Positions 1-62,638 are shown, counted from the stretch's first letter. The stretch is 62,638 bases of DNA from a candidate division WOR-3 bacterium (GCA_965649205.1 CBFGJV010000010.1:23764-86401); one strand, 5' to 3'. Notes: generated by a model from the letters alone, not told the origin. Program-made: numbers and translations.

Positions 1-137
1 CTACCCCCTCTGACGATGACGTTAGACTCACTCGGCGACTAGCAGAGGCAGGGCGAATCCTAGGCATAGCCCTGCTTGACCATATAATTCTTGCCCAAGA
101 TCGCTACTATAGCTTCCGTGAGCACGCTTTACTGTAG
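1..137 (+). CDS. radC: 3' end of RadC (JAB/MPN domain) protein, truncated by the window edge
   Basis: Not in the ORF track. Frame 3 translates TPSDDDVRLTRRLAEAGRILGIALLDHIILAQDRYYSFREHALL*, matching the RadC PSxxD...LGIxLLDHII...YxSF C-terminus; stop TAG at 135-137. Confidence 0.9.
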   Translation, partial: TPSDDDVRLTRRLAEAGRILGIALLDHIILAQDRYYSFREHALL

Positions 138-199
138 GAGAAACAGAATCCGGATGCATATTTTTGTCACCAAACGGCAACACCTACTTGGCAATAGCC

Positions 200-973
200 A
201 TGGACATTCGACGCACAACTGATACCACCGGCATCCCCATAGACAAGGTAGGCATCAAAGGACTTCGCTACCCAATAGTTCTACTCGACAAGGCGAGAAA
301 GCGTCAGCACACAGTAGCGGTCATCAATCTTTACGTATCTCTTCCTCAGACGATACGCGGAACCTATATGGGGCGCTTTGTAGAAATACTGAATCAATAC
401 CATGACGAGATAGATATCCACAAACTTGGAGCCATCCTTCGTGAAGTCAGGCAGCGACTGGAAGCTCAGTCAGCCCACTTGGAGATGGAATTCCCCTATT
501 TTGTGGAAAAGCAGGCCCCCGTGTCGGGTGCAAAGTCACTAATGGACTACCGCTGCTCCATTCAGGCTGACCTCGACGACCGATTCCGCCTTCGCCTGGG
601 AGTTGCGGTACCGGTAGCAACACTTTGTCCGTGTTCAAAAGAGATGCTGGGAACTATGGGCCACAATCAACGCGCAGAAATACGCGCTACAGTGGAACTG
701 CAAGGTTTTCTTTGGATAGAAGACCTCATAGAGATGCTTGAAGATTGTGGCTCCAGCGAAGTCTTCTCCCTGCTCAGCCGCGAAGACGAGAAACATTTGA
801 CCAGCCGGGCGCTGGAACACCCAGCCTTTGTAGAAGATGTCGTCCGCAAGGTCGCCCACAAACTGGAGTCGAGAAAGGAAATCGTTGCCTTCGAGGTGGC
901 GGTAGAGAGCTACGAATCCGTGCATCACCACGAAGCTTACGCCTTTGTAAGCAGACAGAAAGAACAGCCCTGA
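200..973 (+). CDS. folE2: GTP cyclohydrolase IB (FolE2 family), divergent
   Basis: IPIDKVGIKGLRYPI, TLCPCSK, HNQR, DEK, FVEDVVR and ESVHHH motifs. ATG at 200 preferred over TTG at 164. Confidence 0.85.
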   Translation: MDIRRTTDTTGIPIDKVGIKGLRYPIVLLDKARKRQHTVAVINLYVSLPQTIRGTYMGRFVEILNQYHDEIDIHKLGAILREVRQRLEAQSAHLEMEFPYFVEKQAPVSGAKSLMDYRCSIQADLDDRFRLRLGVAVPVATLCPCSKEMLGTMGHNQRAEIRATVELQGFLWIEDLIEMLEDCGSSEVFSLLSREDEKHLTSRALEHPAFVEDVVRKVAHKLESRKEIVAFEVAVESYESVHHHEAYAFVSRQKEQP

Positions 974-982
974 ACGACCCTG

Positions 983-1600
983 ATGAAGAAGGTATTGCTC
1001 ATTGATTGCTACCGGAACAGCTCCAGAGATAAGCTAGACAACTACGTGCGGGCTCTGACGAGCAGAACTGCTGTCACGGTCGAAATAATCAGCTACAAAT
1101 CCATCCGCTCGAAAGCCAGGCTCCTCCAAGCCGCAGACGCAATCGTTATCTCCGGTTCACCCATGATGCTGTCCCAGTGCCGGCAGGTGAAGAAGCTACC
1201 TGACCTTCTCGCTGACCTCGACTGTCCTATACTGGGCATCTGCTTTGGTCACCAGTGTCTTGCCTGGCTCACTGGCACCAAGGTACATCCAGGCCAATTA
1301 ACTGAGGCAAACATACCTATCAGACTGCTGCGAAGTGACCCTCTTTTCGAAAAACTTCCGCCGGAGGTACAAATGTGCGAAAGTCACCGCGAGTTTGTTA
1401 AAAAGGAAGAGGTCGAAATAAACGGCTGGGAAGTTCTTGCCGAGTCAGACAGTTGTCCCGTAGAAGCTATGCGCCACAGGAAAAAACCCTGGTACGGGGT
1501 ACAATTTCATCCCGAACGGTCGGGCGAACAGGGCGAAATCCTCTTGCACAACTTTCTGCGAATTGCTGAGGTGCATCACAAAGCTCGCAAAACGAGCTAG
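983..1600 (+). CDS. Stand-alone class I glutamine amidotransferase (GMP synthase subunit A-like)
   Basis: Catalytic triad motifs ILGICFGHQ and VQFHPE, plus ISGSP. Confidence 0.85.
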   Translation: MKKVLLIDCYRNSSRDKLDNYVRALTSRTAVTVEIISYKSIRSKARLLQAADAIVISGSPMMLSQCRQVKKLPDLLADLDCPILGICFGHQCLAWLTGTKVHPGQLTEANIPIRLLRSDPLFEKLPPEVQMCESHREFVKKEEVEINGWEVLAESDSCPVEAMRHRKKPWYGVQFHPERSGEQGEILLHNFLRIAEVHHKARKTS

Positions 1601-3837
1601 AACGTCTGGCCAAGTTGGAAGTGAGGTTCCCAGCGCCCGCCACCAGCGCGGTCAAAGCCGTATCCTAGGTCAAATCCCAGTCTTCCCAGCATCGGTATCT
1701 CAATGCGCACCCCCACCCCTGCACCCCGCTTCATGTCCGACAGGTTAAGCTGACGAATCGAATTCCACGCATTGCCCGCATCTGCAAAAGCGAGAAACGA
1801 AAGCTGGGGCGAAAGCCTGAGCTTATACTCCAAAGAAAAGACAGCTTCGGCCTGACCGCCTATGTAGTAACCGCCGTCCTTGGGTCCGACACTGCCATCT
1901 GGATACCCGCGTATACCGTCCGGCCCGGTTCCGCCAGGTCGAAAACGTTCATAGAGCGGCACGGTGTCAGACAGCGAGAAACCGGAAATGAAACCCAGAC
2001 GAGTGCGACCCATAACTGCAAACTTCCAGAAAAGAGGGAAATACTGACTGATATCCACCACGTGACGATGAAACCTTATGTCACCGACCGAAATACCAAA
2101 AGAGTAACTGGTAACCGAGCCGGATGTCGCATTGAAGATGTAGTCACGAGAATCTCTGAAAAAAGTAACCACGGGGCTAAGGGCTGTTTTGTGTACGGTA
2201 TCACGGAAAATGTTGTATGGCCCGCGCGGCTTATAGCTGGGACTTATCGACGAGGGGGGAACATAAGCATCAGAAATACGCACTCCAATACTACCACGGG
2301 CGTAGTCCAAAGGCAGCGGCCGGGAAAAGGACACTCCGCCGCCCAACTCCTGCTTGTTGTAGTAGTCGTACGTAGTAGTGAGATACCCCACATCAGCTCC
2401 GGCCGAGACAGGCATATCCAAAAGCCAAGGCTCGGAGAACCCTATCTGGGCATTCGTTCTCTTGCCCCCCTTCTCCACCTTCACGGAAGCAGTCTGGCCG
2501 CGACCGAGTAAATTAGGCTGCTGCAATTCTATGTAACCCGTGACGCCCTCTGACGCGGAGTAGGTAACCCCCGCGCCCACTGTACCAAAAAATTTCTTCT
2601 CTTTCACTCTATAGATCAGATCAATCGAGCCGGCAGAATCGGCAATGCGGTGACTGAGAGAAATATCTTCAAAGTAACCGAGATTAAAAACATCCCTCTG
2701 GCTACGCATCACCTCAGAACGTCTGAAGCGATACCCCGGCAGCGTAGTTATATTCCGCCTTATCACCTTATCCATGGTCTGCTCGTTACCCTCTATCAGC
2801 ACTAGACGGACAAGGGCAGGGCGCCCCTCCACAATGTTATAGGTTATATCCACCGTATCTGCTCTCATCTCCTCAGTTGGAACCACCGAGGCGTAAATGT
2901 ATCCCTCTTCCGAATAAGCGGCATACAGGTCCGCAAGCGTCTGCTGGGCCAGCTTTGCATTGTAACGTGAACCGGGCTTAAATCGCACTATCGCCTCTAA
3001 TCGGTCGCGAGGCAGGACGGAATCACCCACGAAAGTAACAGAACCAAAGTAGTAAGGCTCGCCTTCCTGTAATCTGATGACAATATCAGCCCAGCCCTTG
3101 TCATAGCTGATATCGTAGTCAATTACCCGGCAGTCGAGAAAACCGCGTTCCTTGTAAAAGTCTACAATTCGCTCCAAGTCCTTGGCGAACTCCTCTTCCC
3201 GAAAACGGGCTTTACGGTACCAAGTCTTCTGCCGATTAACCAACTTGATTTCAATCTGCGGGTCCGTGAAACTCTCATTTCCAACTATCTCGATATTACG
3301 GATCCGCACCGGTTCATGCTCTTCAATCTGGTAGGTGAGGACCGCCCATCCGGCAGAATCCGCTGCGGAAAGCACGGGTTCTACCTTGACCAAAAGAAAC
3401 CCCTTCTCCTTGTACATCTGCCTGATTGCTTCCTGCCAGTCGAATACCTTCTTACCCGACAAGACCTCACCGGTCTGTGCCTTTACCTTCGCCTCCAAAT
3501 CCTTCAGACGTACGCGACGATAACCGTTGAACTCAAGCCTCCGCAATCTGGGATACTCCCTGGTTCTGAAGCTGACGCTCACTCCGTCAGAAACGATGGA
3601 TGTGTCGACCGCTACCTGCGAAAACAAACCGAGCTCATAGATGCGACGGACCGCGTCAGCAAGTTCCGTGCGCAAACGTGCCGGCGTATATTCCTGACCA
3701 ACCACAAGCCCGGCCGTGCGCACAACAAGACCGGAATCAGCAGTCTGAGTGGATGCGGCAACCCTGACAAGCACGAGTTTTTCCCTGCCCCCCGGGTCCA
3801 CCGAAGTCAAAGCCGCAAACAGCAGGAGAAAAATCAT
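1597..3837 (-). CDS. bamA: Outer membrane protein assembly factor BamA
   Basis: Signal peptide, repeated POTRA motifs (YKEKGF, YKERGF, YSEEGY, FNLGYF), IRGY motif and C-terminal FQLGQTF beta-signal. Confidence 0.95.
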   Translation of the reverse strand: MIFLLLFAALTSVDPGGREKLVLVRVAASTQTADSGLVVRTAGLVVGQEYTPARLRTELADAVRRIYELGLFSQVAVDTSIVSDGVSVSFRTREYPRLRRLEFNGYRRVRLKDLEAKVKAQTGEVLSGKKVFDWQEAIRQMYKEKGFLLVKVEPVLSAADSAGWAVLTYQIEEHEPVRIRNIEIVGNESFTDPQIEIKLVNRQKTWYRKARFREEEFAKDLERIVDFYKERGFLDCRVIDYDISYDKGWADIVIRLQEGEPYYFGSVTFVGDSVLPRDRLEAIVRFKPGSRYNAKLAQQTLADLYAAYSEEGYIYASVVPTEEMRADTVDITYNIVEGRPALVRLVLIEGNEQTMDKVIRRNITTLPGYRFRRSEVMRSQRDVFNLGYFEDISLSHRIADSAGSIDLIYRVKEKKFFGTVGAGVTYSASEGVTGYIELQQPNLLGRGQTASVKVEKGGKRTNAQIGFSEPWLLDMPVSAGADVGYLTTTYDYYNKQELGGGVSFSRPLPLDYARGSIGVRISDAYVPPSSISPSYKPRGPYNIFRDTVHKTALSPVVTFFRDSRDYIFNATSGSVTSYSFGISVGDIRFHRHVVDISQYFPLFWKFAVMGRTRLGFISGFSLSDTVPLYERFRPGGTGPDGIRGYPDGSVGPKDGGYYIGGQAEAVFSLEYKLRLSPQLSFLAFADAGNAWNSIRQLNLSDMKRGAGVGVRIEIPMLGRLGFDLGYGFDRAGGGRWEPHFQLGQTF

Positions 3838-6341
3838 TCAGCCGAGCCTGCGTCCTTTCTGTCCGCACCATCCAGAGGACGCAAGCTGTCATCGGAATGA
3901 CCGACTTCTTCCCCGCCTGCTTCTGTTACATCCTCAGCACTACGGAACACCAGCCGGTCAGCGTCCCTGTCGACCAAAATAGACGTACCCGGTTTGAAGC
4001 GGTTGCGAAGCAACTCCTCAGCCAGAGGGTCTTCCAGGAGACGCCTCAGGGCACGTTTGATAGGTCTGGCGCCAAACTGGGGGTCGAAACCTTCTTGCAC
4101 CAACAACTCCTTAGCAGCAGGGGTCAGTTGGAGCTTCAGCTTCTTGTCCCGCAGACGCTCAGCCAGGTCTCCCAACTGGATGTCAACAATCGCCTCCATT
4201 TGACTCTTATCCAGCGGCCGGAAGACTATCACTTCGTCAACACGATTGAGAAATTCTGGCCGGAAGAAACGTTTTACCTCAGTCATGACTTTATCCCGAA
4301 TCAACTCGTAGTTAGCCTCTTCTCCGCCTGCCTTGAAACCGAAAACAGAGGCGCCGCGAATTTCCGTGGAAGCGATATTCGAAGTCATTATTATGACCGT
4401 GTTCTTAAAACTCACGCGCCGCCCCAGGGAATCTGTGACCTGTCCGTCATCCAGTATCTGCAATAGGATATTGAACACATCAGGGTGAGCCTTTTCTATT
4501 TCGTCAAATAATACCACCGAGTATTGCTTACGCCGCACCTTCTCCGTCAACTGCCCGCCCTCTTCATAGCCAACATATCCCGGGGGAGCACCCACCAGCC
4601 GCGAAACATTGAATTTCTCCATGTATTCAGACATATCAAACCGGAGCAGCGCATCCTCATCGCCAAAGAGAAACAGAGCCAGCACGCGCGCGAGTTCCGT
4701 CTTTCCCACACCGGTGGGACCGAGAAAGATAAAGGACCCGATTGGACGCCGCGGATCTTTCACTCCCGCCCGGGAACGGCGTATCGCCTTGGCAATAGCA
4801 ATGATAGCCTGATCCTGTCCCACAATGCGTTTGCGCAATTCATCTTCCATCCGCAACAGACGCGCGGATTCACTTTCCTCCAGTTTGGAAAGCGGAATGG
4901 AGGTCCACGCGGAAACTACGTAGGCGACGTCCTCTTCAGTAACTACAGGAAAACTGCCTTTCTTCTCCCATTCCTTGCGTTTTCGCCTCAGATATTCAAT
5001 CAGCTTCTTCTGTTCATCACGCAGCTCCGCCGCCTTTTCAAACTCCTGCTGCCGGACAGCATCTTCTTTGGCTGCATTCAGTTTCTCGATGCGACGTTCT
5101 ATTTCGTCCAGCTCCGGATTTATCACTGGCCGCAGCAGCTTGACTCGAGAACCCGCCTCGTCAATCACATCTATTGCCTTGTCGGGCAGGAAACGGTCTG
5201 TGATGTAGCGGTCTGCCAGATACGCAGCAGCTTCCAGAGCCGCATCTGTGTAAGCAACATTGTGGTGGAGTTCGTACTTTTCCTTCAGCCCCTTGAGTAT
5301 ACTGACGGTCTGGGCAACGTTGGGTGGCTCCACCAGTATTTTCTGGAACCGGCGTTCGAGAGCCGAGTGTTTTTCTATGTACTTGCGGTATTCCTCCAGG
5401 GTAGTAGCGCCAATAGCCTGAATTTCTCCCCTGGCCAGCGCCGGCTTTAGTATACTGGAGGCATCCAGTGCTCCCTCGGCCGCACCCGCACCTACAATTG
5501 TGTGGAGTTCGTCAATAAAGATTATGCATTCCGGGTGCTGCTGGAGCTCATTAAGGATAGACTTGAGTCTTTCCTCAAATTGACCTCGGTACTTGGTGCC
5601 TGCCACGATAGCGGCCATATCCAGTGCCAACACCCGACGATTCTTCAACACGCTAGGCACACGGCCTGTGACAATGCGTTGCGCCAATCCTTCCACTATG
5701 GCAGTCTTGCCCACTCCGGCTTCGCCTATCAAAACCGGGTTATTCTTCTTCCTCCGGGCAAGTATTTGTATTACCCGTTCTATCTCAAGCTCTCTGCCGA
5801 TTATGGGGTCCAGCTTGTCTTCCCTGGCTAACTGAGTGAGATCGCGAGAGAAATAGTCAAGTGCAGGGGTCTTGGAGCGGGAACGAGACGGTTGACCACT
5901 CTTCGTCCCCCCTAGTAACCGCAGTGTTTCGGCTCGGACCATCTCGATATCTACGCCCAAAGACTGCAGTACTTGACAGGCAAGTCCACGCTCCTCACGT
6001 AAGAGACCCAATAAGAGGTGCTCTGTGCCAATGTAGGTATGATTCATCTTGCGCGCTTCGTCCAGAGAATAGTTAATGCTGGAACGCGCTTCCTGATTTA
6101 GCGGCACCTCTCCTAGAACTAGAGTCTCAGAGCCGGCCGGCACCACATTCTCCACTGCCCTCCGCAGGTCATCCAGGTTGATACCCAAATTCGTCAGCAC
6201 CGTCGCCGCTACTCCCTCACCTTCTTTTACGAGTCCAAGAAGAAGATGCTCAGTCCCGATGTAGTCGTGATGAAGCCTAATTGCTTCTTCGCGGGCAAGG
6301 TTTATTACCTTTCTAACTCTTTCGGTAAAGCGTTCTTGCAT
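3834..6341 (-). CDS. clpC: ATP-dependent Clp protease ATP-binding subunit ClpC
   Basis: Two Clp_N repeats (IGTEHLLLG), Walker A motifs GEAGVGKT and [11 protein letters not shown] coiled coil ([11 protein letters not shown]) and GAPPGYVGY. Confidence 0.97.
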
Positions 6342-6349
6342 ACTTTAAA

Positions 6350-6377
6350 AGTTTAACGAGCAGACCGGAACTGTCAA
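6350..6377 (-). promoter_or_regulatory. Sigma70-type promoter for clpC-bamA
   Basis: Minus strand TTGACA-N16-TAAACT, 8 nt before the clpC ATG; no Shine-Dalgarno (SD). Confidence 0.65.
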
Positions 6378-6481
6378 ACTTGCATCGGTCCTGCATAGGT
6401 GATTCTGGTTACTTGTAATTACACAGGCAAAAGTCGTTTTTCTTGTTCGATCTCTAACACCCATGGCTTTTCTCTTCAGAA

Positions 6482-9400
6482 TCAGAAATAGGCCCGCAAT
6501 TCCGCTGACAAAGTGTGTTCGGCTGGCCGGTCAGGTCTATTCTGAAAGCGATAACGAAAGACCGCACTCAAGATGCTAGACAGCATTTCGTTGGCCTCCA
6601 CCTCAAAACTGGGGACGAGCCCGAGCGGTCTGGTAAGAGCAACTTCGTACGGCAACTGAGAGACAGACGCAGTATTCCAGACTAGTCCGGCGTTACCGGA
6701 CACCTTGGTACTTTGCCCGAAAGTAAAGGTCCGGGTTAGCGAGACCGACCTCGTCTGAAAGCGGAATTGGCCCAGCCCGGGGTAGTACAAGGGGGCACTC
6801 ATCTTCAGCCGTTCCAAATGCACTGTAGTCTCGAGATCCAGCCCCAATCTTATTATCGGCAGCAATTCCATTCTCCAGCCTTGTTCCGTCCATTCAATCT
6901 GACCGCCGGTCAAACGACGGATATGACTGACGTTGGTAACCCTTGCCCTGCTATCCAGCCCTGGCAGGTAATCCGTCTCCAACTCGCAATAGTATTCCTG
7001 TCTATCGTTAATCTTCCCCGTTACCGCCAACGTCCGGTCCTGACTGCGGCTTCCGCTACTTCCGAGGAAAATCGTAAAACGCGGCTCCCACTGTTTGAGA
7101 ACAATACGCATATTGTGTGTCAACTGCTCAGCGAGTAACACAGTGTCCACGGTGTTGCGCAAGAAAATTGAACCAGAAAGCAACACCGCCTGGACCGGCA
7201 GAAATTCAAGTCCGCCAACCAGATTTTGCTCTCGACAGACTGCGTAGGCGTTCTTGATGATGAGGACGCGTTCGTAATCGCCGTTTACATCGGCGTAGTA
7301 TCTGCCTGTTGCCGAATCGCGAGAAAAGCCACCCTTCCCCGGGCCCACGTACCTGAAAACCTCATCTTTGAGCTGCACTTGACGGTAAGAACGATCAAAA
7401 TCCACCGAAGCCTTGGCGCGAGGCCACAGGTTTGCATTACCGCTCAGGCTTCCTAGCCACTGTGTCCAATCCTTATCCGGTTCGGTAAAGTACTGTCGGC
7501 TCTGCTTGGCGACTTTTCCCGCCAGCGAGACATTCTCCAGCGGCTGCCAATCAGTAGCCGCCTGAAGCAATATACCTGCCTGTTCCCCAGCTAAACCAGA
7601 ATTACTTCTCTCCCTTAGATTTTCGTAATGTGAACCGAAGCCCGCCATAAAATTGTCGCGCAACCTAAAGTCCACATCCACACCAGCCTTTCCTATCTGC
7701 TGACTAGGATTGAGCTGCATGTGCGAACTCAACGCCGGCGTAACTTTCCATACCCTGGGTGTTAGCGACAACATATACCTTGACTCTTTTCCCGCTCTAG
7801 CCGCCTCACCCGCAAACCATCCCCAGCGTGCGTGCAGCCTGGACCGTTTGGCACCCGCCGAGTTTGCTCTATTCAGAATCCCCGCCTCTGCTGTAAGCTG
7901 CACGTCACGAAAAGGCCGAGCCTCCAGGAGAAGCTCATTTGTTGCGCGTACGCTATCTTTATCCGTACCGCCCCAGCGGTAGCGAAAGTCGACAATAGAA
8001 TCCTGTCCCGGCAGGACAAATCCCTGCCCCTGCAAAAAACCCAAGTAAGTCAGGCTCAAAAAACTGTTGCTCCATCCTACCTCGGCTACTGCCGCGCCGC
8101 GGCTGGACGTTGCGCCATCTGCAGAGAACAGATTAAGTGCCCGACGTAGAAATAGACCGCTGGTGCTGACCCGGAAGGTAGAGCTTGAGGCTTTGACACC
8201 TGCTGAAACAAATTCGTGGCGTTCAGGCAGCACTATTCGCTTCTTCGCCACGTATTCGCCTTTCCCTGGGCCGACGTAGCGGTAGGCAAACAGGGTATCA
8301 TCATACACATAATCACCCCGCGAGTCGCCAACAAAAGTAAAGGTAACGCTAAAATCCCCTTTTCTTTCCCCTCTGAAGGCAAAGAACCCGCTGCTGTCTC
8401 TTACGTAGTTGCCATTCCCCGCGCCCACGAATACAGCTCCGTCCAACCACGCTCTGGATGTATCTGCCCCTATGTTCGCAAGGTAAGCTTTCTGCTCCTC
8501 GGTTATATCCTCGCCCCGCAGTCTATCCGGGTTATCTCCTTCCCGGAATATGGTTGCATTCATATTCAGTGGCCCCAGTTTCGCCTCCGCCTCTGTCGCT
8601 ATACCCTGACGCTCGTACTGTTGCTCCGCGTATTGAAAAAAAGCCTCTATGCGAGAGTCAGCGCTGATCAGCCTGCGGTTGGTAAACACCACTGCCCCAG
8701 TTGTGTAATCAATCGTATAGTCTGCGTCCCAGCCTCGAGTTAGCAGAACACCATCAAGATATACCCGCTCGCTCCCAGGAACTATTTGCAAAACCTGGCC
8801 ATTCCAGGAAAGAATATAAGGCCCCTGCACACCGTCTCTGCCAGCCAGGTTCACCCTGCCAAATTTGCCCCGCGGCTGGGCATAAGTCAGCTCAAACTTA
8901 ACTGGGTCAGGCTCTAACACCAACATTGCCCCCACCGTCCTGCGTTCAATTCTGCCCAGCCCTCCTGTTCCTAATGCCAAGTCCACGTCTCCAAACCTGC
9001 CCTGCCATTTTTTTCCCGCGAGCCTGATGACTATTCTGTCAAGCTCCTCTATTTCTTTGGTCGTACCTTCAGCGGGTATGTCGGTGTTCTGATCTGTTAT
9101 TTCGGCCTCGATTGTCACTCCTTCAAGCGCTCCCCCCACACTCAAACGGGTGGATTGAGTTATACCGGGGCCGGACTGTGTTCCTATGTTCACCCCCAGG
9201 GTCTTAGCCCCGGTTACGAGAAGCTGATTCTCTCCAGAGCTTGTGCTATCTATATCATCTACCCGAGTGTAGTTGGCACTGACACTCTTCTCCGCTGCCG
9301 CGCCACCCGCTGTCGACTCAGGCGAATACAATCTATATTGCGCAGCCACGGAAAACGGAATATAGCGATAAGTGATACGCACCGTAGAAGCAGACTCCAC

Positions 9401-9664
9401 AGGGAAGAAAAACTCCAAGGTACCCTGCAGGTAATCCAGAGTGTAACCGGAATCCACCAGCGTTCCGTTGATCCTGACCGTATCACTTCCCACGACCACC
9501 AGCCGGTGATGAAGTTTGAAGACTTTGGTGTCCCCGTTGACCAAAAACACACTCTCTCCTCTAATCCCCACTGGCCTAATCAAGGAGTCAGATGCATGCG
9601 CAGTACCAATTGGACCTGCCTTCCAGCCAGCCATCATTTCCAACAGCAATAAGAACGGGAACAA
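6482..9664 (-). CDS. Large hypothetical outer-membrane protein (probable beta-barrel) with SprA-like motifs
   Basis: 1060 aa with a hydrophobic N-terminus and C-terminal AELRAYF. Two GSxxVxxxGxxLxxGxxYxxDYxxGxxxF-like motifs and four [FY]VGxxxG repeats. Confidence 0.6.
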   Translation of the reverse strand: MFPFLLLLEMMAGWKAGPIGTAHASDSLIRPVGIRGESVFLVNGDTKVFKLHHRLVVVGSDTVRINGTLVDSGYTLDYLQGTLEFFFPVESASTVRITYRYIPFSVAAQYRLYSPESTAGGAAAEKSVSANYTRVDDIDSTSSGENQLLVTGAKTLGVNIGTQSGPGITQSTRLSVGGALEGVTIEAEITDQNTDIPAEGTTKEIEELDRIVIRLAGKKWQGRFGDVDLALGTGGLGRIERRTVGAMLVLEPDPVKFELTYAQPRGKFGRVNLAGRDGVQGPYILSWNGQVLQIVPGSERVYLDGVLLTRGWDADYTIDYTTGAVVFTNRRLISADSRIEAFFQYAEQQYERQGIATEAEAKLGPLNMNATIFREGDNPDRLRGEDITEEQKAYLANIGADTSRAWLDGAVFVGAGNGNYVRDSSGFFAFRGERKGDFSVTFTFVGDSRGDYVYDDTLFAYRYVGPGKGEYVAKKRIVLPERHEFVSAGVKASSSTFRVSTSGLFLRRALNLFSADGATSSRGAAVAEVGWSNSFLSLTYLGFLQGQGFVLPGQDSIVDFRYRWGGTDKDSVRATNELLLEARPFRDVQLTAEAGILNRANSAGAKRSRLHARWGWFAGEAARAGKESRYMLSLTPRVWKVTPALSSHMQLNPSQQIGKAGVDVDFRLRDNFMAGFGSHYENLRERSNSGLAGEQAGILLQAATDWQPLENVSLAGKVAKQSRQYFTEPDKDWTQWLGSLSGNANLWPRAKASVDFDRSYRQVQLKDEVFRYVGPGKGGFSRDSATGRYYADVNGDYERVLIIKNAYAVCREQNLVGGLEFLPVQAVLLSGSIFLRNTVDTVLLAEQLTHNMRIVLKQWEPRFTIFLGSSGSRSQDRTLAVTGKINDRQEYYCELETDYLPGLDSRARVTNVSHIRRLTGGQIEWTEQGWRMELLPIIRLGLDLETTVHLERLKMSAPLYYPGLGQFRFQTRSVSLTRTFTFGQSTKVSGNAGLVWNTASVSQLPYEVALTRPLGLVPSFEVEANEMLSSILSAVFRYRFQNRPDRPAEHTLSAELRAYF

Positions 9665-9689
9665 AGTCTCGCGGTTCCTTGTCGGTAAT

Positions 9690-10508
9690 TTAATGCAGAT
9701 AATACAAAAGAACCGACCTCAAGTCTGCATCAAGAATAACAAGCCGACCTGCAACTACTGCCATGTCCCTCACCCCAGTAGCGCCTTCCAGTTCGTAGCG
9801 ACGCAGTCGACCGGCTGCGAAAACAGTTACACTGTTAGTACCAAACCCGGCTAGGTATATATTTTGTCCGTCGCTAGAAAGCAAATCGTATTCTCCAGTC
9901 AGAGGGGTCTTGTCTGTAATCACACCTACGCGATTAAAATAGACCAGCCTACTTCCGGCATCCAGCACGCAAAATCTGTGGTCAACAAGGGAAACAAGAG
10001 GCCCGGGACGACTCACAGAAGTAGCATCCAGAAATCTACGGGACTCCCCAAACAATCCCTTGTACCAGATTGCTTTCCTTTCCCCATCGCTTACCAGTAA
10101 TTCGCCGGGCGCGAAACTGGCCAGCCCGCTAACTCTGATTCTGGACAACCAGGGTGTTAGTTTCAGTTCGTGCTTCTGCATACGATAGAGGACCTGCTCG
10201 TCGTAAACGTAGTAATAGAACCTGTCCGCCCCCACCCCTCTAGGCTCAGGTAATCTTTCTTCTAGAATGATACTCTCTCTGAAAAACAGTAAGGAGTCCA
10301 AGAGCAGTATCCTACCGCCAGACGCCTCCAGCACTACCAATCTATTTTGGTCTGCGCAGATGGCAGCCACAGGATTCACAAGCTTGACCACCGTAACCGG
10401 CTGTGCGGAAGGACTCTTTGTCTGTCCAAAACTTACCCTTCCTGCTGTACAGCCCATACAGTACAGGACTGCGATAACCGGAGGCCAAAAATGAACACGC
10501 GTCCACAT
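9690..10508 (-). CDS. Hypothetical lipoprotein, probable beta-propeller (NHL-like)
   Basis: Lipobox-like LYCMGC and propeller-blade motifs (EPRGVGAD, LLVSD, RPGPL). Co-oriented 25 nt upstream of the large OMP gene. Confidence 0.6.
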   Translation of the reverse strand: MWTRVHFWPPVIAVLYCMGCTAGRVSFGQTKSPSAQPVTVVKLVNPVAAICADQNRLVVLEASGGRILLLDSLLFFRESIILEERLPEPRGVGADRFYYYVYDEQVLYRMQKHELKLTPWLSRIRVSGLASFAPGELLVSDGERKAIWYKGLFGESRRFLDATSVSRPGPLVSLVDHRFCVLDAGSRLVYFNRVGVITDKTPLTGEYDLLSSDGQNIYLAGFGTNSVTVFAAGRLRRYELEGATGVRDMAVVAGRLVILDADLRSVLLYYLH

Positions 10509-10518
10509 GAAGAACACT

Positions 10519-10546
10519 ATTCTTGTCCACCCAACTAACTTGTCAA
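10519..10546 (-). promoter_or_regulatory. Sigma70-type promoter for the lipoprotein/OMP operon
   Basis: TTGACA-N16-AAGAAT, 10 nt before ATG 10508. Confidence 0.5.
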
Positions 10547-10563
10547 TACCGACGTTTTCATCG

Positions 10564-10591
10564 TTGACTCAATGCCCCTACCCGATAAGCT
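10564..10591 (+). promoter_or_regulatory. Sigma70-type promoter, divergent from the previous one
   Basis: TTGACT-N16-TAAGCT upstream of ATG 10613. Confidence 0.55.
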
Positions 10592-10612
10592 TTCTAGTGA
10601 CGAAAGGTTAGG

Positions 10613-12865
10613 ATGGCCGTCAGAATACTGCCTTATTTGCTTCCCACCTTTTTTTGCTTTTTACTAGTTTGGGGAACCGACTCGCGGAAACACGTTCAAA
10701 CCTCGCTTATCGACGTAAAATGGATTGAACGAGCTGAACTCCCTTACCCACTGAAGGATCATATGGCAGCCGCTCTTACTGATTCCGGTATGCGTGCAAT
10801 CTTTGTATGCGGCGGCCGGCGACTTTCCACTGGCCAGATGGAACAATCGTGTCTCCGCTACGTACCCACCTCCAACCGCTGGTTTTCCTGTCGATCAATG
10901 CGGTACCCTCGCGGCATGGGCCAGGCCGTTGGTCTCAAACGCCGGATCTACGTTATAGGCGGATGTCGAGACTCTACAACTGGCAGCAATAGAGTTGAGG
11001 CATATGATCCCGTTCAGAATCTGTGGTACACTCAATCAAACTTACCCCGCACATTGTGCGACTTCGCTGCTACTGCCTGGCGGGATAGTTTGGTCTTTAC
11101 GTTCGGTGGTACTACGGCGCCTAACGGCAGAGTACTTGATCAAGTACTTATTTTTGATCCTCGCAGAAATGTCTGGGACAGTGCCACTCCTCTTCCCTTT
11201 GGCCTAGCCGCATCCGCAGCTGCAGCGATCGGAGATTCTATCTATGTTATGTGCGGCAGAGTAGACTCCGGAGTGTGCAACCTTGTCATACGTGGAACCA
11301 TCAACCCCTCTGATCCCCGCCAAATTGAATGGGGCCTGCTAGCGTCATTACCGGCGCCTCCGCGTGTGCGACCGGTCGTTGCCTCTCTCGGGACAAACCT
11401 GCTTTTGTGCGGAGGTGTTCTAGCCGATGGCAGTATAACTCAGGAGACTTGGCAGTTCACTCCCGGCCTCAACCTCTGGACACGTCTTCCCGACAAACCC
11501 ACTCCTATCACGGCAGTGTCATCCGGAGCAACTATCGGTAACAGAGTTTATTTCCCTGGGGGTCTCTCCGGACTTGACCTGCCCAGACGTCACCACCACG
11601 TACTAGACTTGGGAGGATACGATCGTGATGTTAGCTCTGATTCGGTACTTTCACCAGCGGGCAGACTTGAGATAGGCGCAGTTTATCCGGTCAGAGCTCA
11701 GATACGAAACTACGGTACCGGACCGGATACTGCCATAGCGACAGCTCGGCTTGTTGACACTGTAACAGGACAGCTAGCATTCCAGGCGGACATTATGGTA
11801 TTCCTCGATTCGGGCGAGTCTAGGATTGTGGAGTTCGGCGGCTTCATTCCTTCTTATAGAACCTATTGGCTCGTATCTGCATCCGCTCACTCCCTTTATG
11901 ATCAGAATCCTGATAACGACACAGCCCGACAGTACTGCCGGGCTAATTCCGCCAGCCAGCCTGATGCCTACGGCTACGTATATAGATCAACTCAGGAACC
12001 TGACACGATAACTTTCAACTGGGTTGATACCGCCGGCGGCACAGTTCTAACTGGTTGGTGGCCCAACCCGGACGACGGTGTGCAAACACGAACTTTACCC
12101 TTCCGCTTTCCTTTCTATGGCAGAAGCCTCACTCAGCTGACCATAGCTACCGACGGTTATCTACAGACCAGTACTCTTTCCTGTCCCAGAAATCAACCCC
12201 TGCCCTTCCCAGTTCTGCCTGACCTAATAGCTCCTTACTGGGATGACCTTACTCTACGAGAAAAAGGCAGAGTGGTAGAAAATAGAAGTGATACTACCGT
12301 CACCTATACTTGGTGTGGTATACCGCGCTACAATGCGCCGCTTGAGACTCTTACCTTTCAAGTGGTGTTACATAATTCGGGAACAATTGAATTCAACTAT
12401 CTGCAGCTCACCGGTGACAAATCAAGTGCCACAGCTGGCATCCAGGATAGCGATGGCAGCTGGGGTCGATACCTTGAGTACGTTTACAATGGGCAACCAG
12501 AAACACATCTTCTCCATGATTCGGTAAGTATCATCTTTTCCTGCGAAAGAGCCGGGATTATCTCCCAGGCGAACTACCTCGCTTCTGCCTCCCGGTCCTT
12601 CTCTTTCCCGACCCTATACAGAGGAGGACAATCACTAACGTTCAACCTTCGGCACGCCCCAAAACCTGCTACGATCGAAATTTTTGACGTTACCGGCCGC
12701 CTCCTGCGTACACTGCGACCGCGTAGCTCATCATCTTCTGACTATTCCGAGCTGTCATGGGATTTATGCGACGAAGAGGGACGATGTCTGAATGCCGGCA
12801 CTTACTTTATCTTTCTGCGTAGCGACTCCCAACAAGAAATAAGCAAACTCGTATTATTGCGTTGA
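10613..12865 (+). CDS. Secreted Kelch-repeat protein with CARDB-like and nidogen-like domains and a T9SS/FlgD-Ig-type C-terminal domain
   Basis: Kelch GG...YDP...W repeats, DQNPDNDT, LPFRFPFYG...IAPYWDDL, and C-terminal IFDVTGRLLR...WD...AGTYF...KLVLLR. Confidence 0.85.
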   Translation: MAVRILPYLLPTFFCFLLVWGTDSRKHVQTSLIDVKWIERAELPYPLKDHMAAALTDSGMRAIFVCGGRRLSTGQMEQSCLRYVPTSNRWFSCRSMRYPRGMGQAVGLKRRIYVIGGCRDSTTGSNRVEAYDPVQNLWYTQSNLPRTLCDFAATAWRDSLVFTFGGTTAPNGRVLDQVLIFDPRRNVWDSATPLPFGLAASAAAAIGDSIYVMCGRVDSGVCNLVIRGTINPSDPRQIEWGLLASLPAPPRVRPVVASLGTNLLLCGGVLADGSITQETWQFTPGLNLWTRLPDKPTPITAVSSGATIGNRVYFPGGLSGLDLPRRHHHVLDLGGYDRDVSSDSVLSPAGRLEIGAVYPVRAQIRNYGTGPDTAIATARLVDTVTGQLAFQADIMVFLDSGESRIVEFGGFIPSYRTYWLVSASAHSLYDQNPDNDTARQYCRANSASQPDAYGYVYRSTQEPDTITFNWVDTAGGTVLTGWWPNPDDGVQTRTLPFRFPFYGRSLTQLTIATDGYLQTSTLSCPRNQPLPFPVLPDLIAPYWDDLTLREKGRVVENRSDTTVTYTWCGIPRYNAPLETLTFQVVLHNSGTIEFNYLQLTGDKSSATAGIQDSDGSWGRYLEYVYNGQPETHLLHDSVSIIFSCERAGIISQANYLASASRSFSFPTLYRGGQSLTFNLRHAPKPATIEIFDVTGRLLRTLRPRSSSSSDYSELSWDLCDEEGRCLNAGTYFIFLRSDSQQEISKLVLLR

Positions 12866-12950
12866 TTTTCCGGCGGATTACGCTTTCTCGACAACTCAAC
12901 TTGACTTTTGTTGTCCATCAGTAGAATGGAGACATCAGGAGGATTCATAG

Positions 12951-13616
12951 ATGAAAAAAATGCTGGTACTCACCGCGGCCATTTTGCTTATGGCGGGCTG
13001 CGGAGGAAAAAAAGCACAACCGTCGTCTCCACAACAGATCGCAGAGACGGGTGGAGAGAGTATTGCTCAGCCACAAGTAACGACAACGGTTGAAGAAGGC
13101 GTGCTGAAAGATACGCTATCGGTCAAGAGCCTGCCCGAGAATCTCTTTCTCGTTATCAAAGTCCGGGATTACGGAACGATGAAAATAAAACTCGCCGTCA
13201 AAGACGCCCCGAAGAACGTAACTAACGTTGCCAACTTAGCCATCAAGGGTTTTTACAATGGTCTGACTTTTCACCGCCTGATACCCGGATTCATGATCCA
13301 AGGTGGAGACCCAGAAGGTACAGGAATGGGCGGCCCGGGTTATACGGTAGAAGCAGAAATAAAAGGAACACACAAGAAGGGTTCTATGGCGATGGCCCGT
13401 ACTAGTGATGAAGTGAATCCACAACGCCGCTCTTCGGGTAGCCAATTCTATATCTGCTTCGCACCTGCTCCTTTCCTTGACGGCAAATACACGGTAATTG
13501 GTGAACTGGTAGAAGGTATGGAAGTACTGGAAGCGCTTGAGAAAGTGCCCACTGGCGAACGAGACAGACCAATCAAACCCATTGTTATGGAATCCGTGAC
13601 GGTGACAACCCAATAG
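12951..13616 (+). CDS. Cyclophilin-type peptidyl-prolyl isomerase, lipoprotein
   Basis: Lipobox LMAGC; FYNGLTFHRLIPGFMIQGGDP, GSQFYI, LDGKYTVIG; SD AGGAGG. Confidence 0.93.
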   Translation: MKKMLVLTAAILLMAGCGGKKAQPSSPQQIAETGGESIAQPQVTTTVEEGVLKDTLSVKSLPENLFLVIKVRDYGTMKIKLAVKDAPKNVTNVANLAIKGFYNGLTFHRLIPGFMIQGGDPEGTGMGGPGYTVEAEIKGTHKKGSMAMARTSDEVNPQRRSSGSQFYICFAPAPFLDGKYTVIGELVEGMEVLEALEKVPTGERDRPIKPIVMESVTVTTQ

Positions 13617-13755
13617 CAAAAGTTGATACTAGAAATAGAAGTTGACCTTACCCATTGCCGATTTACAACTCAAAAGGATTGGAAAATTTATCCTGCCCAC
13701 AGAAAACAAAGCAGATACAATACAAACCCTATAACCAAACCAAAAGGAGGCACTA

Positions 13756-15576
13756 ATGCCTAGACAGTTGTCCCTCGTTATCCTGGCAGTCTCGGCGCTT
13801 CTCGCAAGCGTAGCGCCCGGCATTGAGTCAGGAACACCCCCCCTGTCAGCTAACCCGGGAAGTCAGCTGACAATACCTGTACCTCATTATCATTGGGCTC
13901 CTACGGCTATCACCGCTGAACCGTGCTATGATCCCAACTGCCCCTTGCTACATAAACCCGAAGAGTGCGCCCTTGCATCCGCAATGGAAACTGCACACCT
14001 CAACCAGACCTGGACCCAATTCCCTGCTCCCCCTGCTAACGCTGACCGAGTGGTACATGCCACCGTTTACGACCCTGACAACGACAAGATATACATGATA
14101 GGGGGAAATCCCGCCGGTCAATCCGGAACATACATGACCAGCTGCATGCGATTTGACCCGGTTACCAACACTTGGCAGACAATGGCACCTATGCCAGATG
14201 CCCGCGGGTGGATTCAAGGTGTATATGTGCGTGGGAAAATCTACATCATAGCCGGCCACACTAACGCCGGCACTACTTCTAATACGAACTATTGCTACGA
14301 TGTAGCAACCAACAGCTGGTCCACGCTTGCTCCTATGCCCCGTTCTACACTCGCCTATCAAATCGGTGTCTGGCGCGACTCTCTCATATACGTAATCGGT
14401 GGCACCACATCTGGTGCAGGTGGCGGAGAATTGGGCGTCAGTATTTACAACACCTATACCAACACTTGGACATCAGGTACCAACCTTCCTGAGCACGGTG
14501 ATATGGGCTCTGCCATAATAGTAGGCGACACCATATACATAACTGGCGCATTAAACCGTTCCACCAACAGCGTCTGGACAAACGGCCGCAAGGGAGCCAT
14601 AAATCCCGCAAACCCCACCACTATAACCTGGTCGAACATGCCTACGCGTCCCTGGAGTAATTTCAATGGCGGAACAGCTTATCTGCAAGGACGTGTATAC
14701 AGCATCGGCGGATTCGCAGGGTCTGCGCCTATTCGCGGCTGCTGGTATTACGACATCGCCACAGGTAGAATCGACACGATTCCTTCCCTACCCACACCCC
14801 CGTATCGAGCAGGCTTAGCACGCTGCCACTTTGCAACTGGACGCACTAGCGGCAACGAGCTGTACGTAGTAGCTGGCGATGAAAATGGTGATTGGCAGCC
14901 ACCGAACAGCTACTATTACAAGATGCAATTCGCAGTTCCTAACGACGTAGGTGTATCGCAAATCTTAGCGCCTGATACGCTGATCTCCCCAGGCTTCGTC
15001 ACCCCGCGAATTCTGATCCGAAACTACGGAACCGTGGCGCAATCTGACTTCCTGGTCAGTTGTTGGATTGATTCTGCTGGCAGCAGAGTCTATGATCAAA
15101 CCTCCATCTACTCGCGAACACTGGCCCCTGGCGCAACAGATACGCTGACTTTCGGAATGCCATGGAGTGCAGTCGGAGGCACTTACATTCTAAAAACTTT
15201 CACCCAGCTTGATGGTGATCAAAATCCGGCAAATGACACTATGAGAATAAACATTCGGGTATCAACCACCGGCGCAGCCGAAGCCTGGATACCTACAGCG
15301 AAAGGACTGGCTTTCTCTGTCCGACCCAGCATTGGTCGCGGTGCTGTGCACATCAGTTTCTCTCTCGAGCATTCAGCCTTAATCAACCTCAGTATCTACG
15401 ATGCCGCTGGTAACCTAGTGCAAGTATTGGAGAATGGCCTGAAACAACCGGGCGCCACCACTTACATTTGGAACCGTCAAAATGCGCAAGGACAGAACGT
15501 AGCTCAAGGTACTTACTTCTACCGGCTAACAGTAAACGGCCGTGTTTTTTCCGACAAACTAGTTCTTCTTCCTTAG
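13756..15576 (+). CDS. Secreted Kelch-repeat protein with CARDB-like domain and FlgD-Ig/T9SS-type C-terminal domain
   Basis: Six Kelch-like repeats, DVGVSQILAP...DQNPANDT, C-terminal IYDAAGNLV...GTYFYRL...KLVLLP; SD AAGGAGG. Confidence 0.85.
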   Translation: MPRQLSLVILAVSALLASVAPGIESGTPPLSANPGSQLTIPVPHYHWAPTAITAEPCYDPNCPLLHKPEECALASAMETAHLNQTWTQFPAPPANADRVVHATVYDPDNDKIYMIGGNPAGQSGTYMTSCMRFDPVTNTWQTMAPMPDARGWIQGVYVRGKIYIIAGHTNAGTTSNTNYCYDVATNSWSTLAPMPRSTLAYQIGVWRDSLIYVIGGTTSGAGGGELGVSIYNTYTNTWTSGTNLPEHGDMGSAIIVGDTIYITGALNRSTNSVWTNGRKGAINPANPTTITWSNMPTRPWSNFNGGTAYLQGRVYSIGGFAGSAPIRGCWYYDIATGRIDTIPSLPTPPYRAGLARCHFATGRTSGNELYVVAGDENGDWQPPNSYYYKMQFAVPNDVGVSQILAPDTLISPGFVTPRILIRNYGTVAQSDFLVSCWIDSAGSRVYDQTSIYSRTLAPGATDTLTFGMPWSAVGGTYILKTFTQLDGDQNPANDTMRINIRVSTTGAAEAWIPTAKGLAFSVRPSIGRGAVHISFSLEHSALINLSIYDAAGNLVQVLENGLKQPGATTYIWNRQNAQGQNVAQGTYFYRLTVNGRVFSDKLVLLP

Positions 15577-15598
15577 GCTAACTTTTCCTCTTAGCTGC

Positions 15599-15623
15599 GA
15601 GGCCGCCCGTACAGGGCGGCCTC
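15599..15623. terminator. GC-rich hairpin between convergent genes, probable terminator
   Basis: GAGGCCGCCC-GTACA-GGGCGGCCTC, a perfect 10-bp stem. Confidence 0.65.
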
Positions 15624-15643
15624 CTTCCAAAAACACTCCTATT

Positions 15644-16690
15644 TCAGGGTCCCGGAAACAGTCGACGAATACTGGCCGAGTACGGCGGTCTGATGATACC
15701 GCGCTCGGTAATAAAACCGGTAACAAAACTGGCCGGAGTAATATCAAAGGCCGGATTGAAGACCTCAGCGCCGGCTGCCGCTATTCGTTTGCCTCCCATA
15801 TGCGTGATCTCCTTGCTTTCTCTTTCTTCAATTGCAATTGAACCGCCATTCGGACACATGATGTCAAAAGTAGACACAGGAGCGGCCACGTAAAAAGGCT
15901 TCCTGTACCTCTCGGCAAGGATGGCTAGCATTCGCGTGCCAATCTTATTGGCCACATCGCCATTGCGTGCAATTCGGTCAGCTCCCACAAGCACCAACTG
16001 GCATTCCGGCATCACTGTCGCAGCTGCACTGTCAACGATCAGCGTAAAATCTATGCCGGCACGTTTCAGCTCGAAAGCCGTAAGTCGTGCTCCCTGCAGC
16101 AGAGGTCTTGTCTCCAAAACAAACACGTGCGGCTCCTTACCCTCCCGGAAGGCGCGAAGAATCACGCCCAAAGCCGTACCCAGTCCCGGTCCAGCCAGAG
16201 GGCCTGTATTGCATATTGTTAGTATACTGGCCCGATGAGATATAAGCTTTGCACCCGACTCACTCATCGCCAGAGACCTGCTGACCTCTTCTGCCTCAAT
16301 CTCCGCTGCTTCTTTTTCCACAGCTAAACGTGCTTTCTCTGGTTCGGCCGCCACTGCGAGAAAAGCACGCATAACCCGCCTTACAGCCCAGGACAGATTT
16401 ACGGCCGTCGGTCTTGCTCGTTCCAATCTGCGCGCAGCGCTACGTAATCCTGCAACAAGCCTGTCGTCTGGCAACCTTCGTGCCTCCCCTGCCAGTGCAT
16501 AGGCGGCTGCCACACCTATATTCGGAGCTCCCCGCACAGCTAGACGCCTGATGGCATATACTGCATCTTTGGCCGTGCGTAATTCCAGCCAGACTACGCG
16601 GTGTGGCAATTGAGACTGATCAACTATACGCAATCGACCATTCCGGTAGGCAACAGCACGTAGTATGGATGCAGGGAGCAATGGTTCCAA
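15644..16690 (-). CDS. mtnA: S-methyl-5-thioribose-1-phosphate isomerase
   Basis: VRGAPNIG, RPTAVNL, ETRPLLQGARLTAFEL, VGADRIARNGDVANKIGT and NPAFDITP. Confidence 0.93.
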   Translation of the reverse strand: MEPLLPASILRAVAYRNGRLRIVDQSQLPHRVVWLELRTAKDAVYAIRRLAVRGAPNIGVAAAYALAGEARRLPDDRLVAGLRSAARRLERARPTAVNLSWAVRRVMRAFLAVAAEPEKARLAVEKEAAEIEAEEVSRSLAMSESGAKLISHRASILTICNTGPLAGPGLGTALGVILRAFREGKEPHVFVLETRPLLQGARLTAFELKRAGIDFTLIVDSAAATVMPECQLVLVGADRIARNGDVANKIGTRMLAILAERYRKPFYVAAPVSTFDIMCPNGGSIAIEERESKEITHMGGKRIAAAGAEVFNPAFDITPASFVTGFITERGIIRPPYSASIRRLFPGP

Positions 16691-16699
16691 CAGTGGCCC

Positions 16700-17416
16700 C
16701 TACGCCTTACCCAGCATTCGCCGGATACGAAGCTTGAGCACAAGAAAGAATGCGCGGCGAATGATACGTCTGTCCATCTTGGAAACTCCTGCCCGACGCT
16801 CCGTAAAAACTATAGGTATTTCTTTGATGCGCAACCCGGCTCGCCAAATGGCAAAATCTATTTCTATCTGGAATCCGTATCCGTCCTCCTTGATGGCGTC
16901 CAGATTAATAGCCTCCAGTGCCGCCCGGCGATACGCCTTGAATCCGGCTGTCAAGTCTCTTATCGGACATCCGGTGACAATCCTAGCATAAGCGCAGGCG
17001 CAATAGGAAAGAAGCAGACGTTTCATCGGCCAGTTCACTACAGAAACACCATTGGAATAGCGCGAACCGATAACCAAGTCATACTGACTCAACAGAGCAA
17101 TCATCTCGGGAATCTTCTCCGGCGGGTGTGAAAAATCAGCATCCATCTCAAAACAATAGTCATAGCCGTGCGCAAGAGCATACTTGAAACCGGCTATGTA
17201 GGCAGTACCCAAACCCAATTTTCCTGGCCGGCGTATCAGGTGTATTCTTGGATTGCTCTCTACCATACGTGCTACAATATCTCCTGTACGGTCTGGTGAA
17301 TTGTCGTCAATAACGAGTACCTCCAGCTCCGGAGACTGGGAAAGAATTATAGGAATTATCTTTTCAATATTCTCGGCTTCGTTGTAAGTCGGGAGAATAA
17401 CTAATCCGCGCGCCAC
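16700..17416 (-). CDS. Polyprenol monophosphomannose synthase-like GT2 glycosyltransferase
   Basis: ILPTYNEAENI, DDNSPDRTG, KLGLGTAY, EMDADFSHPP, FTERRAGVSKM. Start reassigned to GTG 17416 directly after a promoter. Confidence 0.9.
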   Translation of the reverse strand: MARGLVILPTYNEAENIEKIIPIILSQSPELEVLVIDDNSPDRTGDIVARMVESNPRIHLIRRPGKLGLGTAYIAGFKYALAHGYDYCFEMDADFSHPPEKIPEMIALLSQYDLVIGSRYSNGVSVVNWPMKRLLLSYCACAYARIVTGCPIRDLTAGFKAYRRAALEAINLDAIKEDGYGFQIEIDFAIWRAGLRIKEIPIVFTERRAGVSKMDRRIIRRAFFLVLKLRIRRMLGKA

Positions 17417-17421
17417 GGGCA

Positions 17422-17449
17422 ATAATATTCGTCCGTCTGCCTCTGTCAA
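17422..17449 (-). promoter_or_regulatory. Sigma70-type promoter, probable leaderless GT2-mtnA transcript
   Basis: TTGACA-N16-TATTAT, 5 nt before GTG 17416. Confidence 0.65.
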
Positions 17450-17521
17450 TCTAGAATCGGTATGAACTATGCCCCCGTTTGCTGTTGACATGCGCTGGTG
17501 CAGGTAGAAAATAAACAATAC

Positions 17522-18055
17522 ATGCAACCACGTTTTATTCTGTGCCTGTTGCTGGCAAGCTGTGGTACCCGACCCCAGCCCCATGTTGAGTCCTCCACAC
17601 CGCCTGTAGCTAATCATTCTCCCGTGCCTACCCCGGCTGAAACAGAACTTCTCCGCCAACTTTTCGCCGGCTGCGGCTTCGTACGCGCATCAGACAACCC
17701 CTTTCCCCATCTTATAGTCTTTGCCCCCGACGGCACGTTGCTCGGATTTCAGGTAGACTCCGACGCCGCCGGCACAACTATGCAAGGATACGGTGGACCT
17801 GTGCCCCTACGGATATTTCTCGATTCTTCAGCCAAAGTACTTGGTTTTGAGGTTCTTCCTAATAAAGAAACCCCGAGCTACTTGGCGATGTGCGTGGACA
17901 GTCTGAAGCGACGTCTGCGAAGCTACTCGCCAGAACAAGCCAAACCGGTGGACGCAGTTACATTCGCCACTCTATCCTCCAGCGCCATAATTAAGTCTGT
18001 CACTGCTACCGCCGACCGAGTTGCCAGAGAGATAGTCAAATCCCCAAAGAATTGA
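17522..18055 (+). CDS. FMN-binding domain lipoprotein (RnfG/NosR FMN_bind-like)
   Basis: Lipobox LLASC; GYGGPV, ETP and VDAVTFATLSS (flavinylation-like motif). Confidence 0.75.
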   Translation: MQPRFILCLLLASCGTRPQPHVESSTPPVANHSPVPTPAETELLRQLFAGCGFVRASDNPFPHLIVFAPDGTLLGFQVDSDAAGTTMQGYGGPVPLRIFLDSSAKVLGFEVLPNKETPSYLAMCVDSLKRRLRSYSPEQAKPVDAVTFATLSSSAIIKSVTATADRVAREIVKSPKN

Positions 18056-18079
18056 CACGCCAACAGTCAATCCTACAAT
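18052..18079 (+). promoter_or_regulatory. Sigma70-type promoter for ndk and the C25 gene
   Basis: TTGACA-N16-TACAAT. Confidence 0.65.
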
Positions 18080-18099
18080 ATCCGTGCGGCGAGTAGACG

Positions 18100-18507
18100 A
18101 TGGCAGAAAGAACTCTCCTGCTGATAAAACCTGATGCAGTACAGAAGCGCTGTATTGGAGAGATACTGCGTCGGGTAGAGCAGGCAGGCCTCAAGATTAT
18201 CGCGTTAGAACTGAAGAAACTGTCGGCTGTTGAAGCCGCCGAATTTTATTCCGTCCACAAAGACAAGGAATTCTACCCCGCGCTGGTAGAATTCATCACA
18301 TCTGGCCCGGTAGTGGCAGCGGCACTTGAAGGCCCTGATTCCCGCCGGCGTTTGCGAGAACTGGTCGGTGCAACCGACCCTGCCCAGGCGGCAGAAGGTA
18401 CGATTCGCCGTGACTTCGGCACGACCATGAGGATGAATGCTGTACACGCCTCAAGTCCTGCCGAAGACGTAGAAAGAGAACTGCAGTTGATGTTCCCAGA
18501 ACTGTAG
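18100..18507 (+). CDS. ndk: Nucleoside diphosphate kinase
   Basis: ERTLLLIKPDAV, FITSGPVVA, GATDP, GTIRRDFG and NAVH. Confidence 0.95.
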   Translation: MAERTLLLIKPDAVQKRCIGEILRRVEQAGLKIIALELKKLSAVEAAEFYSVHKDKEFYPALVEFITSGPVVAAALEGPDSRRRLRELVGATDPAQAAEGTIRRDFGTTMRMNAVHASSPAEDVERELQLMFPEL

Positions 18508-18522
18508 CCAAGGAGGTCCTAG

Positions 18523-21500
18523 ATGCGCAAAACCCTGATAGTAAGCCTGGTTCCAATTCTGGTTTTGGCCGGAACCATAGTGCGAACCTTCCAATTCGAT
18601 ACCCGGGATTTGGAATTCACCCAAGCCAACGGCTATGACGTAATCCACTTCTCGGACTTCATCACGACCCTAGAACCAGGTAAACCCATGCTGCCAGCCG
18701 CAGTGGTGAATATGCTCATTCCGCCCACTGCAACCGCAACCGAAATCCGGGTCACACCCCTGGACCCGTACGAAATCCCGGGCACCTATCGCATCCACCC
18801 AGTACAAACTCCGGTGCCCGTTTCTTCTTCTACTACTCCACCCTTTATACCTCCCGACCCCTCTACCTATTCCGCCAAAACTCCCTACCCGGATAAACTC
18901 GTCGACTGGGTTCATACTGGTACCAAGTCTGAATTCAGAATCTGTGGATTTGTTCTACACCCACTGTCTTACGTTCCGGCTACCGGGAAACTTACGCTAT
19001 ATCGTCGACTGCGAGTCGAGGTGAATTACGAAGAACAGGACATAGTACCCAAGCCACTGACCCCGAGTCAGCAGAAGGTGTTTGGCCGTGATGTCGCCCA
19101 GCTGGTTGTAAATCCTGAAGACCTAACCGCGTTCGCCCCACCGGTACGTGTGGCTGATGGTCCGGAGGTGGACTATGCAATTATTACTCCTTCCGCCCAA
19201 TCGACCTGGTTTAGTCCTCTGGTTGACTGGCGAAATAAGAAAGGCTATAACACGCAGGTGTTCACCACGGAATGGATTTCTGCCAACTATCCTTCCGGCA
19301 GAGACTTGCAGGAAAAAATAAGAATGTTTATTATTGACTACTACAACAACCGCGGCTTGAAGTGGGTACTTTTGGCTGGCGACAACGCCCAAGTGCCCGG
19401 CCGTCGTTGCCGAGCAGTTGTATCCAGCAGCACTGGCAACATCCCAGCAGACGTATACTACGCCGACCTGCAGTGGTCCTACGATGGCAACCGCAACAAC
19501 GTATTCGGCGAGATCGACGGCGACACAGTAGATCTTTACTATGATGTATATGTCGGCCGAGCCTCGGTAGATAATCAGACCCAAGCTACCACATTCGTAA
19601 ATAAAACGTTATCTTATGAGAAAACCCCTACTACTGACTACCTGAAAAAGGTTTTGCTTCCCTACGTGGTGCTCTTCTCGCAGTATAACTACTCCGGCAA
19701 GGTCGTTTCGGATTCGATCGCTGCTCAGACCCCCGTCGGCTGGACAGACCAGTATATCGCCAACCCCACTACAACCACACCTATGCGCGACGCCATCAAC
19801 CAGGGGTATCATCTCTGCCACGTAGCAGCACATGGCAATGCCACCGGGTTCTACACCGAAGGCGGTTCTGCCATCTGGAATACCTCAACTGCAAGCGGAC
19901 AAACCAATTCCACCCGGCTCACGGTAATGAACTCTATTGCATGTATTTCCGGTGACTTTGAAACCTCCGACTGTCTTGCCGAAGCAGCGATGAACAACCC
20001 TAACGGAGGTACTGTGGCGTGCATGATGAACTCACGCGAGGGCTGGGGTACGCCGCCGTCCTTGGGACCGTCTGAAAAAATAGACAACAAGTTTTACTCC
20101 TACTTCTTCGCCTACGACACAGCCGAAATCGGCGTACTGCATGCTCGCTCCAAAGACTTTTATGCCCCCGCGGCACAAAGTCAGAGCGTATGGAGGTGGT
20201 GCTACTGGGACCTGAATCTGTTCGGTGACCCGAATCTGTTACTCTGGCATGACATCCCCACGAATATGAATGCAGCTCATCCCACCACTATCCAGACTGG
20301 CGCCCAATCTTTCACAGTGACTGTAACATCAGGAGACTCGCCGGTTCGCAATGCCATAGTTGCCTGCTATAAACCCGGAGAAGTTCAAGCTAATGCCTAC
20401 ACTAACAGTACAGGCGAAGCCACTCTAATAATCAATCCTACGACCACCGGCACAATGTATGTAACCGTATCCCATCCCAACTATTTCGTCGTAGAAAATA
20501 CGGTTACCGTGACTCAGGGAGCGCCACAACCTTTCATAACGTTTCTGCGTTGTTTTGTGGACGATGGTGGCAACGGCCGGCTGGACCCAGGAGAAAACGC
20601 CAACCTGTATGTAACGCTGAAGAATGTAGGAAATGCTACGGCCACCGGCGTAATTGCCGTAATTAGGTCCAATTCCAGCTTCATTACTTTCCCCGATTCC
20701 TTCGCCTCTTACGGCGACATAGCTCCAAATGACACGGCCAGAGGTCAGGCTTTCCCTGTCAGTGTATCTTCCGCCATACCTCCAGGTACCAGAGTAACTT
20801 TCACACTCCAGGTAACATCTAACGAGGGCACTTGGAACCCAAGCTTCCAACTCACAGTAGGCACACCACCCCAACCTGGCGCTGTCGTAATGAATCATGA
20901 CACCGGGTACTGCAAATTGTCTGTAACCTGTTTAGGTTCTATCGGCTATGATGTCCCTCCCGGAGACCTGGACGCCGGCGCAGGATTTTGCTATCCCAAG
21001 ACTGGCGGCAGCCAGCTGTACTATGGCAGCCTAGCCATAGGCAACAGCCCGTCATTTGTCGCGGATAGACACTTCGGTAACCCTCCCAGTGGCGGTCCTA
21101 ACACTGACTTCCGCATAGTGGACAGCGTTCGCCCCGTAGTACCCCCGGCAAACGGGGACCAGCATTACCGTTGTCGATTCGACGACGCTGGACATCCTTC
21201 ACCTAAGGGAATAACCGTTTCTCAGCACTCCTTCCAGTCGGCTCACCCGGGATACGATGACTTCGTTGTACTCACCTATGACATCAGCAATCAAGGCACT
21301 TCTGCTCTGACTGGCCTTTACGCAGGGATATTCGCCGATATGGACGTGGGCTCCAACGCGTCTCAAAACATCTGCTCCACAGACGTAAACCGCCGGTTAA
21401 CCTTCATACGCCAGTCTTCCAGTGCCAACCCTTGTGCCGGAGTCAGAATACTGGCTCCCGCTACGGCCGCAAACCTAACAGCCATAGATCACGCTCGCTA

Positions 21501-22026
21501 TGTCTATCCTGATTCCTGCATGACAGATAACCAAAAATGGCGCTTCCTCAATGGCACTATCAATCAACCAAACTCCAACCGAGCCTATGACTGGTCTCTA
21601 TGCGTTTCTGTGGGACCCTTCAGCTTGGCCGTGGGAGAAAGCTTCCGTTTTGCCGTGGCTCTGGTAGGAGGTACCAGCGGCGCAAACATACGGACGAATG
21701 CTGACTCAGCTCAATCCTGGTACAATATGAACACCGGTTTGTTTGAGCAACGCAACCAAACGCTACGCGAGCTAGCGCTCACCTGCATACCCAACCCCTT
21801 TGCCCAGACAGTAAGTGTTCGGTTCCAGCTGCCCACTGCTGGCAGGGTTAAACTACAGATATTTGACATCTCGGGCCGGGCTGTGGCTGACATAATGGAC
21901 GAAGAAAAACCAGCAGGCAGGGTGGAGGCAATCTGGAATCCTCAGGGACTCGCCAATGGCGTATATTTGTTGAAGGTGACACTGCCCGAAAGGTGTCTGA
22001 CCAGCAAACTGATGCTTTTGCGCTAG
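18523..22026 (+). CDS. Gingipain-like C25 cysteine peptidase with propeptide, Ig-like domains and a T9SS-type C-terminal domain
   Basis: Propeptide (EPGKPMLP), WVLLAGD, DVYVGR, catalytic AHG and SIAC, NLFGDP, and C-terminal PNPF...IFDISGR...GVYL...KLMLLR. Confidence 0.9.
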   Translation: MRKTLIVSLVPILVLAGTIVRTFQFDTRDLEFTQANGYDVIHFSDFITTLEPGKPMLPAAVVNMLIPPTATATEIRVTPLDPYEIPGTYRIHPVQTPVPVSSSTTPPFIPPDPSTYSAKTPYPDKLVDWVHTGTKSEFRICGFVLHPLSYVPATGKLTLYRRLRVEVNYEEQDIVPKPLTPSQQKVFGRDVAQLVVNPEDLTAFAPPVRVADGPEVDYAIITPSAQSTWFSPLVDWRNKKGYNTQVFTTEWISANYPSGRDLQEKIRMFIIDYYNNRGLKWVLLAGDNAQVPGRRCRAVVSSSTGNIPADVYYADLQWSYDGNRNNVFGEIDGDTVDLYYDVYVGRASVDNQTQATTFVNKTLSYEKTPTTDYLKKVLLPYVVLFSQYNYSGKVVSDSIAAQTPVGWTDQYIANPTTTTPMRDAINQGYHLCHVAAHGNATGFYTEGGSAIWNTSTASGQTNSTRLTVMNSIACISGDFETSDCLAEAAMNNPNGGTVACMMNSREGWGTPPSLGPSEKIDNKFYSYFFAYDTAEIGVLHARSKDFYAPAAQSQSVWRWCYWDLNLFGDPNLLLWHDIPTNMNAAHPTTIQTGAQSFTVTVTSGDSPVRNAIVACYKPGEVQANAYTNSTGEATLIINPTTTGTMYVTVSHPNYFVVENTVTVTQGAPQPFITFLRCFVDDGGNGRLDPGENANLYVTLKNVGNATATGVIAVIRSNSSFITFPDSFASYGDIAPNDTARGQAFPVSVSSAIPPGTRVTFTLQVTSNEGTWNPSFQLTVGTPPQPGAVVMNHDTGYCKLSVTCLGSIGYDVPPGDLDAGAGFCYPKTGGSQLYYGSLAIGNSPSFVADRHFGNPPSGGPNTDFRIVDSVRPVVPPANGDQHYRCRFDDAGHPSPKGITVSQHSFQSAHPGYDDFVVLTYDISNQGTSALTGLYAGIFADMDVGSNASQNICSTDVNRRLTFIRQSSSANPCAGVRILAPATAANLTAIDHARYVYPDSCMTDNQKWRFLNGTINQPNSNRAYDWSLCVSVGPFSLAVGESFRFAVALVGGTSGANIRTNADSAQSWYNMNTGLFEQRNQTLRELALTCIPNPFAQTVSVRFQLPTAGRVKLQIFDISGRAVADIMDEEKPAGRVEAIWNPQGLANGVYLLKVTLPERCLTSKLMLLR

Positions 22027-22045
22027 AAACTCGAAAATTCTAACT

Positions 22046-22077
22046 CGTTTGGGGCGGCCGCACGGCCGCCCCAAACG
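22046..22077. terminator. Inverted repeat between convergent genes, probable bidirectional terminator
   Basis: CGTTTGGGGCGGCCG-CA-CGGCCGCCCCAAACG, a perfect 15-bp inverted repeat. Confidence 0.75.
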
Positions 22078-22102
22078 GTAAGTCCACGCTCGCTAGCCCA
22101 CC

Positions 22103-25100
22103 TCAATGCTGAACCACTAGCTTCTGACCGACCTGACCCGCGGGCGGCTCCAAGCATAGCAGATATACGCCAGCAGGTAGTTCTCGTAGAGAGAGTGTAA
22201 CTGAAGTTGTAGTCCCTTGCCCTACCAGAAACTTAACGGGAACAGATAGAACGCAGCGGCCAGTCGCGTCAAATACCCGTACATGACCACCCGACTGCTT
22301 AACTAATTCTCGGGATAATTTCACTATAGCAAATCCGCTCGCTATCGGATTAGGTACGACACTCAGCAAATGATCGTCTTTCCGTCTTGTCTGAATTCCA
22401 TCATACCCGGACTGACGGACAGCAAACTGGTGGACGCCGGGCTTGTAGTAACGCCACAGCTCATACGTCTTGTTTCCCTTCAGGGCGAAAAACGCTCCCA
22501 AGCCGTAATAGACTAGATCTCCCCCCGCTTTTACCGCTTTCTTTCCTCCGCTGCCAGTGCTAGGAATCGTCTCCAGAACAACCCAGGTACCCTTTCCTTG
22601 CGGGTCGTACTTGTAGAATCCCTGGCTGCCCCCACCTTTCAAAACGTACATGCAGCCGTTATGCCAGACGGCAGCAGCTCCGTCTTTGGACTTCTTCTTC
22701 TTTCCCGGTCTACCATTTTCATCACCGTACAAGGGCACGCCCCGAATCGCCGCTTTCAACCAACTGTCGCCCTCCAAGTCATAACGAAACATGAAGTGAT
22801 TAGAATCTCCCACTATTGCCGCCTGATGGACATATACAGTTTTGTCTCTGTCGTATACTAGGAAAGAGCCCTTGTCGTACTTCCGCTTCTTGGCGTAAGG
22901 TGCGCTATCCAGCCTGTACCACTTCTGCTCCTCCACGTCATAGCGGTAAAATGCACCTTTGCCGCCAGCCAATAGATACAGGTACTCTTTCATTCCCCAT
23001 TTCACATACACCAAATCATTCCCGCCTTTTATCTTCTCTGGTACTCTGAAAAGGGTGTCCCATACACCAGACACGATATTGTAGCGCCAGAACCCCTGCG
23101 TGTTGTTACCCTTGACCATGTACAGAAACCGTTCGCCATCCGAGACGGCACACGTACCTCTAGCAGGTGGTCTGGGTTTGCCCAAAGAGGGCTCAGTATC
23201 GGGTAGTGGGGAAAGAGTCACCCAGCTATTGCCTAGGGGATAATACTTATAGAAATCGTAGGTTTTGTTTCCCTTGGCCGCATATATGACGCTCATCGCC
23301 TCAGATTTCTCCTGGCCGGAACCGGAGCCATGACGACGAGTAACCGGGCCATCCGGACCCACCACTAACCAGGATCCGTCTTTGGGGGACTTGTGCGGAG
23401 TTGGCATAGTAGGCATAGAACGGACCTCAGACCAACCCTCTGGCCAAGAGGGATTGCCGGATACGATAAAATTTATGGCCCCGGATATACCTCCGCCCGG
23501 TGGCGGGTTGTACACAGTTATGGGATACTCCCCTTCCACCAGCAGGTCCGAAGCAGAAATAGCCGCTTGTAAAACTGTCGAACTTACATAAGTCGTAGGA
23601 CGAGATGAACCAGCAAATCGCACCTCCGAAACAGGCAGGAAGCCGCTGCCCGTCACAGTCATCGTGAACCCCGGGTCCCCCAAATTTTTGTTCTCTGGTG
23701 AAATGCCGGCAAGCGTAGGCACCCGATTCACAACGTTGAATACGCGACCTGCAGACGTACCACCGCCCGGCTCAGGATTAAACACCGTGACAGTATACGT
23801 ACGAGCCACGGCCATGTCAGCAGCTGGTATCAGAGCGCGTAATTCAGTGGGGCTTACGTAGGTGGTGGAACGACTAGAACCGTCCAGTTTTACCTGTGAG
23901 CTTGGAACAAAACCATTTCCTTTAACCACCAGCAGGAACACCGGATCACCCGTGTATTTGGTTTCCGGCTCCAGAGCAGTAATGACAGGCGTTGGATTCA
24001 GCACCGTGAAAAAACATACGTTGGAAGTACCCCCACCAGGCCCTGGATTATAGACTGTAATAGAACGTGTGCCGGCCGTGCTCATATCCGAGGCCGGAAT
24101 TGTAGCCTGCAACATTGTGGAATTAACAAAGGCAGTAGTACGATTCTGACCATTTACACGCACCGCCGAACTGGAAATGAAGTCAGTTCCATTTACCGTC
24201 ATTACAAAAGTCGCATCCCCGACGTACTTCTCAGCCGGAGAAATGCTGGTAAGAACAGGCACCCGATTTTTCACAGTGAAGGTCTGCGCATTAGAGACAC
24301 CACCCCCAGGTGCAGGATTCACCACATCAACCGAGAATATTCCAGCCGTAACCAAGTCCGACGCAGGAATTTCTGCTTGCAGCGTTGAGGTATTTACGTA
24401 AGTAGTGGGACGAACAGAATTGTTCCATCGGACCTGCGCATCAGAAGCAAAATGGCTGCCGCCTACAGTCAAAGTAAACCCGCTCTCACCAGCAAATTTT
24501 TCATTCGGAGACAGACCGGTAGTAACAGGCACAGGGTTTTGAACCGTAAACGGCTGCCGGTTCGACCTACCACCACCTGGCCCCGGATTGAAAACCTCTA
24601 TTGAACATACCCCCGCAACCTGCATATCTGAAGCCGGAATGATTGCCTCCAACGTGGTCGCACTCTTGTAGGTTGTAGGTCTGTCTGCACCATTTAGCCG
24701 CACCCGAGAGTTGACAATGAAGCTTGAACCAGTCAAGGTCATTAAAAATTCTTGATCACCTACATACTTGCTGGCCGGATTAATACCTGTAAGCACCGGC
24801 ATAGGGTTTTCAACCGTATAGGTAACAGTAAGATAAGGTCTCTGCGAAAATACGCGTCCATACAGCACTCCCCCAGGATACAAGGCATCATTTCTGAAGC
24901 CTAAGGTGGAGTATCCATATGCTAACCCGTTCTGAACCAGATCCTTACCCGCCTGATTCAGCTCCCAGGAAAATAACCCAGAAGACGGAGGAGTTCCCTG
25001 CGCTACCACCGTGCCGCTGCCAATATAGTTCCACAACTGAAAACCGGTGATTTGCGGAGAAACCGGATCAACGCCGTTGGGTACGGTAGTCACATACAAA

Positions 25101-25597
25101 AACCTGCCGCCATAACCTGGATACACCGTGCCGTTTAAAACTACCCTTTCAATCATCGCAGTTGAAGGAATTGAAGAAGTGTTGAACTTGGCCCAAGCCC
25201 GATTTTTCCACTGCACAATACCGTAGTAATCAAAAATTCCGTACATTAAGCCGCCATTAACAGGCAGTTCGCCGTCATAATCCCATTTATCGGTCCGTCC
25301 TTCTTCGCAGATACCGGTAGAGTACTTAATAGCGGCATCTGGGTAGCAGTTCTTCTCGTCGTCCGTCTCAGCCCCGGGAGCAACTCCCAGTTCTGCCGGT
25401 GAGGCAAAAATTTCGGCCGTGATTGTACCGTCACCATTAGAGTAATGCCGAGAATTTTCGTTCCCTAGTTCCGGGATTTCCGTACCTGGTGGTAAGTAAC
25501 CGGCCCTCTTTAGTTCTTCCAAGTTAAAAGCAGGGGCAAGAAAGGCCATTGTGCCCAGAAAGCAGACAACAGTCGTCAGGACATTGCATCCAGACAT
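22103..25597 (-). CDS. Secreted surface protein: DNRLRE-like N-domain, 5 IPT/TIG repeats, Kelch-like propeller, T9SS-type C-terminal domain
   Basis: Signal peptide, RAWAKFNTSSIP, five 90-aa repeats, KGNKT/KGNNT propeller blades, C-terminal PNP...VFDATGR...GVYL...KLVVQH; SD AAGGAGG. Confidence 0.8.
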   Translation of the reverse strand: MSGCNVLTTVVCFLGTMAFLAPAFNLEELKRAGYLPPGTEIPELGNENSRHYSNGDGTITAEIFASPAELGVAPGAETDDEKNCYPDAAIKYSTGICEEGRTDKWDYDGELPVNGGLMYGIFDYYGIVQWKNRAWAKFNTSSIPSTAMIERVVLNGTVYPGYGGRFLYVTTVPNGVDPVSPQITGFQLWNYIGSGTVVAQGTPPSSGLFSWELNQAGKDLVQNGLAYGYSTLGFRNDALYPGGVLYGRVFSQRPYLTVTYTVENPMPVLTGINPASKYVGDQEFLMTLTGSSFIVNSRVRLNGADRPTTYKSATTLEAIIPASDMQVAGVCSIEVFNPGPGGGRSNRQPFTVQNPVPVTTGLSPNEKFAGESGFTLTVGGSHFASDAQVRWNNSVRPTTYVNTSTLQAEIPASDLVTAGIFSVDVVNPAPGGGVSNAQTFTVKNRVPVLTSISPAEKYVGDATFVMTVNGTDFISSSAVRVNGQNRTTAFVNSTMLQATIPASDMSTAGTRSITVYNPGPGGGTSNVCFFTVLNPTPVITALEPETKYTGDPVFLLVVKGNGFVPSSQVKLDGSSRSTTYVSPTELRALIPAADMAVARTYTVTVFNPEPGGGTSAGRVFNVVNRVPTLAGISPENKNLGDPGFTMTVTGSGFLPVSEVRFAGSSRPTTYVSSTVLQAAISASDLLVEGEYPITVYNPPPGGGISGAINFIVSGNPSWPEGWSEVRSMPTMPTPHKSPKDGSWLVVGPDGPVTRRHGSGSGQEKSEAMSVIYAAKGNKTYDFYKYYPLGNSWVTLSPLPDTEPSLGKPRPPARGTCAVSDGERFLYMVKGNNTQGFWRYNIVSGVWDTLFRVPEKIKGGNDLVYVKWGMKEYLYLLAGGKGAFYRYDVEEQKWYRLDSAPYAKKRKYDKGSFLVYDRDKTVYVHQAAIVGDSNHFMFRYDLEGDSWLKAAIRGVPLYGDENGRPGKKKKSKDGAAAVWHNGCMYVLKGGGSQGFYKYDPQGKGTWVVLETIPSTGSGGKKAVKAGGDLVYYGLGAFFALKGNKTYELWRYYKPGVHQFAVRQSGYDGIQTRRKDDHLLSVVPNPIASGFAIVKLSRELVKQSGGHVRVFDATGRCVLSVPVKFLVGQGTTTSVTLSLRELPAGVYLLCLEPPAGQVGQKLVVQH
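23459..24808 (-). repeat. Five tandem 270-nt (90-aa) IPT/TIG coding repeats
   Basis: Units start at 24808, 24538, 24268, 23998 and 23728 (NPMP/NPVP/NRVP/NPTP/NRVP). Each ends V[FVY]NPxPGGGxS. Confidence 0.9.
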
Positions 25598-25695
25598 CTG
25601 TCCTCCTTGGAGCCGTGCCAGCCCCGATTTAGACTTTGCTACTTAACGCAGCTTGCTATACTGCCGAATGCCAGCTGGCGCCATTGCACCAGTTT

Positions 25696-25723
25696 ATTAT
25701 ATCCCCACCAGTGGAACCGTCAA
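25696..25723 (-). promoter_or_regulatory. Sigma70-type promoter for the IPT/TIG protein
   Basis: TTGACG-N16-TATAAT. Confidence 0.7.
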
Positions 25724-26139
25724 CCGATGTCTCGCAGTATGCACGAAAAAATCATGGGCATCCAAGTAGCCCGATATTATAACTTTCAGTAATACAGGCG
25801 ATTATGCCTCCTTCGGCGCTGCCCGCATCCTCGCCTAGGGAACGTTCCCCGAACGGCCGCCCTGCGCGCTACCCATTTTGCTATTTGAGCGTTCCCGTCA
25901 GCTCCTCACTTTTCTGTTCTTCCCTCAGCTCTCATTGCCTCGGTCTGGAGCGCTCACGCAACTGCTGAACTGGTTGCCGTATCCTCGGCTCCGGGGCAAA
26001 TTCACCCCTTCGTCCTTGCCCCGAGTCAAGACAGAGCTCGGGCAAGCTCTCTGCAATAAACAAACGCGGCTGCCCACTAGTCAGTTAAAAAGAGTAAGCT
26101 CGCGGCTGTAGGTCAGCAGGTCTGGCTAATAACCCAGGC

Positions 26140-26167
26140 TTGACCTTCGACATCAGCCAGCTATCCT
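26140..26167 (+). promoter_or_regulatory. Sigma70-type promoter, probable leaderless acyP transcript
   Basis: TTGACC-N16-TATCCT, 5 nt before GTG 26173. Confidence 0.6.
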
Positions 26168-26172
26168 GAGAC

Positions 26173-26466
26173 GTGAAATCCGTACCTGCCTTTTCACGGG
26201 TTCATGTTATTGTCTTTGGCCGAGTGCAGGGAGTATATTTCAGAGCCTTTACGCAGAAAGAAGCGCACCGTCTCGGTCTGACGGGCACAGTAAGAAACTT
26301 GCCTGACGGCCGAGTCGAAATAGTCGCTGAAGGAACCCGAGAAAAACTGGAAACGTTCCTCGAGAAAGTCAGGCAGGGTCCCCCGGGCGCCTCCGTACGA
26401 GATTGCACAGTCACATGGGAAGAGTACGAAGGCAACTTCCGTGACTTTGAGATAGTCTGGAGATAG
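26173..26466 (+). CDS. acyP: Acylphosphatase
   Basis: GRVQGVYFR and GTVRNLPDGRVE. Confidence 0.95.
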   Translation: MKSVPAFSRVHVIVFGRVQGVYFRAFTQKEAHRLGLTGTVRNLPDGRVEIVAEGTREKLETFLEKVRQGPPGASVRDCTVTWEEYEGNFRDFEIVWR

Positions 26467-26545
26467 AACTCTCTGTCCGTTCTGCAGATAACGACAATCC
26501 ATCTCCGTCCCCTAAGAAGACCGCTGGTTCTCCACATGTCTTGCC

Positions 26546-26574
26546 TTGACTCGCAGTTGGGCAACCGTTACACT
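26546..26574 (+). promoter_or_regulatory. Sigma70-type promoter for the sugar transferase
   Basis: TTGACT-N17-TACACT. Confidence 0.55.
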
Positions 26575-26591
26575 GCCTCTGAACAATCCTA

Positions 26592-27887
26592 ATGAGCTCT
26601 ACCTCAACACGTGCGGAAGAATCTGTAGTTGCCCTGGAACTGCTCCTGCTACTATTCGGTATCGCCCTGCTCCGAACTTTGTTGTCCCCCGATTCATATG
26701 CCCTTACGCCTCTCTTTGTATTGTGGTTTCTACTAGTCACCGCCAGCTATATGGTTGGCGAATTCGAAACGGCTGTACGCGCCAACTTTGGACTTTCTCT
26801 AAAGACACAAGCAGCGTTTGCTCTTAGTTACGTAGGGTATAGCGGTATCCACCTTGTCTGGTCCTGGTGCGAACTTCTCAGTATTCATTTCTGGCTTGGC
26901 TTGTGGTTATTTTTGAACCTCGTTGCTCCTGGGGCGGGGTTGCTTATCAGGCGCCTCGTGCGACAGCGAGCTCTGTTAGTATCAGACACTAGTACAAACC
27001 GTACATCGCTACTTCGTTGGTGGGGATTTGAGTGTGTGGAGACTGTCGCAGTTGACAAACTTCCTGGGCTTTTGCGCATTCGAGCAGATAAGTACGGACG
27101 CCTGCCGCAGTACGATGTGATAGTGGTGGACACCTCGGACTATCGCACAGAATACGCAGTTTCGTGTGTGGCTAACGAATACTTCACCGATTTCGTCGGC
27201 ATTCCTTCTTTCACGCTTTCCGCTTACTTGTTGGGCCCGCACCCTCGCTACATAGGCCCTTATGTACCCCACATCGCTGCCCGTCGAATAAAAAGAGTAA
27301 TAGACCTGGTACTTAGCGTTCTCGCTATCATCATTCTTAGTCCCTTCCTCCTAACCATAGCCATCCTCATCAAACTGGATAGCCCCGGGCCTGTTTTCTT
27401 CAGGCATCGGCGGCTAGGTCGTAACATGCGAGAATTCTACCTGCTCAAGTTTCGTACCATGCACCGCGATGCCGATCAGCGGCTGGAACGTATTTTAGCC
27501 TCCAACCCGCAACTCGCTCAGGAATTCCGCGCTACATTTAAGTTACGCAACGACCCGCGCGTGACCCGGCTGGGCAAATTTCTGCGCCGGTTTAGTATCG
27601 ACGAGCTGCCCCAGTTCTTTAATATTCTAGCCAACGAAATGAGTCTAGTGGGACCTAGACCAATAGTAGAAAAAGAGGTTGAATACTACCGTAACTACTC
27701 TTTGCTTCTTTTTCGCGTGCCCCCGGGCGCAACCGGTCTCTGGCAGGTATCAGGACGTTCAGAGACCAGCTATGAAGAACGCGTGAAACTGGATACGCGA
27801 TATGTTGAGGAATGGAGTCTGTGGAACGACCTGAAAATACTACTGAAAACCATACCTGCGGTACTGCTTCGCCGGGGAGCTTACTAG
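26592..27887 (+). CDS. Polyprenyl glycosylphosphotransferase (WbaP/WcaJ-like sugar transferase)
   Basis: N-terminal TM helices; KRVIDL, KFRTM, DPRVTRLG, DELPQ, MSLVGPRP, PGATGLWQVSGRS. Confidence 0.92.
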   Translation: MSSTSTRAEESVVALELLLLLFGIALLRTLLSPDSYALTPLFVLWFLLVTASYMVGEFETAVRANFGLSLKTQAAFALSYVGYSGIHLVWSWCELLSIHFWLGLWLFLNLVAPGAGLLIRRLVRQRALLVSDTSTNRTSLLRWWGFECVETVAVDKLPGLLRIRADKYGRLPQYDVIVVDTSDYRTEYAVSCVANEYFTDFVGIPSFTLSAYLLGPHPRYIGPYVPHIAARRIKRVIDLVLSVLAIIILSPFLLTIAILIKLDSPGPVFFRHRRLGRNMREFYLLKFRTMHRDADQRLERILASNPQLAQEFRATFKLRNDPRVTRLGKFLRRFSIDELPQFFNILANEMSLVGPRPIVEKEVEYYRNYSLLLFRVPPGATGLWQVSGRSETSYEERVKLDTRYVEEWSLWNDLKILLKTIPAVLLRRGAY

Positions 27888-27945
27888 AACATTGTGATAA
27901 CCCATAACCACAAAGGGAAAGACGCATGCTGAATAGGAGATAAAG

Positions 27946-28854
27946 ATGGTCATCGAAAAAGCCGATGTGGAAGCCGTACGCCTATGTGAGCGGCGAGGTA
28001 TGTTTGCAAACGATATGGAACTCACTGAGAATGGCCTGACGCGTGAAGAATATGTAAAGCGGTTGCGACAACTCTCTGCTGGCGGGCTTATCCGTTCTCT
28101 ACAGGCGACATTGATGGTTCCCGCTCTGCAGGGCGGAGACTGGGTATGGGCCGGAATGCTGGCTACCGCCAAAAGTCCGCTCGGAGTAGCAAACGCGCTC
28201 AAACGAAGTTTGTCTTATGTCACCGAGACTATCTTCAACTTGGGATTGCCGGATAAGCTGGGACCAAACCTGGCTCTGCTTTTTTTCTCGCGAAACTTTG
28301 AAACCGATGTGGAAGTTATCCGTTCTACCTCGGGCATAGAGTACTGCGAGATTTACCGGGTAGCCAACCTTTCTTTCCCTGTCGCAGTGCCCATCTCATC
28401 AGAAGAACGTGCGTTACTAAGGGAAGTTGTCCGTTCACCCGCATCAGATCTAGCCTCACTCGCCGCCGGGATTGGACGTGATCCTCTATGGGTGCAAACA
28501 AAATTGGACAGACTGTTGTGGACCGAATCTAACCACTCCGGCCTAGTCAGAATACAACCGGAGCTGGATTGGAGTAGAGCGGACAATTTCGGCCATTTTC
28601 ACTTTCTGCTGGAAACCGGGCTGCAACCCAAGGAACTTTTTGCTTCGGTTGCCGAACACCGGCTCTCCTTAGTTCTAGAGGGAAAACCATATCGCGAGCG
28701 CTACGTTCAGGTTGAAGCAGACCTATGGGGCATAGCGGAATTGATGGAAAAAGTATCCCACCTAAACCAAATACCAGGGGTACGGGTAGCAGGTGTGGTG
28801 TGGAATCATCTGATACTGCTCAATACAGAGTGGACAACTCGCTTGCTGGATTAA
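27946..28854 (+). CDS. Tandem Lrp/AsnC-like winged-helix protein
   Basis: Two HTH-like segments (GLTREEYVKRLRQLSAGGLIRS and ERALLREV...LAAGIG...VQTKLDRL), each followed by a small alpha/beta region; SD AGGAG. Confidence 0.55.
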   Translation: MVIEKADVEAVRLCERRGMFANDMELTENGLTREEYVKRLRQLSAGGLIRSLQATLMVPALQGGDWVWAGMLATAKSPLGVANALKRSLSYVTETIFNLGLPDKLGPNLALLFFSRNFETDVEVIRSTSGIEYCEIYRVANLSFPVAVPISSEERALLREVVRSPASDLASLAAGIGRDPLWVQTKLDRLLWTESNHSGLVRIQPELDWSRADNFGHFHFLLETGLQPKELFASVAEHRLSLVLEGKPYRERYVQVEADLWGIAELMEKVSHLNQIPGVRVAGVVWNHLILLNTEWTTRLLD

Positions 28855-31217
28855 CGTACCAGCAACACCCGTACCGGCGCAGAAGCAAGAGACTGGGCCG
28901 ACAAAGAAGTAGAAGCAGGTTCAAAGCGCAAGAAGTATATGCCTGGTGGCGCTGCACCACCGTCCCAAACTACACTTCCCGCACTAAGACAACGAATCTC
29001 CGTAACCATCTGGCCTACAGATGAGTAAACAACAAGCCTGCCGGCTTCCGATATCGGCAGCTTAAGCGGACGACTTGGCGTACACACAATACTGGTAGGC
29101 ACCATGCTCTTGCCGACGAACTCCGCCGCATTGTCATCTTCTGCAACTCCGCCCAGGCCGGCTATGCTCCCGCGTACGGCCAAAGCATACGTTTGTTTCG
29201 CCGTGAAAACATTTCGCGCCTTCACCCGTATTGTCCAAGTTCCTACCAATGGCCGTTTCAATACACACACTTCCACAGTATTGTGGCTATCCGGGGACTG
29301 GGGATTAGGACGCGACTCGCCACCTGCGAAACGATTTCCCATGTAGCTATTCTGGTCTGGGCTGAGCAATTCCAGGTTCAAGTCGTTGACAATGGCCGGC
29401 ATAGCCTCGGGAGCACCAGCGGTATCAGTCCACACGAGAACCACACGCAAGGGACTTTGTTCCGTAACTTGTATGGAATACTCACGATACTCACCGGTAG
29501 CCAGACCAGTTTCCTCATCCACGAATGTCAAACTGATCGAATCTCCCGGAAAATATAAGATGTTCCTCAAGTTCAGCCGTCCCCATCCTACAGAGTAGTT
29601 GGGAATCGTCTCTGCCCCTACGTTAGAATCAGCCGAAACAATGGCCAGAGCTCGCATCAGACTGCTAGAAGGTGAGGGAATAGAATTGGACGAGTCAGGA
29701 CGCCCGGAAGGATACCACCCCTCCTTCAGATACTGCCGCAGCAAGAGAAGCGCACCATTCGCAGCGGGCGCAGAAAAGCTGGTGCCGTCACGGGCTGAGT
29801 AAGCAGAAGGCGAAGGTCCATAAGCGGTGGTGATAGCCTGCCCAGGTGCTACGAGGTCAGGCTTGATACGCCAATCTCGTGTCGGCCCGCGAGAAGAAAA
29901 GGCCGAAACCAGATTGCTGTTAGTGCCGTTGCCGCAAGAACCGAGGGTTAGCGCATTCTTGGCGCAGGAGGGATGCCCCAATCGGTACATGCCCATGCCA
30001 CCGTTTCCTGCTGCCCAGATCATAAGAAAATCCTTGTCCTTCCAGGCCACCGCATCCAGAGTCGCCTCTTGCAACCGGTAGTAACCAAGACGTGCCTCAC
30101 TGCCAACAGAACCCGACATTTGCCGTACTGGTTCGCTCAGTCCCTCAGCCAGCCGAATTGAATCCAGCACTTCAGTCAGGTCTTCGCCAAACACATAGGT
30201 GCCCCACGCAGACCCTACATCCAGAAGGAATATCCTTGCCTTGGGGGCCATGCCGTCACACTTACTGAAGTTACCACACAGAGAATCGTCGCCTGCCAGG
30301 GTTGCAGCCACCGCGGACCCGTGATATGTGCTGAAATCACCAAAGCCGGCATTGCGATACAACTTATACGCAACAATCTTGCGATGCTGCGGAAATACGC
30401 CCGGACCGTTCAAAGTCACAGTGGGATCTCGGAACATATCGTGACCAGTGTTTATACCGGCATCTAGCAATCCTGCTATCATACCCTGCCCCCGGATATT
30501 ACGGACCCAGGCTGGTCTCCCCAGAATCGTGTCGGGTATTTGGGCACGCCACCCAGACTGTAACACCCACTGTGCCTCTGCATTAAAAGAACATACCGAA
30601 TCCTGCATCTGCACCCAGGACACTTCGTCTCGATTTGCGACATTCCTTAGAGAACTCCACGGCAGACGACACCACAACGTACCAGACGTTTGCTCGCAGA
30701 CATCTCCCGCTGCCGCCAGCACCGTTTCCATTACCTGCCGCGGAGTTTCGCCTGGCCACAGGCATACTACGACCTTAATCGGATTGGATTGGACCGACGA
30801 ATCATCAAAAAACTCCACAATTTCAGGGGCCAATTTGTATTCGGCACGAAACGGTCCGAGCCAACGAACAAAAGGAAGCTGCGAGACGAATCTGGCAGGT
30901 ACCGTTCGAACCGCACGCAGAACCAGATTCTGGTAGGCAAAGTAACTAACAGGCTCAAGCCCAGTTCTACGCAAAATTACCAACCACTCCTGTCTCACCG
31001 GTTCGGTCAAATTGACCAACCAGTATGTTCCTGGGCTCAGACATGAATCAGGACAAAACCCGTGTTCCGTACTAATATCGAGGTGAAGACCGTTTGCAAA
31101 ACGGATTACCTCCGAGGACCCGTATGGAGGCGGCGCAAACCAACCCACAGAATTGGTGTGGCCTATTCCTGGTCCGACATAACAGAAACTCAGACAGACC
31201 CAGAAAAACATCACCAT
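28851..31217 (-). CDS. Secreted S8 subtilisin-like serine protease (KP-43-like) with C-terminal sorting-type domain
   Basis: Catalytic D (LLDAG), H (YHGSAVA) and S (GTSFSAP), oxyanion AAGN, LVWTD...VNDLNL, and tail VYSSVGQ...WDG...PGIYF. Confidence 0.9.
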   Translation of the reverse strand: MVMFFWVCLSFCYVGPGIGHTNSVGWFAPPPYGSSEVIRFANGLHLDISTEHGFCPDSCLSPGTYWLVNLTEPVRQEWLVILRRTGLEPVSYFAYQNLVLRAVRTVPARFVSQLPFVRWLGPFRAEYKLAPEIVEFFDDSSVQSNPIKVVVCLWPGETPRQVMETVLAAAGDVCEQTSGTLWCRLPWSSLRNVANRDEVSWVQMQDSVCSFNAEAQWVLQSGWRAQIPDTILGRPAWVRNIRGQGMIAGLLDAGINTGHDMFRDPTVTLNGPGVFPQHRKIVAYKLYRNAGFGDFSTYHGSAVAATLAGDDSLCGNFSKCDGMAPKARIFLLDVGSAWGTYVFGEDLTEVLDSIRLAEGLSEPVRQMSGSVGSEARLGYYRLQEATLDAVAWKDKDFLMIWAAGNGGMGMYRLGHPSCAKNALTLGSCGNGTNSNLVSAFSSRGPTRDWRIKPDLVAPGQAITTAYGPSPSAYSARDGTSFSAPAANGALLLLRQYLKEGWYPSGRPDSSNSIPSPSSSLMRALAIVSADSNVGAETIPNYSVGWGRLNLRNILYFPGDSISLTFVDEETGLATGEYREYSIQVTEQSPLRVVLVWTDTAGAPEAMPAIVNDLNLELLSPDQNSYMGNRFAGGESRPNPQSPDSHNTVEVCVLKRPLVGTWTIRVKARNVFTAKQTYALAVRGSIAGLGGVAEDDNAAEFVGKSMVPTSIVCTPSRPLKLPISEAGRLVVYSSVGQMVTEIRCLSAGSVVWDGGAAPPGIYFLRFEPASTSLSAQSLASAPVRVLLVR

Positions 31218-31289
31218 CAGAACGTTTTTGCGCCTGCGTTACACTGTCACCTTTCCGGTGACAGCTCGGCCTACATGCAGGGCGATTCC

Positions 31290-32360
31290 CTACAGTTTGA
31301 GTATATCAACAATGGCGGATGTAACTTCCTGCATATCAGCCATCGTCAAATCACCCATATGCGCAATGCGGAAAGTCTTTTCTTTCAAATCGCCATAGCC
31401 ATTGGAAATCTGCATTCCCCTTTCTCCCAAGGCCGAATTTAGGTCTTTGACACTGATACCGCGGGTATTCGTAACAGTGGTGAGCGTCACAGACTCGTAA
31501 CCGGCTTCTGGAAAAACCGCAAAGTACTTCCTTGCCCACTCGCGAGTAAACCGGGCCATTTCCAAATGCCGACGATAACGATTCTGCATGCCTTCGCGCA
31601 ATATGTGATCCAACTCCAAATCCAACGCCCAACACAAAGATATCGCAGGAGTAGTGGGAGTCTGACGGTCTTTTTCGTAACGCTTCAGCATCGCGTCGTA
31701 ATCGAAATAGTAACCACGGTCTGGAACAGTACGGCACTTGTCCAGAGCTCGCTGGGACACAATCGCCACGGCCAGCCCAGGGGGCAGAGCTACTGCCTTC
31801 TGGGAAGAAGCGACCACTATATCCAGCCCCAAGGCATCAATATCAAACCAGTCCCCCATCAGCGACGATACAGCATCGACCAGAATCAGAATGTCCGGAT
31901 ATTTATCCTTCATCATGGCGGCAATTTCCTCAATAGGATTTCTGACGCCAGTAGAAGTCTCATTCTGGGTCACGGCCAGTGCCATATATCCACCCTTAGC
32001 CAGTTCCTTGTCAATCATTTCTGGCTTTATCGCCTTTCCCCATTCCACCGAAAGCGCCACCGCATCCTTACCGCAAGCCTTAGCTATCCTAAACCATCGA
32101 TCTGAAAAAGCTCCGTTTACCGTATGCAGTATCTTGCCAGTTACGACATTACGAATTGCTCCCTCCATCGTGCCGGTTCCTGACGAAGTAAACCACATTA
32201 CGTAGTTTTTCGTACCCAGTATTTCTTTGGTTTTCTCAACCACTCGGGCATTCAGATCTCCGAACTCCTTGGTGCGGTGACCAATCATCCACCTAGCCTG
32301 TGCCTTCAGTACCTCCTCACGAACCTCAGTCGGTCCGGGAACAAAAAGCTTCTTATGCAT
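31290..32360 (-). CDS. Class V PLP aminotransferase (alanine-glyoxylate/serine-pyruvate family)
   Basis: LFVPGPT, NETSTGV, VDAVSS, SSQKAVALPPG, FRIAHMG; SD GGAGG. Confidence 0.92.
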   Translation of the reverse strand: MHKKLFVPGPTEVREEVLKAQARWMIGHRTKEFGDLNARVVEKTKEILGTKNYVMWFTSSGTGTMEGAIRNVVTGKILHTVNGAFSDRWFRIAKACGKDAVALSVEWGKAIKPEMIDKELAKGGYMALAVTQNETSTGVRNPIEEIAAMMKDKYPDILILVDAVSSLMGDWFDIDALGLDIVVASSQKAVALPPGLAVAIVSQRALDKCRTVPDRGYYFDYDAMLKRYEKDRQTPTTPAISLCWALDLELDHILREGMQNRYRRHLEMARFTREWARKYFAVFPEAGYESVTLTTVTNTRGISVKDLNSALGERGMQISNGYGDLKEKTFRIAHMGDLTMADMQEVTSAIVDILKL

Positions 32361-32384
32361 TAGATAACCTCCCTGGATATTGAA

Positions 32385-32780
32385 CTATTTGCCTATTACT
32401 GTTACGTGTACCTCACGCCTACGAGGACCGTCAAACTCGCAAAAAAATATACCTTGCCACTGTCCCAGCAAAAGTCGGCCTTGTTCAACCGGCACGTGGA
32501 CGCTGGCTCCTACAAGCATAGCCTTGATATGCGCATCGGCATTGCCTTCTGTATGGTCGTATCTTGCGTCAGCAGGCGCCAGGCGCGTTAGACAAGCCAG
32601 CAAATCACGAGCAACACTCGGGTCATAGTTTTCGTTTATCGTGACGGCGGCCGTCGTATGCGGAACATAAACTACGCACAAACCTGAGGCAATGCCGCTG
32701 GCCGCAACAATAAATTGAACGCGGCCAGTGATGTCAAACATCCCATAGTGCGAATCTGTATCCAAGACAAACGACGTCAT
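32385..32780 (-). CDS. yjbQ: YjbQ/UPF0047 family protein
   Basis: PHTTAAVTINE, EGNADAHIK and LGQWQGIFFCEFDGPR. Confidence 0.92.
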   Translation of the reverse strand: MTSFVLDTDSHYGMFDITGRVQFIVAASGIASGLCVVYVPHTTAAVTINENYDPSVARDLLACLTRLAPADARYDHTEGNADAHIKAMLVGASVHVPVEQGRLLLGQWQGIFFCEFDGPRRREVHVTVIGK

Positions 32781-32789
32781 GGTGAAGCC

Positions 32790-32817
32790 ATCTTAGCAAT
32801 GGACGACACATTGTCAA
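32790..32817 (-). promoter_or_regulatory. Sigma70-type promoter for yjbQ-aminotransferase
   Basis: TTGACA-N16-TAAGAT, 9 nt before the ATG. Confidence 0.6.
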
Positions 32818-32914
32818 ACAAAGGTGTTTGTCAAGCGCCAGACTCCACTGCCCTGTCTGCTCCCTACTACTATGCCGATACTCCAGTCGTTGCAGGACGT
32901 GACGAAACGTTGAG

Positions 32915-33277
32915 CTACACCAACAGATTCTCCAGTCTCATCACCGACCAGATGGGTGGAGCAGCAATACACTCCTTGGGAGTAAGTTCAGCCGGGCAGT
33001 CGGGGGCGGGAAGATTCTTGTAGGGAACAGGTGGGATGCTCACATCGGGCAACTGCAGCCCCGGACAGCGCGCATCCTCAACAAAGCCAACCACCTTTCC
33101 CATGCGGTCACGCACCAGACCGGAAATGAAAAAGCCCCGGTGCTGACCACGAAGGTCGTATATGGTCTGCTCTACCAGAAACCCTCGCGGCCTGCCCATG
33201 AAATCGTAGAATACATTACCGCACAAGCGTAAATGCGCTATGCCGTTTCTCCCGTATATGACTATCTCATTCTTCAT
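32915..33277 (-). CDS. Small beta-repeat protein (4-fold beta-flower-like) with Pro-rich tail
   Basis: Four [YR][DG]xxG repeats (YGRNG, YDFMG, YDLRG, RDRMG). TATATT lies 4 nt before ATG 33277. Confidence 0.6.
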   Translation of the reverse strand: MKNEIVIYGRNGIAHLRLCGNVFYDFMGRPRGFLVEQTIYDLRGQHRGFFISGLVRDRMGKVVGFVEDARCPGLQLPDVSIPPVPYKNLPAPDCPAELTPKECIAAPPIWSVMRLENLLV

Positions 33278-33566
33278 ATGCAATATACCCTGTACGGGGC
33301 CAACTTCGTCGGTTTAACACTTACTGCCTAATCTACTCGGCAGAAAAACTGCAAGCGAAGCAAATAATTATTATCATGGACTCCTTTCTGTCAACTAATG
33401 CGTACCAGAAGGAATGAAGAACTGTCGGACAGGAAGAACTTACCTGCAGGCCTCTCAACCCCCTTTGACACCTACCGAAGCAGAAATGTGTCTTATAACG
33501 AATGAATCCTGTTGTGCGGCAATAACTTACACACAACCGTTGTGCAATCTCTGGTGGGTACATCCG

Positions 33567-33594
33567 TTGACAGCCGTTCTGGTTTCTGTAATTT
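33567..33594 (+). promoter_or_regulatory. Sigma70-type promoter, probable leaderless potassium-uptake operon transcript
   Basis: TTGACA-N16-TAATTT, 7 nt before ATG 33602. Confidence 0.6.
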
Positions 33595-33601
33595 TGACCC
33601 A

Positions 33602-35377
33602 ATGCGCATGCTGAGTCGGGTTCGCGTAATAAGGACCCAGAGACGAACTCCAGCCTGGACCAACAAGCTTCAGTTCGTGCTAAACCTTACTCTTCTACTG
33701 TCGCTTAGCATAACGTTAGTACGATCAGCGTACGGCCTCACCTTCCCCTTACCAATTGCCCTGCTGACCCGGCTGTTAGAATATCTAGTCCTACTGTTGT
33801 TCTGTGCGGACATGTTGGCTGGCATTATCTTAGCACCTTCTCTATCCCTACACTTGAGGCAAAACTGGCTCGACCTTGTTGTAGCGGTATTTCTGCTTCT
33901 ACTGGTCCTGTCTCGCATATTGTTTCCTAGCGTTACCCTGCTTACCATATGGCAAGGCGTTGTCCTAGTCGCCGCACGACAAGTAGTATTACTCACCCGC
34001 GGGTTCGCGCGCTCTCAACGTCTCGCCAACGCTCTGGAGAAACTACGACATCAACCCGTACGACTTCTTGCCCTTAGTTTCATAGCCCTAATCGCAATCG
34101 GAACCGTGTTTCTAACTTTTCCTACCTCTACTTCCGACGGTCGAGGCGCCAATTTCCTCGACGCGCTATTCACCGCGACTTCTGCGGTATGTGTAACCGG
34201 TCTAACGGTAAAAGACACTTCTCTCTACTATTCCCTTTCCGGTCAGCTTGTCATTCTAGCTCTTATCCAACTTGGAGCACTTGGCATAATGACCTTCTAC
34301 GCCAGCCTGGCTGCTCTCTTTGGTCGCAAACTGGGCCCCGTCCAACGCAGAAGCGTAGCCGACGTAGTCGAAGAAACGCGAGATATAGACCTCATTCGTA
34401 CTCTCCGATACATCCTATTATTCACTATATTAGCTGAAACAACCGGCACCGCTTTTCTGTTCTTGCGCTGGTTACCGGATTTCACCGATCCCCTTAAAGC
34501 TCTTTACGTAGCAGGATTTCACGCCGTATCCGCCTTCTGCAATGCTGGCTTTTCAGTTTTCCCGCGTTCGCTGGAAAACTATCGAACAGACCTATTGGTG
34601 TGTTTGCCCATAATGCTGCTCATCATCGCTGGCGGGCTTGGATTTTCGGTAGTCCACGAGCTTCTGAATCGCGAGAACCTGCGCCGTGGCCCAATTTTTG
34701 CTTTGCGCCGCTTGACTGTGCACGCCCGGCTGGTACTCTGGACATCTGGGATTCTAATTATATTCGGAACCATTTTCTTCTTCTTCGTGGAATACGACAA
34801 TGCGCTGAATGAGCTTCCTATAGGTGGTAAGCTGCTGGCAGCGCTCTTTCAAGCTGTGACACCTAGAACCGCAGGTTTTAACACAGTGCCATTCTCTTAT
34901 CTAAAGCCCGCCACGATTCTACTCTGGTCAGCACTTATGTTCATAGGTGCTTCACCAGGAGGAACTGGTGGAGGAGTAAAAACCTCAACCGTTGCCGTAC
35001 TTTTCCTCACCGTACGAGACCGCATTTTGGGACGAGAAGACATTGAGGTAAATCACCGTACCATTCCCAGAGACATTGTCTACAAAGCCAGTGCTATCGT
35101 TGCTGTCTCAACGGGAATCGTCATATTCTTCATGACGATACTTTTGCTGACGCAATCTGCATCCTTCCAAGAAGTACTTTTCGAAACGCTATCGGCGTTT
35201 GGCACGGTCGGACTTTCCACCGGCCTAACCCCTAAACTCACCGCAGTCGGTAAAGTAGCCATCATAGTTCTGATGTACGTTGGAAGACTGGGGCCATTGA
35301 CTCTCGCCTTGGCCATGCGCAAACAACAATCACGCCCCCCCTTCAGCTACCCGACCGCACGCGTGATGGTAGGCTAA
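33602..35377 (+). CDS. KtrB/TrkH-family potassium uptake membrane subunit with an extra N-terminal membrane domain
   Basis: Four pore loops (SAVCVTGL, SAFCNAGF, TPRTAGF, SAFGTVGLS), GASPGGTGGGVK and MYVGRLGPLT. Start moved to ATG 33602. Confidence 0.92.
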   Translation: MRMLSRVRVIRTQRRTPAWTNKLQFVLNLTLLLSLSITLVRSAYGLTFPLPIALLTRLLEYLVLLLFCADMLAGIILAPSLSLHLRQNWLDLVVAVFLLLLVLSRILFPSVTLLTIWQGVVLVAARQVVLLTRGFARSQRLANALEKLRHQPVRLLALSFIALIAIGTVFLTFPTSTSDGRGANFLDALFTATSAVCVTGLTVKDTSLYYSLSGQLVILALIQLGALGIMTFYASLAALFGRKLGPVQRRSVADVVEETRDIDLIRTLRYILLFTILAETTGTAFLFLRWLPDFTDPLKALYVAGFHAVSAFCNAGFSVFPRSLENYRTDLLVCLPIMLLIIAGGLGFSVVHELLNRENLRRGPIFALRRLTVHARLVLWTSGILIIFGTIFFFFVEYDNALNELPIGGKLLAALFQAVTPRTAGFNTVPFSYLKPATILLWSALMFIGASPGGTGGGVKTSTVAVLFLTVRDRILGREDIEVNHRTIPRDIVYKASAIVAVSTGIVIFFMTILLLTQSASFQEVLFETLSAFGTVGLSTGLTPKLTAVGKVAIIVLMYVGRLGPLTLALAMRKQQSRPPFSYPTARVMVG

Positions 35378-35388
35378 AGGAGGTAGTT

Positions 35389-36078
35389 ATGAAGCAATTC
35401 GCCGTTATCGGCCTAGGTGCATTCGGGTCCCGCGTTGCGCTCACCCTAATGGCCAAAGGGTCGGAAGTGATAGGCATAGATGTAGATCGCACACGCGTCG
35501 AACAGTTCAAGGATGACTTGACCCAGACACTCTGCTTTGATGCTACCAACGAAGAAGCATTGGCCCGTTCCGGTGCACTTGACGTTGACGCAGTCGTCGT
35601 CGCCATGGGCGAAAGAATGGAAGCTGCCATATTGTGCACCGCTATCCTCAAACGACTTGGTGCAGGTTACATAGTAGCACGAGCCGCCTCCAGACTCTAC
35701 GCGCAGATTCTCAGCGCTGTGGGAGCGGATCGCACCGTTCTCATAGAAGAACAAATGGCGGATCAAGTAGCTAAAACCCTCATCGCCCCTGACCTCCTCG
35801 AACAGATAAAACTAAGCTCCGGGCACAGCATGGTGGAGATGAAACCCCGACGAGATATGATAGGACGCAAGCTATCAGAACTAGACCTCCGTCGCCGCTA
35901 CAAAGTTACCGTAATCGCTATCAAGAAACGCGTGTTAACTGTAACCAAAGAAGGCGCTAACGCTTTTGAGGAAGTAATTAACGACCTACCAGGGCCTGAT
36001 GACCGGCTGGAGCAAGATGACACACTAGTTGTTGTCGGCACAGATGAAGATATAGAACGGCTCACAACAGGAAAATAA
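35389..36078 (+). CDS. KtrA/TrkA-family RCK regulatory subunit
   Basis: FAVIGLGAFG Rossmann motif and RCK C-terminal domain; SD AAGGAGG. Confidence 0.93.
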   Translation: MKQFAVIGLGAFGSRVALTLMAKGSEVIGIDVDRTRVEQFKDDLTQTLCFDATNEEALARSGALDVDAVVVAMGERMEAAILCTAILKRLGAGYIVARAASRLYAQILSAVGADRTVLIEEQMADQVAKTLIAPDLLEQIKLSSGHSMVEMKPRRDMIGRKLSELDLRRRYKVTVIAIKKRVLTVTKEGANAFEEVINDLPGPDDRLEQDDTLVVVGTDEDIERLTTGK

Positions 36079-36079
36079 A

Positions 36080-37396
36080 GTGCTATCCCTAGATAAACGT
36101 CGCAACCGCGAATCAGGCGTTTCCATTCGTACGCGCATGACCTTGGGTATGGTTACTACCGCCGCCATCCTCATCCCAGTTGTTCTTATCGCCGCCTTAT
36201 ACATCCAAGGTATGAACGAGGCGGTAAATCGTATCACCAACCAGGATATAGAGCTTCTACACACCAGCGACCGTATCTCGCTAGCCTTTCTGGACGCCCG
36301 TCGCAGTGAAAAAAGCTACCTGCTTCTGCACGACTCTAGTCACAAGGCGGAGGGACGTAACCACTTGGAACGCATACGCGAACTCTGCCACCGCGGTATG
36401 GAAATTGCACCCGAAATTTCCTCGCGGTTTGACATCATTCTCAAAGCTGTCGATGCCTATGCCCTTCTCAGCGAATCCCTCTTCCAGACAGCCGACAGAA
36501 AAAAAAGAACGTTATCACAACGCACTGCTATCCAGTACGCGCCACCCCACACATTAAACCAAGAACAATCTACTTATACGTCCGAGTATCCGGAAGCGAA
36601 CATGGAACAAGCAAGTACCTTTATCAACGAACGTATTAGCCAAACACTTATCGATAGCATTCAGTCTCTGCAGAACCTTCTTACTGTCCAGACAGATAGC
36701 ATTGTACTATTTGCGCGAGAACAAATACGTCAACATCAGAAACGGGCTCAACAACTCGCCGCCTGGGGGCAACGCAATATAATAACTGCCCTGCTAGTTG
36801 TACTCGTAATTCTGGTTTGGCTACTTGTAACCCTTCCCCGCCGCGCCGTGCTTCCCATCAAACGTATCACAAACGCGGTCCGCCGATTGGAAGAAGGAGA
36901 TTCAAACGTACAAATAACTTTAGACAGCCGGGACGAACTGTCCGAACTTGCTCGCCACCTGAACACAGCTCTGGCTAGAATACGCGAATTCGACGAGTGC
37001 AAGAAGAACCGAATTTCTATCCTAGAAAGGCAGTTTCGGCTACTTGCTCAGGACATATCCGAAGGAGTACTCATAGTAGATAAGGTGCCTAACGTGGTAA
37101 TGGCGAACGCCGCCATAGAACCTCTGCTTGGTTGTTCTGCGGCTGACGCTATCGGCAGAAGGCTACGTTCCTTTCCGAACCTGAAATTTCTCTATGAACC
37201 CCTTCAAAACGTACTGGCTGGCGTCACCGGTACTCAAACCTGCGACATACCCGCAGAGTTACCAGGATCGGCAGTGTGCATCGAAGCAATCAGGGACGGA
37301 ACTGGCACAATCATCGGCGCCTTGATCGTAGTCACAAACCCCACCTCACCAGTTTCTAACGCTGAGGAAACGCCGCCTCCGGACGCTTCGTCTTAG
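36080..37396 (+). CDS. Membrane sensor protein (helical sensor domain, HAMP, PAS) with no kinase domain
   Basis: Two TM helices, ARRSEKSYLL, HAMP (PIKRIT...GD...DELSELA...N) and PAS (EGVLIVD...ANAA), then stop. Confidence 0.75.
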   Translation: MLSLDKRRNRESGVSIRTRMTLGMVTTAAILIPVVLIAALYIQGMNEAVNRITNQDIELLHTSDRISLAFLDARRSEKSYLLLHDSSHKAEGRNHLERIRELCHRGMEIAPEISSRFDIILKAVDAYALLSESLFQTADRKKRTLSQRTAIQYAPPHTLNQEQSTYTSEYPEANMEQASTFINERISQTLIDSIQSLQNLLTVQTDSIVLFAREQIRQHQKRAQQLAAWGQRNIITALLVVLVILVWLLVTLPRRAVLPIKRITNAVRRLEEGDSNVQITLDSRDELSELARHLNTALARIREFDECKKNRISILERQFRLLAQDISEGVLIVDKVPNVVMANAAIEPLLGCSAADAIGRRLRSFPNLKFLYEPLQNVLAGVTGTQTCDIPAELPGSAVCIEAIRDGTGTIIGALIVVTNPTSPVSNAEETPPPDASS

Positions 37397-38475
37397 ATTA
37401 CTTCAAGCTCGTCTCTTCCGGGTAAACTTGGAAACTCAATGGTAGGAAGCGCCTGGTACCAGTAGGCAACCGAGGCAATATCATCCTGTAAGGGCAGATA
37501 TCTGCCACCACTGCGCCATCCTAGAGCCTGAATCGTTACCCTGATGTCCGTCTTGAATCTTACGGGGTCTACCAAATGCCAGCGATACATACCGAACCGC
37601 ATCTGTGATCGATAAACTCCGTCAGGTCTCAGCACCTGGTGCAAGCCAGAATATGGGGTGCTAAACTCCACGTACTGGTGCGTTTCTGGGTGTTCAAAGT
37701 TGTAGGAACCGCAGAAGTAGTCCTCAGTACCAGTACCACAGATAGTCGGAAAATCCTTGTCACCATCGAGATAGAATTTGACCTCTCCTTCACCCCACCA
37801 GCCGGAATTGTGCGAACCCCAAGCCAGGTATGTGCCTACGTAATGGCCCTGTCCCTTAGCCCCGTCTAAAATAGTGTGCACCTGCTTGTAGGGTAGCGGA
37901 TTGCTACGACGAAACTGAGCATGAAAGTAGGCGGCGTTCTCCGGGACTTCGGTCAGCGCATAGTTTATCTGATAGTACAAAGTCATATCCTCATCGGCTA
38001 TATTCTCAAAGGTTATGAGGCAGCGCTCTCGAAAAGGCATCGGCCAATACGAATTCAGCCCGCTTCCTGGGTTTACGCAAATTGCCAGAGAGGACAGCTG
38101 TGCGTACTTACCCCATCCACAGGCGAAAAAGTCACCAACTGGACATTCAACCGATGGGTGTTTCTGGTTGTCCCAGTAAATGCGCAGAATGCTGAACCTC
38201 CAGTTACCGGTCGGCGTCATCCAAATCTGTTGAATCAAGCCAGGCCCCTTAATATCTGCCAGCGTGAATACCTTTCCCGCAGAAATCCTCACGGAAGGCG
38301 ATATTTTCCATCCTCGACCCAAGTCTCGCGCACAGGCCTTGCCTGTACCATCTACAGCCATTCCCGCCTTACCCTTTTCGCCGGTGAAGTTCTCCGGACT
38401 TATTGAGCGAGACTCGGCATCTGACAGCAGGGCTAGACTCCCTAAACCTAAACAAAATCCATGGTCAGCTCTCAT
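37393..38475 (-). CDS. DUF2961 / GH172 family glycoside hydrolase
   Basis: RSISPENFTGEKG, SVECPVGDFF, NSYWPMPF, WWGEGEVKF, GTGTEDYF and SVAYWYQ. Confidence 0.88.
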   Translation of the reverse strand: MRADHGFCLGLGSLALLSDAESRSISPENFTGEKGKAGMAVDGTGKACARDLGRGWKISPSVRISAGKVFTLADIKGPGLIQQIWMTPTGNWRFSILRIYWDNQKHPSVECPVGDFFACGWGKYAQLSSLAICVNPGSGLNSYWPMPFRERCLITFENIADEDMTLYYQINYALTEVPENAAYFHAQFRRSNPLPYKQVHTILDGAKGQGHYVGTYLAWGSHNSGWWGEGEVKFYLDGDKDFPTICGTGTEDYFCGSYNFEHPETHQYVEFSTPYSGLHQVLRPDGVYRSQMRFGMYRWHLVDPVRFKTDIRVTIQALGWRSGGRYLPLQDDIASVAYWYQALPTIEFPSLPGRDELEVI

Positions 38476-38650
38476 TGAGTCCTCCTCTTCTCGTTTGCAA
38501 AATAATACTTACCAGACCGTTCTTCGCAACAAGGACCAGTTTACTCTCAGCATCCTGATTTGCTTATACCAGCTGTTATCGAAACACCTACGATGTGTCG
38601 TATACGCGCACGAAGCTGCCAACCTCAATACAAAAGCCGCACCTGACCCG

Positions 38651-41503
38651 CTATCTGTTCAGTATTTGGCGATAGGCGGCCAGCACAAAAGCATCCTGCT
38701 CATGCTTACTGCTTCGCTTTAGTATTTCATGCACTTCCTCGTTCTGTAGTTTCGCCAAACCCTGTACCGCTGCCAACCGGACGAATACGCTAGAATGCTT
38801 CAGGTACGGAACTAACCTGCGCCATACGACAGACTGGGTGCTCACCTGGGAAGAATCAAGCCTCGCAGCAATTTCTGCACCGGCCTTCAGTGCATGACCA
38901 AGGGCCGGTGGTCGCAATTGACCCCAAGCCTTGAGCAACGAATCCAGACACGAAGCGCCCATACTGACCAGTGCCATCTCTGCGGCAGACCGTACGGTGA
39001 AAAACTTGTCCCCTAACGCGCACAACAATTGCGGGATTGCCACTGGATTTCTCAGCTTACCACAGGCTTCAGCTGTAACTATCCGTGTAGGTTCATGTTT
39101 ATCCTTCAGCAGATAAAGAATATGGAGCACCACCAGCGAATCTCCTATATCCCCAAATGCGCTTGCTGCTCGCCTTGAGCTTATGCGTTTTTCCCGCAAC
39201 GCTAGTAACAAAGAATCAACTGCCACTTTTGCCTCACGGCCCATTTTTCCCAACCAGTAGGCAGCATTGTTTCGTGCTTGCCAACGGTTGTCTCGTAACG
39301 CTTTCAAAAGGAATGGCCTAGCCGTGTCAGGCCAAGCCTTCACTAGTTCTTCTATTGCCCGGGACTCCAGTCCATCTTTCGTATCCAGCTTCTTTTCAAA
39401 TACATACTCGATTGCCCGACGTCCAGCAGCCAAAAGTTGACGTCGAGCCTGTCTCACCCTGGCCCGAGCATTACCCACTTCCCAACTGGAAGCAATTCGG
39501 AAAATAGAATCCAGCGTTAGGCTGAGAAGGTCGTCTTCAACCAGACTATCTCCCACTACTGCTTCATCGCCCGGAACCGGATACAATCCGGCATCAATGC
39601 CGAAGCCGTAATTGCCACTCCCCCAGCAACTACTGTCCTGTCCCGCACTCCCCGCTGTGTAGCAATCTTTACCGGCCAAGTCAAGGAAACTTCCCACGCT
39701 GGCAAAACCTCGCGCCGCCACAGCACCCCCCAGGGCAGCGGCCTCAGAACAGGAATACATGTCATTGCCGGTAACATCACAAAAAAGACCCACCGCATTG
39801 CTCAAAGCCATACCCATGCCGCCAGAAGCATGGTAAACATCGTCACCCCTACGGTCGAGTAGCACACCGACTGACAGGTCGTGTCCCGAACCCTGACTGG
39901 GTCCTAGCCGAGAGTAATAGGAGTCATTGCCTTCATTATCCAAAAGACAGCCAACAGCGAGATGGATGCCTGCGCCCTGCGCGTACTGGGCTGCCGTATA
40001 GTGGTCGTAACCTGAACCGTCCCAAAGCACCCCAAGGCTATACCAATACGCAGTACCTTGGGCATATACCTCAGCGTTGTAGAAATCGTTTCCCGTTTTG
40101 TCGTACAAAAAACCTATTCCACCCGCTGCATCCGGTCTCCAGCCTACAGCAAAACCCTGACCAAAAGACCTGTTCTCCTGCGGGAGCAGAGGCTCGTGCC
40201 GGTATCTGCCACCGGCAAAGTAACCGTCGTTTCCTTCGTAGTCAGCACAAACCCCGAACCCCCATGTGGAACCAAAACCCTGACAGTAGGCGGACGACCG
40301 GTAGCAGTCATTGCCAAACCGCTCCACAAGAAGCCCATACCCAAAATGTCCCGCCCCCTGCGCGTAATTCCCTGCCGCGTAAATGTCCTCTCCCTCTTCA
40401 TCCCAGAGCAAACCCGTACCCATAATTCCTGCTCCCTGAGCGTAACTGCCTGCTCTGTATGTATCGTTTCCAGACGCATCAATCAGAACCCCTGCCCCCA
40501 GACAGGCCCCTCCCTGGCTGAATGGCCGATCACATTCGTATCGGTCATTTCCAGCCAAATCAATAACAACACCAAAAGGTCCGCCTAAAAAACCCACCGC
40601 TCCTGCGGCCCGACATAAATAAGTATCATCACCTCCCAACTCTATCACCAAACAGCAGTCCCGTCGATACAGATTGTCTTGCTCCGTCCCGAGCACCACT
40701 AAGCCAAACTCGGTTTCCCAAGCAGCGTACACTTCACCCTGTACGCCAGGTATTAACTCAGACTGCAACACATCAGAAACCCAAACCGGCGCTGTCCGCA
40801 ACAGACGGTAACCTTCCCAAACGGCCAGCACCGTGCTTAAACCACAAAAAGCCAACGACCGGCGGTCCAGCTTCCGCACATAAGCCAACACGCTCTCTGA
40901 TCTGAACCCGGCCGTGTCGTATTCCCGCCCAAACTCTCGATGCAAAATCCCGATCCAGGAAACATCCTTGGCATTATCCTTCTCCTGCCAGAAAGACGGT
41001 GCCTCTCCCAGCAGACAATCGAGTTCTTCAGGCGTGAGGTCTGCTACGGCGCGTCGCAGGTATCGTTCACTCACTCTGAATCCAGCCAGTATCAAACTGA
41101 CAGACTGGGCGATACGAGAAGGCAGAGCGACCAGGTGGCGGCCCTCCCCAGTGGCTCGAATATCCACAGTCTCAGCTAAGATTTCCCGCCACAATCTAGC
41201 CGAATCCTTAGCCCCAAGCCTTACACCCGTCTGCAAACACTGGTGCATAAACAGTCTAGCCGGTGAACTCGTACATCCTTGTGTCCACCCAGCTAAACTG
41301 TCTGCAAAAGCGGCCACTACCAGCGGTTCGTCTAGAAGGCGGTCAACAGCTCTGAGTCTAAAGAAACTGTCTGTTGCCCATTGCTTATAAAACCCCAGTT
41401 CCTCAACGTCAATACCCTTGCTTGCCAAACCCTGTTCCAGAACCAGCCGAGCCTCAGGATGAAAACCTGCTGCCGCAAACACAACCCACAACCAGACACT
41501 CAC
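38651..41503 (-). CDS. Secreted protein with 12 DxxGxDxY repeats and C-terminal HEAT repeats
   Basis: Hydrophobic N-terminus, central repeat block, and HEAT motifs (RNNAAYWLG, RIVTAEACG, VRSAAEMAL, VRLAAVQGL). Confidence 0.75.
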   Translation of the reverse strand: MSVWLWVVFAAAGFHPEARLVLEQGLASKGIDVEELGFYKQWATDSFFRLRAVDRLLDEPLVVAAFADSLAGWTQGCTSSPARLFMHQCLQTGVRLGAKDSARLWREILAETVDIRATGEGRHLVALPSRIAQSVSLILAGFRVSERYLRRAVADLTPEELDCLLGEAPSFWQEKDNAKDVSWIGILHREFGREYDTAGFRSESVLAYVRKLDRRSLAFCGLSTVLAVWEGYRLLRTAPVWVSDVLQSELIPGVQGEVYAAWETEFGLVVLGTEQDNLYRRDCCLVIELGGDDTYLCRAAGAVGFLGGPFGVVIDLAGNDRYECDRPFSQGGACLGAGVLIDASGNDTYRAGSYAQGAGIMGTGLLWDEEGEDIYAAGNYAQGAGHFGYGLLVERFGNDCYRSSAYCQGFGSTWGFGVCADYEGNDGYFAGGRYRHEPLLPQENRSFGQGFAVGWRPDAAGGIGFLYDKTGNDFYNAEVYAQGTAYWYSLGVLWDGSGYDHYTAAQYAQGAGIHLAVGCLLDNEGNDSYYSRLGPSQGSGHDLSVGVLLDRRGDDVYHASGGMGMALSNAVGLFCDVTGNDMYSCSEAAALGGAVAARGFASVGSFLDLAGKDCYTAGSAGQDSSCWGSGNYGFGIDAGLYPVPGDEAVVGDSLVEDDLLSLTLDSIFRIASSWEVGNARARVRQARRQLLAAGRRAIEYVFEKKLDTKDGLESRAIEELVKAWPDTARPFLLKALRDNRWQARNNAAYWLGKMGREAKVAVDSLLLALREKRISSRRAASAFGDIGDSLVVLHILYLLKDKHEPTRIVTAEACGKLRNPVAIPQLLCALGDKFFTVRSAAEMALVSMGASCLDSLLKAWGQLRPPALGHALKAGAEIAARLDSSQVSTQSVVWRRLVPYLKHSSVFVRLAAVQGLAKLQNEEVHEILKRSSKHEQDAFVLAAYRQILNR
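39660..40645 (-). repeat. About 12 tandem ~25-30 aa [DE]xxGxDxY...QG repeats
   Basis: ELGGDDTY, DLAGNDRY, DASGNDTY, DEEGEDIY, ERFGNDCY, DYEGNDGY, DKTGNDFY, DGSGYDHY, DNEGNDSY, DRRGDDVY, DVTGNDMY, DLAGKDCY. Boundaries approximate. Confidence 0.85.
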
Positions 41504-41573
41504 CGGTTCTTCCGCAGAAATCCAATCAAACCTGGTATCAAATCAAGACTCCTTTAGGACATTGCGTTTTGTG

Positions 41574-41601
41574 ACTCTAACTTGCGGTCCCGTCAAGTCA
41601 A
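41574..41601 (-). promoter_or_regulatory. Sigma70-type promoter for the HEAT-repeat gene
   Basis: TTGACT-N16-TAGAGT. Confidence 0.55.
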
Positions 41602-41630
41602 GCTCTGCAAGATTGACTTTGGTGCAATTT

Positions 41631-43175
41631 ATGCTATTAAAACACATTCACAAATATAGACGCTTTTCCGAGTACTTAACGCCCGCTATCCTAACGGCAG
41701 GCTTCGCACTTTCGCGTCTTTTCTATTCGGCACTTGGCGTCAGATTCGACGCCAGTCCTCTCACCTGGTTCTGGCAATATCTTGACCCCCTCTTGCTCAG
41801 AACACGACCGGTACAGAGCATCATCTATCTACACAGCCAGCCTCCCCTGATGAATACATTTCTCGCTCTAGTGCTACACCTATTTCCAGGATACGAAACC
41901 GCGGCATTCCGTTTGACTTTTCTCGGACTCGGACTAACATTCTGCCTGGGCTTGTATCTGGCCCTGGCTAGAATCGGTCTGCCCCGGTCTTTCGCCGCCA
42001 TCGTGGCACTCATATACGTTGCGAGTCCACCCTGTATCCTCTACGAGAATTGGCTTTTTTACACCTATCCGGTAGCAGTATGTCTGGTATGGGCCGCTGT
42101 ATTCTTGCATAGATTTTTGACCCGTCCCAACACCAGAGAAGCTGCCTGCCTGTTCACGATGTTGGCCGCTCTAGCCCTCACTTGGAGTATGTTTCACTTC
42201 TGCTGGCTGCTACTAGGACTCGCGCTTCTGGTCTTGCTTCGGCGGAAACACTGGAAACAACTAGTGGCAGGTGCCGCCGTGCCAGTTCTGCTCGTTTTCA
42301 CGTGGTATGCGAAAAATTTAGTTCTTTTCCGTCAGTTTGCAGCCACGAGTTGGAGTGGTATGAATTTCTCCAAAATTACCAACGCCATGCTCACTGAAGC
42401 AGAGAGAAAACAGCTATATGACCAAGGAATTATCTCCGCGCTTTCCCTCGTCCCGCCGTTTTCTGACCTTGCTGCCTACGGCCAATACCTGTCCCTTCCC
42501 GAAAGTACCGGTATTCCCGCGTTGGACCAGCACCTGAAACAGAGCGGTATAGTCAACTTTAACCACCTGGCCTACATACAAATCTCACGCCAACTAATGC
42601 AGGACAACCTTCGCATCTTGAAATACCGGCCTCAGGCGTATGTCCGAGGCCTTGCAGAGTCCTACTTGAATTTTCTACTGCCTTCCAGCGCCTATCTTTT
42701 CCTTTCAGAAAACAGAAAACGCATACAAACTCTGGCCCGGCTATGGGACATAGTCGCCTGCGGCCGATTTCAGTACAACCTGGTGCCGCAACTGCGTCGT
42801 CACCATCTGGCTGCCTACTATCGCCGCGCCTTCACCAACATCGGTTTCTGGATTCTTGCCGCCTACCTCGCTGCCTTCGTGCTCGGGCTGTTGCAATTGC
42901 GCGGCGCTCGGCACCAGAGTCTGCAGTCGCTTTTCTTTCTCTTTCTCTGGTTTGTAGTATTTTCTCTGGTACTTGTAGGCAACCAGGTTGAAGTAGGTGA
43001 AAACAACCGATTTCGCTTTGCGCTTGACCCGTTGGTGCTGATAATGCTGAGTCCCTCACTCTGGCAGATTATCCAACAGCTAATAGCTAGAGTCCCTCAC
43101 CCAACGAAACATCCAAAGTCAAAGTCTTGCCACAAAACTAAGGACGCTGCCACCCCCTCGCATTCCCGGAGATAA
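41631..43175 (+). CDS. Polytopic membrane protein, probable GT-C-fold glycosyltransferase (start uncertain)
   Basis: About 10-12 TM segments, HSQPP in the first loop, YENWLFY, a large soluble loop and a C-terminal ENNRFRF. Confidence 0.55.
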   Translation: MLLKHIHKYRRFSEYLTPAILTAGFALSRLFYSALGVRFDASPLTWFWQYLDPLLLRTRPVQSIIYLHSQPPLMNTFLALVLHLFPGYETAAFRLTFLGLGLTFCLGLYLALARIGLPRSFAAIVALIYVASPPCILYENWLFYTYPVAVCLVWAAVFLHRFLTRPNTREAACLFTMLAALALTWSMFHFCWLLLGLALLVLLRRKHWKQLVAGAAVPVLLVFTWYAKNLVLFRQFAATSWSGMNFSKITNAMLTEAERKQLYDQGIISALSLVPPFSDLAAYGQYLSLPESTGIPALDQHLKQSGIVNFNHLAYIQISRQLMQDNLRILKYRPQAYVRGLAESYLNFLLPSSAYLFLSENRKRIQTLARLWDIVACGRFQYNLVPQLRRHHLAAYYRRAFTNIGFWILAAYLAAFVLGLLQLRGARHQSLQSLFFLFLWFVVFSLVLVGNQVEVGENNRFRFALDPLVLIMLSPSLWQIIQQLIARVPHPTKHPKSKSCHKTKDAATPSHSRR

Positions 43176-43197
43176 ACAATTCTGTGTTGTGTAACGT

Positions 43198-45129
43198 TTA
43201 GACCGGCTCTATCAGCATCAGAGGCTGACCGTACTCTACCGAACTCCCATCCTCCACCAGAATATCAACAATACGACACTTCTTCTCAGCTTGAATTTCA
43301 TTCATCAGCTTCATTGCCTCTATGATACACAGAGCCTGACCCGGTTCGACCGTGTCTCCTTTTTCTACAAAAGCGGGGGCATCAGGCCTGGGGCGCAGAT
43401 AGACGGTACCTACCATGGGCGAAACCACTTCTTCTGTCTTTGCTCCCGACTGCCCAGTCGGTTGAGGCTGAGTGGAAACGACAGGAGCAGAATCAGCTGC
43501 AGTCCCCTGTATATTAGTTGGGAGTGACACAGACGGCGCCAATTGCACCTGGGTATGCGACGGGGCGGCATGACTCGGAATAGCTTGTTCGCCGCCTCGA
43601 CGCAATTTCACCCTGTCCTTATTGTGTTCCCACTCCAGCTCTGTAACCTGGTGGGAAGCCACCAACGAGATAAGTTCGCGCACCGTCTCCAAATCTATCT
43701 CGTCTCTGGGTAACAATGGCTTGGGAGCTTCCTGAGATTTTAGCTTTTCTGTTTGAGCTGCAGTCTGTCTTGTCTCCGCTTCAGATTGGGGAACAGGATT
43801 TTTACGCCATTGAAAAAACTTCAGCGCTACCTCAGGGAAAAGTGCGTAGGATATGTAATCTTCCTCTTTCTGCACCAAATCCTTTGGCAGTTCCTTGCGG
43901 ACCTTTGGCATCAGCGGTTCTAATCTGTCCGCCGGACGGCCTTTCAGGGGTTTTTCACCGCCCAGAACCTTAGCTAAAACTGATTCGCGGATAGGTGCAG
44001 GAGGACGACCATACAAACCCAGACAATAGTCCCTCACCTCTTTGGGGACCATCTTGTAGCGTTCGCCTGCCAGCACATTCATTACCGCCTGCACACCAAC
44101 TATCTGGCTAGTAGGAGTTACCAGTGGAGGGTAACCCAAATCTTCTCTCACGCGCGGTACCTCTTCCAATACCTCAGGCAAGCGGTCACTGGCCTTTTGC
44201 TCTTTGAGCTGAGCCAGCAAATTGGAAACCATGCCTCCGGGTATCTGGTGAGTTAGCACCATAGAATCAACTATCTTGTTTCCAGGCACACAGCGAATTT
44301 CAGAAAGTCTAGCAAAGTGCTGTTCTATAATCTCCATCTCTTTGGTGTTCAAACTTGGTTCCCGGTCTGTCCCAGCAAAACAGGCCAACATTGTCTCTGC
44401 CGCCGGTTGAGACGAAGAAAACGCCATTGAGGCTGTGGCCGTGTCTATAACATCTACGCCAGCCTCTGCTGCCTTTAAATAGCTGGCTACAGCCATCCCA
44501 CTGGAAGCATGACAGTGAAGCTGAACTGGTAGCTTGATCTCGGTCTTTAGTGCACTCACCAAGTCGTATGCCATCTTTGGCGCCAATATGCCAGCCATGT
44601 CTTTTATGCAGATGGAATCCACCCCCATATCTCGTTGTTCGGCAGCACGAGCTAGGTAATATTCCAACGTTTGTACCGGACTGATGGCGTAACATAAAGT
44701 ACCCTGCGCATGTCTACCAGTCTGTTTCACATAATATACGGCTTTCTCCAGATTGCGGGGATCATTAAGTGCATCAAATATACGGAATATATCCACACCC
44801 CGCTCTGCCGCCTTCTTTATGAACTCTTCCAGGACATCATCCGGGTAGTTACGGTAACCAACCACATTCTGGCCGCGTAGAAGCATCTGCAGACTGGTTT
44901 TTCTGACCTTGGAACGAATCTCCGACAAACGCTCCCAGGGGTCTTCGTTGAGATACCGCAAACAGACGTCAAATGTAGCACCGCCCCACACCTCCAGAGA
45001 AAGATATCCTACCCGGTCAAGATGCTCTAGCACAGGCCGCATATCTTCTATTCGCATCCTGGTTGCCCAGAGCGACTGGTGCGCGTCACGCAATGTGGTA
45101 TCAGTGAACTTTATCGGATTCTTTACCAT
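43198..45129 (-). CDS. Pyruvate/oxaloacetate carboxyltransferase fused to an AccB-type biotin carboxyl carrier
   Basis: RDAHQSL, EVWGGATFD, IKDMAG, HCH, PPLVTPTSQIVG; C-terminal SPMVGTVY...IIEAMKLMNEI. Confidence 0.92.
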   Translation of the reverse strand: MVKNPIKFTDTTLRDAHQSLWATRMRIEDMRPVLEHLDRVGYLSLEVWGGATFDVCLRYLNEDPWERLSEIRSKVRKTSLQMLLRGQNVVGYRNYPDDVLEEFIKKAAERGVDIFRIFDALNDPRNLEKAVYYVKQTGRHAQGTLCYAISPVQTLEYYLARAAEQRDMGVDSICIKDMAGILAPKMAYDLVSALKTEIKLPVQLHCHASSGMAVASYLKAAEAGVDVIDTATASMAFSSSQPAAETMLACFAGTDREPSLNTKEMEIIEQHFARLSEIRCVPGNKIVDSMVLTHQIPGGMVSNLLAQLKEQKASDRLPEVLEEVPRVREDLGYPPLVTPTSQIVGVQAVMNVLAGERYKMVPKEVRDYCLGLYGRPPAPIRESVLAKVLGGEKPLKGRPADRLEPLMPKVRKELPKDLVQKEEDYISYALFPEVALKFFQWRKNPVPQSEAETRQTAAQTEKLKSQEAPKPLLPRDEIDLETVRELISLVASHQVTELEWEHNKDRVKLRRGGEQAIPSHAAPSHTQVQLAPSVSLPTNIQGTAADSAPVVSTQPQPTGQSGAKTEEVVSPMVGTVYLRPRPDAPAFVEKGDTVEPGQALCIIEAMKLMNEIQAEKKCRIVDILVEDGSSVEYGQPLMLIEPV

Positions 45130-46504
45130 ATCTATTTAGAATCTCCTGCACTATTACTTCTAACCTCATTTGTCTTGAACCCTTGACGAGGATTGTATCC
45201 CCTGGCTTCACAATGTCAAACAACTCTACCGCAGCTTCAGCACTGTTAGCGTAGAGCCGAACAGACGACGGGTCCATCTTGGATTTAACGGCTACGGCGG
45301 CTGCATGCTGGCCCCACTGTCCGACAAAGGCCACTCTATCTACACATCGCGCTACGTGCTGACCGAGGACAGAGTGAGCTTCCTGCGCAAATCCTCCCAA
45401 TTCCAGCATATCCCCCAAAAAGGCTACTCGCCTGCCAGTCTCAGCCGACTGGCAGAGCAGGTCTATTGCCGCTTCCATAGACTGAGGGTTAGCATTGTAG
45501 CAATCGTCTATGAGTGTGATCGTGCCCAGACGAAGAACCTGAAGTCTATGCTCCGGCAAACGGAGACGACTGATCCGCTCCGGCATTTGCGCGTATTCCA
45601 TTCCTAAGGCCCTAGCTGCCCCACATGCGGCTAAGAAATTCATTATGTTATGTCTACCAGGCACAGTAAGTCGTACAGGAAACTGCCCTTGCAACTTAAA
45701 ACTGGTACCTTCCAAACCCAGATCGACAATCTCAGTTGCAAAAACCTCGGCCCGTTCCCGTAGCCCGAAAGTAATGCAGCCCGAACGACATACCCGTCCC
45801 GAAATATTCATTACAGCCGGATCATCTGCATTGACCACCGCCCAGTCTTTCTCAGACAGCTCGGCCAGCAGCTCTGCTTTCTCCAGTGACACGCCATAGC
45901 GACTCTTCATAAACTCCAGGTGTGTATCTCCGACATTGGTAACTACGCCCACCTCTGGCTGGCAAACTCGCGCTAAAGCCCTGGTCCCGCCCAGACGATT
46001 CATCTCTATCTCAAAAACTCCCACCTCTGTATCCACTCCCATCCGAAAAACAGTTAGGGGAACGCCAATATCATTGTTATAACTGGAAAAAGCGCTCACG
46101 ACTCGAAATCTGCCGGCAAGAATAGTAGCTATCATTTCTCGTGTCGTGGTCTTACCATTACTCCCTGTCACTGCCACTACCCTTACGGGCAGCTTCCGGC
46201 GGTAGAAGGCAGCCAAATCGTTCAGTGCCTGCCTGGTATCCCGTACCACCACCGCTTGAGCAGCTGCAGGCAAAGCCGTCGCGTCAGAAATAACCAGCGC
46301 AGCCGCACCCCTATTTACAGCTTCCTCGCAAAAATTGTGTCCGTCGAATCTCTCTCCCTTAATGGCAAAGAACAGGTCGCCCGGTGTCACGGTCCGCGAA
46401 TCTATTGATACGCCTGTTACCGTCTTCCTGCCCGAGCCCAAGAGTTGACCTTGACAGGCCTGGACAACTTCTTCTATCCGTAAAGGTTCCATAACATTTT
46501 TCAA
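45101..46504 (-). CDS. murF: UDP-N-acetylmuramoyl-tripeptide--D-alanyl-D-alanine ligase
   Basis: SIDSR, GERFDGH, VTGSNGKTTT, YNNDIGVP, DCYNANP, LGDMLELG and LVKGSR. Confidence 0.95.
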   Translation of the reverse strand: MKNVMEPLRIEEVVQACQGQLLGSGRKTVTGVSIDSRTVTPGDLFFAIKGERFDGHNFCEEAVNRGAAALVISDATALPAAAQAVVVRDTRQALNDLAAFYRRKLPVRVVAVTGSNGKTTTREMIATILAGRFRVVSAFSSYNNDIGVPLTVFRMGVDTEVGVFEIEMNRLGGTRALARVCQPEVGVVTNVGDTHLEFMKSRYGVSLEKAELLAELSEKDWAVVNADDPAVMNISGRVCRSGCITFGLRERAEVFATEIVDLGLEGTSFKLQGQFPVRLTVPGRHNIMNFLAACGAARALGMEYAQMPERISRLRLPEHRLQVLRLGTITLIDDCYNANPQSMEAAIDLLCQSAETGRRVAFLGDMLELGGFAQEAHSVLGQHVARCVDRVAFVGQWGQHAAAVAVKSKMDPSSVRLYANSAEAAVELFDIVKPGDTILVKGSRQMRLEVIVQEILNRYGKESDKVH

Positions 46505-47532
46505 ACTATAAGCATGGCATCGCCAAAACTGTAAAACCTGTATCGCTCAGTCACAGCATGAGCATACGCACGGAGTACAATCTCCCTGCCGGCGAAAGCA
46601 CACACCAACATCAGCAAGGTGGACCTGGGTAGATGGAAATTTGTCAGCAGGGCTCCTGTCACTTTCCATTGGTATCCAGGCAAAATGTAAAGGTCTGTTT
46701 CCCCCTGACCGGCTTCCACCTCCCAAGCGGAGTCTGCTCCTGACCGCAGTCGCGCTCTACTCTCCAGCACACGCACCGTTGTCGTACCGCAGCACACTAT
46801 TCTCCGCCCCTCGGCCAGGGCCCGATTGACCTGCTCCGCGGTCTTGTCTGTAACTTGAAACTGCTCTGCTTGCAACTTATGCTCCTCAGCGGTCAAAGTC
46901 TTCACCGGCCGGAAACTGCCAGCTCCGACGTGGAGAGTAACGGTTGCCAACTCCACACCTTTGTCCTGAAGAACTTTCAGGATCTCCGGAGTAAAATGCA
47001 ATCCGGCCGTTGGTGCCGCCACCGCACCCGGAAGTTCAGCATATACTGTCTGGTACCGTTCTGGTTCGTCACACTTCTTCCGGATATAAGGCGGAAGCGG
47101 CATCTCTCCCTGTTCTTCCAGCAAAGGTCCTACGTCCGCCGGCTCAAAGGAGACCAACCGGATTCCGTCCGGCAGTACCGTCAAGATGGTCGCCTCGTAA
47201 TCGCGGAATCGTACTTTTGTACCTGGCCGAGCTTTCCTCGCCGGCCGGGCCAGTGCTGACCAGACCCCGTTCCCTTGACTGCGCAACAACAGAAATTCCA
47301 CGCTGCGACCTGTTTCCAGTTTACCATAGATACGAGCGGGAATTACTTTAGTGTTATTCAAGACCAGGAGGTCCTTAGGACCCAACCAGTTCACAATATT
47401 GGCAAATACTGCATCATGGATTCGGCCGGTATTCCTTTCCAGTACCAGCAATCGGGAGCTGTCTCGTTCTGGTAAAGGTTCCTGGGCAATAAGGTCTTGG
47501 GGAAGTTCGTAGTCGAAATCAGAAACAAGCAT
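46501..47532 (-). CDS. queA: S-adenosylmethionine:tRNA ribosyltransferase-isomerase
   Basis: FDYELP, PLPPYI, YQTVYA, AAPTAGLHFT, TNFHLPRSTL and YRFYSFGDAM. Confidence 0.97.
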   Translation of the reverse strand: MLVSDFDYELPQDLIAQEPLPERDSSRLLVLERNTGRIHDAVFANIVNWLGPKDLLVLNNTKVIPARIYGKLETGRSVEFLLLRSQGNGVWSALARPARKARPGTKVRFRDYEATILTVLPDGIRLVSFEPADVGPLLEEQGEMPLPPYIRKKCDEPERYQTVYAELPGAVAAPTAGLHFTPEILKVLQDKGVELATVTLHVGAGSFRPVKTLTAEEHKLQAEQFQVTDKTAEQVNRALAEGRRIVCCGTTTVRVLESRARLRSGADSAWEVEAGQGETDLYILPGYQWKVTGALLTNFHLPRSTLLMLVCAFAGREIVLRAYAHAVTERYRFYSFGDAMLIV

Positions 47533-47568
47533 GTTCAGTAGTAAACATCCTGATATGCGACGTTACGC

Positions 47569-48492
47569 TCAGCAATCCGATGTAGTCTGTCCCGAAGGCA
47601 AATCTGCTCCGGTTAACCGCCTATATGCTTCCCGATACCGCCTGGCTGTACCCTCAATTACTTCATTGGGTAACTTGGGCGCGGGCGGCTGTTTGTTCCA
47701 GCCGATACGCTCCAAGTAATCTCGCACGAACTGTTTGTCAAAACTGGGCGGCGAAGTACCAGGTTTGTACTCCTTTTCGTCCCAAAAACGGGAAGAATCT
47801 GGCGTAAGTGCCTCATCAATCCAGACGAGTTCGTCCCCGTCCAGACCAAATTCAAACTTCGTGTCTGCTATTATGATGCCGCGCCCGCGCGCGTACTCTG
47901 ACGCTTGTCTGTAGATAGACAACGACAATTCTCTGATCTTTTCAGCCAGTTCCCTACCAACCAAGTCCGCGGCTTGCTCCTGGGTGATGTTTTCATCATG
48001 TCCAATTTGAGCTTTAGTAGAGGGCGTGAAGATGGGTTCGGGCAAGCGGTCACCCTGCTTCAGGCCAGCAGGAAGCTTGATACCACACACTGTGCCCGAA
48101 AGTTGATACTCCTTCCAACCACTTCCGGCTAAATAACCGCGCACTACACACTCCACAGGCAGGGGGCGGGTTTTCCTTACCAACATCGAACGTCCCTCAA
48201 GCAGAGAACGATACCGAGAAAGCTCACCAGGAAATTTCTCCACCTTTGTGGTTATAACGTGATGAGGGACCATGTCACGAAAATGCTCAAACCAGAAGAG
48301 TGAAAGTTGCGTTAAAACCCGCCCCTTGTCCGGAATTGGATCAGTCAACACAACGTCAAACGCGGACAGGCGGTCAGTGGCAACTATCAGCAAACAGGGT
48401 TTCCCTTCCCAGCTCCCTGCTTCGAAAATGTCCCTGACCTTACCCCGCGCAGCCAGGCGTATCCCGGGCAACTCTACAGTCTGCACAATCAT
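47569..48492 (-). CDS. purC: SAICAR synthase
   Basis: GKVRDI, TDRLSAFD, ECVVRGYLAGSG, IADTKFEFG, DEALTPDSSRFW and DKQFVR. Confidence 0.97.
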   Translation of the reverse strand: MIVQTVELPGIRLAARGKVRDIFEAGSWEGKPCLLIVATDRLSAFDVVLTDPIPDKGRVLTQLSLFWFEHFRDMVPHHVITTKVEKFPGELSRYRSLLEGRSMLVRKTRPLPVECVVRGYLAGSGWKEYQLSGTVCGIKLPAGLKQGDRLPEPIFTPSTKAQIGHDENITQEQAADLVGRELAEKIRELSLSIYRQASEYARGRGIIIADTKFEFGLDGDELVWIDEALTPDSSRFWDEKEYKPGTSPPSFDKQFVRDYLERIGWNKQPPAPKLPNEVIEGTARRYREAYRRLTGADLPSGQTTSDC

Positions 48493-49028
48493 GGTTTCCC
48501 CGTTTCTTTGCAGATCTGTTTGAACGCCAGTTTTGCCTGTACCTCCTTAGACTGCCTAGCTACTTCCGCCGCTTGCTTTTTGCGAAATGCAATCAGTTTC
48601 TGGGCTAAAGTCTGGTCAGAAAGTGCCAATATCTCTACCGCCAACAAACCCGCGTTAGCCGCTCCCGACCTGCCAATTGCGACAGTGGCAACCGGAACCC
48701 CCGCTGGCATCTGCACAGTGGAAAGAAGCGCATCTAGCCCGCCCAGTCCGGCATCCAAAGGCACACCGATCACGGGCACAGTAGTGTAGCTGGCTATCAC
48801 TCCAGCCAGGTGCGCGGCCTTGCCTGCCGCGGCAATTATAACCTTGATGCCGCGACGCAAGGCCTGGATTACCAGGGCTCTGCAGCGCGCCGGGGTTCTG
48901 TGCGCAGAAACAACTTGGACGTCGTAAGACACACCAAACAGGTCCAGTATTTCTGTCGCTGCAGACATGACATCTGCATCCTTTTCGCTACCCATCACAA
49001 CTAATACGGTCGCAGGAGACTTTGTCAT
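48489..49028 (-). CDS. purE: AIR carboxylase / N5-CAIR mutase
   Basis: VMGSEKD, SAHRTP, AAHLAGV, PVIGVP and QMPAGVPVATV. Start moved to ATG 49028. Confidence 0.95.
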   Translation of the reverse strand: MTKSPATVLVVMGSEKDADVMSAATEILDLFGVSYDVQVVSAHRTPARCRALVIQALRRGIKVIIAAAGKAAHLAGVIASYTTVPVIGVPLDAGLGGLDALLSTVQMPAGVPVATVAIGRSGAANAGLLAVEILALSDQTLAQKLIAFRKKQAAEVARQSKEVQAKLAFKQICKETGKP

Positions 49029-49034
49029 AAGGCA

Positions 49035-49063
49035 ATAATAGGCTAACAATCTGAATATGTAAA
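49035..49063 (-). promoter_or_regulatory. Sigma70-type promoter, probable leaderless purE operon transcript
   Basis: TTTACA-N17-TATTAT, 6 nt before ATG 49028. Confidence 0.6.
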
Positions 49064-49448
49064 GGCAAAAGGACTTGCAGTTCCAATTTCCCAAAACCCC
49101 ACCCAGCCAGAAAAGGATCGTGGGGCAAAATAATACACATGAGTATCACGAATAAGGCAATCCGAATCCCTCCTAACATTCACCGCAACAACCAGTTAGG
49201 CCTTAAATTCCATTCCGCCCCTCCCCTGCTCCCTCAACCACTATACCCCTCGCTATCCTGTTCAACAGCTAAAAGAATAGACTGGATCAAAATCTGCCCT
49301 GTCCATGCGGACAAGCGTTTCCCTCCTCTGCAGCACGGGCGACAACCCCATATACTCCTTCAACCTTCAGAAGATGCAGCGGTTCGGCAACGTGCATTCC
49401 CGACTTCGCGGCTATACAACCACGCAACCAGGACATCACCGACCCACC

Positions 49449-49476
49449 TTGACTGTTCTTCTCTACAAGGTATGTT
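49449..49476 (+). promoter_or_regulatory. Sigma70-type promoter for the acyl-CoA ligase
   Basis: TTGACT-N16-TATGTT, 9 nt before the ATG. Confidence 0.6.
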
Positions 49477-49485
49477 GAGAACACT

Positions 49486-51285
49486 ATGCCGCCCGAGACC
49501 ATATATGAATCATTCCGAGCGGTAGCCGAACGCTACGCAAACAAACCCGCGCTTATGCACAAGGTCGGAGGGAAATATGTGAGCATTTCTTTCCGAGAAC
49601 TCAACCGTGCAGTTGACGAGGTAGCTGCCGGCCTCGCAGAGCGGGGCGTCCGTGCTGGAAGCCGAGTTGGTATTTATTCCTATAACCGACCCGAATGGGT
49701 TATCGCCGACCTGGCCATCATCAAACTCGGTGCAATAGTGGTACCGCTCTACCACACTTTGCCAGCAGAGACTGTGCGCTACATACTGAAAGATGCCGAG
49801 GTGAGTCATGTCATCGTAGAAAAGCCTGAATTTCTAGCTAATATCAGCCGGGTAATGTCCGAGCTGCCCTTACTGCAAGACGTAATTGCTCTTTTCGCAC
49901 AAAAACACGAGACTCAATCCGGCAAGGAACTGTTCTCCTTCGATTCCCTGCGTCGGACTGGAGCTGCCGCATTGGCGAAAAAACCGGAGCTACAGAGCGC
50001 ACACGCCTCGACACCCGACGACGTTGTAACCGTAGTCTATACCTCCGGCACAACCGGTGAACCCAAAGGCGCCATGCTCACCCACCGGAATATACTTTCC
50101 AACGTCCAAGGCGCCATTGAACGTTTCGGCGTAAATCCCCGGGATACACTGGTGTCTTTTCTTCCGCTTTGTCACATGTTCGAACGCACCTGCGGTTATT
50201 ATACCATGCTATTTGCCGGTGCTACCATAGCTTACGCCGAGTCTTTGGAAACCATCAGACAGGACGTGCAGCAAATAAGACCTACCTTGCTCATCGTTGT
50301 ACCCCGCGTCCTGGAAAAAGTCTACAATACAGTAACCGAAAAGGTGCTAACCGGGCCAGCCTTGCGCCGCCGCCTTATGGGAGCAGCCCTTCGTACCTAC
50401 AATAGCTGGGCCAGATATAAATCCAAAGGACTCAAGCCACCTCTGGGGCTGATTTTCAAGCACTGGCTATATGGTCTCCTTGTGGTAAGAAAACTAAGGA
50501 AACTAGGAGGCGGGCGTATTCGTCTACTGGTATCCGGAGGTGCACCGCTTGACCGCCGACTGGCACGCATCATCCGCAATTTAGGCTTCAATCTGTTGGA
50601 GGGCTACGGCCTCACGGAAACCGCACCAGTAGTTTGCGCCGCAATACCTGGCGAGGAACGTGTAGGAACGGTCGGTAAACCTTTTCCCGGAGTAGAAGTT
50701 AAGATCGGAGATAACGACGAAATCCTGGTTCGCGGCCCAAATGTAATGAAAGGATACTTGAATAAACCCGAAGAAACTGCCAAGGCAATCGACGCAGAAG
50801 GATGGTTTCACACCGGCGACCAGGGCCGTTTTGACCCATCAGGCAACCTCATCGTCACCGGACGTATCAAAGAACTTATTGTTACATCCTATGGCAAGAA
50901 CATCCCGCCAGTACCCATAGAACAGGCACTCTGTGGTTCCAAGTACATCGAGCAAGCTGTAGTAGTAGGAGACCGTCGCCCGTTTCTTTCTGCCCTCATT
51001 GTCCCCAGTCGTCTTACTCTGCTAGAATTCTGCCGTAGCCGTGGTCTTGATACCGGTAATCTGCACCAGCTACTGAAACATCCGGACGTCGTTGACCTTT
51101 ACCGTCGCGAAATCGAGCAGGCACTCGCCAAGTTTCCTTCCCACGAACAAGTACGCGCTTTCAGGCTCATACCCGAACCCTTCACCGTGGAAAACGGACT
51201 TCTCACTCCTTCGTTGAAAATAAGACGGCCGGTGGTAGAAGAAACCTACAAATACGAAATCCAAGAAATGTACCAAGGCCACTGA
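49486..51285 (+). CDS. Long-chain fatty acid--CoA ligase (FadD15-like)
   Basis: YTSGTTGEPKG, FLPLCHMFER, EGYGLTET, GWFHTGD and LTPSLK. Confidence 0.93.
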   Translation: MPPETIYESFRAVAERYANKPALMHKVGGKYVSISFRELNRAVDEVAAGLAERGVRAGSRVGIYSYNRPEWVIADLAIIKLGAIVVPLYHTLPAETVRYILKDAEVSHVIVEKPEFLANISRVMSELPLLQDVIALFAQKHETQSGKELFSFDSLRRTGAAALAKKPELQSAHASTPDDVVTVVYTSGTTGEPKGAMLTHRNILSNVQGAIERFGVNPRDTLVSFLPLCHMFERTCGYYTMLFAGATIAYAESLETIRQDVQQIRPTLLIVVPRVLEKVYNTVTEKVLTGPALRRRLMGAALRTYNSWARYKSKGLKPPLGLIFKHWLYGLLVVRKLRKLGGGRIRLLVSGGAPLDRRLARIIRNLGFNLLEGYGLTETAPVVCAAIPGEERVGTVGKPFPGVEVKIGDNDEILVRGPNVMKGYLNKPEETAKAIDAEGWFHTGDQGRFDPSGNLIVTGRIKELIVTSYGKNIPPVPIEQALCGSKYIEQAVVVGDRRPFLSALIVPSRLTLLEFCRSRGLDTGNLHQLLKHPDVVDLYRREIEQALAKFPSHEQVRAFRLIPEPFTVENGLLTPSLKIRRPVVEETYKYEIQEMYQGH

Positions 51286-52044
51286 TTGAAGTCGCTGTTT
51301 CGAAATCCAAGACTCATAGTAATCTTCAAGCTAACAGTCCTGCTAGTCACAGTAGCCTTCGCCGGCGAAACCCAGAGCAGATGTGCGCGAGCATCTTGGT
51401 TCCTCTTCAATCGACATTTATCCGCCAGCTATCTGGACTCGGCCTACGCGCTAGTAGTTCTTGTTCGTCAGAAAGAACCATCTCGCGAAGACGCTCTCTA
51501 TCTCTGGACGCGCATCCATCTCCAAAAAGGCGACCTAGCCCAAACCACAGACGAAAGAATAACGTTCTATGAAAAAGCCAAAGCCGCAGCCGAAACACTC
51601 AAAACTATAAATCCACTGAATCCAGAAGGCTGGTTATGGTCGGCTGTAGCCCAGGGTCGTATCGGACAGGTACGTGGAATCCTAAACTCTCTCTTTTTGG
51701 TTCCCACTCTTAAAAAATCATTCTATCGCACATTGGAATTGGATACCACTCACGCTATTGCTTACCATGCTCTTGGCCGACTCTATTATGAGTTGCCGGA
51801 GTTTGTCGGAGGTAATCTGGACAAATCAGAAGAATATTTGCTGCAAGCGTTAGAGTTCGACCCGAATTATACCGCTGCCCGACTTGCGCTGGCTGAAGTT
51901 TACGTTAGGCAAAAACGCTGGGACAAAGCTCGAGAACAGCTGCAGACGCTTCTTGCTACAACTACCCCTACCTACCCGGCCGACTTTATTCTCGCAGAAA
52001 AACCTGAGGCTCTGAGATTACTTCACGAAATCAAGAACCGCTAG
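51286..52044 (+). CDS. Exported tetratricopeptide-repeat protein
   Basis: Signal-like N-terminus and TPR motifs (AYHALGRLY, ALEFDPNY, ARLALAEVY). Confidence 0.75.
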   Translation: MKSLFRNPRLIVIFKLTVLLVTVAFAGETQSRCARASWFLFNRHLSASYLDSAYALVVLVRQKEPSREDALYLWTRIHLQKGDLAQTTDERITFYEKAKAAAETLKTINPLNPEGWLWSAVAQGRIGQVRGILNSLFLVPTLKKSFYRTLELDTTHAIAYHALGRLYYELPEFVGGNLDKSEEYLLQALEFDPNYTAARLALAEVYVRQKRWDKAREQLQTLLATTTPTYPADFILAEKPEALRLLHEIKNR

Positions 52045-52324
52045 CCGTCTTTGTATCATCCGCAACCGGAACTACATCCTCGGCGGAAGCAGCAGCTTGA
52101 GGTTGACACCCATTACTCTCTTGCATTCTGCGCCTTATCTCCAACACCGCTTCTCTGATTATTCTCACTCTTGACTCTGGAGATGTCCGCCGGTTGATGA
52201 TTATCTGATACTCTCCTTTGACCCGACACCACCCTCCTTCACTCTGTAGTTCATCGTAGACCAGCTTTACTCCCAGTTGATTGCACTCCTGCTCTAGTCC
52301 CGCCAGTACTTCTTTGGTTTTCAC
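52031..52324 (-). CDS. Small hypothetical protein
   Basis: LGVKLVYD...GGWCRVKG...IIIN pattern; SD-like GCAGGA next to the GTG start; follows the epimerase gene on the same strand. Confidence 0.65.
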   Translation of the reverse strand: MKTKEVLAGLEQECNQLGVKLVYDELQSEGGWCRVKGEYQIIINRRTSPESRVRIIREAVLEIRRRMQESNGCQPQAAASAEDVVPVADDTKTASGS

Positions 52325-52372
52325 TCCTGCCCCGTTTTTCTGTATTTCCTGAAATGTTTCGTTGCCTTCACC

Positions 52373-53344
52373 CTATAGCCATCCCTGCTTCTTGTACCAC
52401 TCTATTGTTTCCTGCAAACCTTGTTCCAAGTCATACTTTGGCTCAAAACCTAGCTCTTCCCGTGCCTTTTCACAACTGCATACCCAGCATTCTTGCGCAA
52501 GCTCCTTGGCCTTATCGCGGTTCAAGATGGACCCTTCCCGGTTGAACCATTCATTTATGCTCGCTGCAGTCTTTAAGGCCCATTTAGGAATCTTGAGACG
52601 AACGGTATTACGTCCCAGTAGCTTGGAAGCCAGCCTACCCAACTCCTCGTAGCTATACGTCTTACCATCAGAAATAAAGTATACCGATCCTGAAGCGACA
52701 TCACGTTCCGCGGCCAGCATCGCCGCGCGTACTGCATCTTTTACATAGACCAGAGAGAACGTACCACCAAAATCAGGCCATAAACCCCACTTCAAATTAC
52801 GCAGTAACACGAGACTGTCTTTGTCCCGAGGCCCGTAAACCGCGGGGTAACGCAGAATAACGCAATGAAGTTGCGCAGCTAACCCCTGCAGAACCTGCTC
52901 GGCCTCAAGCTTTGCTTGTCCATACAAACTAACAGGTCTACTAGGCTGATCCTCTGCTTTGGGGTAGTTCGGACTCAACGCCGGCCCTGCTGCAGCCGCA
53001 CTGGAGAAAAACACAAACCGCTTTACATTTGCAGTCATACAGGCCTGGGCAAGATTCTTCGTACCTTCGTAGTTTACCCGCTTGAAATCCGACGCATTCT
53101 TCGCTCTCACTGCAGCCGCAGCATGAAATACCCAGTCCGCCTGCCTTATTGCGGAAACAAGTGTCTCAGGCTTTCTAACGTCACCATAGATTAACTCGAG
53201 TTCCAACCCTCTCAACCAAGATAAATCGCTGGTTTCACGTACCAAAGCCCGCACCCTGTGTCCCTGTGACAGAAGCAATTCGCAGAGATGCGAACCCATA
53301 AAACCGTTAGCGCCGGTTACAACTACATCCACAAGGTTCGACAA
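52373..53344 (-). CDS. NAD-dependent epimerase/dehydratase (extended SDR)
   Basis: VTGANGFMG, YGQAK (YxxxK) and VYGPRD. Confidence 0.92.
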   Translation of the reverse strand: MSNLVDVVVTGANGFMGSHLCELLLSQGHRVRALVRETSDLSWLRGLELELIYGDVRKPETLVSAIRQADWVFHAAAAVRAKNASDFKRVNYEGTKNLAQACMTANVKRFVFFSSAAAAGPALSPNYPKAEDQPSRPVSLYGQAKLEAEQVLQGLAAQLHCVILRYPAVYGPRDKDSLVLLRNLKWGLWPDFGGTFSLVYVKDAVRAAMLAAERDVASGSVYFISDGKTYSYEELGRLASKLLGRNTVRLKIPKWALKTAASINEWFNREGSILNRDKAKELAQECWVCSCEKAREELGFEPKYDLEQGLQETIEWYKKQGWL

Positions 53345-53450
53345 GAAGGAATGGTAAGAAGAAACTCGGTTAGGGAGCTATCTAACACATCAGGCTGGCT
53401 TATGCTCGGACAGGTCTGCACGGCGAATTATAGAGCTGCGCCCTACACAG

Positions 53451-54644
53451 TCAAGGCGTCGCACGGACCACCAACTCTTCCAATAGCTCCGCCAGCAGAC
53501 GTGCCTGTACGCGACGATCATAGATATCTCTGCTGCCTTGCGTAAACCTCTCCGACTCTTGCCGTAACTGCAGTAGCAATGGAACTAGATTACGCACCTC
53601 GCTGCAGACCAAACCCGCACTACATTGCTCCACTATTCTAGCTGCCTCTTCGGTCCCCTTTCCGTACACCAAAATGGGACGGCGGGCACCCAAATACTCA
53701 TACAGTTTAAGCCCCACTGTCTGCTGCGGCTTACCCACGTAGAGAAGCACATCTGCCGCCTTCATCAATGCACACACCTGTCGATGCGAGAGAGTGCCGA
53801 GCAGTCTTACCTGCTGAGTTCTTGCTAACCGGTTTGCGGTTTCTTTGTCAACCCGGCCGGCAAGATAGAATCGCCCCTCAGGCAGCTGGCTTAAGGCCTC
53901 ACATACCTCCAATATCTCTCTCTGATTCTGCCACAGGTTTCCTACGTGAACTACGCTGAAACCCTCTAGCGTTGCAGGCTCAACCGCAAATTCCTCCGGA
54001 TCAAATCCGTTCGGCAGAACTCTAGCCCGGGAACCGAGAAAAGCAGCCGTGCCCTCATTGACTGCCAGCACCGCATCCGCGTGCTTAACTATGTACTCGC
54101 GCACATGACGTAACAGCACACGCTGAGGTTGAGGAGGCAAAGTAAAACCGGTTGGCCAAGGATCGCGGAAGTCCGTCACCAGCGGAATATGACCATGCGC
54201 CTTGAGTCTTACGCCCAAAAGCAACGCAGTGAACGGAGGTCCGGTGGCAAATATGGCGGCCGGTTTTTCACGATCGATAATGTGTCTGCCGATACGTGAA
54301 GCAAAAGGAAACCAGCCCGCCTTGGAATCGGGAAACAACAGGTAATTCAGCAATCTCGGTCCTCGCCCCAGTGTTTTGCTCAAAACAGGTTTCAATTTCG
54401 ATTTGCTAGGTCTCAGCAAATTCAGAAATCTTGCCGGATCAAAACTCTCCGTACGGTATATCCGCGCCCGAGTCAAATCACCAAGCAGTTCCGAGTCGTA
54501 GTGGTAATAAGCCGCCGGCTTCGCAGTCAGTATGAGTGGCAACCAGCCGAACTCAGGCAAGTACTTGGCCAGTTTAGTCATACGCATCACTCCCGCCAGA
54601 CCCAGTGGCGGGGCATAGTAGCTCACTACAAGAACACGACGCAT
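53451..54644 (-). CDS. GT4-family glycosyltransferase
   Basis: YYAPP...GVMR, DFRDPW, PNGFD and KLYEYLG. Confidence 0.88.
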   Translation of the reverse strand: MRRVLVVSYYAPPLGLAGVMRMTKLAKYLPEFGWLPLILTAKPAAYYHYDSELLGDLTRARIYRTESFDPARFLNLLRPSKSKLKPVLSKTLGRGPRLLNYLLFPDSKAGWFPFASRIGRHIIDREKPAAIFATGPPFTALLLGVRLKAHGHIPLVTDFRDPWPTGFTLPPQPQRVLLRHVREYIVKHADAVLAVNEGTAAFLGSRARVLPNGFDPEEFAVEPATLEGFSVVHVGNLWQNQREILEVCEALSQLPEGRFYLAGRVDKETANRLARTQQVRLLGTLSHRQVCALMKAADVLLYVGKPQQTVGLKLYEYLGARRPILVYGKGTEEAARIVEQCSAGLVCSEVRNLVPLLLQLRQESERFTQGSRDIYDRRVQARLLAELLEELVVRATP

Positions 54645-54666
54645 CAGAGTACGCTAACAGTCATGC

Positions 54667-56727
54667 CTAGAATGTCAACGCCAGCTTAGTCGCCTGTACA
54701 CCCAACTGTTGCGATAGCAAAGAGGAAATCTGGCTGGCCGTCCACTCTACCAGTCTTATGCTATCCAAGAATTCCAAAAGACCGTTTATATCAAGAGCCA
54801 GCATATGGTCCTCAACCTGCAGGTCAGGAGGTAGAAGTCGAAAAAACGCACCCGAACCCAAACTGTCTTCCAGCCGGCTTACGTTCTTACGCACTGCCTG
54901 CCTTATCGAATCTTCATCTGGCAGAGGAAAGGTTGACGCAACCGCGTCTCCGGCCGGCAGTGCCAGCAACTTACCATCCACATCCATAGCTGGCACTCCC
55001 TGCAGACTGAGCGCTTCGCTCAACAGGTAACCGTACGTGTTGCCAAGCAGATGCACTACAAACAGCATATCCGCTTCACGAAAACAAGGAAACTCCAGTG
55101 GGGCCAAATCGGGAAAAAGCCTGCTCTTGAGTACCTGGGCCATTCTGTATCCGTATTGACCTGTTCCCGTTCCTTCGAATACTCGGGTGGCGGCTCCCAT
55201 CTCGCGAAAAGGCTTGACCATTATCCGTCTTTCCTTTCTTTGAAACTCCACCAGTTCCCAAGCTTTACCCCCGAGTACAAAAGTGCGAAACAGATAAAAT
55301 ACCGTTCCCAAATGTCTGTTAGTATCAACATCGTAAACCTCGTATTTACCGAAAGTTTTATCCTGAATGTTAGAATGAATCTTACCGTATTCTATCTGTT
55401 TCTCTAACTGAGAACTCAGGAAGTAGATACCAGCCCTTTGTTCGATTATGAGCCCCTTATCAATCAGGTGACGAAACACCCGGCTGAGAAAGTCGGCTCG
55501 TCCATACACCGGTTGAAATAACCGACCTAATGTCTGCATCGTGGTACCGATACGTCGGCGCTGATACATGTAAGAGATCACTTGTTGGGGTATTGCAGAC
55601 AATGAAGGTGTATATCGTTTTTCGTACAGTCTACCTTCCCGACAGCACTGCAGGTAAGTTTCAAACAAAAACCGTTCCCAGCCGTCTGCGTAAAGACCAA
55701 CAAAAAGCAGCCGTTCGCGGCGACGGTTACCTCGCCCGATTCGCTGAAGCAATGAAGAAACATTAAACGGAGGCCTCACCAGTACCACTGCATCTATGTC
55801 ACCAATGTCTATTCCCAACTCCAAAGTCGAAGTACAGCACAGAATACCAAAACGTTCTTCGTTCATTCTCCGTTCAACTTCTTCCCGTACCCGACGATTC
55901 AGACTCGCGTGGTGTACCCATACCCGACCGCAGAAAGGAGGAATCTCAACTTTGCCCGCAGAAGACTCTGCCCAAGCCCGAGAATTGAAGAAAAAAAGCA
56001 GCTTCCGGCATCCTTTGCTCGTCAACGTGGACACTACCTGTTGCGGCCAATCCTCCGTCAACGGCAGCAGCAACTGCTCTATCTCACGACAAGTATTTAC
56101 CTTTATAACCAACGGTTCGGCAAAATACCTGAGTCCTATGTTCTCGTCGTCGATGGTGGCAGACAAAGCACAATACTGAATCCCGGCGTTGATCTGTCGT
56201 AACCTTTGCAGAAGCAACCTGAGCTGGTCACCTCTTGGCGTGCCGTCTACTAGGTGGAGCTCGTCCAGTACGACAGCAGCAAGTCGCTTGAATATGGCCG
56301 GATGCCGACAAAGCAAGGAGTCGAACGATTCTGGGGTCGTAAGAAGCAGAAAAGGAAGTTTTTTCTTTTCTATCGCCGGATGGTCTCCTGTCTTCCGTGC
56401 CAATTCCAAACCCAAATACTCCATTGGCTCTTGTAGCCGGCGATAAAGGTCGTTAACGAGCGCTCTTGTTGGAGAAACATACAACACGGCCAAACAGTTG
56501 TGTTCTGTCCTCTGTCTAGGAGCTGTAATCTGCAGGCTTCTCTCGATTACTGGCGCAGTTACTGCCTCGGTCTTACCAGTGGCAGATGGCGAAATCACCA
56601 CGACATCGCGTCCCTCCATAATCGGAGGGATAGCACGAACCTGAACCTCCGTGAGTTTGCCAAATCGGGAAAAGAAGGGAAACCAGGTTCTTGGTAGCAA
56701 TTGACGAACCAAAGTCTGGGAATTCAC
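54667..56727 (-). CDS. Lhr/BrxHI-like SF2 DEAD/DEAH-box helicase
   Basis: Q motif LTEVQ, SATGKTEA, PTRALVND, TTPES, DELH, SAT, HHASL, TSTLELGIDIG and QRIGR. Confidence 0.9.
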   Translation of the reverse strand: MNSQTLVRQLLPRTWFPFFSRFGKLTEVQVRAIPPIMEGRDVVVISPSATGKTEAVTAPVIERSLQITAPRQRTEHNCLAVLYVSPTRALVNDLYRRLQEPMEYLGLELARKTGDHPAIEKKKLPFLLLTTPESFDSLLCRHPAIFKRLAAVVLDELHLVDGTPRGDQLRLLLQRLRQINAGIQYCALSATIDDENIGLRYFAEPLVIKVNTCREIEQLLLPLTEDWPQQVVSTLTSKGCRKLLFFFNSRAWAESSAGKVEIPPFCGRVWVHHASLNRRVREEVERRMNEERFGILCCTSTLELGIDIGDIDAVVLVRPPFNVSSLLQRIGRGNRRRERLLFVGLYADGWERFLFETYLQCCREGRLYEKRYTPSLSAIPQQVISYMYQRRRIGTTMQTLGRLFQPVYGRADFLSRVFRHLIDKGLIIEQRAGIYFLSSQLEKQIEYGKIHSNIQDKTFGKYEVYDVDTNRHLGTVFYLFRTFVLGGKAWELVEFQRKERRIMVKPFREMGAATRVFEGTGTGQYGYRMAQVLKSRLFPDLAPLEFPCFREADMLFVVHLLGNTYGYLLSEALSLQGVPAMDVDGKLLALPAGDAVASTFPLPDEDSIRQAVRKNVSRLEDSLGSGAFFRLLPPDLQVEDHMLALDINGLLEFLDSIRLVEWTASQISSLLSQQLGVQATKLALTF

Positions 56728-56751
56728 TGCTAATATTGGTCTGCCTCGTGT

Positions 56752-58137
56752 TTATCCTAGAAAGCCACCCTGTGTCCTTACTATATCCAGACTTTCCACG
56801 CAGTACTTAATGAAAAAACGCACTCCTGAACCGCTCCGATCCAGTGCAGCTCGGAATATACGCTTTTGCTCAGACACCGAAATATCAAAAGCGGGGTACG
56901 CCCTTGTGTACACATTAACTAGCGTCGCAAATAGGTCGAGCAGGGAGTTTTCTTTCAGAGGGGCCAGCTCTATCCGGTGGTTTATGCGATTGACCAGACG
57001 TAAGTAGGCATAATCACTAAAGCTGGGAGTAGTTGCAAGTACAAGCAGAATTGTGGGATTCCGGTATATGTAAGGAACAGGCTTCACCTGATTATGAATC
57101 ATATGCGCATTCAGGCGTCTCAAGGTTGAGTCAGCCTGTGCTGTCCTGATCAGTCCTTCCATAAAATTAATACCTTTAGTTAGATAAATAACATCCCATA
57201 GGTGGGTTACCGTTTCCGCTTCGTCTACCAGCAAAACCAAGCCTTGTAAACCCAGCTGGCGCGCCATCCAGCTTAAACCAGAAAGAATGTGACAGTAGAA
57301 ATCAGCCGCAGTAGAAAAATCGTAAAGAGCTGGTATCTTCTGACCGCCTCTCACCCGAGATTTGCTCTGTATTTCTGTTGCGTATTCCTTGGTGCTTTCC
57401 CCCTCAATCCACTGCCAAAATACTTCGGTTTCACCTTGGCCAGTATCCAGTTTTTTCAACTTGCTCAGTACCGGTCCAAAGAAAACGTGGTCCTGCATAT
57501 CCAATTTCTGTGCCTGCCACAGTAAATCGCGAAAACCGTATTCATGATTATCTTTCAGAAACCGCAGATTATGAACTATTTCCCGATACACCCGCTTAGG
57601 ACGGTGCGGAGATACCTCTTGCGGATCAAACTGACATACACTTACAACCATTCCCGCCTTCAAAGCCCGGTGATGTAGGTATTCCAAAAGATGGGTTTTA
57701 CCTGTTCCGTACTCTCCCTCAACTAGATATACATCACCCTTTCCCAGTTTTAAACTCTCCAAGGCACCGTCAAGAATCTCTACCTCCCTATCCCGACCAA
57801 AGGTAAAAGACTCTACATCCCGGTGTGGTACTATACCCAACCGAAATGCCTCGACCATCCGACGGGCTTGAATACCATCAATCTGACCAAAGCGGCCACT
57901 CCCCAATTGGTTCAATCCCGGTTCGAAGTGCGTTATGAAACGTAAGCGACACGCAGGCAGCCACAGTTTAAGACCACTTTGAAACCTAACCAGCAATTCT
58001 GTTCCGCGCCAACGCGTATCTAAAACTTCGCCTTCCCCGAAGACCCCGTGGCTAACAACCTGTGCTGGCTGCCGCTCCGTCTGAGAGTCAGAAATCCCCA
58101 AGGGTGAAGACTCGGCTCGTCCTCTAGAATTCTTCAC
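56752..58137 (-). CDS. DUF2791/BrxD-like P-loop ATPase with N-terminal Tudor-like segment
   Basis: EAFRLGIVP, GRDREV, Walker A GEYGTGKTH and Walker B LVLLVDEAE. Confidence 0.8.
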   Translation of the reverse strand: MKNSRGRAESSPLGISDSQTERQPAQVVSHGVFGEGEVLDTRWRGTELLVRFQSGLKLWLPACRLRFITHFEPGLNQLGSGRFGQIDGIQARRMVEAFRLGIVPHRDVESFTFGRDREVEILDGALESLKLGKGDVYLVEGEYGTGKTHLLEYLHHRALKAGMVVSVCQFDPQEVSPHRPKRVYREIVHNLRFLKDNHEYGFRDLLWQAQKLDMQDHVFFGPVLSKLKKLDTGQGETEVFWQWIEGESTKEYATEIQSKSRVRGGQKIPALYDFSTAADFYCHILSGLSWMARQLGLQGLVLLVDEAETVTHLWDVIYLTKGINFMEGLIRTAQADSTLRRLNAHMIHNQVKPVPYIYRNPTILLVLATTPSFSDYAYLRLVNRINHRIELAPLKENSLLDLFATLVNVYTRAYPAFDISVSEQKRIFRAALDRSGSGVRFFIKYCVESLDIVRTQGGFLG

Positions 58138-59419
58138 TCTCTACTTGCTCCTGCTCTTTCTGACTCAGCCTCTGACCCGTAACCCGCAGGAGTCTGTCTG
58201 CCTCCCTGTCATCAATAACCATATCCGGTTGAGACCGTAGCCGGTGAAAAGCCTCGATAGCAGCTACCACAAAAAGCCGGCGGTAACTGATGTCAAAGAC
58301 AAAAGCCTGGACTGCGCGCTGGGCCAAAGTACGCACTACCCGTTCCCTGGGTTCTTTGGGCAGGACACACGCGTAGGCTGTCTCGAAAATCTCCGCTAAC
58401 TTCGTACCCAGCTGCATAAGAAAATCGACTGGCTCCACTCCCAAATTCTCCAGATTAATCCTCACCCCGACAGGATTGGATTGGGAAAAAGAACTGCGCA
58501 ATCTCTGCTTCAGCGCCTCATATACGCCGCCCGAACCTTCAAGAAGCAAATTCTCATCAGGTATTGCATAGAAAAACATCGCTCCAGGCAACCGGGCGTT
58601 ACCGCATTCGTCGATTATCTGACGTAAATTGTCCAAGGCTCTGCGTTTATCGCGAGAAGAAGATATAGACATTCCCCGTTCTGCTTCGTCGAAAAGAAAG
58701 ATCAATCCGGTGTACCCTATCTCATGTATCCACTGAATAAGAGAACGCAACATTCTGAAAGCCGTGGCTTTATCAATCCGTTCAGAAATGCGATACTGAG
58801 CTCTAAGTTCTTTGGCCACATCTTCACCCTTCAGCCATTGGATAAGATGATTGAACCCCTCGTTTTCGCCAGCCAGTAACGCCAGGAAAGCCCCCTTCAC
58901 CGCGTTACTGTAACTGGTACTTTCTGTCGCTGGCAATTCCTCCACCCGGCGGCTCAGCACTTCCCTTCTATCCGCCTCGCCCCGCCAAACCTCTACCCAC
59001 CTGCGTATCACCGACTCTATTCCCTTGTCCCAAACCGGCAAAGGACGGTCTAAAGGATGGGGAGCCGAAATATTAGCTGCTACAGCGCGATAGACCAGCT
59101 CCAGCTTGTCAAAGGGACACTCGGTGGGATTCAAACCCACGTAAGCCACACAGTAGTTATGTCGGAAAGCTAGATTCCTTATGCTATATAGAAAGTGGGT
59201 CTTGCCCCCTCCGTAGTTCCCAGTTATAAGCTTGAAACTGGAAAGGTTGTATGGCAATATACCCTTCAGATATTCCTCTTCTATCACCTGCAAATATCTC
59301 CCTAAACCAATCGTGAAAGCTTCGATACCAAACTCGGGCGGCGTTCCGGTCGCACCCAGCTTGTTAATAATCGCCTTAGCTAGTTGTGAATCCACTTGTG
59401 TTTCCTCTCGCGCGCCCAA
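58124..59419 (-). CDS. DUF2791/BrxD-like P-loop ATPase (start may be GTG 59395)
   Basis: GTPP, FKLITGNYGGGKTHF, QWLKGE, GYTGLIFLFDEAE, LRQIID and YEALKQRL; SD GAGG before GTG 59395. Confidence 0.85.
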   Translation of the reverse strand: MGAREETQVDSQLAKAIINKLGATGTPPEFGIEAFTIGLGRYLQVIEEEYLKGILPYNLSSFKLITGNYGGGKTHFLYSIRNLAFRHNYCVAYVGLNPTECPFDKLELVYRAVAANISAPHPLDRPLPVWDKGIESVIRRWVEVWRGEADRREVLSRRVEELPATESTSYSNAVKGAFLALLAGENEGFNHLIQWLKGEDVAKELRAQYRISERIDKATAFRMLRSLIQWIHEIGYTGLIFLFDEAERGMSISSSRDKRRALDNLRQIIDECGNARLPGAMFFYAIPDENLLLEGSGGVYEALKQRLRSSFSQSNPVGVRINLENLGVEPVDFLMQLGTKLAEIFETAYACVLPKEPRERVVRTLAQRAVQAFVFDISYRRLFVVAAIEAFHRLRSQPDMVIDDREADRLLRVTGQRLSQKEQEQVESEEF

Positions 59420-59457
59420 GACGTCGGGTTAAGACGGCCAAACAGTTTCTATCAAAT

Positions 59458-60303
59458 CTACTCATTGACAAACGACACATGAGAATAGTAGGTACCCTCG
59501 CCCTCCTCATTGTCCGGTACCCACAATGCCTTAGTCTTGTCCGTAGTGGCATCGAACGTAGCCACGTGCAGCTTGAATTTAGCCTCTATCTTGGACAACT
59601 CCCCAGAAGTCTTCAACCTGTAAAGGTCGTAGCTAAATCTAAAGCGAGGATATTCTCGAAAGTTTTCCTGTGCCGGGTTAGCCCGAAAAGCTTTGGGCTG
59701 CATGGCCAGAACCAATTCTCCCAAAACGTCCAGCAGCGCCACCCGTCCCCCAACTGTCACTCCCTGAACCAGACAAACTTTGTGATAAGCATTAATAATA
59801 CCCTTTAGCAATCTCTCAGGTTCTTCGGAGTTCTCCTTCAAACTATTTGTCCACTGTACGAGAACTTTCACCAGTTCTTCTGGCACAAGCCTAGAAAGGA
59901 CTTTCAGTCGTTCTACCTCCGGACCCCAGAACAACTGTCCCCTACCCTGAGCAAAGTCTAAACGCAAAGAGAACATGCCCACACGTAATACCGGTAGCTG
60001 TCCCCGTAACCTCAAGTTTGACTGCTCCAAGCCGGTGGCCAGTCTCTGACCGAACCCGAATCTGAACTCTTCCTTATCTTTTTCCACTCTCATCCGTTCT
60101 TCCTCGAGCCATTTTGTCAAAATACTTCTTACCTCGGCTTCGGGAAATTCCGTAATCAGATTTGCCAGCACCACCAGCTCTTTCTCTCTGTAGTATGCAT
60201 TGTTGACCGGTTCTGCCAGAAGTTTACGGTAACCAGCAAGTCGCTGTAGCAGTTTCTGGCTGTTAGTAGCAAGCCTTGTCAGCAGTAGGAACAGTTCTTC
60301 CAT
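59458..60303 (-). CDS. Hypothetical protein, first gene of the ATPase-ATPase-helicase operon
   Basis: 281-aa ORF directly after a near-consensus promoter. Helical N-half; C-half YPRFRFSYDLYRL...LHVAT...LWVP. No family recognised. Confidence 0.8.
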   Translation of the reverse strand: MEELFLLLTRLATNSQKLLQRLAGYRKLLAEPVNNAYYREKELVVLANLITEFPEAEVRSILTKWLEEERMRVEKDKEEFRFGFGQRLATGLEQSNLRLRGQLPVLRVGMFSLRLDFAQGRGQLFWGPEVERLKVLSRLVPEELVKVLVQWTNSLKENSEEPERLLKGIINAYHKVCLVQGVTVGGRVALLDVLGELVLAMQPKAFRANPAQENFREYPRFRFSYDLYRLKTSGELSKIEAKFKLHVATFDATTDKTKALWVPDNEEGEGTYYSHVSFVNE

Positions 60304-60314
60304 CGGAATTTTCT

Positions 60315-60342
60315 AGTATAAACCACCCCTTTTCTCTGTCAA
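60315..60342 (-). promoter_or_regulatory. Near-consensus sigma70-type promoter for the four-gene operon
   Basis: TTGACA-N16-TATACT, 11 nt before ATG 60303. Confidence 0.7.
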
Positions 60343-60440
60343 ACACCAGAATGTCTTTGGACAATTCCAAGATCAGTCGCTAGCCGCTCCTGCAACCTGG
60401 TCACCCGCTCCAAACCGCCTTTGCGCGCCCCCGTTCTTGC

Positions 60441-62141
60441 CTACTTTACAACCACCAATGGACGTATCTTTGCCAGTTTCTTAGGGCCAATTCCAGAAAC
60501 GTTCAAAAGCTCCTCTACTGTGCTAAACCGACCCCGCCGCGTACGATATTCGACTATCCGCTTCGCAGTCATCGGCCCTATGCCCGGCAGTCGTTCTAGC
60601 AGCGTCGCCGCGGCGGTATTTATATTGATAGGAAAGGGAGACGAATCAGTAAGGCTAGTTGTAATCAGTCCCGGGCCCGCTAAGTACAATTTGGGACGAG
60701 GTCCAATTCTCAGCGTATCCTGTGCACACGCCCAATCAATCCACAATTCAGTAAGATTCCTTTCCGAAAGTCTTCCCATGTTGGCAATTCCTCCCGCCTC
60801 CAGCAGCTGTTCCGTTGTGGTCACCCGATACTGCGACTTTCGCTCCCGCAACCTGATTCTGGCAACCCCACCAACGGTTGGCCAGGCAGTAGTATCGCCG
60901 AAAACGAACAAGTCGGCACCAGCTAGAGCGGGGAAAAGTTGCTCCGTATCGGTATGTTGAAACAAACTCGCCAGGGCAGTCTCGCTCATCACAACCGTCC
61001 GCACAGGCTCACAAAAAGGGACAACATCAAAAAGCATTCTCTTGGTCTGTAAGCCTTCACTCAACCCCAGACCTAAGGATGCCCACGGTACAAATGCAAT
61101 GTCGGCACGGGTTTCCACCCTTACCGCCTCGGCTACAAGCGAGCCCAAGGTTCTATCCTCGCCTTCTGCTAACGGTTCCGATTTCACAAAAGGGCCCGGC
61201 GCATCCATACCTCCCTGTCTCAGTTCCTGAACTAACAGGGCGACAATGGAATCTGAATTAACCGGCACGACGTTCATTGTACGTGACTGCACTCCATATT
61301 TACGACGGTCGGCTCGACTAAACATGATATCCACCACGGTTATTCTCTGACCGTATTGGCCAGCAAACACTAGCCGATTCCCATCAAGAACTGCGCCTTC
61401 TGCATAAGGAGATATTACCAAGTCCAATCTGGGGAATGTATCAAGAAGCATTGTAGCCGCCTTGGTATCCAAATGACCAAACACTACAACTACATCAGGC
61501 TTTTCTGGCTCGATCGCCGCCAGATAGCGCCGAAGTTGAAGAATAGGGTCCTCTGGAGCAAATCCTCGCGTATCTATTCTGCGATTCAACTTAGGAATAT
61601 CTGGATCAGAAACCACGATCAGTGCTACCTTGACTCCCTTGACTTCCTTGATGAGAAATGGACGAAACAGCGGCACTTTCCTATGCAGCACCACATCCAA
61701 CATTGGGTCCGCCAACACAGGAAAATGAGCAAGACTTGCCAATACCTCCACGTTTTCCGCCCCGCCGCTGAAATCCCGTGCTCCGAGGGCGACCGCATCA
61801 TAGCCCACTAGATTCATAAACCGAATCGCCGCCCGCCCCTGGGTTGCCTGGGCCTCTGGCGAACCAAAGGCAAACCCGCCGCAATCCAATACCAATGTTG
61901 CATCCGTTTTAAGTTCGTTTATTAAGTAAGCTAGGTGAGCCCACCCACCTAACTGCCTGCGTGGCAGACCGGGCGCATCGAAATCCGAGGAAGGCAAAAG
62001 ACGACAGCATAGGTCAGCTGTGGCCAAGATTCGCAACTGCTGAAAATCAGCCTGCCCCAAAGAAAAACCCAGCAAAAGCAAGCCAACAGAAACGGTGCAA
62101 ACAGAAAGATGCCGGCCGGCGCAGGGAGGGGAAACACCCAC
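60441..62141 (-). CDS. 5'-nucleotidase-like protein (degenerate active site) fused to a ComEA helix-hairpin-helix domain
   Basis: Metallophosphoesterase scaffold (GGWAHLA, MNLVGYDAVALG, FPVLA, PFLIKEVKGVKVA) and C-terminal ININTA...LPGIGP...VSGIGPK. Start reassigned to GTG 62141. Confidence 0.8.
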   Translation of the reverse strand: MGVSPPCAGRHLSVCTVSVGLLLLGFSLGQADFQQLRILATADLCCRLLPSSDFDAPGLPRRQLGGWAHLAYLINELKTDATLVLDCGGFAFGSPEAQATQGRAAIRFMNLVGYDAVALGARDFSGGAENVEVLASLAHFPVLADPMLDVVLHRKVPLFRPFLIKEVKGVKVALIVVSDPDIPKLNRRIDTRGFAPEDPILQLRRYLAAIEPEKPDVVVVFGHLDTKAATMLLDTFPRLDLVISPYAEGAVLDGNRLVFAGQYGQRITVVDIMFSRADRRKYGVQSRTMNVVPVNSDSIVALLVQELRQGGMDAPGPFVKSEPLAEGEDRTLGSLVAEAVRVETRADIAFVPWASLGLGLSEGLQTKRMLFDVVPFCEPVRTVVMSETALASLFQHTDTEQLFPALAGADLFVFGDTTAWPTVGGVARIRLRERKSQYRVTTTEQLLEAGGIANMGRLSERNLTELWIDWACAQDTLRIGPRPKLYLAGPGLITTSLTDSSPFPININTAAATLLERLPGIGPMTAKRIVEYRTRRGRFSTVEELLNVSGIGPKKLAKIRPLVVVK

Positions 62142-62147
62142 GCGAAC

Positions 62148-62175
62148 AATATAGCTCTCAAAATACAATTATCAA
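62148..62175 (-). promoter_or_regulatory. Sigma70-type promoter, probable leaderless transcript
   Basis: TTGATA-N16-TATATT, 6 nt before GTG 62141. Confidence 0.55.
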
Positions 62176-62638
62176 GCTATTCGCTGCAGGAGAATAAAGT
62201 GCTTGTCTTGCCGCGTTCAAGATACGCACAGACGTCTTGTCGCAGATGTAATTGTCAAACGCTGATGCGCCCATGCCCACATCGATACCCAAACAAAAAT
62301 ACCTCTCCGTCTTTCGTCATAACCAGACCTGCCCCCAATATGCATCGAATGTAGTCATGCAATCTCCTGGGGCGGCGCAGCACCAAGGTACTTGCCCTTG
62401 TACGTCGCACCAAGTCGGCCTAGGACCCGCCGCAAGTCAGCAAGCAGACACAACAGGTCAGTTCCGCCCAGCAGCGCAGACCCGGTTTGCCTTCTTCCGG
62501 TCCTGTAGTTTGAGGCATTGACGGAGGGGGATGTTTTTCATTTTTCGCCTCTATAGTTTTATATGCCGCGGGGAGGAAATTTCGTAAATGTGTGTGCGGT
62601 AGAGAGGCGGTACGGCTGTAAGGGCGGCGGATCAGTGT

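Follow-up and report, generated by a model that had tools for sequence, protein, structure and literature searches.

What does a BrxD-type ATPase do beside a BrxHI-type helicase when the rest of BREX is missing? The question is raised by four minus-strand genes in a 62,638 nt stretch of DNA from a candidate division WOR-3 bacterium (the window). The initial annotation read them as an operon of an unknown protein (here U), two BrxD-like ATPases (A and B) and an Lhr/BrxHI-like helicase (H), serving anti-phage defence or repair, with a housekeeping role as a second option. A BrxD-type ATPase paired with a BrxHI-type helicase is an already known module; what is new here is that ATPase B carries a PcrA/UvrD-type Tudor domain and that a winged helix is predicted on U. 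The reading that we prefer, at roughly even odds (probability about 0.5), is a split ORC/Cdc6-like loader: A and B would pair up to load the Lhr-type helicase for genome maintenance.

A stand-alone four-gene operon

All four open reading frames are found where the initial annotation had placed them (Table 1), and its gaps of 38, -14 and 24 nt are reproduced as distances between ORF spans. The first gap grows to 62 nt with the GTG start of ATPase A, which lies behind a GAGG and is more probably the true start than the upstream TTG; the database protein (P0103) has the matching length of 423 aa. The promoter claimed for the operon is present too, so close to the ATG that the transcript would be near-leaderless. 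Promoter-like sites occur at about the chance rate (11 observed vs 8.1 +/- 2.9 in shuffled sequence), and an equivalent promoter lies immediately 5′ of the first gene in 6/7 relatives checked by eye.

Table 1. Features of the operon, in coordinates of the window.
Feature	Position	Strand	Basis or detail
SF2 helicase H, Lhr/BrxHI/SngC type, 686 aa, intact motifs	54667..56727	-	DEAD + Helicase_C
Hairpin-like motif YxVxDxx(T/S)GxxIG, helicase residues 462-474	55306..55344	-	orthologue alignment
ATPase B, divergent BrxD/DUF2791 family, 461 aa	56752..58137	-	PF10923, 102 bits
PcrA/UvrD-type Tudor, N-terminus of ATPase B (residues 27-66, VxHPxFGxGxV)	57940..58059	-	profile matches
ATPase A, BrxD/DUF2791 family	58124..59395	-	423 aa from GTG 59395; 431 aa from TTG 59419
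Gene U, 281 aa, no family name	59458..60303	-	models, pLDDT 92.8 and 95.4
Predicted winged-helix domain of U	59461..59823	-	structure comparison, Z 5.0-6.1
Sigma-70-type promoter TTGACA-N16-TATACT	60315..60342	-	11/12 matches; ends 11 nt before ATG

The catalytic motifs (GNYGGGKT/FDEAE in A, GEYGTGKT/VDEAE in B, DELH in the helicase) are present as described, and across alignments of 36-43 orthologues they vary little or not at all. ATPase A scores 156 bits to PF10923 and, in PADLOC, 142 to BrxD and 73 to SngB; ATPase B scores 89 and 47 bits to the same two PADLOC models, and the helicase 243 bits to BrxHI and 217 to SngC. With the BrxD equivalog model NF033438, A (143.6) and B (89.4) both stay far under the cut-off of 350. 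The two ATPases share 25% identity over 117 residues, and each has an AAA+ core with intact Walker A/B motifs and conserved arginines. Across 36 rows of ATPase A, Walker A/B, YEALxQR (a putative arginine finger) and R373 (a putative sensor II) are invariant. In the 43-row alignment of B, Walker A/B and R440 are invariant, and the region matching the putative finger of A has no invariant arginine. Only 50 residues follow R373 in A and 21 follow R440 in B, too few for a domain of about 80 residues, so neither ATPase has room for a winged helix after its AAA+ module. A complex prediction of helicase residues 1-535 with ATPase B residues 24-456 scored 0.00 in two runs made without folded controls and is taken neither for nor against binding.

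The genes have no PglZ, PglX or BrxC partner, either beside them or elsewhere in the genome. The sole PglZ (PF08665) match in the genome is an ORF on another contig with a receiver-like N-terminus, which we read as PorX-like; PglX gives one weak match (E 4e-4), on a further contig, and the only PF10923 matches are the two window genes. Among the flanks of 43 loci, the PglZ model finds nothing in 209 ORFs at E ≤ 1e-10, the BrxC and PglW models find nothing, and a PglX-like gene appears at 1/43 loci, on a distant metagenome contig. A BREX remnant is thereby rejected, which fits the stand-alone machine that the initial annotation had proposed; it too saw no PglX, PglZ or BrxC. A search of the genome for TerB-C (PF15615) gave no match, and neither did control genomes. 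Profile searches (Pfam, PADLOC, NCBIfam) of the four proteins turn up no effector domain; in particular they find neither a nuclease nor a methylase, as the initial annotation had noted. The operon is a real stand-alone four-gene unit, neither a BREX remnant nor a Shango system. We found no description of it in the open-access literature searched; the gene neighbourhoods in the supplement of PMC12839542 may hold one.

A predicted winged helix on U

Gene U has no Pfam or NCBIfam match, and PADLOC returns one weak match alone (E 0.027). The family comprises 960 clusters (50% identity, E ≤ 1e-3). Its predicted architecture is a three-helix bundle (residues 1-82), an alpha/beta meander (80-158) and a winged-helix-like domain (161-281). 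Among 50 structural matches listed, all eight that cover the C-terminal region are winged-helix-type domains, and six of these are ORC1/Cdc6 chains (rmsd 3.1-3.6 over 77-83 residues). Their Z of 5-6 is modest and falls inside the range that the comparison tool calls a common arrangement, and Foldseek gives no match at E ≤ 1e-3 for either U model, its winged-helix match being at E > 0.2. An ORC/Cdc6-type winged helix at the C-terminus of U is thus a prediction with which the models are consistent, at modest strength. Other searches return less specific likenesses: full-length U (VIA) draws a list filled by generic helical bundles, the middle domain draws generic matches alone (best Med17, Z 8.0), and in the ESM Atlas U recovers unnamed clusters alone (Chloroflexota, Acidobacteriota) under the reliable level, with no usable named match for residues 158-281. 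In four longer U homologues a Rho_N/HeH-like module has been inserted (E between 1e-5 and 6e-4, with one above the Pfam cut-off); one of these four clusters is named as Asgard archaeal.

A Tudor domain on ATPase B and its bearing on PcrA

The Tudor domain of ATPase B was overlooked in the initial annotation. Its profile matches are UvrD C-terminal domains (7egs_B, E 1.1e-5; 6yi2_A, 1.5e-5; 7egt_B, 5e-4), and hhalign aligns it with WOR-3 PcrA Tudors at 97.5%. Single sequences match PF21196 weakly (3/31 reach it, best E 0.019), and H30, G34 and G36 are invariant in 43/43. Taken together, the profiles indicate that the domain is homologous to the PcrA/UvrD C-terminal domain. It has changed place: in PcrA/UvrD it is C-terminal on an SF1 helicase, whereas here it is N-terminal on an AAA+ ATPase.

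Could ATPase B be standing in for PcrA/UvrD at RNA polymerase? Its Tudor would then hold on to the beta subunit, and the helicase, recruited there, would clear R-loops or stalled transcription complexes in lineages where PcrA has lost its own Tudor. PcrA ends in a Tudor in 19/24 genomes without the four genes (hereafter the cassette) and in 4/17 with them. In the window's genome, ATPase B is the sole match to a WOR-3 PcrA-Tudor profile (E 6.8e-4), and the UvrD-like protein has no recognisable Tudor at its end. At E ≤ 1e-80, TIGR01073 finds no match in 19/43, 9/10 and 6/6 genomes of three cassette-bearing families (f1, f2 and f3). The histidine and aromatic positions of the B Tudor also look conserved (PMC5397179; the residue correspondence is our own reading). 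At the equivalent of PcrA K712 the residue varies (R18, C7, K5, T5 of 43). In PcrA the Tudor is bound by a TGE hairpin of RpoB (PMC8318588), and this motif follows the PcrA Tudor, not the cassette: in a survey where 3/26 loci were not parsed, (T/S)GE is found in 7/10 cassette-negative genomes with a PcrA Tudor, in 1/10 cassette-positive genomes without a detected one, in 1/2 with both and in 0/2 with neither. RpoB SI1 has no cognate hairpin in the window's genome, nor in 9/10 of the cassette-positive genomes where no PcrA Tudor was detected. Because the docking motif goes with the PcrA Tudor and not with the B Tudor, a simple replacement is weakened. Furthermore, 3/4 non-WOR-3 carriers retain a PcrA-sized, Tudor-bearing frame, and five cassette-negative genomes are without the PcrA Tudor as well. 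The pattern may reflect one or two ancestral events. The docking motif of UvrB is uninformative, since its glutamate is missing in cassette-positive and cassette-negative genomes alike. We regard the stand-in as improbable. The helicase itself has a hairpin-like motif that loosely resembles the PcrA-Tudor docking motif, minus its glutamate; speculatively, this is a candidate binding site for the B Tudor.

Distribution and inheritance

Phylum-wide co-occurrence was counted for U, B and H in 272 genomes, the names of homologues pointing to WOR-3 as the phylum. At least one of the three is present in 133 genomes, all three in 114 and none in 139 (singly, U in 126, B in 129, H in 122), and presence or absence is joint in 253/272; because the genomes are kin, these counts represent few independent events. 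The cassette is dispensable in the phylum, given the 139 genomes without it. In the window's order U and B are near-universal (62-64/65 genomes) and single-copy, and presence is nearly all-or-none per family, from U 41/43, B 43/43 and H 40/43 in f1 to 0/11, 0/14 and 0/12 in three cassette-free families (f6, f15 and f28). A quick tree of ATPase A, whose identity across the family is 67-79%, recovers f1, f2, f4, f12 and f13+f14 (SH-aLRT 98-100). It also holds a separate clade (SH-aLRT 100) of one genome (G049) with Poribacteria and Ignavibacteria, all three with a short helicase (523-547 aa); another genome (G132) has a second cassette copy, likewise with a short helicase. The four genes are a single-copy core set across much of the phylum, and they follow its taxonomy.

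The order U-A-B-H is retained at 37/60 WOR-3 loci. Elsewhere U stands alone (10/60) or U-A-B has no adjacent helicase (12, some at contig ends), and the missing partners are located elsewhere in the same genomes. U is apart from A-B in f5, f37, f41 and f43; the helicase is apart from U-A-B in f3, f32 and some of f13; one genome (G260) has U, B and H at three separate sites, with B apart from A and beside a 952-aa UvrD-like gene. Such scattering is what one would cite for a set that has decayed or is loosely linked, with A-B, U and the helicase each in a pathway of its own and the operon a historical relic. We consider this very unlikely: against it stand the joint presence or absence, the invariant catalytic motifs, and a gene order common to several bacterial phyla and metagenome loci (U-A-B-H at 4/4 non-WOR-3 genome loci and 12/48 metagenome loci, the remainder mostly short contigs).

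Neighbours of the WOR-3 core loci are varied and housekeeping-like. Carriers elsewhere (other bacteria, Asgard archaea) are sporadic, with the cassette in 1/151 genomes of the class Ignavibacteria, and sometimes adjoin R-M genes. Of 20 sporadic loci, five lie close to an R-M or candidate defence gene (in one, a PglX/type IIG-like methylase abuts U) and 15 have no credible defence neighbour, many contigs being short. Credible defence genes occur within 3 kb at 2-3/23 core loci; the contrast with the sporadic loci (5/20, within 5 kb) is weak, and the two distances differ. A search of 72,556 plasmids gave no U match and B matches that are weak and at BrxD level.

Defence is the strongest rival. 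The cassette would act against phages or plasmids in the manner of Shango: U takes the place of the TerB sensor, the ATPase is duplicated, invading DNA is recognised and unwound or blocked by a nuclease-free mechanism, and the immune set has become fixed as core in WOR-3. The best family matches (BrxD/SngB and BrxHI/SngC) are defence proteins, Shango, for which no nuclease is named, protects 10-100-fold (PMC10250203), and the sporadic occurrence outside WOR-3, the separate short-helicase clade, the second copy and the five loci beside R-M or candidate defence genes all accord with it. It is opposed by the single copy, the vertical tree and retention after operon break-up, by the high conservation of ATPase A and the lack of a U match in plasmids, and by the 15 sporadic loci without a credible defence neighbour. 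Single copy, vertical descent and survival of break-up are unusual for defence cassettes. Near-universality and the taxonomic pattern add to these in favouring a housekeeping role over defence in this lineage, so that of the two options in the initial annotation it is the second that gains and anti-phage defence that loses support. We hold the defence reading possible but doubtful. Probably the module was at first mobile and of defence type, and one WOR-3 lineage then domesticated it.

A possible helicase loader for genome maintenance

How might a helicase loader for genome maintenance work with these parts? U would use its predicted winged helix to bind DNA, and A and B may assemble on it as an ORC/Cdc6-like hetero-oligomer. 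The pair could be functionally asymmetric, A keeping the invariant arginine that is missing from B. The Tudor of B would recruit a partner, for which the helicase's own hairpin is a guess, and the Lhr-type helicase might thereby be loaded where DNA is damaged or a process has stalled. The heteromeric loader first proposed would fit this anatomy. It speaks against a loader for genome maintenance that the ATPase-helicase pair has defence systems (BREX-2, Shango) as its closest characterised relatives. In its favour count the lack of an effector domain in the four proteins, the Rho_N/HeH-like insertion in longer U homologues and the work of other Lhr helicases in DNA repair (PMC9841417, PMC7437997).

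The window's genome also encodes UvrA/UvrB, Mfd, RecG, RecA and DnaA. With these present, the cassette fills no obvious gap, canonical PcrA excepted; replacement of DnaA or Mfd is ruled out, and origin firing is unlikely to be its job since DnaA is there. The helicase of the cassette belongs to the non-ring SF2 enzymes and is distinct from MCM.

A broader version can be offered tentatively: a bacterial "split ORC/Cdc6", in which a free winged-helix subunit and two unlike initiator-clade ATPases assembled on DNA load an SF2 helicase with the help of a PcrA/UvrD-type Tudor, a mobile immune cassette having been domesticated into core repair or fork rescue where PcrA was trimmed or lost, with relatives reaching Asgard archaea. 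If true, helicase loaders would gain a new type, and BrxD-BrxHI in BREX and Shango a direct model. The operon isolates a pair of that type from the remaining BREX genes, and the role of the pair in BREX-2 and Shango is poorly characterised. The Tudor and the predicted winged helix give interpretable parts, the loading idea is testable with four soluble proteins, and the nameless U family (about 960 clusters) gains a first structural reading. The locus is also a candidate example of a defence-type module turned core gene set.

Comparison with BREX, Shango and ORC1/Cdc6

The closest dyad is that of type 2 BREX (Pgl), where a PF10923 ORC/Cdc6-type ATPase directly precedes an Lhr/Ski2-like helicase. 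PMC12839542 places BrxD among the ORC/Cdc6 AAA+ ATPases, as one that lacks DNA-binding domains, proposes that it loads BrxHI and calls its role uncharacterized. BrxD and BrxHI are the best PADLOC matches for A, B and H; A and B are homologues below the NF033438 cut-off. Unlike the dyad, the cassette has two divergent ATPases, a Tudor fusion, the extra gene U and core vertical inheritance.

Shango consists of a TerB-like protein, an ATPase and a helicase, no nuclease being named in the part of PMC10250203 that describes it. The cassette shares with it a stand-alone layout of partner, ATPase and helicase without a methylase, and matches to SngB and SngC. It differs in that U has no TerB or SngA match (Pfam, PADLOC, NCBIfam), in having two ATPases, and in that A, B and H all score higher to BrxD/BrxHI than to SngB/SngC. 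Shango also comes from defence hotspots (PMC10250203), whereas the cassette sits among housekeeping genes.

With ORC1/Cdc6 the ATPases share an AAA+ clade (PMC12839542), and there are likewise two unlike ATPase subunits and, in the C-terminal domain of U, a best match to the ORC1/Cdc6 winged helix. One difference is of arrangement: in ORC1/Cdc6 the winged helix follows the AAA+ module, and in the cassette the predicted one is carried by a separate gene.

Operon organization and gene families

The cassette consists of a gene for an unnamed protein (U), two for BrxD/DUF2791 ATPases (A and B) and one for an Lhr/BrxHI-like helicase (H). The four minus-strand open reading frames, the gaps between them and the motifs described in the initial annotation are all present in the window sequence where it had placed them. 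Promoter-like sites are not more numerous in the region than chance would give (11 versus 8.1 +/- 2.9 expected); an element equivalent to the U promoter lies directly before U in 6 of 7 inspected relatives, mostly 5-11 nt from the ATG. With a GC fraction of 0.46-0.52, the operon lies close to the window as a whole (0.49-0.55).

Features of the U-A-B-H operon, in window coordinates
Feature	Coordinates	Strand	Product or remark
U	59458-60303	minus	281 aa
A	58124-59419	minus	more likely start GTG 59395, giving 423 aa and matching database protein P0103
B	56752-58137	minus	461 aa
H	54667-56727	minus	686 aa
Promoter TTGACA-N16-TATACT	60342-60315		upstream of U

Both ATPases match PF10923 (A, 156 bits; B, 102 bits). 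Their best PADLOC family is BrxD (142 and 89), followed by SngB (73 and 47), and both score far under the BrxD equivalog cut-off of 350; to each other they show 25% identity over 117 residues only. The top PADLOC scores of H are to BrxHI (243) and SngC (217). U has no match in Pfam or NCBIfam and a single weak one in PADLOC (E 0.027).

Directly upstream of the operon (60441-62168, minus) is a gene for a 575-aa protein with a degenerate 5′-nucleotidase-like region and a C-terminal ComEA-type helix-hairpin-helix, and no such gene was found beside U among the loci of 60 relatives. A GT4 glycosyltransferase gene (53451-54644, minus) begins 22 nt past H; it is downstream in most loci of families f1 and f4 and not in other families, and is probably a lineage-specific neighbor.

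Distribution and inheritance in WOR-3

In a search of 272 genomes of the phylum for U, B and H, the three genes turned up in 126, 129 and 122 genomes, respectively; 114 genomes carry the full set, 139 carry no member of it, and the remaining 19, mostly fragmented or incomplete assemblies, carry one or two of the genes. The genes are almost always single copy in the 65 other genomes of the window's order (U in 62, B in 64, H in 60), and all three are missing from entire families (f6, 0/11; f15, 0/14; f28, 0/12). Sixty loci, sampled from the 126 U-positive genomes by family spread and contig size, include 37 with ordered U-A-B-H, 12 with U-A-B lacking an adjoining H, 10 with U alone and one in which two ORFs separate U from A-B. 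Where the operon is split, the remaining cassette genes were found elsewhere in the same genomes: G260 has U, B and H at three places, and G266 likewise has U, A-B and H at three. That the cassette genes serve unlinked functions is, in our judgment, very unlikely. In G260 (contig C9, L275:3439-7621), B is separated from A, and the beginning of a 952-aa gene overlaps it; we take this gene, from its motif, to be UvrD/AddA-like.

Genes flanking the cassette differ between families and are housekeeping in appearance. A quick tree of 36 A sequences recovered f1, f2, f4, f12 and f13+f14 with SH-aLRT values of 98-100, while placing G109 (f11) with f32, away from its own class, and G049 with Poribacteria and Ignavibacteria; as read from these sequences, inheritance is mostly vertical with some transfer. 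In G132, a genome with a core copy, the end of contig C72 (L274:326-3982) carries a second cassette copy whose helicase is short (532 aa); this copy may have arrived recently or result from a binning error.

A possible DNA-anchored helicase loader

PMC12839542 places BrxD among the ORC/Cdc6 AAA+ proteins and notes that it lacks DNA-binding domains. The C-termini of A and B are too short to contain a winged helix; the winged helix predicted at the C-terminus of U would fit such ATPases. The structural matches to this domain have modest Z values and Foldseek on the U models gave no significant match, making the prediction a consistent lead rather than proof. Four longer U homologues (P0391, from a cluster named Promethearchaeota/Helarchaeota, and P0412, P0416 and P0450, from clusters without a name) carry an inserted Rho_N/HeH-like module, a sequence feature that also points to nucleic-acid binding.

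The two ATPases differ in their conserved residues. In A, the motif YEALxQR and R373 are invariant; in B, R440 is present and the region matching YEALxQR has no invariant arginine. We read A and B as an asymmetric pair, in which YEALxQR would be a putative arginine finger and R373 a putative sensor II. The first ~60 residues of B contain VxHPxFGxGxV (H30, G34 and G36 invariant in 43/43 rows), and a profile of this N-terminus matched best the C-terminal domains of UvrD in 7egs_B (E 1.1e-5), 6yi2_A and 7egt_B, and after them other Tudors; against WOR-3 PcrA Tudors its alignment probability was 97.5%. The Tudor was detected in 22 of 27 near-complete metagenome B genes (L189 was left out as not assignable). 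One B gene (L174:7803-9335) has a CxxC...CxxC zinc-ribbon-like segment ahead of the Tudor.

In the reading we consider most likely, with a probability of about 0.5, U would tether a hetero-oligomer of A and B to DNA, ATP turnover by this assembly would load or activate H, and H so loaded would serve genome maintenance. The sequences show the genes, their domains, their conservation and their inheritance; the winged helix is a prediction, and assembly, loading and a role in repair are inferences.

The PcrA Tudor and the partner of B

In RpoB and UvrB, a TGE hairpin is the docking site of the PcrA Tudor (PMC8318588). This Tudor is kept in 19 of 24 cassette-negative genomes versus 4 of 17 cassette-positive ones, and in the window's genome B carries the sole PcrA-type Tudor detected, which together suggested a Tudor swap. 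The cassette might then replace PcrA at RNA polymerase, a reading made improbable by three further results. Among negative genomes whose PcrA has a Tudor, 7 of 10 show the RpoB motif, and among positive genomes in which no PcrA Tudor was detected, 1 of 10 does (also 0 of 2 with neither cassette nor PcrA Tudor and 1 of 2 with both; 3 of 26 loci were not parsed, and PF21196, which bears on the PcrA status of most of the ten, misses some Tudors); the position in B equivalent to the PcrA lysine is variable; and 3 of 4 carriers outside WOR-3 retain a PcrA-type Tudor. The B Tudor therefore probably binds a different partner. H has a conserved motif, YxVxDxx(T/S)GxxIG, resembling the PcrA-Tudor docking hairpin but without the glutamate; our guess is that it is a candidate partner, but it may simply belong to the Lhr barrel.

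Several observations concern PcrA itself. Across PcrA genes of 41 WOR-3 genomes (L124-L163, L273), the C-terminal Tudor is lost in f12, f13, f14, f18, f19, f37, f38 and f40-f42, and the SI1 TGE hairpin of RpoB is eroded or deleted in most examined genomes with Tudor-less PcrA; this co-loss supports the published PcrA-RpoB docking model. The main UvrD-like helicase of the window's genome (G000, contig C4, L122:313-2337; 674 aa) scores far under canonical PcrA and ends without a recognizable Tudor, and TIGR01073 matches nothing at E<=1e-80 in many genomes of its order. The uvrB open frames of G031 and G052 (L245, L246) are 1183 and 1291 aa long and match the model from position 42 onward only; inteins or fusions may explain this.

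Carriers outside WOR-3 and a role in defense

Ordered U-A-B-H was found in 4 of 4 genome loci (Gemmatimonadota, Poribacteria, Syntrophaceae, Ignavibacteria) and 12 of 48 metagenome loci, most of the others being short. The U family has 960 clusters at 50% identity, and some of the ten looked up are named Promethearchaeota, Helarchaeota or Thermoplasmata. Carriage outside WOR-3 is sporadic, at 1 of 151 genomes of the class Ignavibacteria; a plasmid search gave no match for U and weak matches only for B.

Such a sporadic clade would suit anti-phage defense, as would the kinship of the cassette proteins to BREX-2 and to Shango, which gives 10-100-fold protection (PMC10250203). PADLOC covered 84 ORFs lying up to 5 kb from 20 sporadic loci and 125 ORFs lying up to 3 kb from 23 core loci; with matches to generic domains (such as AAA proteases, ABC ATPases, OmpA and radical SAM) set apart, credible defense or restriction-modification genes neighbor 5 of the sporadic loci and 2-3 of the core ones. 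At a distant locus (L181) a PglX/type IIG-like methylase abuts U. In this sample, placement in defense islands is thus weakly supported. We regard defense as plausible but less likely than genome maintenance; genome maintenance and defense may both hold, one per clade. A further contig (L200:793-6565) has three tandem BrxD-like ATPases ahead of a helicase, with no U match in the contig.

Comparison with BREX and Shango

In the window's genome (2.15 Mb, 98% complete, assigned to WOR-3 from the names of homologues), no PF10923 genes other than A and B were found, the sole PglZ-domain match is a receiver-domain ORF on a different contig, and the PglX search gave a weak match only. A BREX remnant was ruled out on these grounds, and the absence of a BREX core, claimed earlier from the sequence, is borne out, with no PglX, PglZ or BrxC partner for the operon. 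We found no description of the U-A-B-H unit in the accessible portions of the literature on BrxD/BrxHI, DUF2791 and Shango (including 10.1101/2025.09.30.679545, 10.1101/2022.05.11.491447, PMC10250203 and the text of PMC12839542, whose supplement may bear on this). The operon's ATPase-helicase arrangement resembles the BrxD-BrxHI pair of BREX, but that system is built with PglX, PglZ and BrxC. It also resembles the SngB-SngC pair of Shango, from which the operon differs in having no TerB protein and in carrying two ATPases.
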